Of a stretch of DNA of 64,000 nt, positions 1 through 64,000 are shown one piece after another; the stretch's first letter is position 1, and the number at the start of each line of letters is the position of its first letter. The stretch is from Escherichia coli (lineage in GTDB: Bacteria > Pseudomonadota > Gammaproteobacteria > Enterobacterales > Enterobacteriaceae), in assembly GCF_030013205.1 (NCBI RefSeq), contig NZ_CP122648.1; one strand, given 5' to 3'. The notes under the pieces were generated by a model. The model saw only the letters and a list, made by a program, of their open reading frames with translations, ran no database searches and was not told where the DNA came from. The position numbers and the translations under genes are program-made.

Positions 1-697
1 TGAGGAACAAATCACCACTATTATGACCAAAACGATCGTTGATTAATTTGAAGTTATCCAGATCGATAAACGCGATCATTATCTTATGGTTAAGATGTCG
101 GGCGAGAGAAAACAGCGTCGTCAGGTTTTCAAAAATCGCCCGCCGATTCGGTAGCCCGGTTAACGAGTCGGTATACGATTGCGCAATCAGCGCAGCATTG
201 GCTTCGCGCAGCTGTTCAACCAGTGCCTCTTTTTGAATATATTGTGCAATCAGTCCGGCGAATAACTGTAAAACCTGTTCCGCGCGTTCACTCCACTGGC
301 GCTTCTCACTACTGGCGGCGCAAAGCGTGCCATAGAATGATCCATCCGGTAAGTGAATTGGCGTGCTCAGAAATGTGGTGATGCCAAGATTGCGTGCCGC
401 AATACAGTCGCCCCAACGGTCAGGGACTTCATCGCTGAAAAAGCAGTTTTCATCAATGGCGCGTTTGCATAACGAGTAATCCCAGGAGACGGTAAAATTC
501 TCCGGGATGTGCATTTTCTGGCTGTTACGGGCAAACATAATATGCTGCAGGCGCGCTTCGACATCCACTTTGGTCAGGTAGGTTGATTCCATATCAGTGA
601 CCATTTCCAGCATCTCCAGAAGCTGTCGGACCAGACTTTCCAGTGACTGTTCTTTGGCAAGGGATTGCGAGACGCGGGCGATAATCTGATCTGACAC
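1..697 (-). CDS. dgcP: Diguanylate cyclase DgcP (YeaP), GAF-GGDEF protein; N-terminal 232 codons only, gene runs off the window start
   Basis: Manual minus-strand translation from GTG at 695-697 reads MSDQIIARVSQSLAKEQSLESLVRQLL...GHNSGDLFL with the frame open to position 1; not in the ORF track because it has no stop inside the window. Confidence 0.85.
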   Translation of the reverse strand, partial: MSDQIIARVSQSLAKEQSLESLVRQLLEMLEMVTDMESTYLTKVDVEARLQHIMFARNSQKMHIPENFTVSWDYSLCKRAIDENCFFSDEVPDRWGDCIAARNLGITTFLSTPIHLPDGSFYGTLCAASSEKRQWSERAEQVLQLFAGLIAQYIQKEALVEQLREANAALIAQSYTDSLTGLPNRRAIFENLTTLFSLARHLNHKIMIAFIDLDNFKLINDRFGHNSGDLFL

Positions 698-879
698 GAA
701 ACAACTCCAGGATACGGCGGGTAAATGCTGATTATTTAATCTTTGCTGGCATGATAAAACATCATCAACAAAGATGAAACAAGGCGTAATATGATTTGAG
801 TGAATGTAATAAAAATAGTGCTGCAAAACAAAACGATACCGCGATACTCTAAGTCTGGATAAATATGTGAGATCAATAA

Positions 880-1134
880 ATGAAAATTATCAGTTTTGTT
901 CTGCCTTGCTTGCTGGTCATGGCTGGTTGTTCAACCCCTTCTCAGCCAGAAGCACCCAAACCGCCGCAGATTGGTATGGCAAATCCGGCGTCGGTCTATT
1001 GCCAGCAGAAGGGCGGGACGCTCATTCCAGTGCAGACAGCGCAAGGGGTCAGCAACAATTGCAAATTACCGGGCGGTGAAACGATTGATGAATGGGCATT
1101 GTGGCGACGGGACCATCCGGCTGGTGAAAAATAA
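880..1134 (+). CDS. yoaF: DUF333 family lipoprotein YoaF (84 aa)
   Basis: ORF 880..1134; signal peptide with lipobox LVMAGC; matches remembered YoaF. Confidence 0.85.
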   Translation: MKIISFVLPCLLVMAGCSTPSQPEAPKPPQIGMANPASVYCQQKGGTLIPVQTAQGVSNNCKLPGGETIDEWALWRRDHPAGEK

Positions 1135-1155
1135 CCGCCGGATGCTGTACTAAAA

Positions 1156-1503
1156 TCACAAGCTACGTAGCCAGTCGGCCAGCACCAGCGCATGGTTCTG
1201 CGTGGTGTTTTTGGCTGAGTAGAGCAGGGTCAGCGGCTGTTTTTTGGCGATGTCCGCCAGCCGCTTTCCTTCTTGCTCGTGTTGCGCCAGTTCTGCAAGA
1301 TATTGCTCGCGAAAGGTTGCAAAATCGACGACTTCGCCGTGAAAGGCTTTGCGCAGTTCCGTTGACGGCGTGATTTCTTTATCCCACTCATCAAGGGCTA
1401 AATCGGTTTTTTTGATACCGCGCGGCCAGAGGCGGTCGACCAGTACGCGATATCCATCGCTCTGTTCAGCCGGATCATAAACGCGTTTGCACTGAATATT
1501 CAT
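1156..1503 (-). CDS. yeaO: DUF488 family protein YeaO (115 aa)
   Basis: ORF 1156..1524 trimmed to internal ATG at 1503 (MNIQCKRVYD...) to match 115 aa. Confidence 0.8.
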   Translation of the reverse strand: MNIQCKRVYDPAEQSDGYRVLVDRLWPRGIKKTDLALDEWDKEITPSTELRKAFHGEVVDFATFREQYLAELAQHEQEGKRLADIAKKQPLTLLYSAKNTTQNHALVLADWLRSL

Positions 1504-1557
1504 CTTGTTTGTTCTCCCTTTCACGCATGATTGGTCACGTCACTATAGCACCGGATA

Positions 1558-2739
1558 TTAGCGAATTTCTTTGTCTCTCCCGGCGCAAAGTCCGAAAATC
1601 GCCATCAGTAGTGAAAGTATGGCAACACCCATCAATGGTATGGACCAGTCACCGTTAGTATCGTGTATTTTACCCATCAGCGGCGGCCCACAGGCTGCCA
1701 GCAAATACCCGACGGATTGTGCCATCCCCGAGAGTGCCGCCGCCTGATGCGCAGAACTTGCCCGAAGACCAATGAACGTCAACCCCAGTATCATTGTTGC
1801 GCCGGAACCAAAACCGAAAAGCAGAGTCCAGGTGATCGCGTGCGCTGGCATAAAGCAGAGCCCAACCGCGCCCACTGCGCACATCAAGGCAACGAACGCT
1901 GCAATACCACGCTGATCTTTCACATGATGTAAGAAAAGTGGGATCAGCAAACCGGGAGCTGCTGTGGCTAGTTGCAGCAAACCATGCAGTGAACCCGCCT
2001 GTGCTTCGCTATAGCCGTGACTGATGAGGATCGCCGGAAGCCAGCCAATAATCACGTAATAGACCAGTGAGTTGATCCCAAGAAACAATGTTACCTGCCA
2101 GGCAAGCGGAGAACGCCAGATACCCCGAGTATGTAAGGCGCGTGAGGTACTCAAATTTGCATGTTGTTGACTTCGCCACTGTGGCAGCCATAAACAAAGA
2201 GCCAGCAGAGGAAAACACATCAGCATGAGCAACGCGCCTTGCCAGCCAAAACCGTTCAAAGCCAGCGGCACGACCATAGCCGATCCCAGTGCCGCTGCAG
2301 CTCCCATTGTCAGGGAATATGCGCCGGTAAGTCTGGCGACGGAATGAGGGAAATCGCGTTTAATTAATCCTGGCAGTAAGACATTGCCTAATGCAATTCC
2401 ACCGCCAATGACCGCTGTACCGCCAAATAATAAGTAAGGCGAAGGGAGAGAGCGAATTGCGATACCAGCACAGATCAAAAGTAACGCGGCAAACAGGCTA
2501 CGTTCCATACCAAAACGTCGCGCCACCGGGGCAGCCAGAGGTGAGATTAGCGCAAAGGCTAATAATGGCAGGGTTGTCAATAAGCCGGTTTGCGCCGTCG
2601 TCAGCGAGTAAGCGGAACGAATCGTATCCAGTAACGGTGCTGCGCCGGTAAAGGTGACGCGTAATGTTGTGGCAATCATTAAAATGCCAGCGATAAGGAC
2701 AATCCTGTTTTTGCCGCTTAATGAAGTTGAACAGGTCAT
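1558..2739 (-). CDS. nimT: MFS transporter NimT (YeaN), 393 aa
   Basis: ORF 1558..2739; 12-TMS hydrophobic profile typical of MFS. Confidence 0.85.
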   Translation of the reverse strand: MTCSTSLSGKNRIVLIAGILMIATTLRVTFTGAAPLLDTIRSAYSLTTAQTGLLTTLPLLAFALISPLAAPVARRFGMERSLFAALLLICAGIAIRSLPSPYLLFGGTAVIGGGIALGNVLLPGLIKRDFPHSVARLTGAYSLTMGAAAALGSAMVVPLALNGFGWQGALLMLMCFPLLALCLWLPQWRSQQHANLSTSRALHTRGIWRSPLAWQVTLFLGINSLVYYVIIGWLPAILISHGYSEAQAGSLHGLLQLATAAPGLLIPLFLHHVKDQRGIAAFVALMCAVGAVGLCFMPAHAITWTLLFGFGSGATMILGLTFIGLRASSAHQAAALSGMAQSVGYLLAACGPPLMGKIHDTNGDWSIPLMGVAILSLLMAIFGLCAGRDKEIR

Positions 2740-2835
2740 ATGCTTCTCATTGTTACAAACGAGGCTGTACCTTACCGTTTTTATTGTTATGTTGAATCAA
2801 GCTAAAATGACAAATTATCGCTAAATTCGGACAAA

Positions 2836-3657
2836 ATGATGCACAGGTTGAATCTCAATGGCTATGAACCCGACCGACACCATGAAGCCGCGGTCGCATT
2901 TTGTATTCACGCCGGAACGGATGAGTTAACCAGTCCTGTACATCAGCACCGCAAAGGACAGCTGATACTGGCGCTACATGGTGCAATTACCTGTACGGTG
3001 GAAAATGCTTTGTGGATGGTGCCACCGCAATATGCGGTTTGGATACCGGGCGGGGTGGAACATAGCAATCAAGTGACAGCTAACGCTGAACTCTGTTTTC
3101 TGTTTATCGAACCCAGCGCAGTGACAATGCCGACAACCTGTTGCACATTGAAAATATCGCCCTTATGCCGGGAATTAATTTTAACCCTGGCAAACAGGAC
3201 GTCGACTCAGCGTGCTGAGCCGATGACCCGCAGATTAATTCAGGTCCTGTTTGATGAACTCCCTCAGCAGCCACAACAACAGCTGCACCTACCCGTTTCT
3301 TCTCATCCTAAAATTCGCGCGATGGTGGAGATGATGGCGAAAGAGCCCGTCGAGTGGGGGTCATTGGGGCAATGGGCTCGCTTTTTTGCGATGAGTGAAC
3401 GCAATCTTGCCCGACTGATAGTGAAAGAGACGGGGTTGAGTTTTCGCCAGTGGCGTCAGCAGTTACAGCTGATTATGGCGCTTCAGGGATTAGTGAAAGG
3501 CGACACTGTACAGAAAGTTGCTCATACGCTGGGGTATGATTCAACAACGGCCTTTATTACTATGTTTAAGAAAGGCCTGGGGCAAACGCCAGGCCGATAT
3601 ATTGCGGGATTAACTACTGTTTCCCCACAATCAGCGAAACCAGACCCGCGGCAATAA
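2836..3657 (+). CDS. nimR: AraC/XylS-family transcriptional regulator NimR (YeaM), 273 aa
   Basis: ORF 2836..3657; C-terminal AraC-type HTH; divergent from nimT. Confidence 0.85.
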
Positions 3658-4060
3658 GCGGGCCAACCGGTACGCCGCGAAACAGCGCCACGCCCAAAAC
3701 AGTGCCCACCAGCAGCCCGGCGACCAGTTGCGGCTGGCTGCCCATTAACGTCACGCCGCGCCCACCTAGCCAGGAGACAATAACGCCTACTGCAATTGCC
3801 ACCAGCGATTTCCAGTTCAGAAACGAGTGAATCAGGGTTGAGGGCGGTAGCGTCCCGCTGGCGATGGGGGCCATAACGCCAATCGTCAGAATGATTATCC
3901 CGATACTTAGCCCCTGTTTTTCAATCCACGGGAAAAAGGTGCTTAACGGTGTGACGCGGACAATGATTAACACCAGAATTGAAACGGCGACAGTGGTGTT
4001 ATGACTGATAAAGCCCAGCGCAGCTAACCCGAGCAGGATCAGCAAAGTGACATCAAACAT
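3614..4060 (-). CDS. yeaL: UPF0756 inner membrane protein YeaL (148 aa)
   Basis: ORF 3614..4060; highly hydrophobic; 3' end overlaps nimR convergently. Confidence 0.85.
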
Positions 4061-4229
4061 CGTGGTTTCCTTGCCAAAGAATAATAAGCCTGCTTACTTT
4101 ACGCTTGCTGCAGGAAGGAAGTAGAAAATCTTTACGTTTTTTGCATAAAAAATCAGGCGAACTGTCATCAAACTGCAATTTGTGCACGCTAACAATAACG
4201 TGAAAACAGCTATCTCCCGGGGGCATACT

Positions 4230-4334
4230 ATGAACGATCAAATGTTCGTCGAGACACTGATTATCACGTCATCGTTTTTTGCCATTGCTGTTGTGCTGGT
4301 TTTGTCCGTTCTTCTTATCGAACGGACAGGCTAG
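4230..4334 (+). CDS. yoaI: Small membrane protein YoaI (34 aa)
   Basis: ATG at 4230, TAG at 4332-4334; translation [34 protein letters not shown]; below the ORF-track size cutoff. Confidence 0.6.
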
Positions 4335-4838
4335 TTACGCAGTGCGTCGGAAATTGACCAGTTCTGGTTGCGCAATGCGCAAATAATCCGCGGTTTTCAA
4401 AATAACGGATTTATCCAGCATGCCTGCATTGAAGGCGATTTCATCAAATCGTTCGAAGAGTAGGGGATCGGCAACCAGTTTGAGTTTTGGATGGAAGCTG
4501 AAAGGGGGGATCGCGCCGAAGACACAGCCTGTGAGTTCATCGACTTCCGCCGGGCTGACCAACGAAGCGCGTAATCCGCCTATATGGCTGGCGAGTTGGC
4601 TCAGATCGGCCTGTTGATCGGCCGCGAGGATCGCCAGAACATGTTGATTTACACCATTGCCTTTGACTTTACATACCAGTGCCTTAGCCCCCTGGCCTAA
4701 AGCGGTGCCACGAATTTCTGACACCGCTTCACATTTACCTACCGCTTCATGGGTAACGACGCGGAAGTCAGCACCTTCTTGTGATAATAAAGCGATTAAC
4801 CGCTGATGCGTCACGCTTCCTTTAGCCATTTCAGTCAT
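4335..4838 (-). CDS. yeaK: YbaK/ProX-like aminoacyl-tRNA deacylase YeaK (167 aa)
   Basis: ORF 4335..4838. Confidence 0.85.
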   Translation of the reverse strand: MTEMAKGSVTHQRLIALLSQEGADFRVVTHEAVGKCEAVSEIRGTALGQGAKALVCKVKGNGVNQHVLAILAADQQADLSQLASHIGGLRASLVSPAEVDELTGCVFGAIPPFSFHPKLKLVADPLLFERFDEIAFNAGMLDKSVILKTADYLRIAQPELVNFRRTA

Positions 4839-4880
4839 TTCATGCTCCTGAGATTACAAGCAAACAACCACAGAAGGTTA

Positions 4881-6371
4881 TCATGAACGGCTGTTTTTGT
4901 TCTGCTTATTGACATATAAACGCTCATCGGAAGCTTTATACGCATCATGTAACGTATCGTTTTCTTTCATCGCGTAAATACCGGAAGAGAAGCCGATCTC
5001 TTTCTGCGGCGCGATATGTTGCAGACGTTTTTCGATACGTTCAGGCAGTTGTGCTGCAATTTGCGGCGTCGAATCGACAAGAATGATGCAGAATTCATCG
5101 CCACCGAGTCGGATGGCATAATCACTTTTACGAATCGACTGTTTAATCGCCTGAGCTAATAACGTAATCGCTAAATCCCCCTCCTGATGACCAAGGGTGT
5201 CATTTATTTGCTTTAACTTGTCCATGTCAATTGCAATAAACATCACCGAAGAACCGGATTGCACCAGTTTTTGCAACCGCTGCTCCAGTTCAGGGGTTAA
5301 AATTTTGCGATTATAGAGTCCAGTCATCGCATCACTAATATTTTCTCGCGACACATTTTGGTATAAACGGAAGTGCATCCGTACCATATTCAGCAAAATT
5401 AACGCCGTCAAAATCCAGAACAGAACGCTTTTCCACGAAGACGTGATAAAGTAAAGAATATCAATGGATAACGAGACACGAATGCCGCCCGGTAAGTCAT
5501 GGACGTAACTGACATACTGGAACAGATTATCTTCGCTCTGGTTGATGATAATGTCGCGCCCCGAATCGGTATCGGTTAGCGTGACATTGAGAAAACGCCA
5601 GAGGAGAGGGCGGTCATGAGTGTAAAAGATATTCCGCAGATTGTTTTTGTTAATATCCAGCAGCACAATCCCTTTTAGCTGCCCTGCGACATATACCGGC
5701 GTCAGCAAACTCATCACGTTCTGTTTAGTACGCTGATCCTGGTAAATGCTCGATAAAACGGTACGCCCGGTAAATACCTTTTCAATATCTTTGCGATCGA
5801 TGCCAATACTTCCTGACTGCAGGAAAGACCAGTTATTCATCGCAAAGTATTCAACATTAACCGGCTCATAAAAATAGACATAGCGGTCATTGAGATCGAG
5901 ATAATAGTGAAATTTCTCTTCGGCCATCCCAAGACCTGAACCGTAATCATCCTGGTGGCGGTTGCCTTCCACTGCCTGATCAAAAGCGGGTAATAGTGCT
6001 GCAGCTTCCACAATTGTGTCGCAGTCAGTGGATGCGGTTTGTAGTGTGCCGCGTAAGCCCGGGTATTTATGGGCAGTCAGGTTTAAGCCATGGGTATTAT
6101 TGGCAGACTCAAAAGCCTCGCAGATGGCGCGCCGCTGTTCTGGCGACACTTCCGACTGCTCAGCAGCAAGAGCGCGCATCACATGCGCGGCAATACTCTG
6201 ATTCTGATACTTATCATAAAGAAAGGAGGAGTCTGCTCTCTGCACGATATAGCGCAGATAGGCACTCATTGCTCTGTCGCTGGCGACAAGTTCAAAAATA
6301 AGGAAGGAAGATGTCAGCACAATGACACTTGCGGCGATAAAATGCCGGAGCATTCTATGGTGCAATTTCAT
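4881..6371 (-). CDS. dgcJ: Diguanylate cyclase DgcJ (YeaJ), membrane sensor with canonical GGDEF
   Basis: ORF 4881..6551 trimmed to ATG at 6371 (MKLHHRML...) to give 496 aa; motif RLGGDEFCIIL. Confidence 0.85.
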   Translation of the reverse strand: MKLHHRMLRHFIAASVIVLTSSFLIFELVASDRAMSAYLRYIVQRADSSFLYDKYQNQSIAAHVMRALAAEQSEVSPEQRRAICEAFESANNTHGLNLTAHKYPGLRGTLQTASTDCDTIVEAAALLPAFDQAVEGNRHQDDYGSGLGMAEEKFHYYLDLNDRYVYFYEPVNVEYFAMNNWSFLQSGSIGIDRKDIEKVFTGRTVLSSIYQDQRTKQNVMSLLTPVYVAGQLKGIVLLDINKNNLRNIFYTHDRPLLWRFLNVTLTDTDSGRDIIINQSEDNLFQYVSYVHDLPGGIRVSLSIDILYFITSSWKSVLFWILTALILLNMVRMHFRLYQNVSRENISDAMTGLYNRKILTPELEQRLQKLVQSGSSVMFIAIDMDKLKQINDTLGHQEGDLAITLLAQAIKQSIRKSDYAIRLGGDEFCIILVDSTPQIAAQLPERIEKRLQHIAPQKEIGFSSGIYAMKENDTLHDAYKASDERLYVNKQNKNSRS

Positions 6372-6551
6372 GATAAATGGCACTCCTTCGGTTAGTGAAA
6401 CGAGAAAACCAGATAAAGTTCGATTGCGGCCTGGCACAGGGGCGCTAATTATACTCATCTCTGCGCCGCTGGGGAGGGGAAATTTAGGGGTAATAGTAAT
6501 AAATTGTATGCAAAAGCCACGCAAAAAGCATGGCTCTGAATATTTTTGCAC

Positions 6552-8027
6552 TTAAATATGATGAATAATCACTTTGTTGCCCCCCTCGCTTTTCGCTTCG
6601 CGTAAGGCTTTATCTGCTTCCGTCATGACAAGCGAGATATTACGTGTGTCACCCGTTGAAAAAACCGTGCCAATACTGATGGTCATTTGCTCAGGAACAT
6701 CATATCTGTTACTAAAGCCGGTCAGGAGTTCGACATTTTTACGCATACGTTCCGCAATGATTTTTGCCTGGGCACTATTGAGTTCGGTAAATAGCAAGCC
6801 AAACACCTCACCCTCCAGTCGCGCTAAAATATCATCGGGGCGGATGCTTTGCTGGATAATATCGACAATTGAAACCAGCACTTTATCACCCACACGATGT
6901 CCCCATTGGGCATTGATGCGTTTGAACTGATTAATATCAACCAGCATGACACAGAAGTCCTTAACAACAGGTCGCGACAATAATGACTCTACGCTGTTGA
7001 AAAAGTAGCGCCGATTATAAATATTGGTCAGTACATCATGAACTGCCAGTTTGCTGGAGAGTTGCAGTTCCTGAAAAATGTTATAAATCAGAAAAGACAC
7101 CACAAACAGTTTACTGGAAACTTCAATCCCGCGACTGATATACCAGATGGTATAATTATACTCATCCAGAGTCAGTAGAAGTAAGTTGCAGCATAGCGAT
7201 GCCAGACATAATAATGCTATTAACGGCCATAGTTCGCTGGCTAATCGTGTACGCATGATAATAAAGAACAGTAAAAATGCCCACAGACAAACCAATATTT
7301 TTGTATAGTTGATTCCCCAGGTCGCAGTATGGTTGTCCGGACAGTAATCGACGACATACAAAGAATAGTCAGCGTTATAACTGCTCAGATTGTGTGCCAG
7401 AAGGGGAAAAACTAAAAAAGGGATCAGCGCCAGCAACAGTATTCCCGTTTTTTTCTTATTATTGTTCAGGATGTTGTCTTTACCATAACAAAAGAGCGCC
7501 AGCGAGGTTAAACAAATGAAACTGAGTTGGCGGAAAATATAGAAAATAGAAACATCATTCGACTTTGTCTGGATCAGTGTACTGCCGTTGATTGGTTTAT
7601 GGATAATTACAATGGTTTCAACTAAATAGATAAGGCCACTTAAAAACGCAAGGCTTAAAATGAGTGTTGGTAAAATTTGTTTGTTAGTGAAATATTTCAT
7701 TAACATGAAAAGAAAAATGACGGCGTTAAGGAAAAACAAAGCCACAACAACCATCAGGTAATTCATCTGTGGGATGAGTTTTACATTCGTGTTTTCGTTA
7801 TATAAGTTAGTAATGCAAAATAAAATTAACGTCAGCAATAAACTGAAAATAAAAAAGCCTTGAGCTTTTAATTTTTGTGTACCCATAGAAGCCATAAAAA
7901 GGAGAGCAATGTGAGTGCTGGATTTTATTGATGGCAGAGATATATAGTTTTGACCAGGATCAATTTTCGTTGACGATAAAAAATAATTAAAGAATAACCC
8001 CAGGGAAATACGTATTGACCGAATCAT
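6552..8027 (-). CDS. dgcI: GGDEF-domain membrane protein DgcI (YeaI/CdgI) with degenerate active-site motif
   Basis: ORF 6552..8027 (491 aa); multi-TMS N-terminus; active-site motif reads EGEVF instead of GG(D/E)EF. Confidence 0.85.
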   Translation of the reverse strand: MIRSIRISLGLFFNYFLSSTKIDPGQNYISLPSIKSSTHIALLFMASMGTQKLKAQGFFIFSLLLTLILFCITNLYNENTNVKLIPQMNYLMVVVALFFLNAVIFLFMLMKYFTNKQILPTLILSLAFLSGLIYLVETIVIIHKPINGSTLIQTKSNDVSIFYIFRQLSFICLTSLALFCYGKDNILNNNKKKTGILLLALIPFLVFPLLAHNLSSYNADYSLYVVDYCPDNHTATWGINYTKILVCLWAFLLFFIIMRTRLASELWPLIALLCLASLCCNLLLLTLDEYNYTIWYISRGIEVSSKLFVVSFLIYNIFQELQLSSKLAVHDVLTNIYNRRYFFNSVESLLSRPVVKDFCVMLVDINQFKRINAQWGHRVGDKVLVSIVDIIQQSIRPDDILARLEGEVFGLLFTELNSAQAKIIAERMRKNVELLTGFSNRYDVPEQMTISIGTVFSTGDTRNISLVMTEADKALREAKSEGGNKVIIHHI

Positions 8028-8173
8028 TTTTCCGAATGATTGTTTTCTGGAACTAAATTGTGTAAAGGTTATGCTGTCATATTTAAAGCGATTGTAAGAT
8101 AATGTATGTAATAAATGAGATAATTTACAGTGAGCTAAAAATCAGCCAGGCGATAATGACCCGGCTGATAGTT

Positions 8174-9469
<1,296 letters not shown>

Positions 9470-9569
9470 CTACATTTGCCAACTGTATGCTACGCCTGTG
9501 TTGCCGCTTCTCTGGCCCACGGTTCGCTGTCGTTGTAGGCCCGGTAGCATGTGTACCGGGCCAGGGTTG

Positions 9570-11504
9570 TTAAGACGATTTACGTACGCGCAAATACCAT
9601 TCGCACAGTAAACGCACCTGTTTACGGGTGTAGCCTTTTTCCATCATACGGTCGACAAAATCGTCGTGTTTCTTTTGCTCGTCGGTTGACGTTTTGGCGT
9701 TAAACGAAATAACCGGCAACAGCTCCTCGGTATTGGAGAACATTTTCTTCTCAATAACCGTGCGCAGTTTTTCATAGCTGGTCCAGTTCGGATTGCGTCC
9801 GCTGTTATTCGCTCTGGCGCGCAGTACGAAGTTAACAATCTCGTTGCGGAAATCTTTTGGATTACTGATCCCCGCCGGTTTCTCGATTTTCTCCAGCTCG
9901 GCGTTAAGAGACTCGCGGTCAAACAACTGCCCGGTATCCGGATCGCGATACTCCTGATCCTGAATCCAGAAATCCGCGTAGGTAACATAACGGTCGAAAA
10001 TGTTTTGCCCATATTCGGAATAGGATTCAAGGTAGGCCGTCTGGATCTCTTTGCCGATAAACTCGGCATATTTCGGGATCAGATAACCTTTCAGGAACTC
10101 CAGATAGCGTTCTGCCTGCTCTTGCGGGAACTGCTCGCGCTCGATCTGCTGTTCCAGGACGTAGAACAGATGAACCGGGTTTGCCGCCACTTCTACATGA
10201 TCGAAGTTGAACACGCGGGAGAGGATCTTAAACGCAAAACGCGTCGACAGACCGTTCATCCCTTCATCGACACCGGCATAGTCACGATATTCCTGATACG
10301 ACTTGGCTTTGGGATCGGTGTCTTTCAGACTTTCGCCATCATAAACCCGCATCTTTGAATAAATGCTGGAGTTTTCTGGCTCTTTCAGGCGCGAAAGAAT
10401 GGAAAAACGTGACAGAGTTTCCAGCGTGCCAGGGGCGCAGGGGGCGTGAGTCAATTCACTGTGATTAAGCAATTTCTCGTAGATTTTGATCTCTTCGGAA
10501 ATGCGCAAGCAATACGGCACCTTCACGATGTAAACACGGTCGAGGAAGGCTTCGTTGTTTTTGTTATTACGGAAAGTGACCCATTCGGATTCGTTCGAGT
10601 GGGCGAGAATAATCCCGTTGAACGGCAGGGCGGAGATACCTTCCGTCCCGTTGTAGTTACCTTCCTGAGTGGCGGTTAGCAAGGGATGCAGCACTTTAAT
10701 CGGTGCTTTAAACATCTCAACGAATTCCATGATCCCCTGGTTGGCGCGGCACAGTGCACCGGAATAGCTGTAGGCGTCCGGGTCATTCTGCGCGTAGTGT
10801 TCGAGTTTACGAATATCGACTTTCCCAACCAGCGCGGAGATGTCCTGGTTGTTCTCATCACCGGGTTCCGTTTTGGCGATAGCAATTTGTTGCAAAATTG
10901 ACGGCCAGACCTTCACTACCCGGAACTTAGTGATATCGCCACCAAATTCATGTAGGCGTTTTGCCGCCCACGGCGACATGATGGTGCCGAGATAACGGCG
11001 AGGAATGCCATACTCTTTTTCCAGAATCTGCGCATCTTCCTGCGGATTGAAAAGACAGAACGGATGATCGTTGACCGGGCTACGCTCACCGTTGGCGCTC
11101 AATACATAAATCGGTACGAGCTGCATTAATGATTTCAGTCGCTCAGCAAGCGATGATTTACCCCCACCCACAGGCCCCAGCAGATACAGGATTTGTTTCT
11201 TCTCTTCCAGCCCCTGAGCCGCGTGTTTCAGATAAGAGACAATCTGTTCAATCGCGTCTTCCATGCCGTAAAACTCTTCAAACGCCGGATAACGTGCAAT
11301 GACCCGGTTAGAAAAGAGTCGAGAAAGTCTGGGTTCCTGGGCTGTATCGACCATGACAGGCTCACCGATAGCCATCAATAGCCGCTCAGCCGCGTTGGCA
11401 TAAGCACTGCGATCTTGCCGACAAGTGGTAAGAAACTCCTGCAGTGTGAACTCTTCGTCCTTGGCAGCTTCATATCGCTGGCGATAGTGATCGAATATAT
11501 TCAT
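9570..11504 (-). CDS. yeaG: PrkA-family Ser/Thr protein kinase YeaG, 644 aa
   Basis: ORF 9570..11504; Walker A-like GPVGGGKSS. Confidence 0.9.
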   Translation of the reverse strand: MNIFDHYRQRYEAAKDEEFTLQEFLTTCRQDRSAYANAAERLLMAIGEPVMVDTAQEPRLSRLFSNRVIARYPAFEEFYGMEDAIEQIVSYLKHAAQGLEEKKQILYLLGPVGGGKSSLAERLKSLMQLVPIYVLSANGERSPVNDHPFCLFNPQEDAQILEKEYGIPRRYLGTIMSPWAAKRLHEFGGDITKFRVVKVWPSILQQIAIAKTEPGDENNQDISALVGKVDIRKLEHYAQNDPDAYSYSGALCRANQGIMEFVEMFKAPIKVLHPLLTATQEGNYNGTEGISALPFNGIILAHSNESEWVTFRNNKNNEAFLDRVYIVKVPYCLRISEEIKIYEKLLNHSELTHAPCAPGTLETLSRFSILSRLKEPENSSIYSKMRVYDGESLKDTDPKAKSYQEYRDYAGVDEGMNGLSTRFAFKILSRVFNFDHVEVAANPVHLFYVLEQQIEREQFPQEQAERYLEFLKGYLIPKYAEFIGKEIQTAYLESYSEYGQNIFDRYVTYADFWIQDQEYRDPDTGQLFDRESLNAELEKIEKPAGISNPKDFRNEIVNFVLRARANNSGRNPNWTSYEKLRTVIEKKMFSNTEELLPVISFNAKTSTDEQKKHDDFVDRMMEKGYTRKQVRLLCEWYLRVRKSS

Positions 11505-11939
11505 GGTATGCCGTCCTTTCGTTTTTTAGCACAGGTTAAGAGCCGTTCATATGAATAGTAGAGGCTCCCGGAAGAGGTAAACTGAACGACGTCTCTTGCT
11601 AAAACACAGCAACTCTCATGCCATTTTATCGACGATGAGAACAACGTGCCCGGTGATACACCTTCAAAATTAAGCGTAGATGGCAAATGGAAAACTTGCC
11701 TGCACGGCTTTCTTAATTTCAATGGCATATCAACAACTCATCCATAAATTTTGCATAATTAATGTAAAGACCAGGGTCGCCAGTAACGCTAAATTCATTT
11801 GGCTGTAAGCGCGGTGTCATCCGCGTCAGGAAAATTAAACAGTTACTTTAAAAAATGAAAACGTAAAAAGGTTGGGTTTCGATGTATTGACGGGTAAACT
11901 TTGTCGCCCGCTAAACATTTGTTTAAGGAATGATTAATT

Positions 11940-12686
11940 GTGACCAAACTCAAACTTCTGGCACTTGGAGTGCTTATCGCAACGTCTGCAGGCGTAGCGC
12001 ACGCTGAAGGTAAATTTTCCCTGGGCGCAGGCGTAGGTGTCGTTGAACACCCATATAAAGATTACGATACCGATGTTTACCCAGTACCGGTAATCAACTA
12101 TGAAGGCGATAACTTCTGGTTCCGTGGCTTAGGTGGTGGTTACTACCTGTGGAATGACGCAACGGACAAACTTTCAATTACCGCTTATTGGTCGCCGCTT
12201 TACTTCAAAGCGAAAGACAGTGGCGATCACCAAATGCGTCACCTGGATGACCGTAAGAGCACCATGATGGCTGGTCTGTCTTATGCTCACTTTACCCAGT
12301 ACGGTTACCTGCGTACCACCCTGGCTGGCGATACCCTGGATAACAGCAACGGCATCGTCTGGGATATGGCCTGGTTGTATCGTTACACCAACGGTGGACT
12401 GACCGTGACTCCGGGTATTGGTGTGCAGTGGAACAGCGAAAACCAGAACGAATACTATTATGGCGTATCGCGCAAAGAGTCCGCTCGCAGCGGTCTGCGT
12501 GGCTATAACCCGAACGACAGCTGGAGCCCTTACCTGGAGCTGAGCGCCAGCTACAATTTCCTCGGCGACTGGAGTGTTTACGGTACCGCGCGCTACACCC
12601 GTCTGTCTGATGAAGTTACTGACAGCCCAATGGTGGATAAATCCTGGACTGGCCTGATTTCTACCGGTATCACCTACAAATTCTGA
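11940..12686 (+). CDS. mipA: MltA-interacting outer membrane protein MipA (YeaF), 248 aa
   Basis: ORF 11940..12686 starting at GTG; signal peptide ending AHA; beta-barrel-like ending in aromatic residue. Confidence 0.9.
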   Translation: MTKLKLLALGVLIATSAGVAHAEGKFSLGAGVGVVEHPYKDYDTDVYPVPVINYEGDNFWFRGLGGGYYLWNDATDKLSITAYWSPLYFKAKDSGDHQMRHLDDRKSTMMAGLSYAHFTQYGYLRTTLAGDTLDNSNGIVWDMAWLYRYTNGGLTVTPGIGVQWNSENQNEYYYGVSRKESARSGLRGYNPNDSWSPYLELSASYNFLGDWSVYGTARYTRLSDEVTDSPMVDKSWTGLISTGITYKF

Positions 12687-12716
12687 TAATGCATCTTTCC
12701 AGGGCATTTTGTGCAT

Positions 12717-12744
12717 AAAAACAGGGCGTCATGCCCTGTTTTGC
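12717..12744 (+). terminator. Rho-independent terminator downstream of mipA
   Basis: Stem ACAGGGC-GTCAT-GCCCTGT followed by TTTTG. Confidence 0.7.
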
Positions 12745-12775
12745 ATTACGGTGGTGCAATACCTGGGAGGAAACA

Positions 12776-13630
12776 ATGCAACAAAAAATGATTCAATTTA
12801 GTGGCGATGTCTCACTGCCAGCCATAGGGCAGGGAACATGGTATATGGGCGAAGATGCCAGTCAGCGTAAAACAGAAGTTGCTGCACTACGCGCGGGCAT
12901 TGAGCTCGGTTTAACCCTCATTGATACCGCCGAAATGTATGCTGATGGCGGTGCCGAAATGGTGGTTGGGGAAGCATTAACCGGCCTGCGTGAGAACGTC
13001 TTTCTCGTCTCTAAAGTCTATCCGTGGAATGCTGGCGGGCAAAAAGCGATAAAAGCATGCGAAGCCAGTTTACGCCGTCTCAATACTGATTATCTCGATC
13101 TCTACTTATTACACTGGTCTGGCAGTTTCGCTTTTGAAGAGACTGTCGCAGCGATGGAAAAATTGATCGCCGGGGGAAAAATCCGCCGCTGGGGCGTTTC
13201 TAACCTTGATTATGCCGATATGCAGGAACTCTGGCAGCTGCCGGGGGGAAATCAGTGTGCCACTAATCAGGTGCTTTACCATCTCGGTTCACGAGGGATT
13301 GAGTGCGATCTACTTCCCTGGTGCCAGCAACAGCAGATGCCGGTGATGGCTTACAGTCCGTTAGCCCAGGCCGGGCGGTTGCGCAATGGGCTGTTAAAAA
13401 ACGCGGTAGTCAACGAAATTGCACATGCTCACAATATCAGCGCGGCACAAGTATTGTTGGCGTGGGTGATCAGTCATCAGGGTGTGATGGCGATTCCAAA
13501 AGCGGCCACGATTGCCCATGTCCAACAAAATGCGGCTGTGCTTGAGGTTGAACTTTCGTCAGCGGAATTAGCTATGCTGGATAAGGCATATCCGGCACCA
13601 AAAGAAAAAACTGCGCTGGATATGGTGTGA
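12776..13630 (+). CDS. yeaE: Aldo-keto reductase YeaE, 284 aa
   Basis: ORF 12731..13630 trimmed to ATG 12776 (MQQKMIQF...) preceded by GGGAGG. Confidence 0.85.
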   Translation: MQQKMIQFSGDVSLPAIGQGTWYMGEDASQRKTEVAALRAGIELGLTLIDTAEMYADGGAEMVVGEALTGLRENVFLVSKVYPWNAGGQKAIKACEASLRRLNTDYLDLYLLHWSGSFAFEETVAAMEKLIAGGKIRRWGVSNLDYADMQELWQLPGGNQCATNQVLYHLGSRGIECDLLPWCQQQQMPVMAYSPLAQAGRLRNGLLKNAVVNEIAHAHNISAAQVLLAWVISHQGVMAIPKAATIAHVQQNAAVLEVELSSAELAMLDKAYPAPKEKTALDMV

Positions 13631-13639
13631 TGTTGATAC

Positions 13640-13664
13640 GTGCCGGATGCATCGCACCCGGCAC
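13640..13664. repeat. REP-like palindromic unit between convergent yeaE and yeaD
   Basis: GTGCCGGATGCATCGCACCCGGCAC imperfect palindrome. Confidence 0.5.
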
Positions 13665-13680
13665 ACAACATTAACGCAAA

Positions 13681-14565
13681 TTAACGTTTCGCAACGCGAA
13701 TGGATTGCGCCAGATGTGCAGGTTTCTCTTTGGTGACTTTTTGCGTTTCTGAAGCGTAAGCCGTTTCTACACAAACAAAGGTTTTGTAGCCATCGTCCGG
13801 CATATCGCCCATGCTAACTGAAAGCGCCGGTCCTGGGTTCCAGCCAACGACGTTCAGATGATGCTGGTGGCCTACGGCGATAATACGATTCAACGCTTCG
13901 TCATTAATCACGCTGCAATCTTGCGGATTCAGATACACGCGATCGGTACGGTCAGGGAAGGTCTGAATACCGTCGGTCAGTACATCTTCTTTCGCGTCAT
14001 TCACTTTATCAATGAAGCGATCGCCCAGCCCACTGACGCTTACCTTAGCGATATCACCCACGTTAAAGTAGTTATGCAGGGCAGAAGTGGTTTCAAATTC
14101 GCCGTGTGCTTCAAGATCGATTTCACAGGTTTTACCCACGCGGAAATGCGCTAACAGCGTAAAGTCGTGCGGCCAGAATTTTTTCGTCTCTTCGCTTTGT
14201 GTCAATTCAAAAGTCAGCGCTACGCCATCAGCATCTTCACGATGTGATTTCAGCGTCCACGGCAGGTTGCGGGCAAAACCGTGCGCAGGCAGACCTTGTT
14301 GTGCAGCCGGACCAAACCACGGCCAGCAAACCGGTACGCCACCGCGAATAGCGACGCCATTTTTGAACGGTGTGTTATTGCTCAACCACAGAACTTCTTC
14401 TTCACCCGCAGGTTTCCACGAGAGAAGGTGTGCGCCCTGTAATGCAAAAGAGGCTTTTACCTGGGGATGATCGACCACAATGAGGTCCAGTTCATCCAGT
14501 TTACGACGGGAGAGGACAGGGGAGATTTGTTCGATGACCGGAAGGGCAAAAATTTTCTTAATCAT
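13681..14565 (-). CDS. yeaD: Glucose-6-phosphate 1-epimerase YeaD, 294 aa
   Basis: ORF 13681..14586 trimmed to ATG at 14565 (MIKKIFALPV...). Confidence 0.85.
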   Translation of the reverse strand: MIKKIFALPVIEQISPVLSRRKLDELDLIVVDHPQVKASFALQGAHLLSWKPAGEEEVLWLSNNTPFKNGVAIRGGVPVCWPWFGPAAQQGLPAHGFARNLPWTLKSHREDADGVALTFELTQSEETKKFWPHDFTLLAHFRVGKTCEIDLEAHGEFETTSALHNYFNVGDIAKVSVSGLGDRFIDKVNDAKEDVLTDGIQTFPDRTDRVYLNPQDCSVINDEALNRIIAVGHQHHLNVVGWNPGPALSVSMGDMPDDGYKTFVCVETAYASETQKVTKEKPAHLAQSIRVAKR

Positions 14566-14596
14566 GACGCAGTCCTTTAACTTCATTTTATCAGGT

Positions 14597-14627
14597 AAAA
14601 AAAAGAGCGACCGAAGTCGCTCTTTTT
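14597..14627 (-). terminator. Bidirectional hairpin terminator downstream of gapA
   Basis: A8 - GAGCGAC CGAA GTCGCTC - T5; on the minus strand the stem is followed by a T8 run. Confidence 0.7.
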
Positions 14628-14648
14628 AGATCACAGTGTCATCTCAAC

Positions 14649-15656
<1,008 letters not shown>

Positions 15657-15985
15657 CTATTTGTTAGTGAATAAAAGGTTGCCTGTAAAATTACAAAAAC
15701 CTTACGCAGCGTCAAGCGGAATCGTGTCAATCATTGCGACAAATCAATCCTGTGCCTAAGCATTACGCGACTGACTCGCCTCACTCTTCCTTTGGGCTTG
15801 AGACCACATGGGGTCGGCGTCCCGAATTTTAAAGGGCAATTACGATAAAAATGTGATTTTCATCACGATTTAGGTGCAGCCATTTCATCGAGATCAAGTT
15901 TAGGACAAAATTTTGCCAGTTGGTGTTAATGTTTTGTTAGAATCAGTCACGTAATGTGAGCACGATTAAAGTGAGATGTGAGCAA

Positions 15986-16399
15986 ATGGCTAATAAACCT
16001 TCGGCAGAAGAACTGAAAAAAAATTTGTCCGAGATGCAGTTCTACGTGACGCAGAATCATGGGACAGAGCCGCCATTTACGGGTCGTTTACTGCATAACA
16101 AGCGTGACGGCGTATATCACTGTTTGATCTGCGATGCCCCGCTGTTTCATTCCCAAACCAAGTATGATTCCGGCTGTGGCTGGCCCAGTTTCTACGAACC
16201 GGTGAGTGAAGAATCCATTCGTTATATCAAAGACTTGTCACATGGAATGCAGCGCATAGAAATTCGTTGCGGTAACTGTGATGCCCATCTGGGGCATGTC
16301 TTCCCCGACGGGCCGCAGCCAACGGGTGAACGTTATTGTGTTAACTCAGCCTCTTTACGCTTTACCGATGGCGAAAACGGCGAAGAAATCAACGGTTGA
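15986..16399 (+). CDS. msrB: Peptide methionine sulfoxide reductase MsrB (YeaA), 137 aa
   Basis: ORF 15956..16399 trimmed to ATG 15986 ([10 protein letters not shown]...); two CxxC zinc motifs and catalytic RYCVNS. Confidence 0.9.
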
Positions 16400-16440
16400 A
16401 AAAACGATTCAGCAACTTATTCCACAGGAGCGGAAAAATT

Positions 16441-16713
16441 ATGAATCTTGATGACATTATCAACAGCATGACGCTTGAGGTATACCAGCGTTTGTCGACC
16501 GCCGTTGAATTGGGCAAATGGCCTGATGGCGTTGCGTTGACCGAGGAACAAAAAGAGAACTGCCTGCAACTGGTGATGCTGTGGCAAGCCCGCAATAATA
16601 CCGAAGCACAGCATATGACAATTGACACAAATGGTCAGATGGTCATGAAGAGCAAACAACAGTTAAAAGAAGATTTTGGTATCTCAGCAAAGGCTATTGC
16701 CATGTTTAAGTAA
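16441..16713 (+). CDS. yeaC: DUF1315 protein YeaC, 90 aa
   Basis: ORF 16396..16713 trimmed to ATG 16441 (MNLDDIINSM...). Confidence 0.8.
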   Translation: MNLDDIINSMTLEVYQRLSTAVELGKWPDGVALTEEQKENCLQLVMLWQARNNTEAQHMTIDTNGQMVMKSKQQLKEDFGISAKAIAMFK

Positions 16714-16935
16714 GTGGTTTGTCCCCTTTTTGCCGCGGTTATAAAGGGGATAGCCAACAATAACCCCACGACTCATCTCAATTATCTCGTCACGACCAGG
16801 CTAAGTCCCAGCCCGGTCTCTTGCAGTCGCGTTCACGCCTGAATGACTTCTCCTGAACTTAAGTCTCAGACCTATTTGGCCGGTAATCCCTCTCAAATTT
16901 GCTCATTTTGCGTTCCGCCTTCCATCAACCTGTAA

Positions 16936-17007
16936 CAGATCCAGCCATTTTCTGTGTAATTGTGATCTGAGTTGTAAAACGCAGATCATTATCTGTGTTC
17001 TACAGAT
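16936..17007. promoter_or_regulatory. Array of GATCTG/CAGATC half-sites (two adjacent palindromes) upstream of ydjL; candidate operator
   Basis: CAGATC 16936-16941; TGATCTG 16963-16969 paired with CAGATCA 16982-16988; ATCTGT 16991-16996 paired with ACAGAT 17002-17007. Confidence 0.35.
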
Positions 17008-17012
17008 TTAAT

Positions 17013-17044
17013 GTTGACCTCAAAAATCATGTGGGTAAGTATGA
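17013..17044 (+). promoter_or_regulatory. Candidate sigma70 promoter of the ydjL operon
   Basis: TTGACC at 17013-17018 with AAGTAT/TATGAT -10-like hexamers 17-21 bp downstream; about 40 bp upstream of the ydjL ATG. Confidence 0.3.
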
Positions 17045-17082
17045 TGACCATCTAAGCAAAACAAAACACAGAGGATGACGCA

Positions 17083-18159
17083 ATGAAAGCACTGGCTCGG
17101 TTTGGCAAAGCCTTTGGCGGCTACAAGATGATCGATGTCCCACAACCCATTTGTGGCCCGGAAGATGTAGTGATTGAAATTAAAGCCGCGGCAATCTGCG
17201 GCGCAGACATGAAGCACTACAATGTCGATAGCGGTTCTGATGAGTTTAACTCTATCCGCGGCCATGAGTTCGCAGGTTGTATTGCGCAGGTTGGTGAAAA
17301 AGTCAAAGACTGGAAAGTGGGGCAACGCGTCGTGTCGGATAACAGCGGTCACGTCTGCGGCGTTTGTCCGGCCTGTGAACAAGGTGATTTTCTGTGTTGT
17401 ACAGAAAAAGTAAACCTTGGTCTGGATAACAATACCTGGGGCGGTGGTTTTTCCAAATATTGTCTGGTTCCTGGTGAAATTCTCAAAATTCATCGTCATG
17501 CGTTGTGGGAAATCCCTGATGGTGTTGATTATGAGGACGCAGCCGTACTTGACCCTATCTGTAATGCCTACAAATCCATCGCGCAGCAATCGAAATTCCT
17601 TCCTGGTCAGGATGTGGTCGTCATCGGCACTGGCCCACTCGGGCTGTTCTCCGTACAAATGGCGCGGATTATGGGGGCGGTAAATATCGTCGTCGTTGGT
17701 CTGCAAGAAGATGTGGCGGTCCGCTTTCCGGTTGCAAAAGAACTGGGTGCGACGACTGTAGTAAATGGTTCTACCGAAGATGTGGTGGCGCGCTGCCAGC
17801 AAATTTGTGGCAAAGACAATCTGGGACTGGTGATTGAATGCTCCGGTGCCAATATCGCACTGAAACAAGCCATCGAAATGCTCCGTCCGAACGGGGAAGT
17901 GGTACGCGTTGGAATGGGCTTCAAACCTCTTGATTTCTCGATTAATGACATTACCGCCTGGAACAAAAGCATCATTGGGCATATGGCCTATGACTCCACC
18001 TCATGGCGTAACGCTCTCCGGCTATTAGCCAGCGGCGCTATCAACGTCAAACCGATGATCACGCATCGTATCGGCCTGTCGCAATGGCGCGAAGGGTTTG
18101 ATGCGATGGTCGATAAAACCGCAATCAAAGTGATCATGACTTACGACTTTGATGAATAA
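17083..18159 (+). CDS. ydjL: Zn-dependent MDR-family alcohol/polyol dehydrogenase YdjL, 358 aa
   Basis: ORF 17083..18159. Confidence 0.85.
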   Translation: MKALARFGKAFGGYKMIDVPQPICGPEDVVIEIKAAAICGADMKHYNVDSGSDEFNSIRGHEFAGCIAQVGEKVKDWKVGQRVVSDNSGHVCGVCPACEQGDFLCCTEKVNLGLDNNTWGGGFSKYCLVPGEILKIHRHALWEIPDGVDYEDAAVLDPICNAYKSIAQQSKFLPGQDVVVIGTGPLGLFSVQMARIMGAVNIVVVGLQEDVAVRFPVAKELGATTVVNGSTEDVVARCQQICGKDNLGLVIECSGANIALKQAIEMLRPNGEVVRVGMGFKPLDFSINDITAWNKSIIGHMAYDSTSWRNALRLLASGAINVKPMITHRIGLSQWREGFDAMVDKTAIKVIMTYDFDE

Positions 18160-18185
18160 CTACTCTCCTGAAGGAACGTTATCGC

Positions 18186-19565
18186 ATGGAACAGATAACA
18201 AAACCGCATTGTGGTGCACGGCTGGATCGCTTACCGGATTGCCGCTGGCATTCGTCAATGTTTGCTATCGTCGCGTTTGGCTTGCTTGTCTGCTGGAGTA
18301 ATGCCGTTGGTGGCTTGATCCTCGCGCAGCTGAAAGAGTTGGGCTGGACAGATAATTCCACCACTGCCACATTCTCAGCAATCACGACCGCCGGAATGTT
18401 TCTCGGTGCGCTGGTGGGCGGCATCATCGGTGACAAAACCGGTCGCAGAAATGCGTTCATCCTCTATGAGGCCATTCATATTGCCTCGATGGTGGTCGGT
18501 GCTTTTTCACCGAATATGGATTTCCTTATTGCCTGCCGTTTTGTGATGGGCGTTGGGCTGGGAGCTTTACTGGTGACGCTGTTTGCTGGTTTCACCGAAT
18601 ATATGCCCGGTAGAAATCGCGGAACGTGGTCCAGTCGGGTTTCCTTTATTGGCAACTGGTCATATCCGCTCTGTTCATTGATTGCGATGGGACTCACGCC
18701 GCTGATTAGTGCAGAGTGGAACTGGCGAGTACAACTGCTTATCCCTGCAATATTGTCGCTTATCGCTACGGCGCTGGCCTGGCGCTACTTTCCTGAATCC
18801 CCGCGCTGGCTGGAATCGCGCGGACGGTATCAGGAAGCCGAGAAAGTCATGCGGAGTATAGAAGAAGGCGTCATACGCCAGACGGGAAAACCTTTGCCGC
18901 CCGTGGTTATTGCTGATGACGGTAAAGCGCCACAAGCGGTGCCGTATTCAGCCTTACTGACAGGAGTATTACTGAAACGCGTGATATTAGGTTCTTGTGT
19001 GCTGATTGCCATGAACGTTGTGCAGTACACACTAATTAACTGGTTGCCAACGATATTCATGACCCAGGGGATTAATTTAAAAGACTCGATTGTTTTAAAT
19101 ACCATGAGTATGTTTGGCGCGCCATTTGGTATTTTTATTGCCATGCTGGTGATGGATAAAATTCCGCGTAAAACAATGGGTGTGGGGCTATTAATCCTGA
19201 TTGCGGTGCTCGGATATATCTATTCACTGCAAACCAGTATGTTGCTCATAACGCTGATTGGTTTCTTCCTGATTACTTTCGTCTATATGTACGTTTGCTA
19301 TGCCTCGGCAGTGTATGTCCCTGAGATCTGGCCGACAGAGGCCAAATTACGTGGCTCCGGTCTGGCGAATGCAGTAGGGCGAATCAGTGGTATTGCCGCA
19401 CCTTATGCCGTTGCAGTGCTGCTCAGTAGTTATGGCGTAACGGGAGTCTTTATTCTTCTGGGGGCGGTTTCAATTATTGTCGCAATTGCTATCGCAACCA
19501 TTGGAATTGAAACCAAAGGTGTCTCCGTTGAAAGTTTAAGTATTGATGCAGTAGTCAATAAATAA
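18186..19565 (+). CDS. ydjK: MFS sugar-family transporter YdjK, 459 aa
   Basis: ORF 18186..19565; paralogous to ydjE in this window. Confidence 0.85.
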   Translation: MEQITKPHCGARLDRLPDCRWHSSMFAIVAFGLLVCWSNAVGGLILAQLKELGWTDNSTTATFSAITTAGMFLGALVGGIIGDKTGRRNAFILYEAIHIASMVVGAFSPNMDFLIACRFVMGVGLGALLVTLFAGFTEYMPGRNRGTWSSRVSFIGNWSYPLCSLIAMGLTPLISAEWNWRVQLLIPAILSLIATALAWRYFPESPRWLESRGRYQEAEKVMRSIEEGVIRQTGKPLPPVVIADDGKAPQAVPYSALLTGVLLKRVILGSCVLIAMNVVQYTLINWLPTIFMTQGINLKDSIVLNTMSMFGAPFGIFIAMLVMDKIPRKTMGVGLLILIAVLGYIYSLQTSMLLITLIGFFLITFVYMYVCYASAVYVPEIWPTEAKLRGSGLANAVGRISGIAAPYAVAVLLSSYGVTGVFILLGAVSIIVAIAIATIGIETKGVSVESLSIDAVVNK

Positions 19566-19581
19566 TACTGGTGGATTCAAA

Positions 19582-20625
19582 ATGAAAAATTCAAAAGCAA
19601 TATTGCAGGTGCCGGGCACAATGAAAATTATTTCAGCAGAAATACCTGTGCCTAAAGAAGATGAAGTTTTGATTAAAGTGGAATATGTCGGTATTTGTGG
19701 TTCAGATGTACATGGTTTCGAATCAGGCCCGTTTATTCCGCCTAAAGACCCAAATCAAGAAATTGGCCTGGGTCATGAATGCGCCGGGACGGTTGTGGCT
19801 GTGGGAAGCCGTGTGCGCAAATTTAAAGCGGGGGATCGGGTAAATATCGAACCTGGCGTTCCTTGCGGTCACTGTCGTTACTGTCTGGAAGGCAAATATA
19901 ACATCTGCCCGGACGTTGATTTTATGGCGACACAACCTAACTACCGCGGCGCATTAACGCACTATCTGTGTCATCCGGAGAGCTTTACTTACAAACTGCC
20001 CGACAATATGGACACGATGGAAGGGGCGCTGGTGGAGCCTGCCGCAGTCGGGATGCATGCCGCGATGCTGGCAGATGTTAAACCGGGTAAGAAGATAATT
20101 ATTCTGGGAGCGGGTTGTATTGGTTTGATGACGTTGCAAGCGTGCAAATGCCTGGGAGCTACGGATATTGCCGTCGTTGATGTACTGGAAAAACGTCTGA
20201 CAATGGCGGAACAGCTCGGCGCGACAGTGGTTATTAACGGCGCAAAAGAAGACACTATTGCACGCTGTCAGCAATTTACCGAAGAAATGGGCGCAGATAT
20301 TGTTTTCGAAACAGCGGGTTCTGCGGTCACCGTTAAACAGGCACCTTATCTGGTAATGCGCGGCGGTAAAATTATGATTGTTGGTACTGTACCGGGCGAT
20401 TCGGCAATCAATTTCCTCAAAATCAATCGCGAAGTCACTATCCAGACAGTATTCCGCTATGCCAATCGTTATCCGGTCACGATTGAAGCTATTTCCTCAG
20501 GGCGATTCGATGTGAAATCGATGGTGACACATATTTACGATTATCAGGATGTACAACAGGCATTTGAAGAGTCGGTTAACAACAAACGCGACATTATTAA
20601 AGGCGTTATTAAAATTGGCGATTAA
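19582..20625 (+). CDS. ydjJ: Zn-dependent MDR-family dehydrogenase YdjJ, 347 aa
   Basis: ORF 19582..20625; GHECAG zinc motif; Rossmann GAGCIG. Confidence 0.85.
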   Translation: MKNSKAILQVPGTMKIISAEIPVPKEDEVLIKVEYVGICGSDVHGFESGPFIPPKDPNQEIGLGHECAGTVVAVGSRVRKFKAGDRVNIEPGVPCGHCRYCLEGKYNICPDVDFMATQPNYRGALTHYLCHPESFTYKLPDNMDTMEGALVEPAAVGMHAAMLADVKPGKKIIILGAGCIGLMTLQACKCLGATDIAVVDVLEKRLTMAEQLGATVVINGAKEDTIARCQQFTEEMGADIVFETAGSAVTVKQAPYLVMRGGKIMIVGTVPGDSAINFLKINREVTIQTVFRYANRYPVTIEAISSGRFDVKSMVTHIYDYQDVQQAFEESVNNKRDIIKGVIKIGD

Positions 20626-20645
20626 TTAATACGGGAGAACAGAAT

Positions 20646-21482
20646 ATGCTCGCAGATATCAGATATTGGGAAAACGATGCCACAAATAAACATTATGCAA
20701 TTGCCCATTTTAACGTATGGAATGCAGAAATGTTGATGGGTGTTATCGACGCAGCCGAAGAAGCGAAATCACCGGTTATTATTTCTTTTGGTACAGGTTT
20801 TGTCGGGAACACCTCATTTGAAGATTTCTCTCACATGATGGTATCAATGGCAAAAAAAGCAACGGTGCCGGTAATAACTCATTGGGATCATGGTCGGAGT
20901 ATGGAAATTATTCATAACGCCTGGACTCATGGTATGAATTCATTAATGCGTGATGCTTCCGCATTTGATTTCGAAGAAAATATTCGTTTAACCAAAGAGG
21001 CTGTTGATTTCTTCCATCCGCTGGGTATTCCGGTAGAGGCAGAATTAGGGCATGTCGGTAATGAAACCGTTTATGAAGAAGCGCTGGCGGGCTATCACTA
21101 TACCGATCCTGACCAGGCGGCTGAATTTGTTGAACGTACGGGCTGTGACTCATTGGCTGTCGCCATCGGCAACCAGCATGGGGTTTATACGTCAGAGCCA
21201 CAATTGAACTTTGAGGTCGTCAAACGCGTACGCGATGCCGTTTCTGTTCCGCTGGTTTTGCACGGCGCATCGGGGATCAGTGATACCGACATTAAAACTG
21301 CAATTTCGTTGGGTATCGCGAAAATCAACATTCATACGGAGCTCTGTCAGGCCGCAATGGTAGCAGTGAAAGAAAACCAGGATCAGCCTTTCCTGCATTT
21401 AGAACGTGAAGTACGTAAAGCTGTAAAAGAACGGGCATTGGAAAAAATTAAACTGTTCGGTTCTGATGGCAAAGCGGAATAA
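20646..21482 (+). CDS. ydjI: Class II (metal-dependent) aldolase YdjI, 278 aa
   Basis: ORF 20646..21482; FBA/tagatose-bisphosphate aldolase-like. Confidence 0.85.
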   Translation: MLADIRYWENDATNKHYAIAHFNVWNAEMLMGVIDAAEEAKSPVIISFGTGFVGNTSFEDFSHMMVSMAKKATVPVITHWDHGRSMEIIHNAWTHGMNSLMRDASAFDFEENIRLTKEAVDFFHPLGIPVEAELGHVGNETVYEEALAGYHYTDPDQAAEFVERTGCDSLAVAIGNQHGVYTSEPQLNFEVVKRVRDAVSVPLVLHGASGISDTDIKTAISLGIAKINIHTELCQAAMVAVKENQDQPFLHLEREVRKAVKERALEKIKLFGSDGKAE

Positions 21483-21486
21483 TGAT

Positions 21487-22434
21487 ATGGATAATCTCGA
21501 CGTTATTTGTATAGGTGCCGCTATTGTTGATATTCCATTGCAACCGGTCAGTAAAAATATCTTTGATGTGGATTCTTATCCTCTTGAAAGAATCGCAATG
21601 ACCACCGGGGGTGATGCAATAAATGAAGCAACAATTATTTCTCGTCTGGGCCATCGCACAGCATTAATGAGTCGTGTTGGTAAAGATGCCGCAGGACAAT
21701 TTATTCTCGACCATTGCCGCAAAGAGAATATTGATATTCAAAGCCTGAAGCAGGACGTCAGCATAGATACCTCTATTAACGTTGGACTGGTGACGGAGGA
21801 TGGCGAGCGGACGTTTGTCACAAACCGTAACGGCAGTCTGTGGAAATTGAATATTGACGATGTTGATTTTGCGCGGTTTTCTCAGGCGAAATTATTATCA
21901 CTGGCCAGTATTTTCAACAGTCCTCTATTGGATGGTAAAGCGCTAACAGAAATTTTTACGCAAGCTAAAGCCCGGCAGATGATTATCTGTGCCGATATGA
22001 TCAAACCACGGTTGAATGAAACGCTGGATGATATTTGCGAAGCATTGAGTTTTGTCGATTATCTGTTTCCTAATTTTGCCGAGGCAAAATTACTCACCGG
22101 GAAAGAGACATTGGATGAAATTGCTGACTGCTTTCTTGCGTGCGGCGTAAAAACGGTGGTGATTAAAACGGGTAAAGACGGCTGCTTTATCAAGCGTGGT
22201 GACATGACGATGAAGGTGCCGGCGGTCGCAGGAATAACCGCCATCGACACCATTGGCGCGGGCGATAACTTTGCTTCAGGTTTTATTGCGGCACTGTTAG
22301 AAGGCAAAAATCTGCGTGAATGCGCACGCTTTGCCAATGCAACGGCGGCTATCTCGGTTCTAAGCGTCGGTGCCACCACCGGCGTAAAAAACAGAAAGTT
22401 GGTCGAACAATTGCTGGAAGAATACGAAGGATAA
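21487..22434 (+). CDS. ydjH: PfkB/ribokinase-family sugar kinase YdjH, 315 aa
   Basis: ORF 21466..22434 trimmed to ATG 21487 (MDNLDVICIGAAIVD...); C-terminal GAGDNF motif. Confidence 0.85.
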   Translation: MDNLDVICIGAAIVDIPLQPVSKNIFDVDSYPLERIAMTTGGDAINEATIISRLGHRTALMSRVGKDAAGQFILDHCRKENIDIQSLKQDVSIDTSINVGLVTEDGERTFVTNRNGSLWKLNIDDVDFARFSQAKLLSLASIFNSPLLDGKALTEIFTQAKARQMIICADMIKPRLNETLDDICEALSFVDYLFPNFAEAKLLTGKETLDEIADCFLACGVKTVVIKTGKDGCFIKRGDMTMKVPAVAGITAIDTIGAGDNFASGFIAALLEGKNLRECARFANATAAISVLSVGATTGVKNRKLVEQLLEEYEG

Positions 22435-22443
22435 TGAAGGCAA

Positions 22444-34921: not shown

Positions 34922-36265
34922 TTAAATCACGCCCTGGCTTAACATCGCATCCGCAACCTTCACAAAACCGGCAATGTTCGCGCCCTGCACGTAGTTGGTT
35001 TGCTCACCTTCACCACCATGCTCAACACAGGCATGGTGGATATCCAGCATGATGTGATGCAAACGCGCATCAACTTTCTCGGCTTTCCACCCCAGGCGCG
35101 CAGCGTTTTGCGCCATTTCCAGGCCCGATGTTGCTACACCGCCAGCATTAGCCGCTTTACCCGGTGCAAACAGTACGCCTGCCTGCTGGAACAGTTCAGT
35201 CGCTTCGATGGTGGTCGGCATATTTGCCCCTTCGGCGACGGCTTTAACGCCATTGGCGATAAGCTGATGCGCGGCGTCAACATCCAGTTCGTTCTGGGTG
35301 GCGCAAGGCAGGGCGATATCAACTGGTACAGACCACGGCTGTTGGCCTTCGAGATAGACCAGACCAAATTCTTTGGCGTAATCTGCCACTCGACCATCGC
35401 GGCTGGCTTTGATTTCGATAAGACGCGCCAGTTTCTCTTTCGTGAATCCGCTTTCATCAACTACAGTGCCGCTGGAGTCTGACGCAGTGATCACACGAGC
35501 ACCAAATTCCATCGCTTTTTCTATAGCGTACTGGGCGACGTTGCCGGAGCCAGAAACGGAAACGCGCATTCCTTCAAAACCCATACCGTGGCGTTTTAGC
35601 ATTGCTTCTGTGAAATAAACCAGACCGTAGCCGGTAGCTTCCGGGCGAATAAGACTGCCGCCAAATGAAAGGCCCTTACCGGTGAAGACGCAGGCGGTAT
35701 TGTTGGAGAGCTTTTTCATCATCCCCGCCATAAAGCCGACTTCACGACCACCAACGCCGATATCACCTGCCGGAACGTCGGTATCCGCGCCCAGATGACG
35801 ATAAAGCTCGGTCATCAGCGCCTGGCAGAAACGCATCACTTCACCTTCGCTTTTTCCTTTCGGATCGAAATCGCTGCCACCTTTACCACCGCCCATCGGC
35901 AGGGTAGTCAGGGCATTTTTGAAGGTTTGCTCGAAGCCGAGGAATTTGAGAATGGAAAGGTTAACTGACGGATGGAAGCGCATACCGCCTTTGTACGGGC
36001 CGATGGCAGAGCTGAACTGCACACGCCATGCACGGTTGACCTGTACCTGGTTGCGATCATCAACCCATACCACGCGAAACTGGATCACGCGCTCCGGTTC
36101 AACCAGACGCTCCAGTAATGACATCTGGCGATATTTTGGATTTTGTTCAAGAAAAGGCCAGAGTGTGGTCATTACTTCACGAACGGCTTGCGCGAACTCG
36201 GTTTGATTCGGGTCGCGCTTTTGGACATGGTTGAGGAATGACTCCAGAGAATATGTCTGATCCAT
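34922..36265 (-). CDS. gdhA: NADP-specific glutamate dehydrogenase GdhA, 447 aa
   Basis: ORF 34922..36265; motifs GGGKGG and GSGNVAQY. Confidence 0.95.
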   Translation of the reverse strand: MDQTYSLESFLNHVQKRDPNQTEFAQAVREVMTTLWPFLEQNPKYRQMSLLERLVEPERVIQFRVVWVDDRNQVQVNRAWRVQFSSAIGPYKGGMRFHPSVNLSILKFLGFEQTFKNALTTLPMGGGKGGSDFDPKGKSEGEVMRFCQALMTELYRHLGADTDVPAGDIGVGGREVGFMAGMMKKLSNNTACVFTGKGLSFGGSLIRPEATGYGLVYFTEAMLKRHGMGFEGMRVSVSGSGNVAQYAIEKAMEFGARVITASDSSGTVVDESGFTKEKLARLIEIKASRDGRVADYAKEFGLVYLEGQQPWSVPVDIALPCATQNELDVDAAHQLIANGVKAVAEGANMPTTIEATELFQQAGVLFAPGKAANAGGVATSGLEMAQNAARLGWKAEKVDARLHHIMLDIHHACVEHGGEGEQTNYVQGANIAGFVKVADAMLSQGVI

Positions 36266-36500
36266 AGATATAAAACCCTTATATATTAATACGATTGTGC
36301 TTATGTTGTTTATGTCATGTGCTTTTGCAGTTTTCGACTATACCATCAAGAATGTGACGGTAAGCAAGAAAAAAATGACCCAGGAAAGCAAATTAATAAC
36401 GAGAGTAATCTCATAACCAAATGCGATAACTCAGACGCTAAAGTTATGCCGCCCGGCTACCGTTATTAGTAGCAGAGACAATAACGTTAAGGAGTTCCCT

Positions 36501-36773
36501 GTGAGTCGAGCATTGTTCGCCGTAGTATTAGCATTTCCATTAATTGCACTGGCTAACTCGCATTATCGTCCGGACGTGGAGGTGAACGTACCGCCAGAAG
36601 TGTTCAGTTCAGGCGGGCAGTCAGCGCAGCCCTATACTCAGTGCTGCGTTTATCAGGATCAAAATTATTCTGAAGGGGCGGTAATTAAAGCCGAAGGAAT
36701 ACTGCTGCAATGCCAGCGGGATGACAAAACCCTTAGCACAAATCCGCTGGTCTGGCGGCGCGTAAAGCCATAA
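36501..36773 (+). CDS. ynjH: DUF1496 protein YnjH, 90 aa, signal peptide
   Basis: ORF 36501..36773. Confidence 0.8.
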   Translation: MSRALFAVVLAFPLIALANSHYRPDVEVNVPPEVFSSGGQSAQPYTQCCVYQDQNYSEGAVIKAEGILLQCQRDDKTLSTNPLVWRRVKP

Positions 36774-37146
36774 ACGCCTCTAATAATGGAATGTCAGCAG
36801 GGGCCAGTGGATATTGCAGCGCCTCTTCAGGTGAGCACCAGACCAGCGCCTGATGTTCATGTGCCTGTAACGTCCCGTGGAAGTCGGGTACATGCCAGGC
36901 ATGAAGATGGATAATCCGCCCCGACACTTCTCGCTGATGGCTGGCAACATAGTCACCAACAGTTGCTTCGATGCCCAGTTCTTCGTTTAACTCACGCACC
37001 AGCGCCTGCTGCTGGCTTTCATCCAGCTCGACTTTACCACCGGCAAACTCCCATAATCCCGCCTGATCGCTATGCGCGGGGCGTTGCGCGAGTAAAATTT
37101 TGCCATCACGTTCGATGATGGCGGCAACAACTTCAACCATTTTCAT
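36733..37146 (-). CDS. nudG: Nudix hydrolase NudG (CTP pyrophosphohydrolase)
   Basis: ORF 36733..37146; Nudix box GGKVELDESQQQALVRELNEELGI. Confidence 0.85.
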   Translation of the reverse strand: MKMVEVVAAIIERDGKILLAQRPAHSDQAGLWEFAGGKVELDESQQQALVRELNEELGIEATVGDYVASHQREVSGRIIHLHAWHVPDFHGTLQAHEHQALVWCSPEEALQYPLAPADIPLLEAFMALRAARPADLC

Positions 37147-37232
37147 AAATTACACACGGGTAGATAAGCGAAAAATGCCATAATATCCGCACTGTTGCTC
37201 AATCAGAAAGGCTTTATATTTAAGGAGTGCCT

Positions 37233-37853
37233 GTGCTAGACCGCCATCTTCATCCCCGAATTAAACCTTTGTTGCATCAGTGTGTGAAGGTGCTGGATAA
37301 ACCCGGCATTACGCCAGATGGTTTAACATTAGTGGGATTTGCCATCGGTGTGCTGGCACTGCCTTTTCTGGCGCTGGGCTGGTATCTGGCGGCGCTTGTC
37401 GTCATTTTGTTGAACAGGCTGCTTGATGGTCTGGACGGTGCGCTGGCGCGGCGCAGAGGGCTTACCGACGCGGGCGGCTTTCTCGATATTTCTCTCGATT
37501 TTCTCTTTTACGCGCTGGTGCCGTTTGGTTTTATTCTTGCTGCACCGGAGCAAAATGCGCTGGCAGGCGGCTGGCTGTTGTTTGCGTTTATCGGTACGGG
37601 CAGCAGTTTTCTCGCCTTTGCTGCACTGGCAGCAAAACATCAGATTGATAACCCCGGTTATGCACATAAGTCGTTTTACTATCTGGGGGGATTAACCGAA
37701 GGCACTGAAACGATCTTACTGTTTGTGCTGGGATGTTTATTCCCTGCATGGTTTGCGTGGTTTGCGTGGATCTTCGGTGCGTTGTGCTGGATGACGACCT
37801 TTACGCGGGTGTGGAGTGGGTATCTGACGCTGAAGTCGCTTCAGCGTCAGTAA
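37233..37853 (+). CDS. ynjF: CDP-alcohol phosphatidyltransferase-family inner membrane protein YnjF, 206 aa
   Basis: ORF 37227..37853; GTG at 37233 follows TAAGGAG by 6 nt; motif DGLDGALARR. Confidence 0.8.
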   Translation: MLDRHLHPRIKPLLHQCVKVLDKPGITPDGLTLVGFAIGVLALPFLALGWYLAALVVILLNRLLDGLDGALARRRGLTDAGGFLDISLDFLFYALVPFGFILAAPEQNALAGGWLLFAFIGTGSSFLAFAALAAKHQIDNPGYAHKSFYYLGGLTEGTETILLFVLGCLFPAWFAWFAWIFGALCWMTTFTRVWSGYLTLKSLQRQ

Positions 37854-37861
37854 TTGCAATG

Positions 37862-39169
37862 TTATTTGCTGCTGTCCGGGCCGCGTTCACCGGTTGCTAC
37901 CGGATTTTTTGGATCGCTGCTCCATTCGTACCAGCCGCCGTCGTAAACGGAGACGTTATTCCAGCCCATTGCTCGTGCGTACATAAAGGTTTCGGACGCG
38001 CGCCAGCCGGTGCCGCAGTAGAATGAAACTTGCTGATCTGGCTTGATATTCCATGCTTTCCACATAGCGGTAATATCATCGGCGCTACGCATGGTGCCAT
38101 CCGGGTTATGGAAATCTTCCATATGCGTCGAGTCGCTACCTGCGTGTCCCCAACGTGCTCCGGCTATTTCACCTTTTGGTTTAATATAGCTGTAACCGCT
38201 GGTCGTACCGATAAATTCTGGCCACGAACGAATGCTCACCAGCGATGCATCCTGGCGATGCAGCAGTCCACGCGCCTGTTCCATATCAAGCATCAGTTGC
38301 GGTTGTGCCGGGATCTTCACGCCGAAATCCGGTTCCGCTTTCACTTTCGGTGGCGTTCCGCGCTCAACGGGCAGTCCCGCGTCGGACCAGGTTTGCCAGC
38401 CGCCGTCCAGCAGGCGGACATCTTTCACGCCAGCGTAGAGCATAATTTGTGCCACACGCGCTGCAGCGTATACGTCACGCCCGTACAGAATGACCGTGGT
38501 GTCATGGCGAATGCCGTGTTTTGCCAACATCGCTTTTAGTTGTTCATCAGAAACTTTGTTCCACAGCGGTTCGCTTTCCACTTCGTTGGTATCGATGTAG
38601 TCAGCGCCGGGAATATGGCTGATAAGGTAAAGCTTAGGAGCGCCCCAGGCCGCTTCAATGACTTTCCAGTCACCGGCAGGTTTCGCCGTAACCTCTTTAC
38701 CTTGTTGCAGGTCGTGCAGCCATTGCGGATAAACCAGCTGCTCAAAATGCGGCAGTTTTTGGAGACGGGAAGGTTCGCTTAGCGCGTCACTCAGAATGGA
38801 GATATGCGTAAAACCTGCTTTTTGCAGTCGCGTTTTGACGGCGTCGACATCTTTGTCATTACCGTACAGCGCCACCGGAGCATCGGCTTTCAGGTTATGT
38901 TGCTTGATCCACGCGTTAAGCTGTTCGGTGCTCATTTTGTCGAGCCAGCTAGCAGAGAGGTTTAAGGCGGCAGGTTCATGACCAGAAGGGCCATTTAAGG
39001 TTTGTGGCCAGCCGTTATAAAACGCGCTGGGGCGAGTATCTATCGCTTTGCCATTTTGTTGTTGAAGCTGGTCAAGTGTAAGAGGCTTCGCCAGTTCAGC
39101 GGCCCACGAAGAAGCGCAAGCCAGCCCTAAAGCCATTGCCAGCGCGGTCATTTGAGAAACACGTTTCAT
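37862..39169 (-). CDS. ynjE: Periplasmic three-domain rhodanese (thiosulfate sulfurtransferase) YnjE, 435 aa
   Basis: ORF 37862..39184 trimmed to ATG 39169 (MKRVSQMTALAMALGLACASSWA...); active-site CGTGWR. Confidence 0.85.
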   Translation of the reverse strand: MKRVSQMTALAMALGLACASSWAAELAKPLTLDQLQQQNGKAIDTRPSAFYNGWPQTLNGPSGHEPAALNLSASWLDKMSTEQLNAWIKQHNLKADAPVALYGNDKDVDAVKTRLQKAGFTHISILSDALSEPSRLQKLPHFEQLVYPQWLHDLQQGKEVTAKPAGDWKVIEAAWGAPKLYLISHIPGADYIDTNEVESEPLWNKVSDEQLKAMLAKHGIRHDTTVILYGRDVYAAARVAQIMLYAGVKDVRLLDGGWQTWSDAGLPVERGTPPKVKAEPDFGVKIPAQPQLMLDMEQARGLLHRQDASLVSIRSWPEFIGTTSGYSYIKPKGEIAGARWGHAGSDSTHMEDFHNPDGTMRSADDITAMWKAWNIKPDQQVSFYCGTGWRASETFMYARAMGWNNVSVYDGGWYEWSSDPKNPVATGERGPDSSK

Positions 39170-39235
39170 CGAAAATCCCGACATTGTAGTTTTGAGTGCG
39201 CCATTCTGAACTGACGCATTGGGAAAAACTTTGCG

Positions 39236-39889
39236 TTATCGCAGTTTGTTGTAATTTTCTGACCACTGCGCCATATCCAGAACAGAACTATCAGCAGGAA
39301 CATCCTGGAGATCGTGCGTTACCTGAACGACTGGGATCGCCTGGGCGCGAACTTCGCTGAACACCCACTGGCGAAAATTATCGCGCAGAGCCACATCAAG
39401 ACGGCTGAATGGCTCATCCAGTAGCAACGCTTTTGGCTGAGCGAGAAGAGCGCGAAGCAGAGCAACGCGCGCTCGCTGACCGCCAGACAAAGTGGCAGGA
39501 TCCTGATGGAACATACCGCCAAGCCCCGCACGCTCCAGCGCATCATTTACCGCATCGCGCCTTGCAACACCTTTGAGTGCCGCTGGCAGAGCCAGCAGTA
39601 AATTTTGCCCGACGCTGAACTGGTCAAATAACAGTGCATCCTGGAAAAGAATGCCAATCTGACGCTGTGCGGTGGGTAGCATGTCAATCCGTTGCTCATT
39701 GAGCCATAGCTCACCTGTACAAGAAAACTGTCCGGCCAGCGCACCAATCATCCATGAAAACAGAGTGGATTTTCCACAGCCAGACGGCCCCATTAACGTG
39801 ACAATGTCACCTTTACTCACCGTAAAGTTAACGTTTTTCAGCAAGCGGCTTTCTGGTAAACGTAGCGAAACATTTTTCACGCAGAGCAT
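39236..39889 (-). CDS. ynjD: ABC transporter ATP-binding protein YnjD, 217 aa
   Basis: ORF 39236..39976 trimmed to ATG 39889; Walker A GPSGCGKST, signature LSGGQRARV, Walker B LLLDEP; ATGA overlap with ynjC stop. Confidence 0.85.
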   Translation of the reverse strand: MLCVKNVSLRLPESRLLKNVNFTVSKGDIVTLMGPSGCGKSTLFSWMIGALAGQFSCTGELWLNEQRIDMLPTAQRQIGILFQDALLFDQFSVGQNLLLALPAALKGVARRDAVNDALERAGLGGMFHQDPATLSGGQRARVALLRALLAQPKALLLDEPFSRLDVALRDNFRQWVFSEVRAQAIPVVQVTHDLQDVPADSSVLDMAQWSENYNKLR

Positions 39890-41424
39890 TAGCGGAGTCC
39901 TTGTCTGACATAACCTACCCATTTTGCGACTAACGCGGTCAGGGCAAAAATAATAAGCGGTAATAGCAGTTGCCATAAAGCCTGGGCGGCGAGAATACCG
40001 TTGCTGCCGCCGCTGCTTAATGCCACCGCCTCAGTGGTGAGCGTCGGAAAACGCCCCGCGCCCAGCCACAGCGTCGGCATATACTGCGCAATACTGACTG
40101 AAAATCCCACCGCGAAGGCAATCAGCGTAGGGCGTAGCATAAGCGGACATTTCACGTAAAAGAAGATTTTGGCCCGCGACCAGCCCAGTGTTTGCGCAAT
40201 CAAAATTAACCGTGAATCAATGCGCTGCCAGGCGGGTTGCAGGATAAACAGCATCCACGGCATTACCCACAGCAGATGCCCCCAGACCACCGCCGTCCAG
40301 CTTCCATCCAGGTTCAGCCATAGCGCCAGCGTGTACTGGCACGCCACCAGCGGCAGAGCGGGTAATAAAATGGGCAACCATAGCCACAACTGGCGACGCT
40401 GTGGCCCCCATTCCAGCCACAGCAGTAACAGGAGCAAAGCGATGAATGCCGCCACCAGCCCCATTGTCAGGCTGTTGATGAGCGCTTCACTATTGATCGT
40501 CGACTGATCCGCGAGGATCGCCAGCAGAACCACACACAGCACACCGGTTAAGGGTAAAAAACTCGCCAGCGTAATGCCTGGCAATAAAGGCGTGGCAGGC
40601 TTACGAACGCCATCTACGCGGGGAATAGTACGCCGCCAGCTACGCCATAGCAGATAGCCCAGCAAAACGTAGGCGGCGAGTAACAGCATCAGCAGCAGGC
40701 TGGCGAGTGCGCCTTTCGTTTGTTGATCGGCGTCGCCCTGAGTTAACCACTGCCAGCTAATTACTGCCAGCGTCGGGGGATTACCTGGCCCAAGGATAAT
40801 CGCCACATCCACGACCGACAGCGACCAGGCGACAATCGCCAGCATCGCCATTGCCAGTGCAGGTGCGACGGAGGGCAACAACAGCCAGTTCAGGCATTGC
40901 CAGCGGCTGTAGCCCAGCGAATCCAGTACAATAACTTGCTGCAACAGCCGTTTTTCGCTCAATACTGCCGCTAAGAGCCACAGCAGAAATGCGCTTTCTT
41001 TCACTGCAAGGGTGAGGCCCAGACCGATGCCAAATCGATCCATTGGCGGAGTGAAATACGGGAAATAGTCATAAAGCAGCCCTCCGTCAGCAAAGAGCAG
41101 AAGGGCGCTGGTGGCAAAAGCCACATGGGGAATGGCGAGCAGCCACGGCAGACGGGCGCACATACGCTGCCATTTCGGCCCTGGCCACAGCGTCACAATC
41201 ACCAGCAGGGCAATCAACAACGCCCCGACCGCCGCGATGGTTGTCGACACCAGCGTTGCCAGTAATGCCTGCGGTAACTGTGGATCGGCAAATAACGTCT
41301 GCCAGTGTGTCAACGACAAAGCAGGCGATATCAGCGTGAGAGCTGCCGGGATCAGCGGTGCATAAATCACCGCCACCATCGCCCACAGCAAAAAGATTAA
41401 TGCGTACCGTAACGGTGTAGCCAT
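39889..41424 (-). CDS. ynjC: ABC transporter permease YnjC (fused two-domain), 511 aa
   Basis: ORF 39889..41448 trimmed to ATG 41424. Confidence 0.85.
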   Translation of the reverse strand: MATPLRYALIFLLWAMVAVIYAPLIPAALTLISPALSLTHWQTLFADPQLPQALLATLVSTTIAAVGALLIALLVIVTLWPGPKWQRMCARLPWLLAIPHVAFATSALLLFADGGLLYDYFPYFTPPMDRFGIGLGLTLAVKESAFLLWLLAAVLSEKRLLQQVIVLDSLGYSRWQCLNWLLLPSVAPALAMAMLAIVAWSLSVVDVAIILGPGNPPTLAVISWQWLTQGDADQQTKGALASLLLMLLLAAYVLLGYLLWRSWRRTIPRVDGVRKPATPLLPGITLASFLPLTGVLCVVLLAILADQSTINSEALINSLTMGLVAAFIALLLLLLWLEWGPQRRQLWLWLPILLPALPLVACQYTLALWLNLDGSWTAVVWGHLLWVMPWMLFILQPAWQRIDSRLILIAQTLGWSRAKIFFYVKCPLMLRPTLIAFAVGFSVSIAQYMPTLWLGAGRFPTLTTEAVALSSGGSNGILAAQALWQLLLPLIIFALTALVAKWVGYVRQGLR

Positions 41425-42563
41425 TCTTGTTCCAGCGCATTTACCCAACCTGCGTGCGGTTCAGCCAGTACCGGCGGCAGATCCTGCGGCATTCTTGATT
41501 GCAATATTTCGCGCTGCCCGTCAGGCAGTTTTTGCGGATCGAGAACCGAAGGATCGCCCCAGACAGCAGGGTCTGCTTTACGCAGTTGTGCATCGGGTGA
41601 GAGCAGGAAATTGGCAACTACCTTCGCCGCAGCACTGGCATTCGCGTTGGCGGGAATGGTGACGAAATGCACGTTGCCAATCATTCCCTCGCTAAAGCCA
41701 AAGCTGTAACTGCTGGCGGGTAAATCGCCGCTGGCGATTTTTTGCTGCGCATGAGCAGGATTAAAGGTCAGCGACAGGCGCAATGTGCCGGCTTTCAGCA
41801 GAGCATCCATCCGCGCGGGCGAAGGCGGGAAATCCTTTCCTTCGCGCCACAAATACGGATGCAGCGCATCAAGATATTGCCACAAGGGAGCAGTGACACG
41901 GGCGAAAGTCGCATCGTCCGGCGCTTCTTTTAATGCGGCGGGATCGGGCGTCAGCATAATCAGCAACTGTTCAAGAAACGCCGTGCCGGTAAAGTCCGGT
42001 GGGCGCGGATAGGTAACCGTACCGGGATTGGCTTTAGCAAACTCCAGTAAGGCTTGCGGCGTTTGTGGTGACTGTGGCGTAACATCGCGGCGGGCGATAA
42101 ACGTCAATTGCGCGCCGCCCCAGGGCGATTCCGCACCTTGCGTTGGCACTGAAAAATCTTCCCGCACCGGCAGCTGTGTGTCGACATAGCGCCAGTTGGG
42201 CAGAGTCTCCACCCAGCCCGTTTGTAATAAATTGGCCTCTTTTAAGGTGCGGAAGTTTTCGCCGTTCACCCAGAGCAGATCCACCGAACCGCCTGTTTTG
42301 CGTCCGGCAGCAGCTTCGGTCTGAATGCGCTTCACCGCGTCTGCGGCATCCGCGAGACGAACAATCTTCAGGTTTATAGCGTAATGGGTTTTCATCTCGC
42401 CGCTAACCCAGTCGAGATAGCGGTTAATTGCGGTATCGCCGCCCCAGGCGTTAAACCAGACGGTTTGCCCTTTGGCGTCGTTTTTGATTTCCTGCCAGTC
42501 ACTGGCATGTGTTGCCAAAGAAAACAGCGATAACAATCCCAGCAACCACCCACAATGGCGCAT
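41397..42563 (-). CDS. ynjB: ABC transporter periplasmic substrate-binding protein YnjB, 388 aa
   Basis: ORF 41397..42566; signal peptide; overlaps ynjC start by 28 bp. Confidence 0.85.
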   Translation of the reverse strand: MRHCGWLLGLLSLFSLATHASDWQEIKNDAKGQTVWFNAWGGDTAINRYLDWVSGEMKTHYAINLKIVRLADAADAVKRIQTEAAAGRKTGGSVDLLWVNGENFRTLKEANLLQTGWVETLPNWRYVDTQLPVREDFSVPTQGAESPWGGAQLTFIARRDVTPQSPQTPQALLEFAKANPGTVTYPRPPDFTGTAFLEQLLIMLTPDPAALKEAPDDATFARVTAPLWQYLDALHPYLWREGKDFPPSPARMDALLKAGTLRLSLTFNPAHAQQKIASGDLPASSYSFGFSEGMIGNVHFVTIPANANASAAAKVVANFLLSPDAQLRKADPAVWGDPSVLDPQKLPDGQREILQSRMPQDLPPVLAEPHAGWVNALEQEWLHRYGTH

Positions 42564-42572
42564 CATCTCTCC

Positions 42573-43121
42573 TTAAGAACGTTTTTCAGGAATACGGCAC
42601 AGCCCCTGAGCGGGGATCGCCAGGGCAGAATTAAAACGAGCCGACAGGTTTTGCAGGCCGATCAATGCCGTCAGTTCGGTGAGCGCCTGAGCGTCAAAAT
42701 GCGCAGCCAGTCGGGTACGCAGGGCATCATCGACTGTTGGCGGTGTGACGCTTGCGGCTTCGGCGTACTCCAGCGCCAGCCGTTCTTCATCGCTAAAGAG
42801 CGGGCTTTGCCGCCAGTCAGCCACTGCCAGCAGTTTATCGGTGCTGCCAGTGCGCTCGGCGACTTTCATACTGGTGATATCCACGCAAAACTCACACAGA
42901 CACATTTGCGCAATGCGCGCGCTGACAAGCGATCGCACTACCGGATCCAGCGGTGAGCGTTTGCGCTCCAGCCAGCCGACAAACATCGACACCAGATAAA
43001 AGATAAACGGGATCCGCCCCCACCAGCGAATCGGGCTTAGCACCTCGCCGTAATGGCGACGATGCAGCCACGCCTGCGGACGTAAAATGAAAGGAATTTT
43101 GCTAAGCGGCGGTAAACCCAT
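42573..43121 (-). CDS. ynjA: Carboxymuconolactone decarboxylase (AhpD-like) family protein YnjA, 182 aa
   Basis: ORF 42573..43121. Confidence 0.8.
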   Translation of the reverse strand: MGLPPLSKIPFILRPQAWLHRRHYGEVLSPIRWWGRIPFIFYLVSMFVGWLERKRSPLDPVVRSLVSARIAQMCLCEFCVDITSMKVAERTGSTDKLLAVADWRQSPLFSDEERLALEYAEAASVTPPTVDDALRTRLAAHFDAQALTELTALIGLQNLSARFNSALAIPAQGLCRIPEKRS

Positions 43122-43828
43122 CAGGCATTCCTCTTCTGGCGCTCAAGCCATATTTTCTTCGCCATAAAAATCACCACGGTCAGGGCAAACAGAATAAACA
43201 GTCCGGTGACAAACCAGAAGGTACCGCCTGTTAACATGCTGCCCGCCCAGGAATAAACAATAGTCGCTGGTAACTGACCAAGCCCGGTGGCGATAAAAAA
43301 CGAGCGAAAACGTATTGAAGTCAAACCGGCAGCATAGCTTACGGGATCAAAAGGCACAAAAGGCAATAATCGGCATACCAGAATGGTGTGTTTACCATAG
43401 CGGGTAAAAAAGCCGTCCATACTATTGAGTACCGTTTTACCCGTTAACTTTTCCACCACTTCGCGGCCCATCACTCTGGCGATAAAAAAGCACAGCGCCG
43501 CGCCGGCCATCGAACTGGTCCACGACAGCAAGCCGCCCCAGAACGCGCCAAACAGCGACGCATTGGCAAAGGTGATCAAAAACGCAGGTAGCGGTGCAGC
43601 AATGGCCTGTAAAATCATCAACAAGAACGAGACAACTGCCGCCAGTGCGCCGTAAGACTGAATAAAGCGTTCTATACCCTGTTGGTCCACGGCGGCAAAC
43701 GCCGCAACGCTGCGATTGATAAACTCATGGACGCCGGGAAGCAGCGCCCATGCCAGCAGCATAGCGAACAACAGGATGATGAGGGTTATACGGTAGTACC
43801 AGATTTTTCGCGATTGCATCTTCATCAT
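43121..43828 (-). CDS. ydjZ: DedA/TVP38-TMEM64 family inner membrane protein YdjZ, 235 aa
   Basis: ORF 43121..43828; stop overlaps ynjA start. Confidence 0.8.
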   Translation of the reverse strand: MMKMQSRKIWYYRITLIILLFAMLLAWALLPGVHEFINRSVAAFAAVDQQGIERFIQSYGALAAVVSFLLMILQAIAAPLPAFLITFANASLFGAFWGGLLSWTSSMAGAALCFFIARVMGREVVEKLTGKTVLNSMDGFFTRYGKHTILVCRLLPFVPFDPVSYAAGLTSIRFRSFFIATGLGQLPATIVYSWAGSMLTGGTFWFVTGLFILFALTVVIFMAKKIWLERQKRNA

Positions 43829-43842
43829 CCTTTATCCTGGCT

Positions 43843-44520
43843 TTATTCGGTGATTTTAAAGGTAACCGTTGCCAGCGTGTTATCCGCCGGGAGAACCGAG
43901 GCATTGCCTTTGAATTTAACTTCCCCTCGTTTTTCAACCGCACCATAAGTGTATGTTGCATTGCTGACGATGCCGACCGGGCAGCTATCCAGACACACCA
44001 GGCAACCCGTTTTCTTCTCTTCTGCTGCCGTTAAATTACCGCCAAAGCGCATGTCCAGTTTCTTGCCATTACTGTCAACAATCACTTCATCGAAGGAATA
44101 CGCTTTTGCCGCCCCTTGCCAGTTGACCGAAATATCCAGTTTGCTGCCTGTGACATGAGTCGTTTCTTTATTATCCATCGTCATGTTTTCGCCTGGCGTA
44201 CCACCTGCCTCTTTCAGGGCTTCATAAAATGCTTTCGGGGTCGCATAACCCATAAACAGCGATTTATGTCCGTTGGAGCCATCTTTAAACACAATACCGT
44301 GACGAGTGTCGTCGGTGAGGAAACGACCATTAATTTGCACCAGCATGGTTACCGTATGGTTATTAGCATCGACACGCAGCGGTTGGCTGTTCGAAAGTTC
44401 GTCGTATTCCACTTTTGCCGCCGCATTCTCTTTTTGATCGCAGCCGCTAAGCCCAGCAACAGCCAGTAAGCAGAGTGCAGCCAGTCCTTTTTTCCATGAC
44501 GCTGAATAATGTTGCAACAT
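43843..44520 (-). CDS. ydjY: Ferredoxin-like lipoprotein YdjY, 225 aa
   Basis: ORF 43843..44682 trimmed to ATG 44520 (MLQHYSASWKKGLAALCLLAVAGLSGC lipobox); CxxCxxxCP motif. Confidence 0.75.
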   Translation of the reverse strand: MLQHYSASWKKGLAALCLLAVAGLSGCDQKENAAAKVEYDELSNSQPLRVDANNHTVTMLVQINGRFLTDDTRHGIVFKDGSNGHKSLFMGYATPKAFYEALKEAGGTPGENMTMDNKETTHVTGSKLDISVNWQGAAKAYSFDEVIVDSNGKKLDMRFGGNLTAAEEKKTGCLVCLDSCPVGIVSNATYTYGAVEKRGEVKFKGNASVLPADNTLATVTFKITE

Positions 44521-44524
44521 CGTT

Positions 44525-45235
44525 CTATCCTTCATTTTTTGGGTGAGTAAGTGGGCTGCGGCGCGAAGCAGACAGATCCACATGTTTGTGTCGGGCGTAG
44601 AGTTTGGCGAGCTGGACGAGAATAAACAGCGCCAGGCCCGCCAGACAGAGTTGTAAAATAAAGCGCAGCGTAATGCCTTCATTGGCGAGATCGCTTGCCA
44701 TCACGGTATAAATAACAATACCGGGCAGGGTCGTGAGTGCCGAAATAAGGGTATAAGGCCAGAAGGTGATTGTGGTTAATCCGTAAGCGTAATTTTGAAT
44801 ATTGTAAGGAAACAACGGGATTAAGCGGGTCAGAATAAGAAAATCAATACCGTTACGCGCAATGCCTTTTTCAATGGCCTGAAAGGTATGGCTATGGCCA
44901 ACGTATTTCAGCAGTAAATCACGTCCCAGCCAGCGCGCCAGCAGGAATGAGCACGAGGAGGCCAGCGTGGCGGCAATTAATGATAGTAGTGTCCCTAAGA
45001 GCGGGCCAAAAACTATTCCTCCAGCGATCACCAGTATGCTTCCTGGTAACAGAAAGAGGGTGGCAATGATGAATAACAGAATATAGAGGCTATAACCGAA
45101 CAATCCGCTCTGGCGAATGAGTGTCAGTAAGTGAGGTAAATCGGTGAGCAGCTCGAATAAACCGAAAGCGTGGAAAGCGTAAATGACCAGCGCAAAAATA
45201 AGACAGGCAAAAAGAAATTTACGCTCAGCGTTCAT
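44525..45235 (-). CDS. ydjX: DedA/TVP38-TMEM64 family inner membrane protein YdjX, 236 aa
   Basis: ORF 44525..45283 trimmed to ATG 45235 (MNAERKFLFACLIF...). Confidence 0.8.
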   Translation of the reverse strand: MNAERKFLFACLIFALVIYAFHAFGLFELLTDLPHLLTLIRQSGLFGYSLYILLFIIATLFLLPGSILVIAGGIVFGPLLGTLLSLIAATLASSCSFLLARWLGRDLLLKYVGHSHTFQAIEKGIARNGIDFLILTRLIPLFPYNIQNYAYGLTTITFWPYTLISALTTLPGIVIYTVMASDLANEGITLRFILQLCLAGLALFILVQLAKLYARHKHVDLSASRRSPLTHPKNEG

Positions 45236-45401
45236 TGTGGAGTTTCCTATATCAAACTTGATAATAGAGAAGTGGTCAGACAACTAAAAACGCAGTGACG
45301 GTATAACAAAGGGCGGCAGGCAACAAATCATTACTGACAGTTTGTTGATTTTTCTCAAGGTTAATTCTCCTGACCCAGTTTGAGCCAGGAGAACAGCTAA
45401 A

Positions 45402-46208
45402 TTAGCGGCGGAAGGTCGCCCAGACGGGGGCGTGATCGGACGGTTTTTCCATGCTGCGGATTTCATAGTCGATGCCGGTTTCTACGCAACATTCTGCCAG
45501 CGGTTGGCTGGCGAGAAGCAGGTCGATACGCAGACCGCGGTTATCGTCAAAACCTTTTGAGCGGTAATCAAACCATGAGAAACGATCGGCTGTTTGCGGA
45601 TTCGCCTGGCGGAAGGTATCGACCAACCCCCAGCTCATCAGTCTCTCCATCCATTCGCGTTCTTCCGGAAGGAAAGAGCATTTTCCGGTACGCAGCCAGC
45701 GCTTACGGTTCTCTTCGCCAATGCCAATATCCAGGTCGCCAGGACTGATATTCATATCGCCCATAATCAGCACCGGATTTTCACGCTTGAGTTCGGTTTC
45801 CAGGTAGTTTTGCAGATTCTGATAAAACTGCGCCTTTGCCGGGAATTTTATCGGATGGTCGCGGCTTTCACCCTGCGGGAAGTAACCGTTGATCACGGTG
45901 ACATTGCCCAGCGGTGAGGGGATTTCCGCCATAATAATCCGCCGCTGCGCCTCTTCGTCGTCACCGGGAAAACCGCGACGCACGGCAATCGGCGTCTCTT
46001 TGGTCAGCAGCGCCACGCCATAATGGCCTTTCTGCCCGTGATAAAACACGTTGTAGCCGAGCTTCGCCACCTCTTCGAGTGGAAACATATCGTCATGAAC
46101 TTTTGTCTCCTGCAGGCCAATCACATCCGGCTGGTGCTTTTCGACGATGGCTTCAAGCTGGTGAGGTCTGGCGCGCAGGCCGTTGATATTAAAAGAGACA
46201 AATTTCAT
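45402..46208 (-). CDS. xthA: Exodeoxyribonuclease III XthA, 268 aa
   Basis: ORF 45402..46220 trimmed to ATG 46208 ([14 protein letters not shown]...). Confidence 0.95.
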
Positions 46209-46473
46209 AGTCGCTGCCATTTATTCAGATAAAGAGTGCGTGGATGGTAGCAGAATTTCGCTTTGCGTACCGCCTGTTGTTAAGTGATTTGATCGATGGT
46301 TGTTAATGATGTCAACGATGGCGCAAAAAATGCCCGCTTTTGGTGCGCGCTGCGTCAGAATGGCGCAGTAATTTCCAGTAAATTTCGTCAATGATCACAA
46401 TTCCAGAATTATATTTTACTTCTGCATAACATTGCGTTTTTTATTCACCCACATCGCAAACGTATTCACTTTA

Positions 46474-46492
46474 TATGCACTTTAAATGCATA
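46474..46492. promoter_or_regulatory. Palindrome TATGCAC-TTTAAA-TGCATA upstream of astC; candidate ARG box (ArgR site)
   Basis: Perfect 6-bp arms with AT-rich spacer about 90-110 bp upstream of the sigma54 start; a second ARG-like half TATTCACTTTATAT directly upstream. Confidence 0.35.
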
Positions 46493-46556
46493 TGGTTTGG
46501 TTATAACTCCTTGATTTCCAGTTAGCCTCCGCCGTTTATGCACTTTTATCACTGGC

Positions 46557-46572
46557 TGGCACGAACCCTGCA
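46557..46572 (+). promoter_or_regulatory. Sigma54 (RpoN) -24/-12 promoter of astCADBE
   Basis: TGGCAC-GAACC-CTGCA matches TGGCAC-N5-TTGCA (GG and GC spaced correctly). Confidence 0.65.
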
Positions 46573-46608
46573 ATCTACATTTACAGCGTAAACATTACTT
46601 ATTATTAA

Positions 46609-52672
<6,064 letters not shown>

Positions 52673-52678
52673 TACTTA

Positions 52679-52709
52679 CCCGCAGAAATCATTCTGCGGG
52701 TATTAAGTT
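52679..52709 (+). terminator. Hairpin terminator candidate downstream of astE
   Basis: CCCGCAGAA-ATCA-TTCTGCGGG followed by a weak T-rich tract. Confidence 0.5.
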
Positions 52710-52845
52710 ACTTTCTTATAAATTAATACAGATTAATCCTGGTTATTTGCTTTATTTATCACCAGTCATCCGGTATAGTTCTTCATAATCTCTGCAAAAT
52801 CATCGTGTTGTAATATTCCCTCATCACTCTCCATCAAATTTTCTT

Positions 52846-52863
52846 TTTTTCTCCATAATTGGC
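52846..52863 (+). promoter_or_regulatory. BaeR box in the spy promoter region
   Basis: TTTTTCTCCATAATTGGC matches the BaeR consensus TTTTTCTCCATDATTGGC as I recall it. Confidence 0.55.
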
Positions 52864-52917
52864 GCAAAAGTGTTTTTTACACTTTCATTGTTTTACCGTT
52901 GCTCTGATTAATTGACG

Positions 52918-52932
52918 CTAAAGTCAGTAAAG
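52918..52932 (+). promoter_or_regulatory. Candidate CpxR-type tandem pentamer (CTAAA..GTAAA) upstream of spy
   Basis: CTAAAGTCAGTAAAG approximates GTAAA-N5-GTAAA but the spacing is imperfect. Confidence 0.3.
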
Positions 52933-53001
52933 TTAATCTCGTCAACACGGCACGCTTCTTAAGAAAGCCGTAATAAATAACTGAAAGGAAGGATATAGAA
53001 T

Positions 53002-53487
53002 ATGCGTAAATTAACTGCACTGTTTGTTGCCTCTACCCTGGCTCTTGGCGCGGCTAACCTGGCCCATGCCGCAGACACCACTACCGCAGCACCGGCTGAC
53101 GCGAAGCCGATGATGCACCACAAAGGCAAGTTCGGTCCGCATCAGGACATGATGTTCAAAGACCTGAACCTGACCGACGCGCAGAAACAGCAGATCCGCG
53201 AAATCATGAAAGGCCAGCGTGACCAGATGAAACGTCCGCCGCTGGAAGAACGCCGCGCAATGCATGACATCATTGCCAGCGATACCTTCGATAAAGCAAA
53301 AGCTGAAGCGCAGATCGCAAAAATGGAAGAACAGCGCAAAGCTAACATGCTGGCGCACATGGAAACCCAGAACAAGATTTACAACATCCTGACGCCGGAA
53401 CAGAAAAAGCAATTTAATGCTAATTTTGAGAAGCGTCTGACAGAACGTCCAGCGGCAAAAGGTAAAATGCCTGCAACTGCTGAATAA
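53002..53487 (+). CDS. spy: Periplasmic ATP-independent chaperone Spy, 161 aa
   Basis: ORF 53002..53487; signal peptide ending AHA. Confidence 0.95.
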   Translation: MRKLTALFVASTLALGAANLAHAADTTTAAPADAKPMMHHKGKFGPHQDMMFKDLNLTDAQKQQIREIMKGQRDQMKRPPLEERRAMHDIIASDTFDKAKAEAQIAKMEEQRKANMLAHMETQNKIYNILTPEQKKQFNANFEKRLTERPAAKGKMPATAE

Positions 53488-53507
53488 TCTTTCAGCCAAA
53501 AAACGTA

Positions 53508-53572
53508 AGACCGCCGGTCTTGTCCACTACCTTGCAGTAATGCGGTGGACAGGATCGGCGGTTTTCTTTTTT
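53508..53572 (+). terminator. Compound hairpin terminator downstream of spy
   Basis: AGACCG-C-CGGTCT, then GTCCAC...GTGGAC, then CGGCGG followed by TTTTCTTTTTT. Confidence 0.65.
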
Positions 53573-53611
53573 GTTCTCAAACAGATGCAAAAAAAGCCTG
53601 ATCGCCACTAA

Positions 53612-55112
<1,501 letters not shown>

Positions 55113-55204
55113 TGTTGACTCCGAATGCTGGTTATCTATCCAGTGTAACAGGCGGGGAGCGATTAAAAAAGAGGCGGGTTGATGACAAAGGTTACACCGT
55201 CTGA

Positions 55205-55303
55205 CGTGCTACGCCTGTCAGGCCTATTCGACTCATGCAATATATTGAATTTGCATAGTTTTGTGGGGCGAATAAGGCGTTCACGCCGCATCCGGCGTGA
55301 ACA
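55205..55303. repeat. BIME/REP elements between cho and nadE
   Basis: AGGCCTGACAGGCGTAGC-like and AAGGCGTTCACGCCGCATCCGGCG REP motifs; the 64-aa ORF 55179..55373 here is probably spurious. Confidence 0.55.
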
Positions 55304-55341
55304 AAGTACTCTTTTTCGCACAAACCAATATGTGCAAATTA

Positions 55342-56169
55342 TTACTTTTTCCAGAAATCATCGAAAACGGTAATTGGCGGACGGCGTTTATGTTCGGTTT
55401 TCAGATACCAGTTCTCTATTGTTCTGGCGACCTGTTCAGGTAGGTTTTTCCCTTCCAGATAGTCGTCGATATTGTCATAGGTCACGCCGAGTGCCACTTC
55501 ATCTGGCAGAGAAGGGCGATCATCTTCCAGATCGGCCGTTGGGGCTTTCTTATAAAGGTGTTCCGGGCAACCTAATGCCGCCAGTAACTGTTTACCCTGG
55601 CGTTTGTTGAGACGATACAGCGGATTAATATCCGTACCGCCGTCACCATATTTAGTGAAGAATCCGGTAATGGCTTCTGCTGCATGATCGGTGCCCACCA
55701 CGACACCGCTGGTCATACCCGCAATGCTATATTGTGCTTTCATCCGCTCACGCGCTTTTTCATTGCCACGGACAAAATCGCTCAGTTCAATGCCTGCTTC
55801 CCGCAATGCCTGCTCGCTGGCCAATACCGCGCCCTTGATATTAACGGTTAATACGCGATCCGGTTGAATAAAGGCAATGGCATCCTGGCAATCTTGTTCG
55901 TCGGCCTGAACACCATAGGGCAGGCGTACGGCAATAAATTGCAGCGATTCGTTGCCGGTTTCCTGGCGCAGCTCATTAATCGCCATCTGGCACAGCTTTC
56001 CGGCAAGCGTGGAGTCCTGACCGCCGCTGATCCCGAGCACCAGTGATTTAATGAACGGATAAGTTTGCAGGTAGCTTTTCAGAAAATCGACACTACGACG
56101 AATTTCCTCTTCAGCATTAATCTGCGGTTTTGCGCCCAGCGCCTTTATTATTTGTTGTTGCAATGTCAT
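55342..56169 (-). CDS. nadE: NH3-dependent NAD+ synthetase NadE, 275 aa
   Basis: ORF 55342..56169; PP-loop SGGQDS. Confidence 0.95.
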
Positions 56170-56370
56170 TGAACCCCTCCAGACAGAAAAGACAAAACTT
56201 CCTTAAAGCTAACCCGTTGCTACTGAAACGACAAGCGACAGCGGGCTGAATGGTGGTTAAAACGTCATACAGGAATCCTCTGAAAGCGGAGCCGTTTCGT
56301 TCACGGGCTTGAAAAAGCGCCCAATGTATTCCAGGCTTATCTAACACGCTGATAAACAAGAGGACGGAAT

Positions 56371-56709
56371 ATGAACAAGAATATGGCAGGAATTCTGAGT
56401 GCAGCGGCGGTATTAACCATGCTGGCGGGTTGTACGGCTTATGATCGTACCAAAGACCAGTTTGTACAGCCTGTGGTGAAAGACGTCAAAAAAGGCATGA
56501 GCCGGGCGCAGGTTGCACAAATTGCAGGTAAACCTTCGTCTGAAGTGAGCATGATCCATGCTCGTGGTACTTGCCAGACCTACATCCTGGGTCAACGTGA
56601 TGGTAAAGCAGAAACCTACTTTGTCGCGTTAGATGATACCGGACATGTCATCAACTCCGGTTATCAGACCTGTGCTGAATACGACACTGATCCACAGGCT
56701 GCGAAGTAA
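56371..56709 (+). CDS. osmE: Osmotically inducible lipoprotein OsmE, 112 aa
   Basis: ORF 56371..56709; lipobox LAGC. Confidence 0.9.
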
Positions 56710-56742
56710 TCACTTCGCCTGAAAGCTTGAGTTACAACGGAA

Positions 56743-56768
56743 ACCGGCCATTGTGCCGGTTTTTTTTG
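56743..56768 (+). terminator. Rho-independent terminator downstream of osmE
   Basis: ACCGGC-CATTGT-GCCGGT followed by a T9 run. Confidence 0.75.
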
Positions 56769-56839
56769 GCCTGAGTTCTTAATTATCTTCGCGAATTATT
56801 TGCCCGAAATGTGAAGAGGGTCATAACCGCAGGTCAAGG

Positions 56840-56869
56840 AGAGACAATTTATAAGGTCAAAGAAATACT
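56840..56869 (+). promoter_or_regulatory. Direct repeat AGGTCAA (x2, 23-bp spacing) in the chb regulatory region; candidate regulator half-sites
   Basis: AGGTCAA at 56840-56846 and 56863-56869; the chb promoter is known to bind NagC, CRP and ChbR, but I cannot assign the motif to one of them. Confidence 0.25.
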
Positions 56870-57007
56870 ATTGCTCAGGTCTATACCGTATACTCCTTTC
56901 AGCCACAAAAAAAGTCATGTTGGTTTCGCAAGTTACCCAGAGCATGGAAGCAGGTTAAGGCTTGCGGAGTGTCTGGCTGACAGATAATCGTCGATGAGGG
57001 CAGTTTT

Positions 57008-57328
57008 ATGGAAAAGAAACACATTTATCTGTTTTGTTCTGCGGGCATGTCTACCTCTTTACTGGTATCAAAAATGCGCGCACAGGCAGAAAAATATGAA
57101 GTTCCGGTCATTATTGAAGCATTTCCGGAAACACTGGCTGGTGAAAAAGGTCAGAATGCCGATGTCGTGTTATTAGGGCCGCAGATTGCTTATATATTGC
57201 CCGAAATCCAGCGTTTGTTACCCAACAAACCGGTTGAAGTAATTGACTCGCTGCTTTATGGCAAAGTCGATGGTTTAGGCGTGCTTAAGGCTGCGGTTGC
57301 AGCGATTAAAAAAGCCGCAGCAAATTAA
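57008..57328 (+). CDS. chbB: Chitobiose PTS enzyme IIB ChbB, 106 aa
   Basis: ORF 57008..57328; phosphocysteine in FCSAGMSTS. Confidence 0.95.
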
Positions 57329-57342
57329 TTTATTTTAAATTT

Positions 57343-57355
57343 CCCCGTCAAAGAG
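57343..57355 (+). promoter_or_regulatory. ChiX sRNA pairing (decoy) site in the chbB-chbC spacer
   Basis: CCCCGTCAAAGAG is complementary to the remembered ChiX seed CUCUUUGACGGG. Confidence 0.55.
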
Positions 57356-57373
57356 TTATTTCATAAATCAATA

Positions 57374-57398
57374 CCGCAATATTTAAATTGCGGTTTTT
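57374..57398 (+). terminator. Intercistronic hairpin plus T-run between chbB and chbC
   Basis: CCGCAAT-ATTTAA-ATTGCGG followed by TTTTT, 15 bp upstream of the chbC start. Confidence 0.5.
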
Positions 57399-57412
57399 AA
57401 GGGTATTTTTCT

Positions 57413-58771
57413 ATGAGTAATGTTATTGCATCGCTTGAAAAGGTACTCCTCCCTTTTGCAGTTAAAATAGGAAAGCAGCCACACGTTAATGCAATCAAAA
57501 ATGGCTTTATTCGCTTAATGCCGTTAACCCTTGCGGGGGCCATGTTTGTATTAATTAACAACGTTTTTCTAAGCTTTGGGGAGGGGTCGTTTTTTTATTC
57601 CTTAGGTATTCGCCTGGATGCCTCAACCATTGAAACACTTAATGGTCTGAAAGGTATTGGCGGCAACGTATATAACGGAACATTAGGGATAATGTCTTTA
57701 ATGGCACCGTTCTTTATTGGCATGGCACTGGCAGAAGAGCGTAAAGTCGATGCGCTGGCGGCTGGGTTGTTATCCGTTGCAGCATTTATGACCGTCACCC
57801 CTTATAGTGTCGGTGAGGCCTATGCGGTTGGCGCAAACTGGTTAGGTGGGGCGAATATCATCTCCGGGATTATTATTGGCCTGGTGGTGGCAGAAATGTT
57901 TACCTTTATTGTCCACCGCAATTGGGTCATTAAATTGCCCGACAGCGTACCTGCTTCAGTATCGCGTTCCTTCTCGGCATTAATCCCCGGCTTTATTATT
58001 CTTTCCGTGATGGGGATTATTGCCTGGGCGTTGAATACCTGGGGTACCAATTTCCATCAGATCATTATGGATACCATCTCAACCCCACTGGCATCGTTGG
58101 GTAGCGTGGTGGGATGGGCCTATGTGATCTTTGTTCCACTGCTCTGGTTCTTCGGTATTCATGGCGCGCTGGCGCTGACCGCACTGGACAACGGCATTAT
58201 GACGCCGTGGGCGCTGGAAAACATCGCGACCTATCAGCAATATGGTTCCGTCGAAGCGGCGTTGGCAGCCGGTAAGACCTTCCATATCTGGGCCAAGCCG
58301 ATGCTGGACTCCTTTATTTTCCTCGGTGGCAGTGGTGCGACTTTGGGTCTGATCCTGGCTATCTTTATCGCTTCTCGCCGTGCTGATTATCGTCAGGTGG
58401 CAAAACTGGCGCTGCCGTCCGGCATCTTCCAGATTAACGAACCGATTCTGTTTGGTCTGCCAATTATCATGAACCCGGTGATGTTTATTCCGTTTGTACT
58501 GGTACAACCGATTCTGGCGGCAATCACCCTCGCAGCTTACTACATGGGCATTATTCCTCCGGTGACCAATATTGCACCGTGGACCATGCCAACCGGTCTG
58601 GGAGCCTTCTTTAACACCAACGGTAGCGTCGCCGCATTGCTGGTCGCACTCTTCAACCTTGGTATCGCAACGTTAATTTATCTGCCCTTTGTTGTGGTCG
58701 CTAACAAAGCACAAAACGCGATTGATAAAGAAGAGAGCGAAGAAGATATCGCTAACGCCCTGAAATTTTAA
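57413..58771 (+). CDS. chbC: Chitobiose PTS enzyme IIC ChbC, 452 aa
   Basis: ORF 57413..58771; polytopic membrane protein. Confidence 0.95.
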
Positions 58772-58821
58772 TCGATGCCGGTACGGGTAATCGTGCCGGT
58801 AAGAAAAGAGAGGAACGATGT

Positions 58822-59172
58822 ATGATGGATCTCGATAACATTCCCGATACGCAAACAGAAGCTGAAGAGCTGGAAGAAGTGGTGATGGGACTTATCATCA
58901 ACTCCGGACAAGCGCGCAGCCTGGCGTATGCCGCACTGAAACAGGCGAAGCAGGGCGATTTTGCCGCAGCAAAAGCCATGATGGATCAGTCACGGATGGC
59001 ATTGAATGAAGCGCATCTGGTACAGACGAAACTGATTGAAGGCGATGCGGGCGAAGGTAAGATGAAAGTGAGTCTGGTGCTGGTCCACGCTCAGGATCAT
59101 TTAATGACGTCCATGCTTGCGCGTGAACTGATTACCGAATTAATTGAGCTTCATGAAAAACTGAAGGCATAA
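58822..59172 (+). CDS. chbA: Chitobiose PTS enzyme IIA ChbA, 116 aa
   Basis: ORF 58822..59172. Confidence 0.95.
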
Positions 59173-59179
59173 GGAGTCG

Positions 59180-60022
59180 ATGATGCAGCCAGTGATTAAC
59201 GCGCCGGAAATTGCCACTGCCCGAGAACAGCAGTTGTTTAATGGCAAAAACTTCCATGTGTTTATCTACAACAAAACTGAGAGTATCAGCGGACTGCATC
59301 AGCACGACTATTATGAATTTACTCTGGTATTAACCGGGCGTTATTTCCAGGAGATTAACGGTAAGCGCGTGTTACTGGAACGGGGCGATTTTGTTTTTAT
59401 TCCGTTAGGTTCGCACCATCAAAGTTTTTATGAGTTTGGTGCCACGCGCATATTGAATGTTGGGATCAGTAAACGCTTTTTTGAGCAGCATTACCTGCCG
59501 TTGTTGCCTTATTGCTTTGTCGCTTCGCAGGTATACCGGACCAATAACGCTTTTCTCACCTATGTGGAAACAGTGATTTCTTCATTGAATTTCCGCGAAA
59601 CAGGGCTGGAAGAGTTTGTTGAGATGGTTACTTTTTATGTCATTAACCGTTTACGTCATTACCGCGAAGAACAGGTGATTGATGATGTACCGCAGTGGCT
59701 GAAAAGTACGGTAGAAAAGATGCATGATAAAGAGCAGTTTAGTGAGTCGGCACTGGAGAATATGGTGACGTTGTCAGCCAAATCACAGGAATATTTGACG
59801 CGAGCGACTCAACGATATTATGGCAAAACGCCAATGCAGATTATTAATGAAATCCGTATTAATTTTGCCAAAAAACAACTGGAAATGACCAACTATTCAG
59901 TGACGGATATTGCGTTTGAGGCCGGTTATAGTAGCCCGAGTTTGTTTATTAAAACGTTTAAGAAATTAACGTCCTTTACGCCTAAGAGCTATCGTAAGAA
60001 ATTGACTGAATTTAATCAGTAA
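59180..60022 (+). CDS. chbR: AraC-family dual regulator ChbR, 280 aa
   Basis: ORF 59180..60022; C-terminal AraC HTH. Confidence 0.95.
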
Positions 60023-60126
60023 GTCGTTATACCTGACAATTCACATATCTGTCCTGTTGCTGGATTATTTATGTCCGGGGGGGCAGATATGCCAGATATC
60101 AGTATTCTGTACTGAAGGGAGAAATT

Positions 60127-61479
60127 ATGAGCCAGAAATTAAAAGTCGTCACTATTGGTGGCGGGAGCAGCTATACCCCGGAGTTACTGGAAGGATTTAT
60201 TAAGCGTTATCACGAATTGCCGGTCAGCGAATTATGGCTGGTGGATGTCGAAGGTGGTAAAGCTAAACTGGATATTATTTTTGATCTCTGCCAACGGATG
60301 ATTGATAACGCTGGCGTCCCGATGAAGCTTTATAAAACGCTGGATCGCCGCGAAGCATTGAAAGATGCTGATTTCGTTACTACCCAACTGCGCGTAGGCC
60401 AATTACCGGCGCGCGAACTGGATGAACGTATTCCATTAAGTCATGGTTATCTTGGTCAGGAAACTAACGGCGCGGGCGGTCTGTTTAAAGGTCTGCGTAC
60501 CATTCCGGTGATTTTTGACATCGTAAAAGATGTCGAAGAACTTTGTCCGAATGCATGGGTGATTAACTTCACTAACCCGGCGGGAATGGTCACTGAAGCC
60601 GTTTATCGTCATACCGGATTTAAACGCTTTATCGGCGTGTGTAATATTCCGATCGGCATGAAGATGTTTATTCGCGATGTTCTGATGCTGAAAGACAGCG
60701 ATGATTTATCTATCGATCTGTTCGGCCTCAACCATATGGTGTTCATTAAAGATGTGCTGGTAAATGGCAAATCACGCTTTGCCGAATTGCTTGATGGTGT
60801 GGCATCCGGGCAGTTAAAAGCATCTGGCGTTAAAAATATTTTCGATCTGCCATTTAGCGAAGGCTTAATTCGTTCTCTGAATCTGTTGCCGTGTTCTTAT
60901 TTACTTTATTACTTCAAGCAAAAAGAGATGCTGGCTATTGAAATGGGCGAATACTACAAAGGCGGCGCACGAGCACAGGTAGTACAGAAAGTCGAGAAAC
61001 AACTTTTTGAGCTGTATAAAAACCCGGAGTTGAAAGTTAAGCCGAAAGAACTGGAACAGCGCGGTGGGGCTTATTACTCTGATGCAGCGTGCGAAGTGAT
61101 CAACGCTATCTACAACGACAAGCAAGCTGAACATTACGTTAATATCCCGCATCATGGGCATATTGATAATATTCCGGCAGACTGGGCGGTAGAAATGACC
61201 TGTACGCTGGGGCGCGATGGCGCGACGCCACATCCGCGCATTACGCATTTCGATGATAAAGTGATGGGGCTGATTCACACCATTAAAGGCTTCGAGATTG
61301 CTGCCAGCAACGCTGCACTTAGCGGAGAATTTAACGATGTGTTACTGGCGCTAAACCTTAGTCCGTTGGTGCATTCCGATCGCGATGCTGAGCTGCTGGC
61401 ACGCGAGATGATTCTGGCGCACGAGAAATGGCTGCCAAATTTTGCCGACTGCATCGCAGAGCTTAAAAAAGCACATTAA
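60127..61479 (+). CDS. chbF: Family-4 glycosyl hydrolase ChbF (6-phospho-beta-glucosidase), 450 aa
   Basis: ORF 60127..61479; N-terminal NAD-binding fold VVTIGGGSSYTPEL. Confidence 0.95.
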   Translation: MSQKLKVVTIGGGSSYTPELLEGFIKRYHELPVSELWLVDVEGGKAKLDIIFDLCQRMIDNAGVPMKLYKTLDRREALKDADFVTTQLRVGQLPARELDERIPLSHGYLGQETNGAGGLFKGLRTIPVIFDIVKDVEELCPNAWVINFTNPAGMVTEAVYRHTGFKRFIGVCNIPIGMKMFIRDVLMLKDSDDLSIDLFGLNHMVFIKDVLVNGKSRFAELLDGVASGQLKASGVKNIFDLPFSEGLIRSLNLLPCSYLLYYFKQKEMLAIEMGEYYKGGARAQVVQKVEKQLFELYKNPELKVKPKELEQRGGAYYSDAACEVINAIYNDKQAEHYVNIPHHGHIDNIPADWAVEMTCTLGRDGATPHPRITHFDDKVMGLIHTIKGFEIAASNAALSGEFNDVLLALNLSPLVHSDRDAELLAREMILAHEKWLPNFADCIAELKKAH

Positions 61480-62241
<762 letters not shown>

Positions 62242-62252
62242 GTAAGGTGGTA

Positions 62253-62278
62253 AGGTCACTCCCCGTGGGGCGTGACCT
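62253..62278. terminator. GC-rich hairpin between convergent chbG and katE
   Basis: AGGTCAC-TCCCCGTGGGGC-GTGACCT. Confidence 0.45.
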
Positions 62279-62287
62279 TATCCATAT

Positions 62288-64000: not shown

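Follow-up and report, generated by a model that had tools for sequence, protein, structure and literature searches.

The three GGDEF genes found within 8 kb at the start of the analysed window (64,000 nucleotides of Escherichia coli DNA, one strand) would be three independent genes, dgcP, dgcJ and cdgI, with a different input module in each, and the last of them would encode a non-catalytic c-di-GMP binder. As a whole, this explanation is considered likely. It rests on domain architectures, motif states, paralogy, synteny and selection observed here, while c-di-GMP binding, GGDEF-GGDEF contacts and AI-2 sensing are taken from published work.

In the E. coli chromosome, the locus is already annotated as yeaP–yeaJ–yeaI, and the region represents a conserved chromosomal segment with the order yeaP-yoaF-yeaO-nimT-nimR-yeaL-yoaI-yeaK-yeaJ-yeaI. 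Positions 1-8400 match E. coli ETEC4079 at 100% identity, and at least 80% of this part is covered at at least 95% identity in 5398 of 5426 complete E. coli genomes; the locus itself was found in 5418 of them. The yeaP-yeaI stretch is thus a core-genome locus of E. coli, conserved in position and near-identical across genomes. As the preliminary description had stated, three genes within 1-8027 match the Pfam GGDEF domain (PF00990; CdgI 9e-45, DgcJ 3.4e-40, DgcP 5.6e-41), all of them on the minus strand. Uniform placement of the 19 GGDEF domains of E. coli K-12 (PMC5635695) over 4.64 Mb leads to 0.009 such triples within 8 kb expected by chance, which the clustering of the three genes exceeds.

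Only the 5' part of dgcP (yeaP) is included in the window (1..697, minus strand; amino acids 1-232 of 341), as determined from the translation and the RefSeq annotation, since the gene starts at 697 and continues past the window start. The complete protein, whose sequence was obtained from L001, features a GAF domain at amino acids 17-155 (GAF_2, 1.4e-10) and the GGDEF domain at 175-330, so that the earlier designation as a partial GAF-GGDEF gene was appropriate. Within the window, the GAF domain is complete (nt 233-649), and of the GGDEF domain the initial third is covered (from nt 175 downwards). The translation ends at ...SGDLFL, short of the RLGGDEF motif, which is located beyond the window start and is present in L001. 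An RxxD I-site that precedes the GGDEF position by five residues occurs in CdgI (RPDD) and DgcJ (RKSD), whereas it is absent from DgcP, where the aligned residues are QNGE. DgcP is a GAF-GGDEF cyclase of the cytoplasm that has no I-site.

The second gene, dgcJ (yeaJ; 4881..6371, minus strand; 496 aa), was checked by Pfam, NCBIfam and its coordinates. Its product is composed of a first transmembrane segment (approximately aa 8-29), a periplasmic GAPES1 domain (nt 5460-6281; aa 31-304, 7.1e-151), a second transmembrane segment (approximately aa 309-334, both according to hydropathy) and the GGDEF domain (nt 4890-5336). The motif RLGGDEF is canonical, with GGDEF at nt 5091-5105, which bears out the previous assignment as a membrane sensor with an intact motif, and the RKSD I-site is encoded at nt 5121-5132. 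The NCBIfam equivalog model for DgcJ (NF040885) scores 747 bits (cut-off 500), and this match, which spans aa 4-495, supports the annotated ATG at 6371 as the start of dgcJ over the GTG at 6551. DgcJ, in which GAPES1 lies between two transmembrane segments and the GGDEF motif is canonical, also exceeds the cut-off of the model and belongs to the DgcJ/YeaJ GAPES1 cyclases. The GAPES1 domain of YeaJ was reported to bind AI-2, and the residues Y210 and D239 were named for this binding in Salmonella YeaJ (PMC9637222); both are present in DgcJ. Thus, DgcJ resembles YeaJ of Salmonella Typhimurium (STM1283) in the GAPES1 domain, the equivalog match and these two residues; AI-2 sensing was reported for the latter and may be presumed for the present allele. 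DgcJ would be a two-transmembrane cyclase whose periplasmic domain binds AI-2 in the Salmonella and E. coli homologues, as reported, and its I-site would serve product inhibition.

The third gene had been named dgcI, a name belonging to another gene (YliF), while RefSeq and the literature use cdgI (yeaI). RefSeq annotates it with 491 aa (6552..8027, minus strand) and still labels its product as a "sensor domain-containing diguanylate cyclase". It is the same gene as K-12 CdgI (YeaI, b1785), having the same neighbours, the EGEVF motif and the RPDD I-site, with 98% identity to the K-12-type cluster P0001 at the protein level and 98.4% identity to MG1655 and W3110 at the DNA level. The differences from K-12 are allelic only and concern about 12 residues, half of them within the doubtful N-terminal 47 aa. 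Accordingly, the published properties of K-12 CdgI (c-di-GMP binding, GGDEF-GGDEF contacts, no detectable expression and toxicity) apply. The protein consists of a MASE4 integral-membrane sensor domain (aa 88-319; 7071..7766, minus strand; PF17158, 1.5e-48), encoded by an AT-rich region with a GC content of 0.36, and a degenerate GGDEF domain (aa 328-485; 6573..7046, minus strand), which was aligned to the structures 6zxm and 3ign. Approximately seven to eight hydrophobic segments were detected, with hydropathy peaks between aa 57 and 287. The annotated start probably lies 44-47 codons upstream of the true one, and the conserved start is probably M45 (nt 7895) or M48 (nt 7886): orthologues are called at 447-448 aa with in-frame stops upstream, and Met1 of DgcT aligns to M48 of CdgI. 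Between the RefSeq-annotated genes cdgI and dgcJ lies a spacer of 180 bp (6372..6551, no strand), which is similar in length (166-199 bp) at all orthologous loci examined and in which a scan revealed no terminator-like site. On the other side, a terminator-like hairpin 3' of yeaH (8141..8169, minus strand), with an 11-bp stem followed by a T-run, sets the yeaGH transcription unit apart from cdgI. It is kept in E. albertii, where GCCGGG/CCTGGC is replaced by GTCAGG/CCTGAC through compensatory substitutions.

The adjacent position of cdgI and dgcJ on the same strand, their similar length (491 and 496 aa), the membrane anchorage of both products and their common GGDEF end would fit the tandem duplication of one membrane-bound GGDEF gene that had been assumed together with a similar architecture. 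Nevertheless, the N-terminal domains are unrelated, CdgI being a multi-pass MASE4 protein and DgcJ featuring two transmembrane segments around the periplasmic GAPES1 domain. The two proteins can be aligned in the GGDEF domain only, with 28% identity by BLASTP and 25.8% by MAFFT, which is no closer than the identity of either to DgcP (24-28%) or DgcQ (31-34%), and a DNA comparison of the two genes revealed neither a shared repeat nor any similarity. Likewise, NCBIfam models match CdgI with 66 bits for DgcJ, less than for DgcQ (83.5), SiaD (118) and PleD (131), and the GGDEF domain of DgcJ is closer to that of DgcQ (34%). The Citrobacter pair described below already exhibits both architectures. 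An origin of the two genes from one tandem duplication is hardly credible, and as a recent event it is refuted. For the GGDEF module by itself, an ancient duplication would look the same as the general common descent that unites every GGDEF domain.

Instead, the real paralogue of CdgI, judged by sequence comparison, is DgcT (YcdT), which is encoded at the pga locus and not in this region. Both proteins share 38% identity over 449 aa (BLASTP, E 2e-99) and 45% in the GGDEF domain. By its PF17158 match and the full-length homology to DgcT, CdgI belongs to the MASE4-GGDEF family, which comprises DgcT, DgcX and CdgI (PMC10459773). It shares with DgcT and DgcX, both active cyclases of E. coli, the full-length architecture, a low GC content (0.39) and the RPDD I-site, whereas GGEEF and all canonical catalytic residues, which are found in those two, are lost in CdgI.

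The degenerate A-site motif EGEVF (aa 405-409; 6801..6815, minus strand) was confirmed by translation, with the intact I-site RPDD (aa 396-399; 6831..6842, minus strand) five residues upstream. The alignment of RLEGEVF to RLGGDEF and RVGGEEF revealed the exchange of the first glycine for glutamate and of the fourth-position glutamate for valine; the second glycine and the acidic third position (glutamate) are kept. Hence, the initial reading that both glycines are altered was incorrect, and that of an altered acidic pattern held for the fourth position but not for the third, where glutamate is an allowed acid. CdgI therefore lacks the intact GG(D/E)EF motif of active diguanylate cyclases. In PleD and WspR, the fourth-position glutamate of this motif is essential. 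Further departures concern the substrate- and metal-binding residues, with DINQFKRINA and LREAKSEGGN in CdgI compared to DIDHFKKVND and LYEAKETGRN in DgcT; CdgI still has the first Asp as well as the Asn and GD. In total, the A-site deviates from the canonical residues of DgcT, DgcQ, DgcJ, DgcP and the solved cyclases 6zxm and 3ign. R396 and D399 of the I-site, on the other hand, do not vary among the 19 MASE4-GGDEF homologues aligned, and 52 other columns of the family alignment are likewise invariant. The loss of the motif, DINQFK..NA and LREAK..GGN together with the intact RPDD agrees with the proposal that the EGEVF protein is a receptor or interaction module and not a cyclase, a reading which was already published (Sarenko et al. 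2017, PMC5635695). According to that paper, CdgI combines a degenerate A-site with an intact I-site, the purified protein binds c-di-GMP (Fig. S4B), its GGDEF domain undergoes strong heteromeric GGDEF-GGDEF contacts with several other GGDEF domains, and the protein is toxic if overexpressed and undetectable under standard conditions in K-12.

Still, the literature conflicts on this point, as CdgI is also termed "catalytically inactive" in PMC10459773, whereas in older work Spurbeck 2012 (PMC3484386) lists YeaI with "verified diguanylate cyclase activity" by citing Sanchez-Torres 2011. A cyclase that works despite EGEVF, perhaps weakly or conditionally, would be consistent with the reported hyper-motility of the K-12 delta-yeaI mutant, which resembles that of cyclase mutants, and with the rescue of the delta-yeaI biofilm defect by WspR in no-salt LB (PMC3484386). 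This rescue by an unrelated cyclase nevertheless indicates c-di-GMP dependence and not synthesis by YeaI, so that a receptor would act alike, and the defect of CFT073 delta-yeaI in glycerol medium is not rescued by WspR (PMC3484386). The kept second glycine and third-position acid, the natural allele P0007, which reads EGEEF with both acidic residues intact and counts against a lost A-site, and the RefSeq product name also speak for activity. However, valine has replaced the fourth-position glutamate, further canonical residues are changed (DxD to DxN, ND to NA, GRN to GGN), and close orthologues differ freely at positions 3 (E/D/N/K) and 4 (V/E/R), as would be expected of a site no longer used in catalysis. 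A functional cyclase is therefore regarded as quite improbable.

The evolutionary origin of the non-catalytic state can be traced by synteny. The order yeaG-yeaH-[MASE4-GGDEF]-[GAPES1-GGDEF]-yeaK is present in E. albertii (L004) and the metagenomic lineages L007 and L008 as well as in Citrobacter sp. NCU1 (L006) and a relative (L005). The Citrobacter orthologues (P0020, P0023, P0024), with 57-61% identity to CdgI, are likewise located between yeaH and dgcJ and share the domain order and low GC content. In L006 and L005, this gene encodes GGEEF, DIDHFK..ND and LYEAK..GRN, and the Citrobacter proteins therefore look like active cyclases, unlike CdgI. A neighbor-joining tree recovers the degenerate CdgI proteins as a monophyletic clade that has the Citrobacter orthologues as its sister group and branches from within the GGEEF proteins. 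Because the positional orthologues in Citrobacter keep GGEEF, the A-site appears to have been lost once on the Escherichia side. The ancestor of CdgI would have been an active-looking MASE4-GGDEF cyclase whose gene was already flanked by yeaH and dgcJ in the ancestor shared with Citrobacter; it would have lost the first glycine once, after which the rest of the A-site would have drifted. The motif varies within the clade (EGEVF, EGEEF, DGEVF, EGDVF, EGNVF and EGKRF). Motif positions 3 and 4 drifted after the A-site loss (EGEVF, EGEEF, EGDVF, EGNVF, EGKRF) while RxxD remained unchanged.

Such drift of A-site residues might also be the decay of an unexpressed gene, i.e., a functionless relic heading for loss, for which the undetectable protein in K-12 (see above) could be adduced. 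Truncated alleles without GGDEF are common in the protein database (P0013, P0019 and P0025, with 639, 249 and 934 members versus 10,877 in the full-length cluster), Shigella flexneri 2457T lacks the gene (PMC11327459), which is therefore dispensable in some lineages, and its deletion in a laboratory lineage caused no strong phenotype (PMC8117528). In contrast, a comparison of E. coli with E. albertii gave a dN/dS of 0.074 for cdgI (447 codons, dS approximately 1.0) and of 0.077 in the degenerate domain, compared to 0.032 for dgcJ, 0.025 for yeaK and 0.010 for yeaH. Moreover, of 5426 complete genomes, 5408 contain cdgI DNA at full length, the I-site and the further invariant columns are maintained, deletion phenotypes were described in CFT073 and K-12 (PMC3484386), and the purified protein folds, binds c-di-GMP and forms specific domain contacts according to PMC5635695. 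A relic is thus unlikely, and the I-site and the fold of CdgI have stayed under purifying selection.

PopA of Caulobacter and PelD of Pseudomonas are c-di-GMP receptors with degenerate GGDEF domains which use the I-site. By analogy, CdgI may be a non-catalytic GGDEF protein that keeps RxxD and binds c-di-GMP there, although the N-terminal modules and outputs differ and no specific sequence relation beyond the domain exists. The findings on the GGEEF motif in Citrobacter and the single A-site loss, the motif drift, the dN/dS values and the revised start codon are the additions of this work to the published reading. As a multi-pass MASE4 membrane protein with a lost catalytic A-site and a kept RxxD I-site, CdgI would not synthesize c-di-GMP but would bind it at the I-site and, from the membrane, engage the GGDEF domains of other proteins, probably as an inhibitor. 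Hence, it would be a c-di-GMP-responsive regulator rather than an enzyme.

The three GGDEF proteins encoded at 1-8027 have very probably evolved independently and respond to different inputs, with CdgI being a non-catalytic membrane protein which binds c-di-GMP via its I-site (RxxD, upstream of the catalytic A-site motif GG(D/E)EF) and acts through GGDEF-GGDEF contacts. The presence of three such proteins within 8 kb, as stated in the preliminary description, was confirmed by Pfam GGDEF matches of DgcP, DgcJ and CdgI (E-values 1e-40 to 1e-45). The third gene, there called dgcI, is cdgI (yeaI) in current nomenclature, in which DgcI denotes YliF. According to the RefSeq annotation, with which ORF calls concur, the locus comprises dgcP (697 to before 1, -), yoaF (880-1134, +), yeaO (1156-1503, -), nimT (1558-2739, -), nimR (2836-3657, +), yeaL (3614-4060, -), yoaI (4230-4334, +), yeaK (4335-4838, -), dgcJ (4881-6371, -), cdgI (6552-8027, -), yeaH (8174-9457, -) and yeaG (9570-11504, -). 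Random placement of approximately 19 GGDEF genes, a number taken from PMC5635695, leads to an expectation of 0.009 triples within 8 kb, so that such clustering is unlikely by chance.

Positions 1-8400 match E. coli ETEC4079 (NZ_CP122643.1) at 100%, with another 49.9 kb of the window being identical to the same record, and are covered to at least 80% at no less than 95% identity in 5398 of 5426 complete E. coli genomes. The interval between yeaL and yeaO differs in gene content among lineages. In E. albertii (8834-9725 of its locus), nimR and nimT are both missing, and its three GGDEF genes consequently lie within ~6.2 kb; nimR is also missing in a metagenomic lineage (L007, 5508-7651). Elsewhere in the window, ydjE (MFS transporter; 24436-25794, +) is interrupted by an internal stop at codon 326 and listed among the pseudogenes by RefSeq, an IS3-family IS1397 transposase with programmed frameshift (33516-34864, +) is inserted between topB and gdhA, and the sole Rfam match at gathering threshold is the ES036 (CssrF) sRNA (55220-55262, -; 38.9 bits, threshold 37.6).

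The architectures of the three proteins differ in their input domains. DgcP consists of GAF and GGDEF domains without a transmembrane (TM) segment; the window holds only aa 1-232, i.e., the GAF domain and the beginning of the GGDEF domain, and its RLGGDEF motif falls beyond. DgcJ features the order TM, GAPES1 (aa 31-304, E 7e-151), TM and GGDEF with an RLGGDEF motif, and matches the DgcJ equivalog of NCBIfam with 747 bits (cut-off 500). As this model spans aa 4-495 of the 496-aa form, a 556-aa DgcJ starting from GTG 6551, a long ORF abutting the cdgI stop, was rejected. For Salmonella YeaJ and homologues, AI-2 binding by way of GAPES1 has been reported, the key residues being Y210 and D239 (PMC9637222); both are present in the DgcJ of the window. 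CdgI combines MASE4 (aa 88-319, E 1.5e-48) and approximately 7-8 hydrophobic segments with a GGDEF domain bearing RLEGEVF. In an alignment of five proteins, DgcJ shows the I-site RKSD and DgcP none.

The previous suggestion that cdgI and dgcJ arose by tandem duplication is refuted by the mismatch of their N-terminal domains, the paralogy of CdgI to DgcT, its low score on the DgcJ model and the missing DNA repeat; we regard this origin as next to impossible. The GGDEF domain is the sole part of CdgI and DgcJ aligned by BLASTP (28% over 153 aa). In the five-protein alignment, GGDEF identity amounts to 25.8% for CdgI-DgcJ, 24.2% for CdgI-DgcP and 28.3% for DgcJ-DgcP, compared with 45.3% for CdgI-DgcT and 34.4% for DgcJ-DgcQ. 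DgcT (YcdT), encoded at the pga locus, matches CdgI over its full length (38% over 449 aa, E 2e-99), and YeaI, YcdT and DgcX have been grouped as one MASE4-GGDEF family (PMC10459773). On the DgcJ equivalog, CdgI reaches 66 bits, which is below its scores on the PleD, SiaD, DgcN and DgcQ models, and the search for DNA repeats between the two genes yielded only two short matches of 71-75% identity, i.e., chance level. DgcQ was considered as a full-length paralogue of DgcJ and rejected, since the alignment is confined to TM2 and the GGDEF domain (30%); thus, there is no close DgcJ paralogue among the proteins compared.

CdgI was compared with DgcT, further homologues and the solved cyclases 6zxm and 3ign. 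Relative to GG(D/E)EF, its EGEVF carries G to E at position 1 and E to V at position 4, while the third-position acid and the second glycine are kept; hence, only one of the two glycines thought to be altered has changed. Moreover, the canonical DIDHFKxxND reads DINQFKRINA in CdgI, and LYEAKxxGRN reads LREAKSEGGN. Its I-site (RPDD, aa 396-399) remains intact, with R396, D399 and R429 being invariant in 19/19 aligned homologues. The earlier proposal of a non-cyclase serving as c-di-GMP receptor or interaction module agrees with published data (Sarenko et al., 2017; PMC5635695). There, CdgI is described as a degenerate GGDEF protein which has its N-terminal domain in common with DgcT and DgcX; the purified protein binds c-di-GMP, its A-site being degenerate and its I-site intact, and several GGDEF domains were found to form strong heteromeric contacts with it. 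Its overexpression is toxic, and the protein is undetectable under standard conditions (PMC5635695). The same authors proposed that CdgI may inhibit cyclases by heterodimerization, modulated by c-di-GMP (PMC5635695); we likewise infer that its effect on other GGDEF proteins would be inhibitory.

The chief evidence contrary to a non-catalytic CdgI is a claim of cyclase activity for YeaI, for which Spurbeck et al. (2012; PMC3484386) cite Sanchez-Torres 2011. The former study also tabulated the EGEVF motif (PMC3484386) and reported a biofilm defect of CFT073 delta-yeaI with WspR rescue in no-salt LB and none in glycerol medium (PMC3484386). A full-text literature search for the motif 'EGEVF' returned nothing relevant. 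Given the degenerate A-site, residual cyclase activity of CdgI is considered very unlikely. RefSeq product names for cdgI differ among genomes between 'sensor domain-containing diguanylate cyclase' and 'GGDEF domain-containing protein'; judged by the CdgI sequence, the former overstates what can be supported.

The history of the A-site was traced among CdgI orthologues, which were returned down to 57% identity. In every sequence at least 64% identical to CdgI, a set comprising E. coli, divergent E. coli lineages, E. albertii and two metagenomic lineages, the first glycine is lost and GGN replaces GRN; positions 3 and 4 vary (EGEVF, EGEEF, DGEVF, EGDVF, EGNVF, EGKRF). The next relatives (P0020, P0023 from Citrobacter sp. 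Awk 4 and P0024 from Citrobacter sp. NCU1) feature GGEEF with all canonical residues. The order yeaH-[MASE4-GGDEF]-[GAPES1-GGDEF]-yeaK is common to all loci compared, including the Citrobacter-type ones, with yeaG and mipA upstream wherever the contig extends far enough; the MASE4-GGDEF genes are thus positional orthologues. The NJ tree recovers the degenerate sequences as one monophyletic clade, whose sister group is formed by the Citrobacter genes and which falls within the GGEEF proteins. On this tree and gene order, the A-site was lost once, after the split from Citrobacter orthologues keeping GGEEF at the same locus.

That cdgI might be a functionless relic is improbable. The dN/dS between E. 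coli and E. albertii amounts to 0.074 (GGDEF part 0.077, MASE4 part 0.070), compared with 0.032 for dgcJ, 0.025 for yeaK and 0.010 for yeaH, the estimates being limited to this pair and two Citrobacter-type loci (L005-L006) as dS was saturated in all wider comparisons. Accordingly, cdgI evolves approximately twice as fast as dgcJ, yet is clearly under purifying selection, which, acting since the A-site loss (omega ~0.07), argues for a retained non-catalytic function. The idea that low GC (cdgI 0.39, MASE4 part 0.36; neighbors ~0.50) reflects recent horizontal transfer was rejected, because all orthologues including the Citrobacter ones (0.36-0.38) and dgcT (0.39; 4877-6235 of its locus L002) are equally AT-rich, making this a stable family property. 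Besides, shortened cdgI alleles without the GGDEF domain occur (P0013, P0019 and P0025 with 345, 295 and 281 aa), their database clusters having 639, 249 and 934 members vs. 10,877 full-length ones. Two single sequences, P0026 and P0035 (532 and 560 aa), are natural in-frame deletion chimeras joining the N-terminal part of CdgI MASE4 to DgcJ (equivalents of 4881-8027). A comparable delta-cdgI-dgcJ' deletion with minor effect arose in a K-12 laboratory lineage (PMC8117528), and S. flexneri 2457T features an absent cdgI and a truncated dgcJ (PMC11327459).

The annotated cdgI start (ATG 8027, 491 aa; 7886-8027, -) probably lies 44-47 codons too far upstream, as suggested by comparison with orthologues called at 447-448 aa. 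Those of E. albertii and two other lineages begin at the equivalent of M45, in-frame stops interrupt the upstream 'extension' in E. albertii, L007 and the second metagenomic lineage L008, and M48 aligns with DgcT Met1. Compared with K-12-type CdgI, 6 differences occur in the first 47 aa and approximately 6 in the remaining 444. A terminator-like hairpin (8141-8169, -; 11-bp stem and T-run), conserved along with compensatory substitutions in E. albertii, directly follows yeaH; together with a promoter-like site at 8066-8039 (conserved -35 box TTTACA), it makes cdgI look like its own transcription unit. Repression of cdgI by CsrA was reported (Sarenko et al., 2017; PMC5635695). A candidate CsrA-type GGA hairpin (AATCATT-CGGAAA-AATGATT) over ATG 8027 was dropped as evidence; the MFE structure does not include it (z-score +0.66 vs. 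shuffles), and its GGA is not kept in E. albertii.

The cdgI-dgcJ adjacency, with a spacer of 166-199 bp, predates the Escherichia-Citrobacter split. A conserved two-gene functional module, with CdgI having lost catalysis and serving as c-di-GMP-gated membrane partner or inhibitor of DgcJ, possibly also of DgcP, is an improbable reading. If it were true, CdgI would provide feedback built into a local source of c-di-GMP, the AI-2-sensing DgcJ, and the GGEEF (Citrobacter) and EGxxF (Escherichia) orthologues would offer a ready-made system for enzyme-to-receptor conversion. Regarding the favored reading of three independent proteins, literature and RefSeq already cover the genes themselves as well as CdgI with its degenerate motif, its intact I-site and its binding of c-di-GMP. 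The practical value consequently lies in corrections, i.e., the name cdgI instead of dgcI, neighbors which are no duplicates, the RefSeq product name and the 491-aa start. The modest new point is an evolutionary one, a single A-site loss following the Citrobacter split, and subsequent purifying selection, with the GGEEF and degenerate orthologues representing a natural protein pair for experimental comparison.

Follow-up and report, generated by a model that had tools for sequence, protein, structure and literature searches.

The 125 bp upstream of ydjL probably form a composite control region for a catabolic operon, in which phased operators for the regulator YdjF lie next to a Crp half-site. 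This reading, which we favour, comes from a computational analysis of a 64,000-nucleotide stretch of Escherichia coli DNA (the window; positions count from its first letter). A predicted motif of about 19 bp is found 7 bp upstream of the -35 elements of both ydjL and ydjF, with weaker copies 20-21 bp away. The features concerned are collected in Table 1.

Table 1. Predicted regulatory elements and genes at the ydjL and ydjF promoters
Feature	Position	Strand	Sequence	Basis or remark
Crp-like site	16961-16976		TGTGA-TCTGAG-TTGTA	holds GATC no. 1 and the left arm of the first palindrome
O2, tentative distal operator	16971-16989	+	GTTGTA-AAA-CGCAGA-TCAT	right arm of the first palindrome plus GATC no. 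2
O1, main operator candidate	16992-17010	+	TCTGTG-TTC-TACAGA-TTTA	second palindrome; matrix score 14.5 bits, conserved
O0, promoter-proximal operator candidate	17012-17030	+	TGTTGA-CCT-CAAAAA-TCAT	over the -35 and spacer
Predicted ydjL -35	17014-17019	+	TTGACC	TTGA invariant in 22 species
Predicted ydjL -10	17037-17042	+	AAGTAT	17-bp spacer; start predicted near 17049
ydjL, first gene of ydjLKJIHG	17083-18159	+		RefSeq annotation of K_EC180
Conserved block, tentative distal operator	23441-23459		ACCTCTGTTTCTGTGAAAA	TCTGTG half-site 22 bp before the next one
F-O1, operator candidate upstream of ydjF	23468-23486	-	TGTTTG-AAT-CACAGA-TTTT	best hit in the window
Tentative operator copy over the ydjF -35	23492-23506	+	TTTTGA-AAG-TAAACA	read from the sequence; 20 bp downstream of the F-O1 core
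ydjF promoter	23494-23522	+	TTGAAA-17-GATAAT	identical to published constitutive promoter
ydjF, DeoR-family regulator (HTH_DeoR plus DeoRC)	23561-24319	+		annotation and Pfam

The 369-bp yeaC-ydjL spacer (16714-17082) is 100% identical to that of E. coli strain K_EC180, whose RefSeq annotation gives the gene order yeaC (ending at 16713), ydjL, ydjK, ydjJ, ydjI, ydjH, ydjG, ydjF, the ydjE pseudogene and pncA. Of 5426 complete E. coli genomes, 4333 carry it at 93.5-100% identity and the other 1093 gave no match. The allele of the window (at least 99% identity) occurs in only 156 E. coli genomes, most strains differing by 5-6.5%. Several genes of the locus are damaged in individual strains: ydjE (24436-25794) is annotated as a pseudogene here and has an internal stop, ansA, at one end of the locus, is annotated as frameshifted, and ydjL itself carries an internal stop in E. 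coli NT1F10. The spacing also varies between genera: ydjL starts ~1.6-2.1 kb after yeaC in Citrobacter, Klebsiella, Raoultella and Yokenella as against 369 bp here, which implies that extra DNA was inserted there. A conserved stretch, GCGAAGGGGTTCACG, is present ~170-190 bp upstream of ydjL in the same four genera.

YdjF has the make-up expected of a local repressor of the DeoR family, with an N-terminal DeoR HTH (HTH_DeoR, PF08220, 5e-17) and a C-terminal DeoRC sensor domain (PF00455, 4e-49) encoded by a gene in or next to the cluster. It is still listed among the uncharacterised E. coli transcription factors (PMC4797297), and no binding, footprint, ChIP or mutant data on it were found in the literature searched. 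The earlier note had named YdjF as the obvious candidate regulator of the ydjL operon. It appears to be by far the best candidate; in Firmicutes and Actinobacteria, no regulator gene other than ydjF was found to be conserved in the cluster. A search with YdjL returned 59 loci, and every complete one has ydjL to ydjG followed by a ydjF ortholog, in Enterobacterales, Firmicutes and Atopobiaceae alike. In the gut Firmicutes and the Atopobiaceae genome, identity to the E. coli proteins is 76-84% for YdjL, 41-56% for YdjF and 51-75% for YdjK where it is present, which suggests that the ydj cluster was transferred horizontally between phyla. Some gut Firmicutes clusters have an ABC system in place of the MFS transporter. 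We also noted four contigs of 241-545 bp, from Terrisporobacter, a Prolixibacteraceae bacterium and Limosilactobacillus, whose YdjL fragments share 94-99% identity with the E. coli protein, with coverage below 1 where the contig name states it. They are probably enterobacterial contamination of the assemblies.

The earlier note had drawn attention to this region as an array of five copies of the hexamer CAGATC/GATCTG, arranged as two palindromes and a solo copy. The strings themselves are present: CAGATC at 16936-16941, TGATCTG (16963-16969) and CAGATCA (16982-16988) separated by 12 nt, and ATCTGT (16991-16996) and ACAGAT (17002-17007) separated by 5 nt. However, just three of the five hexamers are exact, since the pair in the second palindrome, TATCTG/CAGATT, matches at 5 of 6 positions. 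Nor does each site contain GATC, which occurs at 16964-16967, 16984-16987 and, in the solo copy, 16938-16941; the TTGACC downstream begins at 17014 and not 17013. Three hexamers fell within 52 bp in 1.5% of random placements of the window's 37 copies (p = 0.015). A second cluster of three CAGATC/GATCTG hexamers, within 45 bp, is found inside the yeaH coding region (9062-9106) and shows that such groupings can occur with no role in regulation, so that hexamer clustering alone is weak evidence. The solo CAGATC is a chance, lineage-specific feature, because the surrounding DNA is unalignable between genera and five further E. coli alleles, one of them K-12-like, have CAGACC at this position. Indeed, it was rejected as an extra site together with a TCTGTG at 16951: both are minority-allele variants (the latter is TCTGCG in the five other alleles) and both sit in DNA that could not be aligned across 22 enterobacterial species.

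The recurring unit is instead a core of about 15 bp, TCTKTG-N3-CAMAGA, which is flanked by A/T and recurs at intervals of 20-21 bp. It emerged de novo when Gibbs sampling was applied to 12 non-enterobacterial ydjL promoters (Firmicutes and Actinobacteria), as the palindromic core of the 19-mer TCTKTGTTTYAAAGATTTT. A matrix made from ten of the resulting sites was scanned blind over both strands of the window (~128,000 positions). The highest-ranking position was 23468-23486, upstream of ydjF (22.6 bits), and the second was 16992-17010, the second palindrome or O1. A score of 22.6 bits was reached in 0 of 300 random 64-kb windows. That of O1 was reached in 64% of them and is not significant window-wide; as an a priori test of the 125-bp block, a score at this level has a probability of ~0.002. 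In 22 of 22 enterobacterial loci (~21 kb each) the best hit fell in the ydjL or ydjF promoter, and in 19 of the 22 the two best hits both did so, although these loci are phylogenetically related and hence not independent tests. In the reverse test, a matrix from the enterobacterial sites was applied to 16 non-enteric loci, and in 7 of them its highest score fell upstream of ydjL. A promoter motif shared in the manner of a DeoR-type array was thereby obtained independently of the locus under test. Covariation of the motif with the YdjF recognition helix was tried as a further test and set aside as not discriminating, the helix being nearly invariant across phyla.

These results support the proposal that an operator region controls the ydjL operon, inasmuch as the motif recurs upstream of ydjF and follows the cluster across phyla. 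The second palindrome, whose core TCTGTGTTCTACAGA spans 16992-17006, is on this sequence evidence the robust element of the ydjL upstream region: its equivalent ranks among the best hits in 22 of 22 enterobacterial loci, its half-sites are conserved, and its sole E. coli polymorphism is at the centre (17000). No earlier description of this putative YdjF binding motif seems to exist. In Megamonas the TCTGTG-type motif is replaced by two ATGTTTA-N-TAAACAT palindromes, ~20-65 bp upstream of ydjL, on the downstream side of the predicted promoter. In that genome the YdjF ortholog may recognise an operator of another kind, or the control may be due to a different regulator.

The motif copies are regularly placed relative to each other and to the promoter. 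At ydjL the O1 core is followed after 7 bp by TTGACC, and at ydjF the F-O1 core TCTGTGATTCAAACA is followed after the same gap by TTGAAA. A Clostridiaceae genome that has no ydjK shows a comparable layout ahead of an ABC-transporter/FGGY-kinase operon adjoining ydjF, in which two copies are spaced at 21 bp, another covers the -35 and the gap is again 7 bp. Among the non-enterobacterial promoters, the spacings between hits were 20 bp (five times), 21 bp (four times), 41 bp (five times) and 19 bp (once), with only two others. Upstream of E. coli ydjL, too, there are several phased predicted sites, at least one of them over the core promoter. O0, a copy absent from the earlier note, lies on the -35, 20 bp beyond O1, with a score of 10 bits (99.97th percentile), part of which is supplied by the TTGA of the -35; its equivalent is a recurrent third-best hit in the enterobacterial loci, reaching 22.6 bits in Budvicia. 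O2 lies 21 bp upstream of O1 and is weak, with 3.3 bits here and 1-9 bits in most other enterics (~99.5-99.9th percentile). The equivalent positions read TCTGCGAAACAAATA in Serratia and TCTTCAATGTGAAGA in Symbiopectobacterium, again 21 bp from O1.

The ydjL promoter itself was predicted from conservation. Within its -10, 17038 (A) and 17042 (T) are nearly invariant and 17041 invariant, the variants being AATTAT, AACTAT and GATAAT. A simple consensus promoter scan returned no plus-strand promoter for ydjL, missing it because of the weak -10, and gave a minus-strand match only. This sigma-70-like match (TCAACA-18-GATAAT, 17017-16988) overlaps O1 and the -35; since no gene follows on that strand for ~300 bp, it probably arises from the A/T-rich palindromes. 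Transcription may also enter from upstream. The 'ydjL 5' UTR' construct of Adams et al. was made with a primer that matches ~16607-16627, inside yeaC and ~476 nt upstream of ydjL, the sole 5' end that published work has used, and these authors described a Rho-dependent termination region internal to ydjL, which together suggest that an upstream transcript crosses the operator region and ends within ydjL.

Conservation of the region is sharply bounded. Across the 22 enterobacterial species a conserved block runs from about 16958 to the ydjL ATG, preceded by unalignable DNA, and the bases invariant within it include the TTGA of the -35, TGTGA (16961-16965), the central TT of the second palindrome and the A residues of CAGAT at 16983 and 16985. 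In the five other E. coli alleles, variation in the block is confined to 16969, 17000 and three sites that follow the -10 and precede the start codon. Polymorphic positions number 23 of 244 upstream versus 5 of 125 in the block, no more than a trend in the expected direction (p = 0.065).

The first palindrome behaves differently from the second. In this strain it consists of 11-nt arms, complementary at 10 of 11 positions, around a 4-nt centre. The left arm lies in an invariant box, TGTGATCT, that constitutes a consensus Crp half-site with its flank. Compared with TGTGA-N6-TCACA, the sequence at 16961-16976 matches at 7 of 10 positions, the left half and TCT flank being perfect and the right half, TTGTA, poor (2 of 5). 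It is the conserved candidate with a perfect half-site among four Crp-like sites with three mismatches in the spacer, none of which is better. Its centre, 16968.5, falls at about -80.5 from the predicted start at 17049, which does not coincide exactly with the class I positions near -61.5, -71.5, -82.5 and -92.5. A far better Crp site, TGTGATTTTCATCACG, with one mismatch from consensus, is present at 15852-15867 in the divergent gapA-msrB intergenic region. Li et al. (PMC8085971) describe ydjLKJIHG as a newly validated Crp-activated operon: Crp-cAMP bound its promoter in EMSA, and transcriptomics showed that its expression falls when crp is lost. From the sequence, this published binding most likely maps to the TGTGATCT box.

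Conservation of the palindrome is correspondingly uneven. TGTGA on the left is kept in 22 of 22 species and GATC no. 1 in 21, but the full right arm, CAGATCA, in only 12; position 16969, the last G of GATCTG, varies both within E. coli and across genera (TGATCTG in 10 of 22, TGATCTA in 7). Thus, of the two palindromes proposed as operators, the second is supported and the first is unlikely to be a single dimer site, because its arms evolve independently, their spacing is half a turn off and the left arm coincides with a candidate Crp half-site. The first palindrome is probably a composite in which that half-site adjoins the right half of O2, the tentative distal operator. An alternative reading of the TGTGATCT box is as an extra YdjF half-site.

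The earlier note had also placed ydjF at the end of the operon. The gene appears to be more than a terminal member, with its own promoter and its own operator motif. The promoter is on the list of 'constitutive promoters' recognised by RNA polymerase holoenzyme alone, from which that of ydjL is missing (PMC3946193). F-O1, whose plus-strand core spans 23472-23486 and is conserved in enterics, places an in silico site at the regulator's own promoter, as autoregulation would require. Further upstream, the block ACCTCTGTTTCTGTGAAAA is conserved in 18 enterobacterial ydjF upstream regions, though it is not a top matrix hit.

These findings suggest a model for control of the operon. YdjF would be made from its own promoter, recognised by RNA polymerase, and as an oligomer would bind the phased sites cooperatively, repressing ydjLKJIHG by covering the -35 and the DNA upstream of it and limiting its own synthesis through F-O1. 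A phosphorylated pathway intermediate, most likely a sugar acid produced by the YdjH kinase, would release YdjF; we propose such an effector because it is usual for the DeoR family. Once YdjF is released, Crp-cAMP would activate ydjL through the TGTGATCT half-site. Since the Crp site shares DNA with the distal operator, binding of YdjF and of Crp may be competitive, and both GATCs would be by-products of the Crp and O2 sites. In a biosensor screen (PMC6561318) the ydjL promoter was silent in culture but active in the gut of mice, which fits repression of this release type.

Several other readings of the region were considered. It is unlikely that the two palindromes are separate operators, each bound by one YdjF dimer through ATCTG/CAGAT, with Crp having no role in the left arm. 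The near-perfect 11-nt arms of the first palindrome in this strain, the ATCTG/CAGAT common to all four arms and the occurrence of TGTGAT beside half-sites in the ydjF promoter would all suit such an arrangement. However, its extended complementarity is confined to Escherichia and it gets no score from the cross-phylum matrix. Serratia and Enterobacillus have lost the right arm and retained the left, in keeping with the imbalance across species (21-22 of 22 for the left TGTGA/GATC versus 12 for the full right arm), and the ATCTG-CAGAT spacing of 12 nt differs by half a helical turn from the 7 nt of the robust site. The published Crp interaction, moreover, requires a site, and 16961-16976 is the best available. 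A different objection concerns the sign of regulation. FucR is a DeoR-family activator, and YdjF could similarly recruit RNA polymerase, with its ligand, from sites centred near -50 and -72. The two strongest sites do lie upstream of the -35, a position typical of activators too and a point against our repressor model; the weak ydjL -10 (AAGTAT) and the absence of this promoter from the RNA polymerase-alone list (PMC3946193) point the same way. We nevertheless consider activation rather improbable, given that the ydjF promoter, where RNA polymerase needs no additional factor, shows the same geometry, and that a further copy overlaps the -35 both at ydjL and at the Clostridiaceae transporter promoter. 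Most members of the family are repressors, and Crp already serves as activator.

The earlier note had suggested that Dam methylation could modulate binding, and methylation of the GATCs at 16964 and 16984 might then give epigenetic or heterogeneous control of ydjL. The two are 20 bp apart within the predicted Crp and O2 sites, and protein-protected GATCs have a precedent at the gut operon, where GutR binding protects GATC from methylation (PMC10742451, PMC3145626). Such control is nonetheless highly improbable at ydjL. The strongest operators, O1 and F-O1, contain no GATC; GATC no. 2 survives in just 13 of 22 species, and the Crp consensus accounts for GATC no. 1. The region thus differs from switches of the pap/agn43 type, in which conserved GATCs lie in the key regulator sites. 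Removal of the GATC at the gut operon left expression unchanged, and the literature searched for ydjL together with GATC methylation held no report linking the two. Methylation at ydjL would more probably report occupancy than exert control. Finally, the repeats could reflect chance similarity in an A/T-rich promoter, as the coding-region cluster in yeaH might suggest, or an RNA-level role in the yeaC read-through transcript, the left half of O1 being complementary to the ydjL ribosome-binding region. Either is extremely improbable, because the motif recurs across phyla and at two promoters with fixed geometry. A role in RNA for the complementarity between 16986-16999 and the ribosome-binding region was rejected, as the fold is no better than that of shuffled sequences (z = -0.84) and no Rfam family matches.

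Repression by phased YdjF operators combined with Crp activation therefore remains our preferred reading. It represents a gain in annotation rather than a new principle, being a textbook DeoR-plus-Crp layout for a sugar-catabolism operon. A bolder view, which we regard as distinctly improbable, is that the ydj cluster has travelled among Firmicutes, Actinobacteria and Enterobacterales as one self-contained module of regulator, operator and 7-bp geometry, that enterobacteria added a competing Crp half-site over the distal operator, and that occupancy of this overlap, which holds the two GATCs, could imprint a methylation state and make expression of the gut-induced operon differ from cell to cell. 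The ydjL promoter was one of the most consistent gut-specific triggers in the biosensor screen (PMC6561318), and it drives an operon without an established physiological substrate. The coordinates of the operator motif, the predicted autoregulatory site and the candidate Crp site make ydj regulation directly testable, and a defined DNA fragment for YdjF offers a handle for finding the inducer and for promoter engineering.

The predicted arrangement has parallels in several characterised systems. The GlpR operators of the glp regulon form tandem arrays of ~20 bp on the same helix face that span promoter elements, with CRP activation and a sugar-phosphate inducer; the predicted ydjL array is likewise phased at ~20 bp and combined with CRP, though the consensus differs. 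DeoR, an oligomeric repressor with a DeoR-type HTH, binds multiple palindromic operators at deoO1, deoO2 and deoOE, as in the layout predicted for ydjL. However, DeoR loops between operators hundreds of bp apart, whereas the ydjL sites are contiguous at 20-21 bp, with a second set 6.5 kb away at ydjF. FucR belongs to the same protein family as YdjF, and sites upstream of the -35 would suit its mode of action, but repression by YdjF is favoured by the copy that lies on the -35 and by the recurrence of the same layout at a promoter that needs no factor. The closest resemblance in composition is to gutABD (srl), regulated by GutR/SrlR and CRP, for which the summaries in PMC10742451 and PMC3145626 describe a DeoR-family regulator encoded in the operon, overlapping repressor and CRP sites and a GATC inside the shared site, much as we predict for ydjL. 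The motifs are unrelated and the ydjL GATCs lie outside the strongest operator. At gutABD binding and Dam protection were shown experimentally, whereas the ydjL sites are predicted from sequence.

Follow-up and report, generated by a model that had tools for sequence, protein, structure and literature searches.

Convergent overlaps of coding sequences in Escherichia coli were surveyed by Lillo & Krakauer 2007 (PMC2174442), who counted 58 of them and explained them by stop-codon mutation. The phase (123:132) was the commonest in that survey, at 46% of the overlaps observed against the 39% that stop-codon mutation would predict, and 20% of the E. coli genes in convergent overlaps had embedded predicted rho-independent terminators. 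Overlapping transcription of convergent genes has been mapped with ExcludonFinder (Sanmartin et al., NAR 2025, PMC12288877), the pairs listed being those whose transcripts overlapped in 50% or more of 58 RNA-seq data sets of MG1655. Taken together, excludon pairs were higher in synteny and were co-expressed less in single cells, and the authors could not validate the convergent pairs by p19 dsRNA capture (PMC12288877). Also bidirectional terminators have been described from such junctions: according to a preprint (bioRxiv 10.1101/2022.10.23.513370, citing Ju et al. 2019), they are pervasive between convergent E. coli genes and neither intrinsic-like nor Rho-dependent.

The window, i.e. the whole 64,000-nt stretch of DNA analyzed here, belongs to the E. 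coli core chromosome (dgcP-katE region, ~39-40 min). In the genome comparison it was 100% identical to NZ_CP028192.1 (swine E. coli strain CFSAN018748), the RefSeq annotation of which was used for the whole window, with the K-12 annotation for comparison. RefSeq includes ten convergent junctions in the window, and at three of these the coding sequences overlap:

36733-36773, ynjH on the plus and nudG on the minus strand, shared 3' end of 41 bp (ORF listing and RefSeq)
3614-3657, nimR on the plus and yeaL on the minus strand, shared 3' end of 44 bp (ORF listing and RefSeq)
54225-54265, ves on the plus and cho on the minus strand, shared 3' end of 41 bp (ORF listing and RefSeq)

These positions and lengths had been given in the preliminary description, and they proved exact by the ORF listing, with which RefSeq agrees. 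The same three CDS pairs are annotated as overlapping both in NZ_CP028192.1 and in K-12; in K-12 the ynjH/nudG overlap is 35 bp and NudG has 135 aa. Three other convergent junctions of the window are also tight, namely yoaI/yeaK (0 bp), ynjF/ynjE (8 bp) and yoaF/yeaO (21 bp). The six genes of the three overlapping pairs are real conserved coding genes: Pfam families were found for five of them (DUF1496, NUDIX, HTH_18/AraC, DUF441, HutD), and homologues of Cho with Cho_C/UvrC_M domains number in the thousands. The three tail-to-tail overlaps are thus genuine and correctly annotated. They are already present in the literature as CDS overlaps and as overlapping transcripts, and they are an ordinary by-product of genome compaction.

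The overlap lengths of all three pairs are 2 mod 3, and at the level of codons the positions pair 1:1, 2:3 and 3:2, which is the phase written (123:132). Both in the window and in K-12 the stop of each gene lies inside the reading frame of its partner in all three pairs, and for nudG and ynjH this mutual arrangement holds in 62 Enterobacteriaceae loci. The distance that the antisense frame reads from the stop of a gene to its first stop was determined for the 58 annotated genes of the window. In the observed phase the first antisense stop was reached at a median of 44 nt (mean 64), so 41-44 bp is what the first available stop gives and the length of the overlaps is unremarkable. From the 58 overlaps counted genome-wide, ~0.8 convergent overlaps are expected per 64 kb (Poisson P(>=3) ~0.05), which makes the three overlaps a mild local excess, noticed post hoc. 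In comparison to the overlaps formed by stop-codon loss or spacer deletion (PMC2174442), nothing material differs except that the window is slightly richer in them: the 3'-3' length of less than 50 bp, the phase, the limit set by the first stop and the elongation of one partner past its domain are all the same.

Gene ends and their variation among genera

The coding sequences of the first pair are the following:

36501-36773, plus strand, ynjH CDS, 90 aa, DUF1496 family protein, the constrained partner
36733-37146, minus strand, nudG CDS, NUDIX CTP pyrophosphohydrolase, 137 aa in the window and 135 aa in K-12

A species scan with one genome per species found 80 loci with a NudG relative, and an overlap table was built from the ORF starts. 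In 77 of these 80 Enterobacterales loci ynjH was convergent with nudG by its ORF. The set used for the Enterobacteriaceae included 62 sequences, i.e. the window itself and 61 other loci from Escherichia, Citrobacter, Salmonella, Kosakonia, Kluyvera, Buttiauxella, Enterobacter and others.

Pfam places DUF1496 at residues 33-89 of the 90 in YnjH and NUDIX at residues 2-125 of NudG, the residues ~126-137 of the latter forming a variable tail within the overlap. The alignment of PDB homologues to NudG reaches only to ~residue 120-127. The C-terminal ..STNPLVWRRVKP of YnjH is kept across genera: the ending ..NPLVWRRVKP was almost invariant in the 62 Enterobacteriaceae loci, and the longer C-terminus ..LLQCQRDxKTxSTNPLVWRRVKP* is kept to the last residues, its core being recognisable even in Yersinia. 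The conservation of NudG stops at ..LAPADIPLLEAF, and beyond this the sequence differs between families. NudG of the Enterobacteriaceae has 132, 135, 136, 137 or 138 aa, with the stop always inside ynjH.

The nudG/ynjH overlap was 41 bp in 32 of the 62 sequences, 35 bp in 20, 38, 44 and 26 bp in three each and 23 bp in one, and its phase was the same in all of them. In Erwinia, Yersinia and Serratia the two genes are still neighbours, either separated by gaps of 4-30 bp (one of 100 bp) or overlapping by 8, 12 or 50 bp. The ynjH stop was located at -1 from the end of the NudG PLLxxF codon in 61 of the 62 Enterobacteriaceae sequences, whereas in Erwinia, Yersinia and Serratia it was 11-52 nt downstream of this codon (173 nt in one Serratia locus). 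This difference in spacing indicates a single loss of the spacer and of the original NudG end, at the base of the family. The invariance of the spacing across Enterobacteriaceae could also reflect selection for coupling, which is a counter-point to a passive origin.

For the 62 loci, column entropy was calculated from columns free of gaps, with the ynjH stop as the anchor. Within the overlap the entropy was 0.37, 0.26 and 1.03 at ynjH codon positions 1, 2 and 3, corresponding to NudG positions 1, 3 and 2. The second codon position of NudG is thus the most variable one inside the overlap and the least variable one in the nudG-only sequence, where the entropies at codon positions 1, 2 and 3 were 0.71, 0.58 and 1.46. 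Since the entropy follows the periodicity of ynjH, the overlap evolves as ynjH coding sequence and the NudG tail is passive. The alternatives found in the NudG tail (R/P, A/D/V, R/T/K/I and P/L) are all middle-base changes, as predicted for a passive tail. Dual-coding constraint on the NudG tail was ruled out by the entropy periodicity together with the middle-base substitutions and the stop shifts.

The third-position entropy of ynjH was 1.03 within the overlap and 1.41 outside it, and this lower value leaves room for a weak second constraint.

A single polymorphism separates the two overlap lengths found in E. coli:

36740, A/T SNP, in ynjH ACA/ACT (both Thr, synonymous), in nudG codon 136 TTG (Leu, window) or TAG (stop, K-12)

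This is the sole base of the overlap differing between the window and K-12, and it sets the overlap to 41 bp in the former and 35 bp in the latter. The 1-kb stretch around ynjH/nudG had matches in 5423 of the 5426 complete E. coli genomes. A 35-mer centred on 36740 was found with the window allele in 18 and with the K-12 allele in at least 3634 of the 5426; the remaining genomes have other differences within the 35-mer.

In the second pair the constrained partner is YeaL:

2836-3657, plus strand, nimR CDS, 273 aa, AraC-type regulator, HTH_18 ending at residue 255 (Pfam)
3614-4060, minus strand, yeaL CDS, 148 aa, DUF441 membrane protein, DUF441 at residues 7-145 (Pfam), the constrained partner

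The YeaL homologues across genera were 84-91% identical, 148 aa long and had the C-terminal tail kept. NimR is variable past ..GQTPGRY, and its E. coli tail exceeds that of other genera by ~9 aa. NimR homologues of 263-264 aa, overlapping yeaL by 17 bp, occur in Klebsiella, an Enterobacter-group genome and Kluyvera; in Salmonella the overlap is 21 bp and in a different phase. The stop of the shorter NimR proteins is the antisense of a CTT-ATT (Leu-Ile) pair of YeaL. E. coli YeaL has CTG-ATT-GTG at this site, and NimR therefore continues for nine more codons until the following CTT-ATT. The convergent neighbour of yeaL in Cedecea is an unrelated ABC-permease gene with an overlap of 20 bp, and in Atlantibacter, which is without nimR, an 87-bp gap beside yeaL holds an ordinary intergenic hairpin terminator. 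Selection on the NimR tail in the overlap was not observed, as both the length and the phase differ between genera.

The third pair differs from the other two in having variable tails on both sides:

53690-54265, plus strand, ves CDS, 191 aa, HutD family, HutD ending ~16 aa before the stop (Pfam)
54225-55112, minus strand, cho CDS, 295 aa, excinuclease Cho

The last six residues of Ves, SPDQVQ, are an extension present in Escherichia/Citrobacter, and in Kosakonia, Enterobacter hormaechei and Leclercia Ves ends ..W(L/M)(A/P)GH*. The Cho tail after ..YEI(T/I)EL varies both in sequence and in length, the homologues having 286-302 aa and unaligned C-termini. As both tails are variable, both are free. 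The ves/cho overlap was 41 bp in Citrobacter freundii, 32 bp in Leclercia, 23 bp in Enterobacter hormaechei and 4 bp in Kosakonia. In the genus comparison ves was absent from the Salmonella locus, where cho was present. When all three pairs are viewed together, NudG, NimR and Ves have Pfam domains that stop short of the overlap, and those of YnjH and YeaL reach the protein end.

The preliminary description had also raised the possibility that stops had been mis-called or that one partner should be shortened, so that the true proteins would end before the shared bases. Such an artefact of annotation would suit the poor characterisation of ynjH, yeaL and ves and the position of the NudG, NimR, Ves and Cho tails outside recognised domains. 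However, the position of a stop codon is fixed by the sequence and the six frames are open to their stops, all six proteins belong to conserved families whose ends agree in many genera, and the codon-position entropy reflects purifying selection on ynjH and nudG. Furthermore, the structure of full-length E. coli NudG (135 aa) has been solved (PDB 2RRK), and GWIPS-viz 2018 illustrates gene overlap in strand-specific ribosome profiling with nudG/ynjH (PMC5753223). Over more than 60 species the stops were either conserved or moved only within the partner gene. An artefact therefore has practically no chance of being the explanation, and this reading is effectively already refuted.

Mis-called stops were ruled out by the stops being kept or shifting only inside the partner gene across genera, and by 2RRK.

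Terminators and RNA structure at the junctions

Terminators were searched for with consensus scans and with a relaxed ViennaRNA hairpin plus T-tract scan, and the spy, gapA and osmE controls were recovered. Neither of the scans found a credible intrinsic terminator within 260 nt of the stops of nimR, nudG, ves and cho, and the 3' side of ynjH gave only weak terminator-like hits. One candidate was detected, for yeaL:

3565-3595, minus strand, candidate intrinsic terminator of yeaL, hairpin 3595..3574, GGCCTGGCGTTTGCCCCAGGCC then TTTCTTAAA, GC-rich stem, dG -12.7 kcal/mol

The candidate starts 19 nt past the yeaL stop and ends 40 nt past it, and it lies within nimR codons 244-254. A near-identical yeaL element with TTTTTT is present in Salmonella, while in Klebsiella, Enterobacter and Kluyvera the hairpin stem is weaker and not kept. 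The candidate resembles the terminators embedded in the CDS of a convergent neighbour (PMC2174442), but it is the sole such element among the six genes here, the other five being without a recognisable intrinsic terminator. The statement in the preliminary description that convergent overlaps leave no room for terminators is too strong, since the CDS of the partner can itself hold a terminator, as nimR holds the yeaL candidate.

Each overlap was folded together with 40 nt on both sides, on both strands, and compared to shuffled sequences. No special RNA structure was found in these regions: the z-scores of the two strands were -0.9 and +0.4 for ynjH/nudG, -0.85 and -0.83 for ves/cho and -1.5 and -1.6 for nimR/yeaL, all within the shuffle expectation. 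Only the nimR/yeaL region included a local hairpin (3574-3595), which is able to form on both strands.

The Term-seq supplements of Adams et al. 2021 that were searched (PMC7815308) did not include RNA 3' ends at the three junctions. The same source reports the spy terminator and, within cho, a region of Rho termination (K-12 1823784). Past the convergent genes gdhA and pncA it also places Rho regions, which are antisense to ynjI and ydjE. The ynjI and ydjE regions would fit a removal of read-through antisense RNA by Rho in this part of the chromosome, and Rho may act in the same way on the three pairs.

The scarcity of intrinsic terminators could also be understood if the junctions were overlapping bidirectional terminators of the collision type, at which the polymerases would pause at a hairpin element, dislodge each other and leave defined 3' ends. 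According to the preprint (bioRxiv 10.1101/2022.10.23.513370), such terminators are pervasive at E. coli convergent genes, and in the RNAP-collision model presented there and in Ju et al. 2019 they are, like the present junctions, formed by convergent genes without canonical intrinsic or Rho signals. Also the hairpin at 3574-3595, forming on both strands, and the five of the six genes without an intrinsic terminator would fit this. Unlike in those systems, however, the ynjH/nudG and ves/cho junctions are without a significant hairpin element, the folding of the junctions being no better than that of shuffles, and the antisense coverage extends far past the junctions. Antisense reads cover the whole of nudG and cho instead of stopping at the junction, and p19 duplexes are located 100-400 nt past the ves/cho junction (PMC7373196). 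Furthermore, the weak expression of these genes would make collisions rare. Collision termination is on these grounds a very unlikely explanation.

Antisense transcription across the pairs

All three pairs, cho-ves, nudG-ynjH and yeaL-nimR, are among the 165 convergent pairs of ExcludonFinder, and so are ynjE-ynjF, yeaK-yoaI and yeaO-yoaF (PMC12288877). In the wild-type data of Huang et al. 2020 (Table S1c, PMC7373196) the sense and antisense RPM were 9.0 and 45.4 for nudG and 80.0 and 2.7 for ynjH, 7.9 and 19.2 for cho and 156.7 and 4.7 for ves, and 4.5 and 2.9 for yeaL and 17.6 and 0.84 for nimR, these being single-library values from one study, of K-12 rather than of the window strain. Sense reads are thus outnumbered by antisense reads in nudG and cho, and in yeaL the latter amount to about two-thirds of the former (PMC7373196).

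The antisense reads of nudG or cho could stem from independent antisense promoters and not from read-through.

RNase III-cut duplexes of 21-22 bp captured with p19 have been reported inside cho and ves, ~100-400 nt past the junction (PMC7373196 Table S3), at 66-117 RPM of p19 dsRNA in comparison to 4-18 RPM in the neighbours spy and nadE (PMC7373196). The sense reads did not rise in the two rnc mutants of the same study, changing from 9.0 to 3.8 and 5.6 in nudG and from 7.9 to 6.4 and 5.7 in cho (single libraries, PMC7373196). The preliminary description had taken the overlaps to imply antisense 3' UTR interactions or transcriptional interference between the partners. This is partly borne out in that the transcripts do overlap in vivo (PMC12288877, PMC7373196); any regulatory consequence is putative, and the sense reads of nudG and cho did not rise in the rnc mutants.

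These data also bear on the reading of the overlaps as convergent excludons selected for regulation, in which the partners would repress each other through polymerase collision or through cleavage of duplexes by RNase III, for example the stress-induced ves against the SOS-induced cho. Such regulation would agree with the presence of all three pairs in the E. coli excludome (PMC12288877), with the duplexes captured in cho and ves (PMC7373196), with the strongly asymmetric expression (ynjH 80 against nudG 9 RPM, ves 157 against cho 8 RPM) and with nudG and ynjH being convergent neighbours in 77 of the 80 Enterobacterales loci. The MG1655 convergent excludons are similar to the present pairs, which are named among them, in being convergent neighbours with overlapping transcripts (PMC12288877). 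The overlap here is, however, forced by the CDS overlap and not by long 3' UTRs, and reciprocal repression, the trait defining excludons, is putative here. As interlocked coding sequences necessarily score as RNA-seq overlap, their place in the map does not count as evidence for regulation; the single-cell evidence applies to excludon pairs as a class, and the convergent pairs were not validated by p19 in that study (PMC12288877). The overlap lengths are labile, varying from 4 to 41 bp in ves/cho and from 17 to 44 bp in nimR/yeaL; cho has been kept in Salmonella without ves, and yeaL in Atlantibacter without nimR; the variation within the nudG/ynjH overlap is that of single-gene constraint; and the sense reads of nudG and cho were no higher in the rnc mutants (PMC7373196). 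Selection for mutual repression is consequently unlikely to explain the overlaps.

A narrower case starts from the spacing kept in 61 of the 62 Enterobacteriaceae, where the ynjH stop abuts the last conserved helix of NudG. In this case the CDS overlap of nudG-ynjH would underlie a functional convergent excludon that has been conserved, with transcription of ynjH, encoding a secreted DUF1496 protein, crossing the whole of nudG and throttling its nucleotide-sanitising Nudix hydrolase; it appears highly improbable. If this coupling were true, the SNP-controlled length of the NudG tail (35 vs 41 bp of overlap) would be a by-product of it.

Origin of the overlaps

The overlaps most probably have a passive origin: they are genuine gene ends between which the spacer was lost, and they would since have been maintained passively. 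That the overlaps are labile and show single-gene constraint speaks against the shared stretch itself being under selection. With the loss of the spacer between two facing genes, the ends of the coding sequences would have become interlocked, at least one protein of each pair acquiring a short, presumably dispensable tail that continues past its folded domain in the antisense frame of the neighbour to the first stop. In ynjH/nudG the C-terminus of YnjH would dictate the DNA, and NudG from ~126 onward would be a free-riding tail, its sequence and length shifting whenever ynjH changes synonymously. The corresponding roles in nimR/yeaL would belong to YeaL as the constrained partner and NimR as the bearer of the tail, while ves/cho may represent two free tails written over each other.

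Because the coding ends interlock, any full-length mRNA runs antisense to the end of the partner gene. Transcripts of the genes without an intrinsic terminator would probably read into the partner until stopped by Rho or by an opposing polymerase. The antisense RNA over the weaker nudG, cho and yeaL would, under passive origin, come from read-through of the stronger ynjH, ves and nimR, and it would be cleared by Rho, by collision or by RNase III, probably with only a small effect on expression.

No stop in the annotation of the six genes is in need of revision. In expression studies the reads of nudG, cho and yeaL need to be resolved by strand, because antisense reads exceed the sense reads over the first two and reach about two-thirds of them over the third. 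Beyond such bookkeeping the overlaps are of little importance, and any regulatory role of the antisense transcription is a modest question, already framed by the published excludon map. The three pairs illustrate how convergent overlaps are formed, i.e. through loss of the spacer and a free-riding tail, the length of which is toggled by synonymous changes in the neighbour.

Correspondence with the annotated swine isolate

The coordinates carried over from the annotation of NZ_CP028192.1 (swine E. coli CFSAN018748) were shifted by 1 bp throughout the first 32 kb of the window and by 9 bp from about 36.8 kb to about 53.6 kb. The 100% match between this genome and the window applies to the 1-kb stretch that was compared, and the two offsets show that small indels separate them outside that stretch. 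According to the annotation of the same genome, dgcP is a pseudogene with an internal stop. At the position of the K-12 gene ynjI (DUF1266) the window has an IS1397 transposase (IS3 family) that contains a programmed frameshift, and ynjI, annotated in K-12, has no annotation in the window strain. The features of these regions are:

Window 1-696: dgcP, pseudogene
Window 33409: end of topB, flanking IS1397
Window 33516-34864: IS1397 transposase
Window 34922: beginning of the gdhA CDS (the stop end of gdhA), flanking IS1397

Tight junctions and co-directional overlaps

Besides the three overlapping pairs, the annotation has another three convergent junctions that are very tight, each of them also named as a convergent excludon in the ExcludonFinder map (PMC12288877):

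Window 1134-1155: yoaF/yeaO, convergent, 21 bp between stops
Window 4230-4335: yoaI/yeaK, convergent, 0 bp between stops
Window 37853-37862: ynjF/ynjE, convergent, 8 bp between stops

Among co-directional genes, the annotation has ynjB and ynjC overlapping by 28 bp (window ~41397-41424) and the genes of the ast operon by 4-8 bp, the latter being a spacing typical of translational coupling.

The 3' end of yeaL in Cedecea

In Cedecea lapagei (locus L089), nimR is absent and an unrelated convergent ABC-permease gene overlaps the 3' end of yeaL by 20 bp (2931-2950). Comparison of the tails showed that the stop of the ABC-permease gene lies at the same antisense CTT-ATT of yeaL, and the yeaL end has therefore been overwritten independently in this species.

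The ves start and transcript ends within cho

The annotated start of ves agrees with K-12 and gives a product of 191 aa, versus 212 aa from a TTG at 53627, from which the frame is open for 63 nt 5' of the annotated ATG (window 53627-53689). In Salmonella enterica (L091 2909-2984) ves is absent, and cho (302 aa) is followed by 74 bp, including a hairpin-like sequence, and then by spy.

The supplements of Adams et al. (PMC7815308) place an RNA 3' end inside cho on the sense strand, 24 nt from the cho start (window ~55088, K-12 1823539), which supplement 3 marks as Rho-dependent ('Yes', Rho score 3.5). They also place a Rho termination region on the same strand about 270 nt from the start (window ~54843, K-12 1823784). 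Because of these two internal sites, most uninduced cho transcripts may stop short of the ves overlap.

Follow-up and report, generated by a model that had tools for sequence, protein, structure and literature searches.

In the Mer mercury relay, periplasmic MerP carries a CxxC motif, MerT holds Cys pairs in the membrane and MerA is a cytoplasmic disulfide oxidoreductase. According to published work, the commonest fusion partners of COG0398 DedA proteins are MerA-type pyridine-nucleotide-disulfide oxidoreductase domains, and those DedA/VTT relatives that have been characterised act as lipid scramblases or UndP flippases rather than as ion or chalcogen carriers. No specific selenium transporter is known in prokaryotes, according to a 2026 review (PMC13188914). 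The Escherichia coli genes ydjXYZ-ynjABCD and ynjE form a known but uncharacterised block that is induced anaerobically. Direct activation by FNR, with ChIP support, is published for ydjXYZ-ynjABCD and for ynjE, the latter as a transcription unit of its own (PMC3688515). A single anaerobic, FNR/ArcA-dependent iModulon holds ydjXYZ-ynjABCD, ynjE, yedEF and yjiLM (PMC7888660); ydjY, ynjE and yjiM are induced on oxygen depletion in published data, and a link with molybdenum and selenium usage has been in print since 2021, based on co-expression. YnjE is treated as periplasmic and has poor or no activity with thiosulfate or 3-mercaptopyruvate (PMC10215317). With these reports on YnjE and on selenium transport, the view of the original prediction that no substrate is established for the block holds.

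The window analysed here is a 64,000-nucleotide stretch of E. coli DNA, and coordinates are those of the RefSeq annotation in window numbering. The block spans 37862-45235, in exact agreement with that annotation, and all eight genes from ydjX to ynjE are on the minus strand. Over 10 kb, the sequence matches E. coli ETEC4079 at 100% identity; this stretch is found in 5424 of 5426 complete E. coli genomes, and the block belongs to the core genome. The gene order from ydjX to ynjD and its tight coupling, both predicted, are borne out by junctions read from the sequence. The operon opens with ydjX (44525..45235), which is 4 nt from ydjY (43843..44520); a further 14 nt separate ydjY from ydjZ (43121..43828). 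As expected, ydjZ overlaps ynjA (42573..43121), by 1 nt in TGATG, and ynjA is followed after 9 nt by ynjB (41397..42563), with TAAGGAG across the stop. The overlap of ynjB with ynjC (39889..41424) has the predicted length of 28 nt, whereas that of ynjC with ynjD (39236..39889), which had been given as ATGA, is a 1-nt TAATG. A 66-nt gap precedes ynjE (37862..39169).

Upstream of ydjX, the palindrome TTGAGAAAAATCAA (45345..45358) resembles an FNR box, with one mismatch to TTGAT-N4-ATCAA. It is the only site with two or fewer consensus mismatches in the intergenic region, and published FNR ChIP places a -60.5 site in this same region (PMC3688515). A consensus scan of the ynjD-ynjE gap gave a promoter-like element, TTCAGA-16-TACAAT (39183..39210, minus strand), and a search of the gap for a good FNR box found none. 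In position, ynjE follows the operon directly, as originally described, but it is not a simple continuation of it: ynjE has its own transcription unit and a promoter-like -10 in the gap. It is separately transcribed yet co-regulated with the operon; the lack of co-regulation that had been named beforehand as counter-evidence is not borne out, with FNR targeting both units and an iModulon shared between them.

YdjX, of COG0398 and TVP38/TMEM64-type, and YdjZ are DedA/VTT membrane proteins with 28% identity to each other, the former in the inner membrane; a YdjX orthologue carries PF09335 VTT_dom. YdjY, the signature protein of the system, is a periplasmic lipoprotein with a Sec-type lipobox (LSGC27). 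The predicted lipidation site is Cys27, and the protein is presumably retained in the inner membrane because Asp follows at +2. Its C173-x2-C176-x3-C180-P motif agrees with the CxxCxxxCP lipoprotein first proposed, and the three cysteines are invariant in 26 sequences from at least three phyla. A ferredoxin-like character, proposed at the same time, is not supported: YdjY has three invariant cysteines instead of four, a Sec-type lipobox with presumed inner-membrane retention, a non-significant Fer4 match and no ferredoxin fold.

The other domain calls for the operon (DedA/VTT pair, CMD/AhpD-like protein, substrate-binding protein, double permease and ATPase) were all confirmed. YnjA is a cytoplasmic AhpD/CMD-like protein (C76EFC79) that matches PF02627 at 5e-8 and has AhpD/CMD proteins as its PDB relatives; its top NCBIfam match, 'YciW-related (seleno)protein', scores below cutoff, and a search for a hydrophobic segment found none. 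YnjB is a predicted periplasmic substrate-binding protein of the PRK11622 subfamily (557 bits) that also matches SBP_bac_8, with an AF2 model at pLDDT 89.8 and, as closest solved structures, 2-AEP-binding protein 4r6y, PotD, FbpA, MctA and AfuA. Its invariant residues are aromatic and acidic (W40, W98, D95, E102, D136, E145, Y185, D190 and W239), and no conserved Cys was found among the homologues compared; these features suggest that the ligand of YnjB is organic or cationic. YnjC is a fused double ABC permease with 14 hydrophobic segments in a crude hydropathy scan, and its counterpart in Firmicute loci is two split genes. YnjD is an ABC ATPase with Walker A GPSGCGKS and signature LSGGQ that lacks a C-terminal regulatory domain; its closest families are PhnT2, CysA-type and ThiQ, with every score below the family cutoff. 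YnjE is a periplasmic rhodanese for which the count of three domains is taken from the title of a published structure paper. The predicted signal peptide and active-site C385GTGWR are both present, Cys385 is the single Cys of the mature protein, and the structure matches of YnjE include its own crystal entries, 3IPO and 2WLR.

Our comparative census covers 80 YdjY loci in 43 taxon groups. It relied on crude ORF calls of our own and on clusters made with BLAST, from each of which only one or two representatives were checked against NCBIfam. Its invariant core is YdjY with DedA/VTT membrane proteins: YdjX/YdjZ-like VTT genes adjoin ydjY, within 10 kb, in 74 of 80 loci and 38 of 43 groups, a census limited to 6 kb finds one in 74 of 77 loci, separated from ydjY by a median of 16 bp, and YdjZ homologues (200-277 bits) directly follow ydjY across phyla. 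This core is joined repeatedly by extracytoplasmic rhodaneses, YnjA or HdrD-like proteins as thiol/disulfide partners in the cytoplasm, YnjBCD-type importers, lipid transferases of the YnjF type, selenium genes and ArsS-type genes. Rhodanese-YdjY (P0271, P0274, P0350) and DedA-YdjY (P0311, P0242) fusions occur, and Foldseek finds rhodanese-named proteins with a YdjY domain in AFDB. All rhodaneses adjoining ydjY have a signal peptide or lipobox, except for the 314-319-aa Facklamia forms (L077, L080). Fer4/CCG proteins are present in 17 of 43 groups, and in Desulfobacterota they form a fusion with the VTT protein; the cytoplasmic redox partners in Facklamia are CcdA and a ResA-like protein, and their enteric counterpart is YnjA with its CxxC. 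Two Firmicute loci (L046, L059) have the order YdjY, 4-TM protein, YdjX, YdjZ, Fer4/CCG, YnjF, YnjB, YnjC, YnjC, YnjD, and members of PRK11622 are neighbours of ydjY in Clostridia and Bacilli (509 bits). The association of YnjBCD and YnjF with the YdjY core is a real one. The 4-TM partner is found in 30 of 43 groups and is absent from E. coli, and ydjY is missing altogether from one enteric lineage (L091).

Convergent with ynjE and 8 bp from it is ynjF (37233..37853, plus strand), annotated as a CDP-alcohol phosphatidyltransferase, with NCBIfam matches to PIP and archaetidylinositol-phosphate synthases below cutoff. A hairpin with a 12-bp stem lies between the two genes (37824..37850; -22.7 kcal/mol, z-score -7.7). 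YnjF-like genes occur inside the YdjY clusters of five non-enteric taxon groups, and YnjF-type transferases in 6 of 43 groups overall, Firmicute clusters included; in L091, ynjA and ynjF overlap by 8 nt and are translationally coupled. As a candidate functional member, ynjF probably belongs to the system. The selenophosphate synthetase gene selD (30406..31449, plus strand; converted RefSeq coordinates) is 6.4 kb from the ynjE end, with unrelated genes in between. Convergent ynjF and nearby selD are part of a recurrent context that was absent from the original prediction, as were the EanB likeness and the published Mo/Se proposal.

Selenium genes adjoin ydjY in 7 of 43 groups and comprise SelD (361-365 bits), YedF (186 bits; 6 groups), SelA/SelB and a Sec-lyase-like desulfurase; one operon (L026) encodes VTT-HdrD, YdjY and SelD. 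Named YdjY genera that appear in the tables of Peng et al. all use selenocysteine, compared to a background of 21.5%, and among them are Gemella (5/5) and Facklamia, which are unusual Bacilli in this respect. This phylogenetic correlation is inflated because anaerobes are enriched in selenocysteine use. The SelD/SelAB neighbourhood may mark clusters that encode selenoproteins and hence are selenium users rather than suppliers; the Facklamia cluster has a UxxC PrdB-like ORF, and ArsS is another selenoprotein-containing family.

Our preferred reading, with a probability of about 0.4, is a relay that uses thiols to move a chalcogen through the inner membrane under anaerobiosis; selenium is the likelier element, followed by sulfane sulfur. 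The original proposal that the substrate is sulfur-type or redox-active is supported in its general form. In favour of the relay are the core pairing and the fusions, the thiol or redox partners on both sides of the membrane, the selenium genes near ydjY, the selenocysteine use of the hosts, the position of E. coli selD and the shared anaerobic regulation with yedEF. Selenocysteine-using anaerobes would share a small envelope system with a patchy distribution, and the block would be its version in enterobacteria, with a core in which membrane-anchored extracytoplasmic YdjY and its three invariant cysteines would work with COG0398 YdjX/YdjZ. Periplasmic YnjE would hold the element on Cys385 as a perselenide or persulfide and exchange it with the YdjY Cys triad, passage of the inner membrane would occur via YdjX/YdjZ, and the cytoplasmic CxxC protein YnjA would accept or reduce the element for anaerobic, SelD-dependent use. 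An HdrD-like Fer4/CCG domain would take the place of YnjA in other phyla, and YnjBCD may bring in an organic small molecule tied to relay chemistry. The anatomy of the block, the conservation of its module, the fusions and the co-regulation are established; which element moves, in what sequence and direction it is passed on, and what YnjBCD and YnjF contribute are inferred. Against the relay stand the scramblase or UndP-flippase activity of characterised DedA/VTT relatives, the ArsS-type neighbours that occur in more groups than SelD or YedF, the enteric lineage without ydjY, the 4-TM partner missing from E. coli and the unrelated genes between selD and the E. coli cluster. The relay also leaves unexplained both YnjB, with its apparent organic or cationic ligand and no conserved Cys, and YnjF.

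An alternative reading, built around YnjE, is a sulfane-sulfur system that thiolates small molecules. YnjE matches the 6KTV/6H98 'Sulfurtransferase' series with 302 bits over 395 residues, and YnjE Tyr326, Cys385 and Arg390 align with the catalytic Tyr353, Cys412 and Arg417 of EanB. We take this series to be EanB from our own recognition of it and from its variants, which match the published mutants C339A, C370A and Y353F; this identification is a weak point of the comparison. The Seebeck laboratory places YnjE among EanB-like enzymes that have no assigned function and may sulfurise heterocycles, and thiosulfate and 3-mercaptopyruvate are its poor substrates. Periplasmic YnjE might then put sulfur (or selenium) from polysulfide or persulfide on a heterocycle or other organic acceptor, with YnjBCD importing its substrate or product and with YdjY, YdjX/YdjZ and YnjA supplying or recycling sulfane sulfur across the membrane. 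The aromatic and acidic invariant residues of YnjB, whose closest relatives bind organic cations or zwitterions (PotD, 2-AEP, opines), are consistent with this. We consider sulfane-sulfur thiolation unlikely overall: the SGYxYIK motif is confined to enteric YnjE and absent from rhodaneses of other YdjY loci, the surroundings of the cluster showed no methyltransferase that would form hercynine, and SelD, YedF and SelAB neighbours and yedEF co-expression are explained less well than by selenium. In a lipid-linked carrier system, YnjBCD would import a polar head-group precursor from which YnjF would build an unusual phospholipid or lipid-linked sugar, possibly with S, Se or As. A kinase and nucleotidyltransferase would aid YnjF in other phyla, DedA/VTT proteins would flip the lipid, and YdjY and the rhodanese would act on its outer-face head group. 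The YnjF distribution and the coupling in L091 suggest this, as do lipid- or sugar-related recurrent neighbours (APH/choline-kinase-like, CofC-like TIGR04282, GT2 TIGR04283, MprF-N-like 'flippase-like' and nucleoside hydrolase), fusion of an OlsE-like lipid hydroxylase to YdjY (P0358), the kinship of YnjB, YnjC and YnjD, closest among characterised proteins with components of the 2-aminoethylphosphonate importer, and the similarity of COG0398 proteins to eukaryotic scramblases, flipping being a known type of DedA/VTT activity. However, the E. coli cluster has no kinase, nucleotidyltransferase or GT genes, we know of no unusual anaerobic E. coli lipid, the head-group idea stacks one assumption on another, and cytoplasmic disulfide-reductase-like partners are not accounted for by a lipid alone, so a lipid-linked carrier seems decidedly unlikely.

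Arsenic is a further candidate element. ArsS (TIGR04167, 448 bits against a cutoff of 300), TIGR04282 (155-193 bits) and TIGR04283 (196-250 bits) genes occur in 11 of 43 YdjY groups, more commonly than SelD or YedF (7/43), and NCBI names all three arsenosugar biosynthesis proteins. Three-cysteine sites are classic As(III) ligands. The system could be accessory to an organo-arsenic ('arsenosugar') pathway or to metalloid detoxification, with the YdjY Cys triad binding As(III)/Sb(III) and DedA proteins and rhodaneses handling thio-arsenicals. This is improbable, given that ArsM and ars resistance genes were not seen among recurrent neighbours, the E. coli cluster lacks ArsS, TIGR04282 and TIGR04283, FNR control and yedEF co-expression do not suggest an arsenic response, and 'arsenosugar' names are carried over from cyanobacteria. 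Finally, the current piecemeal annotation could be right and the genes functionally unrelated. YnjE would then act in the cytoplasm as a sulfurtransferase for molybdopterin synthesis, YnjBCD would be an importer of the thiamine type, and the DedA proteins YdjX/YdjZ would serve membrane homeostasis in general. The FNR (PMC3688515) and iModulon (PMC7888660) papers do call YnjE a molybdopterin synthase sulfurtransferase, and JGI names some YnjB homologues putative thiamine transport proteins. We regard this as very improbable; YnjE has a signal peptide and is periplasmic in published work, ThiQ, CysA and PhnT2 scores are far under family cutoffs, and unrelated functions are disfavoured because the same families co-occur and fuse across phyla.

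As a chalcogen relay, the block would be a concrete and testable candidate for the still-missing bacterial selenium (or sulfane sulfur) trafficking route. Among characterised systems, the PhnSTUV 2-aminoethylphosphonate and PotABCD polyamine importers come nearest to YnjB, YnjC and YnjD in both profile and fold, although scores are far under family cutoffs and YnjB is in its own PRK11622 subfamily with distinct invariant residues. The ArsS/TIGR04282/TIGR04283 set (rSAM/selenodomain-associated) shares its location with the YdjY-VTT core but is missing from E. coli, and its chemistry in anaerobes is putative. YdjX and YdjZ carry the VTT/DedA domain of UptA UndP flippases (COG0586) and eukaryotic TMEM41B/VMP1 scramblases; unlike UptA, they belong to COG0398, reported without UndP-flippase signature residues. 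COG0398 is tied to aerobic metabolism in published work, whereas block members are FNR-induced and occur in strict anaerobes. EanB, the rhodanese-like, C-S bond-forming anaerobic ergothioneine synthase, has about 40% identity to YnjE over the whole catalytic region and an identical CGTGWR loop, but YnjE is an exported, periplasmic protein, a methyltransferase partner of the EanA type was not observed and EanB Tyr375 is Thr in YnjE. YeeE/YeeD (TsuA/TsuB) thiosulfate uptake and YedE/YedF resemble the block in that a membrane protein and a small sulfur carrier are paired to take up a chalcogen, and yedEF shares its E. coli iModulon (PMC7888660); the protein families are unrelated, and the selenium role of YedE/YedF is a prediction. 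Mer differs in that YdjY is not homologous to MerP, nor DedA to MerT, in having a mer regulator instead of FNR and in its element, which is only proposed for the block; the architecture is nevertheless alike, a soft element being handled by a thiol protein in the periplasm, a small protein in the membrane and, in the cytoplasm, a thiol/disulfide reductase.

The block formed by ydjXYZ-ynjABCD and ynjE (37862-45235) comprises eight minus-strand genes in RefSeq, ydjX, ydjY, ydjZ, ynjA, ynjB, ynjC, ynjD and ynjE, and its limits match exactly those originally predicted. Read from the sequence, the successive minus-strand junctions are a 4-nt gap between ydjX and ydjY, a 14-nt gap between ydjY and ydjZ, a 1-nt overlap (TGATG) between ydjZ and ynjA, a 9-nt gap between ynjA and ynjB in which a Shine-Dalgarno sequence spans the stop codon, a 28-nt overlap between ynjB and ynjC, a 1-nt overlap between ynjC and ynjD, and a 66-nt gap between ynjD and ynjE. 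The predicted block and its coupling stand, except that the ynjC/ynjD overlap is TAATG and not ATGA. Window positions 37000-47000 are 100% identical to E. coli ETEC4079, and the block stretch is found in 5424 of 5426 complete E. coli genomes; it is therefore part of the core genome. No known RNA element or riboswitch was recognized in the region (the sole match, with an E-value of 0.74, is under the gathering score). A perfect hairpin with a 12-bp stem, CTGACGCTGAAG-CGA-CTTCAGCGTCAG, lies at 37824-37850, within the final nine codons of ynjF and 11 nt past the ynjE stop codon; with a folding energy of -22.7 kcal/mol and a z-score of -7.7, it may serve the convergent ynjE and ynjF genes, which are 8 bp apart, as a bidirectional terminator or 3' stabilizer. 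Farther out, 6.4 kb away from the ynjE end, lie selD and topB (30406-33409), with ydjA upstream of them and gdhA, ynjH, nudG (CTP pyrophosphohydrolase) and ynjF between them and the cluster. In this strain an IS1397 (IS3-family) transposase gene with a programmed frameshift occupies about 33516-34864, between topB and gdhA, and ydjE (MFS transporter, about 24436-25794) has an internal stop and is a pseudogene in the annotation of the matching genome.

Regulation of the block is documented in published work. According to FNR ChIP-seq and RNA-seq, ydjXYZ-ynjABCD, with a site at -60.5, and ynjE, with one at -41.5, form two distinct units, each under direct activation by FNR (PMC3688515). In an independent component analysis of E. 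coli transcriptomes, ydjXYZ-ynjABCD and ynjE share a single anaerobic, FNR/ArcA-dependent iModulon with yedEF and yjiLM, for which the authors proposed a link to molybdenum and selenium usage (PMC7888660), and in O157:H7 ydjY, ynjE and yjiM are up along with the FNR regulon upon oxygen depletion. The proposal that ynjE belongs with the operon would have failed if the two were not co-regulated; shared FNR activation and a shared iModulon join them, so that objection falls. Upstream of ydjX, an FNR box with one mismatch (TTGAGAAAAATCAA, 45345-45358) agrees with the published ChIP and expression data in assigning the operon to the FNR regulon. Within 350 nt of ynjE no FNR site with two or fewer mismatches was detected, and the best candidate is a three-mismatch half-site at 39386-39399. 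The published ynjE ChIP peak, positioned relative to the ydjX peak, falls at the 3' end of ynjD (about 39340), where that half-site is the sole FNR-like sequence nearby. A sequence scan also reveals a promoter-like -10 element between ynjD and ynjE. Induction of ynjABCD by BaeR was set aside as small (1.4-1.6-fold) and, according to its authors, indirect.

YdjY belongs to a small family of 387 representatives among 1.84 billion proteins; it scores 145.9 bits against PF27149/NF040466 (cutoff 50), and PF27149 is found on all homologues. It carries a Sec-type lipobox (MLQHYSASWKKGLAALCLLAVAGLSGC) that has Asp at +2 and lacks an RR motif, and homologues are alike in this respect. C173, C176 and C180, together with about 35 other residues (among them R73, H74, N112, M113, W134, D149 and D178), are invariant among sequences from Proteobacteria, Campylobacterota and Bacillota that are 46-76% identical. 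The original description of YdjY as ferredoxin-like is not sustained: the motif lacks the fourth cysteine of CxxCxxCxxxCP, Fer4 profiles give no significant match to YdjY, a ferredoxin fold is absent, and the signal is not of the twin-arginine type that is compatible with export of a preassembled cofactor. On these features, identification as a 4Fe-4S ferredoxin was rejected. A selenoprotein form of YdjY in three loci where the ORF caller had missed the gene was also considered and rejected, because on translation these loci have intact cysteine-containing ORFs with no in-frame TGA. Single-sequence searches found no sequence relatives of YdjY or YnjB in the PDB. YdjY represents a protein fold without a solved relative, and literature searches for YdjY or a defined YnjBCD substrate turned up only transcriptomics and screens.

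YdjX and YdjZ share 28% identity and fall in the COG0398 subfamily of DedA/VTT proteins. Their orthologues in an enteric contig labelled Salmonella carry PF09335; YdjX and YdjZ themselves match UptA and DedA weakly in NCBIfam and show 4-6 hydrophobic segments in a crude hydropathy scan. YnjA is a cytoplasmic CMD/AhpD-like protein (PF02627 at 5e-8, C76EFC79, AhpD/CMD proteins as PDB relatives); its 102.6-bit match to the YciW-related (seleno)protein family NF053654 is below the cutoff of 310 and indicates homology only. YnjBCD is a Type I ABC importer with genes for substrate-binding protein, permease and ATPase together: YnjB, a substrate-binding protein of cluster-D type, falls in the PRK11622 subfamily (557 bits; SBP_bac_8), YnjC is a double permease and YnjD has Walker A and LSGGQ motifs. 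Scores fall well short of the thiamine importer ThiBPQ (ThiQ, 132 bits against a cutoff of 245), of CysPUWA (sulfate ABC ATPase subfamily TIGR00968, 134 against 343; CysA equivalog NF008105, 106 against 502) and of the 2-aminoethylphosphonate importer PhnSTUV (PhnT2, 142 against 458; PhnU2, 37 against 593). By profile and fold, the solved proteins nearest to YnjB are binders of 2-aminoethylphosphonate, polyamines (PotD), iron, metal-citrate or sugar phosphates. Aromatic and acidic residues make up most of the invariant positions in YnjB, none of which is a cysteine. Import of a bare oxyanion (selenite, sulfate or molybdate), a possibility raised by weak ModB, CysT and CysA matches, is therefore disfavoured.

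Scanning one genome per species by sequence pattern gave 127 stretches with YdjY, of which the best 80 loci, in 43 taxon groups, were analysed by crude ORF calling, clustering and comparison of one or two representatives per cluster with NCBIfam. The taxa include Escherichia, Citrobacter, Peptostreptococcus, Finegoldia, Gemella, Facklamia, Catonella, Clostridium, Bacillus benzoevorans, Sulfurospirillum, Campylobacter concisus, Syntrophobacterales, Desulfarculus, Thermincola and a spirochaete; several of these lineages are related to one another and are not independent observations. Among these best 80 of 127 loci, a VTT/DedA gene neighbours ydjY in 74 loci and 38 of 43 groups (median gap 16 bp), while 30 groups have a protein of about 130 aa with four transmembrane segments and a VWLEMR motif, either stand-alone or fused to VTT. 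This last family is absent from enterics, including E. coli, and has no NCBIfam match; examples are 3311-3688 of locus L063, 10735-11157 of L059 and the N-terminal 150 or so residues of 10746-11939 of L029, where it is fused to the N-terminus of a YdjZ-like protein. Within the same best 80 of 127 loci, Fer4/CCG (HdrD-like) proteins occur by ydjY in 17 of 43 groups and are VTT-fused in Desulfobacterota, YnjB/YnjC/YnjD-type importers in 10 (of the PRK11622 subfamily as in E. coli, 509 bits), and rhodaneses in 8, with a signal peptide or lipobox except in the Facklamia forms of loci L077 and L080. Two Firmicute MAG loci (L046 and L059) encode YdjY, the four-segment protein, YdjX, YdjZ, Fer4/CCG, YnjF, YnjB, two YnjC and YnjD, an order that nearly replicates the E. 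coli block, convergent ynjF included. The contig labelled Salmonella (L091) lacks ydjY, and its ynjA (encoding a 189-aa CMD protein; 13750-14935) lies upstream of ynjF on the opposite strand with an 8-nt overlap; the module is therefore rearranged rather than fixed. Fusions join rhodanese to YdjY in three cases and DedA to YdjY in two (one perhaps a read-through). In Desulfarculus (L004 and L052) a Fer4/CCG-VTT fusion of 590-616 aa adjoins ydjY, and in Sulfurospirillum arcachonense (L002, 8933-9747) ydjY lies by nif-type genes (NifB-like radical SAM, NifT, sigma-54 activator) and two small ferredoxins.

Selenium-utilization genes recur in YdjY neighbourhoods. SelD or YedF is encoded next to ydjY in 7 of 43 groups (best 80 of 127 loci), with SelA and SelB as well in Facklamia, where selD, a yedF-like gene, selB and selA abut the YdjY cluster; locus L026 has the order VTT-HdrD fusion, YdjY, SelD, and in the window selD (30406-31449) lies 6.4 kb from ynjE. 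Of the named YdjY-bearing genera, all that could be found in the Peng et al. 2016 tables use selenocysteine, against a bacterial background of 21.5%, and Gemella (5/5 genomes) and Facklamia are exceptions among Bacilli in doing so. Selenocysteine use is itself enriched in anaerobes, which is a caveat on this link, and SelD nearness could reflect the selenoprotein content of the clusters instead of selenium supply. A PrdB/GrdB-like ORF in Facklamia languida (L077, 4879-5600) has an in-frame TGA in 'SPG-U-YIC' (UxxC), after which the frame continues for about 83 codons; judged from its sequence, it is probably an unannotated selenoprotein within the YdjY cluster. The cluster formed by this ORF in its truncated, 155-aa form is present in five Facklamia loci and in Bacillus benzoevorans. 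The block genes are unmentioned in the selenium comparative-genomics papers checked and in the Haft selenoprotein preprint.

A conserved module backed by fusions unites an extracytoplasmic three-cysteine lipoprotein, DedA/VTT proteins, extracytoplasmic rhodaneses and cytoplasmic thiol/disulfide partners; it is co-regulated anaerobically with yedEF and lies repeatedly near selenium-utilization genes. From these observations we infer, with a probability of about 0.4, that the block may act as a thiol-based chalcogen relay crossing the inner membrane, with selenium as the favoured element. The original interpretation, uptake or handling of a sulfur-containing or redox-active substrate, is partly supported, and the underlying observation is confirmed with one small correction. 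It is possible but less likely that YdjY, COG0398 DedA/VTT proteins, an extracytoplasmic rhodanese and cytoplasmic thiol reductases make up the long-sought dedicated prokaryotic pathway for selenium acquisition and trafficking, maybe via a lipid-linked thiol/selenol carrier made by YnjF-type enzymes and flipped by a DedA scramblase; if true, this would imply a new physiological role for a DedA subfamily and a new kind of chalcogen transport.

Sulfur could be handled instead, and a sulfane-sulfur and EanB-like thiolation pathway is a serious rival that turns on YnjE, a rhodanese whose six-residue catalytic loop is C385GTGWR and which matches its own crystal structures (3IPO, 2WLR). Against the PDB 'Sulfurtransferase' series 6KTV/6H98, which we take to be EanB, the anaerobic ergothioneine synthase, YnjE reaches 302 bits across 395 residues. 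Variants in that series agree with published EanB mutants. YnjE Tyr326, Cys385 and Arg390 align with EanB Tyr353, Cys412 and Arg417, which are catalytic (PMC10903977), and the Seebeck laboratory names YnjE among EanB-like enzymes of unknown function. Named a thiosulfate sulfurtransferase in RefSeq, YnjE has no apparent thiosulfate:GSH activity and makes poor use of thiosulfate and 3-mercaptopyruvate (PMC10215317). EanB is cytoplasmic, is encoded with the histidine trimethyltransferase EanA and acts on trimethylhistidine, whereas YnjE is exported, and no methyltransferase is annotated near ynjE in the surrounding gene tables. Another serious rival is a lipid-linked carrier or head-group pathway, suggested by YnjF (YnjF-type CDP-alcohol phosphatidyltransferases occur by ydjY in 6 of 43 groups among the best 80 of 127 loci), by Kennedy-like kinase and nucleotidyltransferase genes, by flippase-like proteins and by DedA scramblase ancestry. 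YdjX and YdjZ score only 28.6 and 33.3 bits against the equivalog for UptA, the COG0586 DedA UndP flippase (cutoff 250), and flippase signature residues are absent from COG0398 according to published work. The 478-aa protein P0358 joins a membrane lipid hydroxylase domain of OlsE-like type (104 bits) to a C-terminal YdjY domain, which again hints that YdjY works at membrane lipids or acts on them. An organo-arsenic pathway must also be taken seriously, with ArsS, TIGR04282, TIGR04283 and/or an APH-like kinase by ydjY in 11 of 43 groups (best 80 of 127 loci); the loci of E. coli and Citrobacter lack ArsS, TIGR04282 and TIGR04283, and the block does not classify as an ArsS arsenosugar system.

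The block, its regulation and a molybdenum/selenium link suggested from expression data are already known; relative to the literature searched, the cross-phylum YdjY-DedA anatomy, the fusions and the links to selenium and lipid genes are new and make the question directly testable in E. coli. At stake are the bacterial means of specific uptake and routing of trace selenium and the role of the COG0398 DedA proteins, which among bacterial proteins are closest to eukaryotic TMEM41B and VMP1. The E. coli block offers a tractable genetic handle, with eight or nine non-essential FNR-induced genes whose core partners are, across phyla, conserved, fused and near selenium genes. Should sulfur prove to be the element, or a thiolated metabolite the product, the block would still define the physiological role of EanB-like YnjE and of the YdjY fold. 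For the chalcogen relay favoured here, the architecture of the YdjY system is analogous to that of the MerP-MerT-MerA relay.

Follow-up and report, generated by a model that had tools for sequence, protein, structure and literature searches.

The control region of the astCADBE operon of E. coli is well studied, and its sigma-54, NtrC, ArgR, IHF, sigma-S and ArcA elements have been dissected experimentally in work dating from 1998 to 2013. For ast, a regulon table gives RpoN, RpoS, ArgR and NtrC. In the accessible papers, ArgR is described as an accessory activator of sigma-54-dependent ast expression in both E. coli and Salmonella. The astCp2 promoter itself is described in the accessible literature as a weak promoter that is naturally bound by ArgR, and it is grouped there with E. 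coli glnHp2 as a weak promoter that needs an architectural protein. The canonical ArgR operators (argI, argF, argA, argECBH and carAB P2) are built differently, with two 18-bp boxes that are separated by 2–3 bp and overlap a sigma-70 promoter, and at these operators ArgR is a repressor.

The DNA analyzed here, henceforth referred to as the window, is a 64,000-nucleotide stretch of an E. coli genome. The interval under study (46474–46590) lies within the 436-bp xthA–astC intergenic region, 55–171 bp 5′ of the astC ATG (46645). In the RefSeq annotation of an identical strain, astC, astA and astD are encoded on the plus strand and xthA is encoded divergently on the minus strand, and the same xthA/astC arrangement is present in K-12. 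The 551 bp surrounding the interval were matched in 5,424 of 5,426 complete E. coli genomes and were 100% identical to the sequence found in a group of porcine ETEC strains. The locus is the same as the astCp2 locus of E. coli K-12 (Kiupakis & Reitzer 2002; Bonocora et al. 2015, site OS17). Between 46474 and 46590 the window carries a single substitution relative to K-12, T for C at 46587. It falls downstream of the motifs, and the two strains share the 17-bp sigma-54 motif, the ARG half-sites and the IHF core without change.

The interval is assigned, with a probability of roughly 90%, as the core of the astCADBE control region, combining a sigma-54 promoter with a cluster of ArgR half-sites, an IHF core and tandem NtrC-like dyads (Table 1). 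The first-pass annotation, which had recognized an astC sigma-54 promoter with upstream palindromes in this interval, is thus correct and ordinary: the region is already known, no new biology follows from that finding itself, and its main value is as a calibration point. Conservation was assessed in 80 orthologous loci, drawn from some 25 genera of Enterobacteriaceae, of which 79 distinct sequences were used for site scoring.

Table 1 Features of the xthA–astC intergenic region in the window. Offsets with a minus sign are counted from the predicted sigma-54 start.
Feature	Position	Strand	Basis or remark
NtrC-like dyad 1, TGCCCGCTTTTGGTGCG (about -252 to -236), putative UAS upstream half	46331–46347		9/12 match to TGCACC-N5-GGTGCA
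NtrC-like dyad 2, TGCGTCAGAATGGCGCA	46351–46367		9/12 match; centre 20 bp from dyad 1
Conserved block, AAATTTCG-N6-GATCACAATTCCAGAATTATATTT	46379–46419		Most conserved stretch of the intergenic region
Upstream ARG box, TCTGCATAACATTGCGTT	46421–46438		6.1 bits; pairs with neighbouring weak boxes
Main ARG box, ATTCACTTTATATGCACT (-119 to -102)	46464–46481		11.8 bits; right half serves as left arm of the inverted repeat
Imperfect inverted repeat, ATATGCA-CTTTAAA-TGCATAT	46473–46493		7-bp arms, 7-nt asymmetric spacer
Left half of second ARG box, AATGCATAT	46485–46493		3 bp past the main box; is the right arm of the inverted repeat
IHF core, AATCAAGGAGTTA (consensus WATCAANNNNTTR), centre about -73	46504–46516	-	Consensus match
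ARG-type half-site, TTATGCACTT (-47 to -38)	46536–46545		Adjoins the -24 element on its upstream side
Sigma-54 -24/-12 element, cTGGCACGAACCCTGCA (astCp2)	46556–46572	+	Sequence match, ChIP-seq, conservation
Predicted sigma-54 start (motif centre + 19), 62-nt leader	46583	+	Rule of Bonocora et al. Table 1, recomputed on K-12
ArcA-P operator, four direct repeats at 11-bp spacing, astC leader	46591–46633	-	Park et al. 2013 Table S4
Inferred sigma-S type promoter, -10 TATTAT (46600–46605), start near 46612	46600–46612	+	ArcA footprint numbering
astC CDS, succinylornithine transaminase, first gene of astCADBE	46645–47865	+	ORF and annotation

The arrangement can be compared with that of described systems. 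The ast region of Salmonella enterica (Lu & Abdelal 1999; Samuels et al. 2013) carries the same -24 and -12 elements as E. coli and has the ARG box, a TGAAT half-site and the IHF core at the E. coli offsets, while its -24/-12 spacer differs. Compared by description, E. coli glnHp2 is like astCp2 in that an enhancer is followed by a bending protein and then by a weak sigma-54 promoter; unlike glnHp2, astC has ArgR in addition to the IHF core, which ties the architectural step to arginine. A scan of 46100–46800 against Rfam returned no match close to threshold.

ArgR half-sites and the inverted repeat

ARG boxes were scored with a position weight matrix built from 20 boxes recovered by consensus search of the K-12 argA, argECBH, argD, argF, argG, argI, argR, carAB, artJ and artP promoters. 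The recovered boxes are the classical ones, and their scores range from 8.0 to 22.7 bits. The main ARG box is the best-scoring position in the intergenic region and ranks second among the 63,983 positions of the window, inside the training range. It fits the 18-bp imperfect palindrome WNTGAATWWWWATTCANW, and 90% of the 79 orthologs have 6 bits or more at this offset. The adjoining half-box reaches 10.2 of a possible 11.7 bits, both in the window and as the ortholog median, and half-box scores of at least 10 bits occur at 0.036% of window positions. Its pentamer reads TGAAT, the ARG consensus, in 65/79 orthologs and TGCAT in 12/79, with E. coli among the latter. This second box has no right half (median -13.6 bits), and the arrangement is therefore a non-canonical site of about 1.5 boxes and not a canonical two-box operator.

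The likeness to canonical ArgR operators therefore extends to the half-site family, to the 3-bp gap between boxes and to a main-box score within the range of known boxes. The astC site departs from them in that the fourth half-site is missing, in its location approximately 100 bp upstream of the start, and in the positive action of ArgR reported in the literature.

Further ARG-type sequences flank this site. In 53% of orthologs, the position of the upstream ARG box scores 6 bits or more. The right-type half-site beside the -24 element has a median score of 10.7 bits, with 94% of orthologs at 8 bits or more, and is an exact 10-bp copy of 46474–46483. A half-site had also been proposed next to the palindrome, and it does exist, as TATTCACTTT at 46463–46472; together with TATGCACTTT at 46537–46546 it forms a direct-repeat family (D1). 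Double-box placements of at least 6 bits were found 7 times among 127,925 in the window, and two of these seven are located in this intergenic region, where two pair registers 11 bp apart score alike. Conservation shows 46464–46493 to be a cluster of ArgR half-sites in helical phase between -120 and -90. The main text of an ArgR ChIP-exo paper does not mention ast.

The inverted repeat was described in the first-pass annotation as a perfect palindrome at 46474–46492. Comparison of TATGCACTTTAAATGCATA with its reverse complement, TATGCATTTAAAGTGCATA, demonstrated that 3 of the 19 positions break the symmetry, and the repeat is more accurately described as arms of ATATGCA (46473–46479) and TGCATAT (46487–46493) flanking an asymmetric CTTTAAA. 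Inverted repeats of this size are common by chance, with 87 in the window (1.36 per kb) and at least one in 31% of shuffled 436-bp intergenic regions, so the palindromic symmetry is in itself unremarkable. Because the repeat spans the point where two ARG boxes meet, it is not the unit that ArgR recognizes; ATGCA-N7-TGCAT has the geometry of the junction between ARG boxes set 3 bp apart (ATTCA-N7-TGAAT). The palindrome is an Escherichia-specific by-product of two conserved ArgR half-sites, and its symmetry is an accident of E. coli, which reads TGCAT where most relatives read TGAAT. Since the right arm in Salmonella reads TGAAT, no palindrome is present there.

It is unlikely that the repeat at 46474–46492 is instead a self-contained single ARG box in which the palindrome is what ArgR recognizes. 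The E. coli sequence does score 7.3 bits in the register 46475–46492 and 4.3 bits in the register 46474–46491, 30% of orthologs have 6 bits or more in the latter register, and pairing would be possible with a box at 46453–46470 that has an ortholog median of 6.0 bits. Both registers, however, fall below the weakest training box (8.0 bits), and the better one collapses in orthologs to a median of -3.6 bits. The 7-nt spacing of the arms suits the junction between two boxes and not the 4-nt centre of one ARG box, and the conserved main box, only 10 bp away, scores higher in the window than either register.

A chance feature of AT-rich intergenic DNA, to which no protein binds, is a very improbable explanation of the repeat. 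The frequencies given above for the window and for shuffled regions speak for such a feature, but both arms are kept as ARG-type half-sites over about 25 genera while the spacer and flanks vary. This conservation covers the half-sites, though not the palindromic symmetry.

There is likewise a very slim prospect that the repeat is an operator for NsrR, the nitric-oxide-sensing repressor, of the 11-1-11 form AANATGCATTT-N-AAATGCATNTT (half-site consensus per PMC6391409). The sequence TATATGCACTTTAAATGCATATG (46472–46494) matches 17 of the 20 specified positions; no other such match occurs in the window, where 0.03 would be expected. This comparison is post hoc, however, and single half-sites occur in the window at chance level (12 versus 9.1 expected). 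Among the 79 sequences, only 3, the window included, match with four or fewer mismatches, the commonest counts being 7 and 8 of 20; the right half turns to TGAAT in orthologs, and the match is specific to Escherichia. A site so far from the starts (about 100 bp upstream) is not typical of a repressor, and a search of the accessible literature for a regulatory link between NsrR and astC found none.

The first-pass annotation had left open whether the palindrome is an ArgR or an NtrC site. The ArgR alternative is upheld by the ARG matrix and by conservation, whereas the NtrC alternative has a minute probability. The repeat contains TGCAC and TGCA and is located upstream of a sigma-54 promoter, as an NtrC enhancer site would be, but the 30 matches to TGCACC-N5-GGTGCA found in the window at three or fewer mismatches do not include it, and its right half, TGCATA, agrees by eye with GGTGCA at 2 of 6 positions at most. 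An NtrC identity for the palindrome is wrong because the conserved tandem NtrC-like dyads are found instead at 46331–46367, 110–140 bp further upstream.

Taken singly, these dyads are at chance level, since the 30 window matches at three or fewer mismatches compare with 32.5 expected. As a tandem pair spaced by 20 bp at a fixed offset, they score 17.0/24 in orthologs versus 12.4/24 in shuffles, and the GC...GC doublets 13 bp apart in the dyads are invariant across orthologs. The dyads are assigned to NtrC as a prediction, because the published NtrC binding to this region is cited second-hand. The operon is an NtrC ChIP-seq target, with a published bin at 1830021–1830101; this bin overlies the promoter and not the predicted enhancer approximately 230 bp upstream.

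The sigma-54 promoter and downstream elements

The first-pass annotation had placed an RpoN promoter, TGGCAC-N5-CTGCA, at 46557–46572, about 70 bp upstream of the astC ATG. These positions are exact to the base, with 73 bp separating the ATG from the 3′ end of the element and 88 bp from its 5′ end. Within the TGGCAC-N5-TTGCW consensus, TGGCACGAACCCTGCA has its GG (46558–46559) and GC (46570–46571) exactly one helical turn apart, and its single deviation is a C for T ahead of GCA. A search of the 64-kb window with TGGCACN5YTGCW returned this one match against 0.18 expected, and 18 of 100 shuffles contained at least one match. The motif match alone is thus only weakly above chance, and the weight of the assignment comes from position, conservation and published ChIP data.

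The pattern TGGCA(C/T)G...TGCA is kept in all 80 orthologous loci, 87–92 bp from the ATG, while the intervening spacer bases vary freely. The astC -24/-12 element is a textbook phylogenetic footprint with a position fixed across the family. In E. coli K-12, Table 1 of Bonocora et al. 2015 (PMC4591121) lists site OS17 upstream of astC with the motif CTGGCACGAACCCTGCA centred at 1830087 (U00096.2), 1 bp from the centre of the corresponding sigma-54 ChIP-seq peak at 1830088. With the K-12 ATG at 1830006 (U00096.2), the OS17 motif centre corresponds to window position 46564, which is the centre of 46556–46572. The same paper relays that the astC sigma-54 promoter is flagged as experimentally confirmed in EcoCyc. 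An orthologous site, TGGCACGAATGCTGCAAT, was reported by sigma-54 ChIP-chip in Salmonella (Samuels et al. 2013).

That TGGCAC-N5-CTGCA is fortuitous and astC is transcribed solely from a downstream sigma-S/sigma-70-type promoter is refuted already by the published ChIP data, in spite of the 18% chance of one pattern match in the window and of a second start near 46612, since the sigma-54 peak is centred 1 bp from the motif, the Salmonella site is orthologous, the element is conserved in 80/80 loci around a free spacer, and ast both appears as a target in NtrC ChIP and belongs to an expression module dominated by NtrC. The nitrogen and arginine control of the pathway, with which the motifs had been said to agree, is borne out by the literature, in which ast is a target of NtrC by ChIP-seq and ArgR assists the sigma-54 promoter as an accessory activator. 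A scan of the intergenic region with the sigma-70 consensus found no plus-strand promoter.

Evidence for IHF at astC by DNase I footprinting is given in Table 1 of Ernst et al. 2008, citing Kiupakis & Reitzer 2002. At the same offset as in the window, 75 of 79 orthologs retain the IHF core, and the 28 versions of the 13-bp core present in these sequences differ solely at the degenerate W and at the four N positions. The two copies of TATGCACTTT are placed symmetrically, 31.5 bp on each side of the centre of the IHF core. A bridged ArgR-IHF complex built on these symmetric copies was considered but set aside, as direct repeats across a U-turn give no dyad.

The astC leader contains the operator of phosphorylated ArcA. 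Table S4 of Park et al. 2013 gives the ArcA site as U00096.2 1830018–1830060, CAGTAAATAATTCGTTATTTATATGTTAATAATAAGTAATGTT, and this published 43-bp site, with its TGTTA-type repeats, is the exact reverse complement of window 46591–46633. A 44-bp ArcA DNase I footprint and a 10.6-fold derepression in an arcA mutant were reported in that study, whose numbering of the footprint, -22 to +22, counts from the Fraley et al. 1998 start site. The start implied by this numbering, near 46612, follows the predicted sigma-54 start by about 29 nt and fits the separate RpoS-dependent promoter reported for astC (alias cstC). When mapped start sites are compared with the -24/-12 element, as had been proposed, the start derived from Park et al. 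is that of a separate sigma-S promoter, so there is no conflict and the position of the -24/-12 element is not contradicted. The conserved TCTACATTT (46574–46582), considered as an alternative sigma-S -10 element with a start near 46589, was unsupported; the ArcA numbering implies a start near 46612. Positions 46572–46588 are invariant across the orthologs.

The literature and the anatomy of the region, taken together, suggest how these elements could cooperate. Published data on the identical K-12 sequence show that RNA polymerase carrying sigma-54 binds 46556–46572, in a closed complex with its predicted start near 46583. When nitrogen is limiting, phosphorylated NtrC at the distant enhancer (about -250 to -215) would loop to the closed complex, and this contact would drive formation of the open complex. 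Arginine-loaded ArgR (about -170 to -90, plus the half-site at -47 to -38) and IHF (-73) may bend the intervening DNA and so raise the efficiency of enhancer contact at the reportedly weak sigma-54 promoter. ArcA-P bound to the four direct repeats of the leader would repress by blocking both promoters, and the separate sigma-S promoter about 29 nt downstream would serve stationary phase. We infer this looping and bending mechanism, which agrees with the ArgR-dependent superinduction that earlier papers describe.

A conserved 41-bp block and a 9-bp deletion allele

Two further features of the intergenic region, a conserved block and a deletion allele, are mildly interesting by-products of the analysis that none of the accessible sources accounts for. 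The 41-bp block exceeds the NtrC and ArgR sites in conservation, contains an invariant GATC (46393–46396) and stays with ast at loci where xthA is not the neighbour. A perfect TATAAT is present on the minus strand, from 46413 to 46408, without a -35 element. A divergent xthA promoter is disfavoured as the explanation of the block because the block persists without xthA and because this -35 element is absent. Scores of the block with the ARG matrix are weak. A CRP site was also rejected, as only the TCACA half fits, at 7 of 10 positions, and inspection by eye for CpxR, Fur, TyrR, FNR, Fis and Nac gave no convincing consensus match.

Lrp is listed as a direct activator of astC in a ChIP-seq preprint. 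As a tentative and rather doubtful suggestion, the block could bind a further regulator of arginine catabolism that is so far undescribed, with Lrp as one candidate, and the 9-bp deletion could change arginine superinduction in the lineage of the window.

The deletion distinguishes the window strain from K-12, relative to which one copy of the 9-bp tandem repeat TTTTTATTC is missing between 46438 and 46439. The copy lost by the window is present in about 99.6% of complete E. coli genomes, K-12 included, and the deletion allele was found in 22 of 5,406 genomes, in a lineage consisting mainly of porcine ETEC. The deletion site is located between the upstream and downstream ARG boxes, where the loss removes one ARG-like box pair of K-12 and shifts the predicted enhancer and the conserved block 9 bp nearer to the ArgR-IHF-promoter module.

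A nine-base-pair deletion upstream of astC

The astC control region of the window strain contains one copy fewer of the 9-bp tandem repeat TTTTTATTC than the corresponding region of K-12. Of the complete E. coli genomes compared, 5,406 in all, only 22 have the short allele, and its carriers are for the most part porcine ETEC, accompanied by four related isolates, three of which are labelled human. As determined by pair scoring with the ARG position weight matrix (PWM), an ARG-box pair located at -171 in K-12 is lost through the deletion. The distance between the NtrC-like enhancer and the promoter is also 9 bp shorter in this allele. Coordinates and sequences of the features described here are collected in the table.

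Features in and around the astC control region and elsewhere in the window
Feature	Position	Strand	Sequence or basis
ARG-box PWM match	6535-6552		TCTGAATATTTTTGCACT
Conserved stretch adjoining xthA start	46236-46258		TGGATGGTAGCAGAATTTCG (plus-strand sequence)
Conserved block	46379-46419		AAATTTCG-N6-GATCACAATTCCAGAATTATATTT
9-bp deletion	junction 46438/46439		K-12 equivalent GCGT[TTTTTATTC]TTTTTATTCACC
ARG-type half-site, two copies	46474-46483 and 46537-46546		TATGCACTTT
Stretch after -12 element	46572-46588		AATCTACATTTACAGCG
ArcA-P operator, four direct repeats	46591-46633	minus	exact sequence match, Park et al. 2013 Table S4

Conserved sequence in the intergenic region

The highest conservation within the xthA–astC intergenic region was observed in the block AAATTTCG-N6-GATCACAATTCCAGAATTATATTT, exceeding that of the NtrC- and ArgR-like sites. 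The block is kept at orthologous ast loci where the neighbour is not xthA (L052, L062, L066, L069 and L079). Within it lie the palindrome AATTC-CA-GAATT and a GATC that is invariant; its minus strand includes a perfect TATAAT, and an Lrp-like 15-mer in the block agrees with the Lrp consensus at 12 of 15 positions. A preprint lists astC among the direct Lrp-activated targets.

The sequence AATCTACATTTACAGCG, which runs from immediately past the -12 element to approximately +6, is nearly invariant across genera. Such invariance downstream of a sigma-54 -12 element is unusual. Counted from a putative start near 46612, the same stretch occupies -40 to -24, and it may be in use by the downstream sigma-S promoter or by the sigma-54 fork-junction region. 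Further downstream, the conserved AT-rich repeats of the astC leader (direct-repeat family D2) are the published astC ArcA-P operator.

NtrC signal and additional sites

The published NtrC ChIP-seq bin for astCADBE (U00096.2 1830021-1830101) corresponds to window positions ~46550-46630. This bin overlies the sigma-54 promoter, not the predicted enhancer ~230 bp upstream, and comparison of two published tables places the bins of glnK and ddpX likewise at their sigma-54 promoters. Such a position could arise from coarse peak calling or from cross-linking through a loop.

The two identical 10-bp copies of TATGCACTTT lie 63 bp apart, and the IHF core, centred at 46510, is midway between them, 31.5 bp from each; their spacing is free of indels in nearly all orthologs.

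On the minus strand, the conserved stretch adjoining the xthA start carries TGCTACCAT, an extended -10-like element that, read by eye, is probably the xthA promoter. The best ARG-box PWM match of the whole window (15.4 bits) is located in the cdgI–dgcJ intergenic region and is a possible ArgR site.

Follow-up and report, generated by a model that had tools for sequence, protein, structure and literature searches.

Placement of the BaeR and CpxR sites in the spy regulatory region of Escherichia coli

The spy locus and its BaeR sites

The stretch of Escherichia coli DNA analysed here (64 kb, hereafter the window) carries astE (51689-52672), spy (53002-53487), ves and cho, in this gene order and on the expected strands, as read from its list of open reading frames. 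The label spy is taken from RefSeq, where genomes with 100% identity and MG1655 (b1743) carry it. Of 5426 complete E. coli genomes, 5425 match a 1-kb query around the site, with the annotation astE and spy, and 5420 contain the regulatory region (191-bp query) at an identity of at least 95%. Between 52660 and 53010 (351 bp) the window aligns with MG1655 without gaps and with three SNPs (window/K-12: 52710 A/G, 52819 C/T, 52957 T/A), none of them inside the motifs discussed below; the BaeR boxes, the CpxR candidate, the -35 and -10 elements and the leader hairpin of the K-12 MG1655 spy promoter are base-for-base the same as those of the window. The open reading frames, the RefSeq annotation and the MG1655 alignment thus bear out the original prediction that this is the spy promoter. 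The accompanying remark that the promoter "retains" its regulatory sites is uninformative: the DNA comes from E. coli, and what the window contains is the reference promoter.

The upstream limit of the regulatory region is probably set by a GC-rich hairpin, CCCGCAGAAATCATTCTGCGGG, which lies at 52680-52701 directly 3' of the astE stop codon and is probably the astE terminator; a terminator scan gave no entry for it. For comparison across species, spy loci were taken from 80 Enterobacteriaceae genomes and the 260 nt upstream of the ATG were aligned, first for 25 genera and then for 79 distinct sequences. Over these 260 nt, the mean identity of the 79 sequences to the window base is 0.71. The features of the region are collected in Table 1.

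Table 1. Features of the spy regulatory region, in window coordinates. Mean identities refer to the 79 aligned sequences.
Feature	Sequence	Position	Strand	Remarks
Distal -10	TATAGT	52773-52778	+	Kim et al. 2012 place a TSS 9 nt downstream
Distal copy of 21-nt direct repeat	TTCTTCATAATCTCTGCAAAA	52779-52799	+	Found by repeat search
Distal BaeR-type box 1	TCTTCATAA	52780-52788	+	Exact match to TCTNCANAA
Distal BaeR-type box 2	TCTGCAAAA	52791-52799	+	Exact match to TCTNCANAA; 11 bp from box 1
Distal TSS		52787	+	215 nt upstream of the ATG
Putative BaeR-like half-site	TCTCCATCA	52828-52836	+	22 bp upstream of the proximal box; 1 mismatch to TCTNCANAA
BaeR box (18-mer)	TTTTTCTCCATAATTGGC	52846-52863	+	0 mismatches to consensus TTTTTCTCCATDATTGGC
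Proximal copy of 21-nt direct repeat	TTCTCCATAATTGGCGCAAAA	52849-52869	+	Includes most of the 18-mer BaeR box
BaeR core	TCTCCATAA	52850-52858	+	Mean identity 0.86
ATTG after BaeR core	ATTG	52858-52861	+	Mean identity 0.95
Candidate CpxR region	TTTACACTTTCATTGTTTTAC	52876-52896		Mean identity 0.96
Extra GTAAA beyond candidate CpxR box	GTAAA	52880-52876	-	Whole element 52876-52896
Best CpxR-box candidate	GTAAAACAATGAAAG (GTAAA-ACAAT-GAAAG)	52896-52882	-	N5 register, 8/10 matches
-35-type hexamer	TTGACG	52912-52917	+	Mean identity 1.00; 16 nt upstream of TAATCT
Tandem of the original prediction	CTAAAGTCAGTAAAG (CTAAA-GTCA-GTAAA-G)	52918-52932	+	N4 spacing; coordinates as predicted
-10 candidate	TAAAGT	52928-52933	+	Mean identity 0.98
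-10 candidate	TAATCT	52934-52939	+	More variable; T6 lost in several genera
Conserved block	CGTCAACACGGC	52940-52951		Mean identity 0.97
5' stem-loop of short spy mRNA	ACGGC...GCCGT	52947-52972	+	In the MFE fold of the short leader
spy coding sequence		53002-53487	+	161 aa, ATP-independent periplasmic chaperone; ORF list and RefSeq annotation

The consensus TTTTTCTCCATDATTGGC is credited to Nishino et al. 2005 in passages of PMC3799227, PMC11644481 and PMC3915751. The 18-mer that had been proposed as a BaeR box agrees with it at every position, on the same strand as spy, and the further statement that this box and the CpxR-like string lie 70-160 bp upstream of the start codon also holds (156 to 70 nt, with the ATG at 53002). 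At up to three mismatches, the consensus has two matches in the whole 64-kb window against 0.27 expected. The string is thus far beyond chance, yet the match is partly by construction: spy itself, with mdtA and acrD, supplied the sequences behind the consensus, and at this place the window does not differ from K-12. As the published BaeR box, the 18-mer is already known. Its mean identity in the 79 sequences is 0.82, against 0.71 for the region, and in 56 of the 79 species the proximal core fits a second consensus, TCTNCANAA, at all seven specified positions. This other published BaeR consensus is credited to Yamamoto 2008 in a passage of a citing paper.

Boxes of the spy type, each an 18-mer in gene-sense orientation with one mismatch to TTTTTCTCCATDATTGGC, are present at mdtA (TTTTTCTCCCTTATTGGC, MG1655 2153945-62) and acrD (TTTTTCTCCACGATTGGC, 2587507-24); all three genes are reported as BaeR targets. 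The layout differs, since the mdtA and acrD boxes lie 54-88 nt upstream of the ATG, near the core promoter, whereas the spy box lies 139-156 nt upstream. In spy, unlike mdtA and acrD, the interval from the BaeR box to the start holds a CpxR candidate as well as a separate -35, and in addition there is a distal duplicate of the BaeR site.

The duplicate forms part of a 21-nt direct repeat whose copies are 76% identical, with a start-to-start spacing of 70 bp. The distal copy holds two exact matches to TCTNCANAA and the proximal copy a third, so that of 13 exact matches in 64 kb, three fall within 79 bp on one strand at spy. The positions that vary among these three boxes are exactly the N positions of TCTNCANAA, which suggests that this consensus was itself derived from them. 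Distal box 1 matches six or seven of the seven positions in 59 of the 79 species. Mean identity is higher in the proximal core than in the distal boxes (0.77 and 0.68), and at the putative half-site between the two copies it is 0.65, below that of the region.

Published BaeR ChIP-exo data list two peaks at spy, at MG1655 1825677-1825711 (peak_1) and 1825823-1825843 (peak_2) (PMC7657598, Data Set S2). Converted by the gapless alignment, they correspond to window positions 52916-52950 and 52784-52804, respectively; they flank the 18-mer on either side, and the 18-mer itself is covered by neither. Peak_2 (S/N 9.25) falls on the distal tandem BaeR site. Peak_1, which contains no BaeR-type box, spans the core promoter and is most likely a trace of the polymerase complex, as would be a second mdtA peak that lies just downstream of the mdtA box.

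Taken at face value, the occupied distal tandem and the 18-mer without a peak would point to a different division of labour, in which BaeR acts in vivo mainly through the distal tandem (52780-52799), and the 18-mer is secondary or cooperative. The two perfect TCTNCANAA boxes with their 11-bp spacing and the retention of the distal BaeR block across genera agree with such an arrangement, which we nevertheless regard as doubtful, though the best placed of the alternatives considered here. The 18-mer, not the tandem, is the element common to mdtA and acrD, and at mdtA it is covered by a BaeR ChIP-exo peak (peak_5, 2153931-67; PMC7657598). The proximal core is also the better conserved of the two sites. 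Furthermore, a ChIP-exo peak need not lie on the true box: at cpxP, the CpxR peak (4105757-803) misses a perfect box at 4105726-40 by 17 bp, while the CpxR peaks of yccA and ppiA do contain their boxes. Lastly, peak_2 coincides with the distal TSS and therefore may reflect polymerase. The ChIP-exo data thus speak neither for nor against occupancy of the 18-mer.

The CpxR site and the proximal core promoter

The canonical CpxR pattern, in the published consensus as quoted in the literature, is GTAAA-N5-GTAAA. The original prediction described CTAAAGTCAGTAAAG as an imperfect CpxR GTAAA repeat downstream of the BaeR box. The string and its two direct pentamers, CTAAA and GTAAA, are indeed present and match at 9 of 10 positions in their own N4 register; what is poorly supported is the reading as a CpxR site, given the N4 spacing, a first pentamer conserved at background level and a position within the core promoter. 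With the canonical N5 spacing and up to one mismatch, no match is found in the spy promoter. At up to one mismatch, the N4 register has 10 matches in the 64-kb window, where about 4 are expected. The CTAAAGTCAGTAAAG region drops to 8/10 in the N5 register, a score reached by 72 matches in the window against 56 expected. By consensus match alone, the CpxR-like string is thus near chance and not clearly above it. Conservation is uneven along the tandem: mean identity is 0.72 for the first pentamer (52918-22), against a background of 0.71, 0.39 for the spacer GTCA (52923-26) and 0.96 for the second pentamer. The 9/10 match in the N4 register, with a variable spacer, is kept in 36 of the 79 species, and therefore some minor role for the tandem is possible.

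A stronger candidate lies about 30 bp upstream of this tandem on the opposite strand. The best CpxR box there, GTAAAACAATGAAAG, also scores 8/10 in the N5 register and is likewise at chance level by consensus alone (the same 72 against 56). Across species, GTAAA and G[A/C]AAG are kept in 79 of 79, while the 5-nt spacer between them varies (ACAAT, GCATT, ACAGT, TCAAT); invariant pentamers around a variable spacer are the pattern expected of a tandem that is bound by a protein. The centre of the candidate box is about 51-57 bp upstream of the expected proximal start.

The cpxP promoter offers a parallel. Its perfect box, GTAAAACAACGTAAA (MG1655 4105726-40), is identical to GTAAAACAATGAAAG at 12 of 15 positions, the box is inverted relative to the gene in both promoters, and the distance from the box to GTAAA[C/G]T is exactly 30 nt in both (cpxP 4105726-4105777). 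The two differ in the second pentamer, GAAAG in spy and GTAAA in cpxP, and in the distance from the box to TGACGC, which is 10 bp shorter in cpxP than in spy. Spy and CpxP are paralogous proteins, so that a shared promoter layout is plausible, and the likeness fits the view that the two promoters may be related, as their genes are.

Judged by conservation and the cpxP layout, the CpxR site of spy is most likely the inverted box at 52882-52896, which is a stronger candidate than 52918-52932; the earlier placement is probably about 30 bp off and on the wrong strand. In CpxR ChIP-exo, no peak was called at spy and one was called at cpxP (PMC7657598).

The place of CTAAAGTCAGTAAAG becomes clearer when the core promoter is considered. 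At 52912-17, 78 of the 79 species have the hexamer TTGACG and one has TTGACA. At 52928-33, 70 species have TAAAGT, 8 have TAAACT and 1 has TATAGT, with T1, A2 and T6 kept in all 79, which reads as the signature of a -10 hexamer. Two pairings of elements are possible. In the first, TTGACG and TAATCT, 16 nt apart, would direct a start at about 52946/47. This has ideal sigma-70 geometry and the RNA would begin right at the conserved hairpin, with the drawback that TAATCT lacks T6 in several genera. In the second, a weak -35 CTGATT (52904-09) is followed after 18 nt by TAAAGT, with a predicted start at about 52940/41. The second pairing agrees with the conservation pattern and with the cpxP parallel. 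It would place the CpxR box at about -51 in spy, compared with -46 to -50 in yccA as derived from its mapped starts. A simple sigma-70 scan found no promoter at its thresholds, a paper on constitutive promoters has no entry for the spy promoter, and strings from the spy promoter gave no match in a full-text literature search.

On either pairing, CTAAAGTCAGTAAAG fills the interval from the invariant -35 into the -10 candidates, and it lies inside BaeR ChIP-exo peak_1. It is most likely the core-promoter spacer together with the start of the -10 element, and its GTAAAGT half is most simply read as the -10 region, rather than as an activator site.

The TTGACG of the -35 and a CGTCAA at 52940-45 form an inverted repeat that flanks the -10 region, with 22 nt between the arms. 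Both arms are essentially invariant in the 79 species, and therefore covariation cannot test whether they form a structure or a dimer site.

That CTAAAGTCAGTAAAG is nonetheless the site of CpxR-P through which Cpx activates spy is unlikely. Besides the 9/10 pentamer positions, the strongly conserved second pentamer and the 36 species that keep the match, such a role could draw on a study of Salmonella in which a Gibbs sampler picked GTAAACT, at the equivalent position of cpxP, as a 'CpxR motif' (PMC6361445 S2 Table). The spacing and the first pentamer, as described above, do not conform, and at the corresponding place of cpxP there is no partner pentamer upstream. A protein bound between the -35 and -10 elements would be expected to obstruct polymerase, but CpxR is an activator of spy. 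Conservation of TAAAGT, moreover, follows the T1/A2/T6 pattern of a -10 element, down to the one TATAGT variant. CpxR boxes with variable spacing have reportedly been described by one group, which would count for CTAAAGTCAGTAAAG as a CpxR site.

Least of all is to be expected from a forward motif that precedes the ribosome-binding site in the 5' leader (GTAATAAATAACTGAAAG, E. coli 52970-52987): although the Salmonella study obtained GTAAAAATAACTGAA, which lies 16 nt before the spy start codon of Salmonella, by Gibbs sampling (PMC6361445 S2 and S3 Tables), and the AATAACTGAAAG block within it is conserved, this is a purely computational pick with GTAAT as the first E. coli pentamer and a poor second register, it lies downstream of any plausible TSS and adjoins the Shine-Dalgarno sequence, which is no position for an activator, and the conservation of AATAACTGAAAG is equally explained by the translation-initiation region, so that a CpxR site there is highly improbable. 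That the Salmonella study made a different CpxR pick shows that pattern-based placement is unreliable at the spy promoter.

The distal promoter and the leader RNA

A spy TSS was mapped by Kim et al. 2012 at 1823864 (v2 coordinates; 152 reads; upstream sequence ...GGTATAGTTCTTCATA; PMC3415461 Table S1), and corresponds to 52787 by way of the gapless MG1655 alignment. It is the only spy TSS given for MG1655 in that study (PMC3415461). The -10 element upstream of it is TATAGT, TATACT or TATAAT across the 25 genera. With a start at this position, the BaeR and CpxR boxes are inside the leader of the distal transcript. Upstream of the distal -10, the 25-genus alignment has two blocks in common to many genera, GATTAATCCTGG and TGCTTTATT (52732-52755), which may represent either the distal promoter's -35/UP region or the site of another regulator.

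The leader of the short transcript opens with a hairpin at 52947-52972 whose stem has compensatory variants: ACGAC/GTCGT in 13 distinct sequences, and GCGAC/GTCGC and GCGGC/GCCGC in one each. The loop length varies greatly among species. The element is probably a 5' hairpin that would stabilise the mRNA. An Rfam scan of 52600-53600 found no known RNA element, with a single meaningless miRNA match (E = 0.15). That the long leader might occlude the ribosome-binding site was considered and rejected, since the mean unpaired probability from the Shine-Dalgarno sequence to the AUG shows no clear difference between the long leader (0.24) and the short one (0.32). There is also an inverted repeat, 79% complementary, which joins the CpxR-box region (52882-52895) with the conserved AATAACTGAAAG before the Shine-Dalgarno sequence (52974-52987). 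The second arm is the motif that the Salmonella study lists as a CpxR site (PMC6361445). As an RNA structure this repeat was set aside, as no compensatory changes were seen by eye in the aligned sequences.

It is tempting to speculate that the two promoters form a switch, in which active BaeR would shut off the long-leader transcript and simultaneously turn on the proximal short-leader transcript. The distal promoter, starting at 52787, would make a leader of 215 nt in which the BaeR and CpxR boxes are present as RNA, and a tandem BaeR site, occupied in vivo according to ChIP-exo, would sit on the distal +1. Such a switch seems improbable on present evidence. The distal TSS and the ChIP-exo peak have each been published; as far as could be found, the literature does not discuss them jointly.

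Dual control of spy by BaeR and CpxR

The expected dual envelope-stress control of spy is confirmed by expression data. In ethanol, spy is down by a log2 of 5.76 in a baeR knockout and by 3.04 in a cpxR knockout (PMC7657598), and reporter data agree that spy depends on both BaeR and CpxR (PMC12488859). The BaeR box and the control of spy by BaeSR and CpxAR are already known and belong to the textbook account of E. coli envelope stress.

The interval is the well-known E. coli spy regulatory region, probably with the CpxR box inverted and upstream, and with the plus-strand tandem lying within the core promoter. In such an architecture, a distal promoter (TATAGT at 52773-78, TSS at 52787) would come first, its start overlapped by the tandem BaeR-type boxes (52780-99). 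A second, related BaeR site containing the 18-mer would follow 70 bp downstream (52846-69), and then the inverted CpxR box (52882-52896), some 51-57 bp upstream of the proximal start. The proximal, stress-inducible core would consist of TTGACG (52912-17) and either TAAAGT (52928-33) or TAATCT (52934-39) as the -10, and would give rise to a short leader that opens with the conserved hairpin. Each of the two phosphorylated regulators, BaeR and CpxR, which belong to the OmpR family and bind direct repeats, would act from upstream on the proximal promoter by recruiting RNA polymerase or stabilising it there.

The outcome is thus a correction. Pentamer matching alone misplaces the CpxR site; the cross-species alignment favours an inverted box that lies upstream of the -35 and shows the conserved GTAAAGT to have the behaviour of a -10 element. 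A minimal Pspy fragment for use as a stress biosensor should include the distal BaeR tandem together with the distal TSS and the 5' hairpin.

Follow-up and report, generated by a model that had tools for sequence, protein, structure and literature searches.

The window, by which we mean the whole 64,000-nt stretch of Escherichia coli DNA analysed here, contains the E. coli chbBCARFG locus. A 701-nt query (56900–57600) has a match in 5414 of the 5426 complete E. coli genomes, the annotated features beneath the match being chbB and chbC, with chbB at 100% identity to annotated E. coli chbB. Between chbB and chbC lies a short spacer, in which a sequence-only reading had picked out a ChiX-complementary stretch, a pair of 7-bp arms and a T5 run ahead of the chbC start, all of which are in place. 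The features discussed in this work are listed below in window coordinates.

56743–56768: osmE intrinsic terminator, CCGGCCATTGTGCCGG followed by T8, with strong Term-seq 3′ ends.
57008–57328, plus strand: chbB (PTS chitobiose IIB), 106 aa, from the open reading frame list.
57329–57412, plus strand: chbB-chbC spacer, 84 nt, 26% GC, from the sequence.
57329–57342, plus strand: TTTATTTTAAATTT, a U/A-rich tract that precedes the ChiX site on its 5′ side, from the sequence.
57344–57355, plus strand: CCCGTCAAAGAG, the core of the ChiX-complementary site, which pairs with nt 47–58 of the sRNA, from the 12-mer complement and duplex prediction.
57358–57364, plus strand: AUUUCAU, a second block that pairs with nt 38–44 of ChiX beyond a 2×2 internal loop, from duplex prediction.
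57373–57394, plus strand: stem-loop ACCGCAAT / ATTTAA / ATTGCGGT, 8 bp with a 6-nt loop, about −10 kcal/mol, from folding and covariation.
57394–57398, plus strand: T5 run, its first T able to pair with A57373, from the sequence.
57399–57403, plus strand: chbC Shine–Dalgarno (SD) sequence AAGGG, from the sequence.
57408 (K-12 1821219), plus strand (K-12 minus strand): peak of a Rho-dependent termination region, from Adams et al. 2021, supplementary file 2.
57413–58771, plus strand: chbC (PTS chitobiose IIC), 452 aa, ATG at 57413, from the open reading frame list and the annotated match.
57439–57450, plus strand: chbC codons 9–13, AAAGGUACUCCU, predicted to pair with the SD region 57400–57410 in minimum free energy and ensemble folds.

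Window position p corresponds to K-12 position 1878627 − p on the minus strand. Across the spacer, one base distinguishes the window from K-12 MG1655, C57343 being T in K-12. This position is polymorphic, with C here (TTTCCCCGTC) and T in K-12 and several other Escherichia (TTTTCCCGTC), and lies outside the ChiX duplex. Swine ETEC/O139-type strains show 100% identity to the window.

For the pairing analysis we used the ChiX sequence of the annotated ncRNA of NC_000913 (507204–507287), confirmed as Rfam RF00368 sroB. Complementarity to the ChiX seed CUCUUUGACGGG is contiguous over 12 bp in the chbB-chbC spacer, with a further 7 bp beyond. The sequence-only reading had assigned the 13-mer CCCCGTCAAAGAG at 57343–57355 to the site; 12 of these nucleotides (57344–57355) are indeed Watson–Crick complementary to ChiX, but C57343 faces ChiX C59. 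Duplex prediction, proposed in that reading as a check, returned the 12 bp together with the 7 bp at 57358–57364. No 12-mer other than CCCGTCAAAGAG is complementary to ChiX anywhere in the 64-kb window, both strands considered, and the spacer yields the best ChiX duplex among 3198 scanned segments (−28.7, against a mean of −12.3 and an sd of 3.0). We assembled 80 chbC loci, one genome per species, from Escherichia, Citrobacter, Salmonella, Enterobacter, Klebsiella, Raoultella, Kosakonia, Buttiauxella, Cedecea, Proteus and other genera. The ChiX site is present in 72 of the 80 enterobacterial spacers (exact in 52, near-exact in 20) and absent from eight, namely six Kosakonia loci and loci L080 and L081. 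The second block shows conservation, as T[TA]ATTTCA, across Escherichia, Citrobacter, Salmonella, Enterobacter and Klebsiella, and a T-rich run precedes the ChiX site in essentially all orthologues among the spacers compared; the U/A-rich tract at 57329–57342 is a possible Hfq contact.

This site is the published decoy of the chbBC intergenic region and was thus already known. The region is the earliest bacterial sRNA sponge, or trap-mRNA, to be described, which pairs with ChiX and destabilises it, relieving the repression of chiP (Figueroa-Bossi et al. 2009 Genes Dev; Overgaard et al. 2009 Mol Microbiol). In a genomic library screen for ChiX silencers all recovered clones are reported to contain the chbB-chbC spacer, with no others obtained, and the chb-ChiX pair has been detected in vivo by both RIL-seq and iRIL-seq. 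Pairing on chb is reported to alter ChiX's 3′ terminator region, so that the sRNA becomes susceptible to PNPase. The locus is the one of the 2009 studies, with complementarity to the ChiX seed, and the decoy site differs in nothing; C for T at 57343 in the window strain lies just outside the duplex. The proposal that chb mRNA carries a ChiX-titrating site is borne out by complementarity, by conservation and by the published decoy. In the fold of ChiX, G58 falls in the terminator stem, and since the chb site pairs up to G58, the sequence fits the published account of ChiX decay.

The decoy shares its ChiX seed with the chiP target. The site at chiP, CGUCAAAGAGGA, overlaps the SD of that gene and its pairing is limited to ChiX nt 45–56, whereas the chb site pairs with nt 47–58 and 38–44, reaches the ChiX terminator stem and lies 49–69 nt upstream of the chbC AUG. 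At −69 to −49 it is too far upstream for a direct block of initiation. ChiX is reported to repress chbC as well, for which the corroboration is indirect. The chb locus further differs from chiP in having a conserved hairpin between the ChiX site and the ribosome-binding site (RBS). Among other sponges, SroC (from gltIJKL) and ChiZ (from the chiP 5′ UTR) resemble chbBC in being sRNA-sequestering sequences inside mRNAs of the same regulon. SroC and ChiZ are short stable RNAs freed by premature termination or processing, whereas for chbBC no discrete 3′ end is documented at the hairpin and the U-tract that follows it is unconserved.

The second element of the spacer is this hairpin. Its 7-bp arms, CCGCAAT at 57374–57380 and ATTGCGG at 57387–57393, are separated by a 6-nt loop, and an A57373–T57394 pair extends the stem to 8 bp, so that four unpaired T are left; the base of the stem is GC-rich, with four GC pairs among the eight. 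The hairpin forms with a pair probability of 1.0 in our folds, chbC coding sequence included, and the isolated spacer fold has a z-score of −2.07. As a bare pattern it is not beyond chance, with 4 terminator-like sites found in a 3-kb region against 3.2 expected from shuffles; it is covariation that shows it to be real. In an alignment of 72 distinct chbB-chbC spacer sequences, 96% of the cells of the stem form standard pairs, and compensatory changes occur at five of the eight stem pairs, with double changes in 60 cells (for example CAAT/ATTG to TAAC/GTTA, TCATC/GATGA and CCG/CGG). None of 500 shuffles reached the covariation score, pairing fell to 24–56% in controls where the 3′ partner was slid by 1–3 columns, and the stem core was independently recovered by RNAalifold. 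The loop is free to vary, at 3–8 nt in length and without constraint on its sequence. G·U wobbles are found in 24 cells which on the opposite strand would be A·C mismatches, and the selected structure is therefore that of the sense chb mRNA. The hairpin is thus a genuine, conserved and covarying sense-strand RNA stem-loop.

The hairpin occurs in single copy per E. coli genome (5399 genomes), is unannotated and is unique in the window, and we therefore rejected an origin as a REP/BIME-like repeat. A search of Rfam gave no relevant match in 55500–59500 at E ≤ 10, and the spacer was likewise unmatched in a whole-window search at gathering scores. The only gathering-score match in the whole window is to the sRNA RF02751 ES036 (CssrF) at 55220–55262 on the minus strand (38.9 bits against a cut-off of 37.6), just past the 3′ end of nadE (55342–56169, minus strand). 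The literature surveyed on the chbBC decoy makes no mention of the hairpin, although Figueroa-Bossi 2009, Overgaard 2009 and Plumbridge 2014 may already describe it.

The hairpin holds a nearly constant position relative to the chbC RBS. The end of the stem is 5 nt from the AGG of the chbC SD in 67 of 78 spacers and 17–18 nt from the ATG in 72 of 78, while the linker to the ChiX site is variable and there is wide variation in how far the hairpin lies from the chbB stop. In six Kosakonia loci (L021, L022, L024, L025, L026 and L056, at about 1420–1500) the 5′ half of the spacer is unrelated and lacks the ChiX site, but the block comprising hairpin and RBS is almost unchanged. Taken together, the fixed SD spacing and the Kosakonia loci tie the hairpin to the chbC RBS rather than to ChiX or the chbB 3′ end, and the six loci show that it is independent of the ChiX site. 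The 3′ end of the stem is at about −19 from the chbC AUG, which is roughly the 5′ edge of the 30S footprint.

Larger rearrangements of the spacer were also seen. In Kosakonia oryziphila (L025), where the spacer is 220 nt and ends at 1500, an insertion of ~147 bp sits exactly between hairpin and SD. It has terminal inverted repeats of ~16 nt (GCCTGGCCCAGTAGGC ... GCCTAATGGGCCAGGC), is followed by a new AAAGG SD, and in its sequence looks like an insertion of the MITE type. As it separates the hairpin from the SD, the fixed spacing is not absolutely required. In Klebsiella and Raoultella (L033, L034, L043–L045, L047 and L049–L052) the spacers measure 147–169 nt, with about 65–85 extra nt between the chbB stop and the ChiX site that start with the conserved TTTTAAAACTCGA; in the K. 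oxytoca group the extra segment contains a long inverted repeat, GACATATTTCGGAT...GTCCGAAATA.

Folding of the chbC initiation region predicted a further structure, a helix between the SD region (57400–57410) and chbC codons 9–13. When chbC coding sequence is included, the unpaired probability of the SD is 0.11–0.25 in all contexts tried, and chbC has the lowest predicted SD accessibility among seven neighbouring genes. The SD is predicted to be occluded (unpaired probability below 0.4) in 70 of 79 orthologues; the helix is not predicted, for example, in Buttiauxella. Synonymous variation in chbC codons 8–15 is low across 80 species (Leu8 is CTT in 97%, Pro14 CCT in 95% and Val11 GTA in 92%), comparable later codons having entropies of 1.7–2.1 bits. 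In an alignment of 49 sequences, 86.7% of the helix cells are paired. There are few compensatory changes, and the pairing may mainly reflect conservation of the coding region, for which reason we regard this predicted SD-occluding helix as suggestive and unproven. Two other pairings were considered and rejected. An anti-SD pairing of CCC (57344–46) with GGG (57401–03) has a probability of 0.6 in the isolated spacer fold and 0.0 once chbC coding sequence is added, and is thus an artefact of fragment choice. A long-range pairing of ChiX to the hairpin and SD, from duplex prediction, was dismissed since the ChiX 5′ hairpin and the mRNA hairpin would both have to open.

The chbB-chbC junction also appears in genome-wide data on Rho. 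Adams et al. 2021 defined Rho-dependent regions by DirectRNA-seq with and without bicyclomycin (BCM), and both chiP (708624) and chb (1821219) are among them. The chb region has a Rho score of 4.28 (p = 6e-10), with upstream/downstream reads of 92/39 without BCM and 75/136 with BCM, the upstream window including the end of the highly expressed osmE. Its peak at 57408 is 5 nt upstream of the chbC ATG, at a coarse resolution of 800-nt windows. The text of that paper apparently does not discuss the chb region. Where a C-rich, G-poor and unstructured rut region might be expected upstream, the only stretch nearby with more C than G is 57310–57389 (GC skew −0.33), which is AU-rich at 26% GC. The entry shows a Rho-dependent limit on transcription into chbC in uninduced cells, in which ChiX is abundant; a Rho-sensitive junction fits a poorly translated chbC start rather than an intrinsic terminator. 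The sequence-only reading had suggested that chbB and chbC could be differentially expressed. The bicyclomycin-sensitive junction supports this, although by a Rho-dependent route rather than through an intrinsic hairpin, and Rho-dependent differential expression of the two genes accordingly appears plausible. On chiP, ChiX reportedly acts as a repressor with Rho-dependent polarity on chiPQ. The limitation at the chb junction would be analogous to this ChiX-dependent polarity.

We then considered what the hairpin might do in the mRNA. The sequence-only reading had called it terminator-like, which fits the stable stem-loop and its GC-rich base but has poor support beyond them, the T-run being unconserved, the plus strand giving no terminator call and Term-seq listing no 3′ end. 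A partial intrinsic terminator or attenuator in E. coli, formed by the hairpin and UUUUU, would end some transcripts after chbB and the decoy. In this way chbB would exceed chbCARFG, and a short decoy RNA would arise whose 3′ end is like that of an sRNA. A stem of 8 bp at −10 kcal/mol, GC-rich at its base and followed by 4–5 U, is compatible with this, as 4–5 U are able to give partial termination; TTTT(T) is kept in all Escherichia species and a few other lineages, and the sponges SroC and ChiZ exist as separate short RNAs that arise from premature termination or processing. Nonetheless, a consensus terminator scan (at least 5 T in 8) did not call the hairpin on the plus strand, and the U-tract is short beside those of the osmE (8 T) and ChiX (7 T) terminators. 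It is also lost in most genera, Salmonella, where the decoy was first characterised, included: the 8 nt after the stem hold 5 T in one of 77 orthologues and 4 T in 16, whereas the other 60 have no more than 3 T (38 with three, 16 with two and six with one). The tails read GGUAUUUAAGG in Salmonella and Citrobacter (where the E. coli spacer has GGUUUUUAAGG), GGCAUUUAAGG in Enterobacter and GGCAAUAAAGG in Buttiauxella. In the curated Term-seq 3′ ends of MG1655, from cells in LB at OD 0.4, LB at OD 2.0 and M63 glucose with the chb operon uninduced, no end is listed at K-12 1821200–1821299, the interval in which the putative terminator would end (1821227–1821233); the transcript ends anticipated at the U-tract are thus missing from these data, which argues weakly against termination as chb is very lowly expressed when uninduced. 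The same tables do list the osmE terminator, our positive control, at K-12 1821862/1821865. That terminator, whose loop differs in one base between the window (GTG) and K-12 (GCG), is likewise a stem-loop, GC-rich at its base and trailed by T residues, but it has 8 T and a strong Term-seq end where the chbBC hairpin has 4–5 T in E. coli, no more than 3 in most genera, and no mapped end. In addition, the change in read-through at the junction is bicyclomycin-sensitive and hence Rho-dependent. Scoring after d'Aubenton-Carafa was negative for the chbBC hairpin but also for the genuine terminator of ChiX, and was therefore discarded as evidence. We think that the hairpin is not a conserved or dedicated intrinsic terminator, the evidence being mostly against it, and a partial terminator in E. 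coli seems to us unlikely, although the 4–5 U after the stem in Escherichia may add a pause or slight termination.

Alternatively, once Rho has terminated transcription or RNase E has cut the RNA further downstream, the hairpin could act as a barrier to 3′-to-5′ exonucleases that fixes a stable 3′ end for an RNA of chbB and the decoy. Such barriers are known for many Rho-dependent transcripts; a Rho-dependent region is present at the junction, the hairpin is just 3′ of the decoy site, and its stem is conserved and stable while its loop sequence is free, as expected of a purely structural block. This explanation is a quite unlikely one in our estimation, given that Term-seq lists no stable 3′ end at the base of the hairpin, that a fixed spacing to the SD is unnecessary for the role and that −10 kcal/mol is modest for an exonuclease block. 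Finally, the perfection of the 7–8 bp inverted repeat, together with the finding that terminator-like sites are generically no commoner here than in shuffles, might suggest a DNA operator for a dimeric regulator or a chance repeat in an AT-rich spacer. We consider this highly improbable: the arms change in a compensatory way around a loop of 3–8 nt, the 24 G·U cells fit pairing in sense-strand RNA only, the slid controls collapse and shuffles give an expectation of 0.00 for the exact pattern.

Instead, the most likely role of the hairpin is a structural one, in the initiation region of chbC or in the stability of the mRNA. Stem-loops between cistrons (the malE-malF REP and engineered tunable intergenic regions) set differential stability or translation in operons. 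The chbBC hairpin resembles them in being independent of loop sequence and in lying between cistrons whose products, the soluble IIB and the membrane IIC, are required in unequal stoichiometry. Unlike REP/BIME repeats it is a lone, short and unique stem-loop, and a functional likeness to the malE-malF REP would be by analogy.

In our best reading, which we hold to be moderately probable, the spacer consists of two separable modules, the known decoy in its 5′ half (57329–57364) and a structured chbC initiation region in its 3′ half (57373–57412). The reading builds on spacer anatomy, complementarity, covariation, U-tract loss in orthologues and the independence of the hairpin from the ChiX site, all of which we observed; decoy function, ChiX decay and the Rho-sensitive region are taken from the literature. 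The 5′ module presents the U/A-rich tract followed by 12 and 7 bp of complementarity to ChiX nt 38–58. Pairing extends to G57/G58, where the terminator stem of ChiX begins; as the literature has it, ChiX is thereby exposed to 3′ exonuclease, so that chiP is de-repressed upon induction of chb. In the 3′ module, the conserved stem-loop stands 5 nt before the AGG, with the predicted helix of SD and codons 9–13 downstream. For the hairpin and the SD-occluding helix we infer their roles: the stem-loop may bound or stabilise the region where chbC translation starts, in which case it would insulate the RBS from the A/U-rich segment bound by ChiX and Hfq and could serve as a 3′-exonuclease stop or, after processing, as a protective 5′ hairpin. 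Poor initiation at chbC and Rho-dependent termination at the junction would together leave chbC below chbB in uninduced cells.

A more ambitious version, which we put forward only tentatively and think unlikely, is that the stem-loop and the predicted SD-occluding helix form a cis-regulatory module of the chbC initiation region that has not been described before. In uninduced cells this module would hold translation of chbC low and leave the gene accessible to Rho; it would also insulate chbC from, or transmit to it, the occupancy of the decoy by ChiX and Hfq, so setting the threshold for induction by chitobiose. Since Kosakonia keeps the hairpin without the ChiX site, such a module would predate the decoy or be independent of it.

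The decoy is the founding bacterial sRNA sponge, and its rediscovery is merely confirmatory. What our analysis adds is modest: a hairpin under clear structural selection that is positionally locked to the chbC RBS and independent of ChiX, at a chbB/chbC junction that coincides with a Rho-sensitive region. The outcome refines a well-studied circuit and introduces no novel type of system. Should the hairpin and the SD helix indeed tune chbC translation, they would help to explain how ChiX pairing ~50 nt upstream of the start could affect chbC, as well as the stoichiometry of the transporter subunits and the induction threshold.
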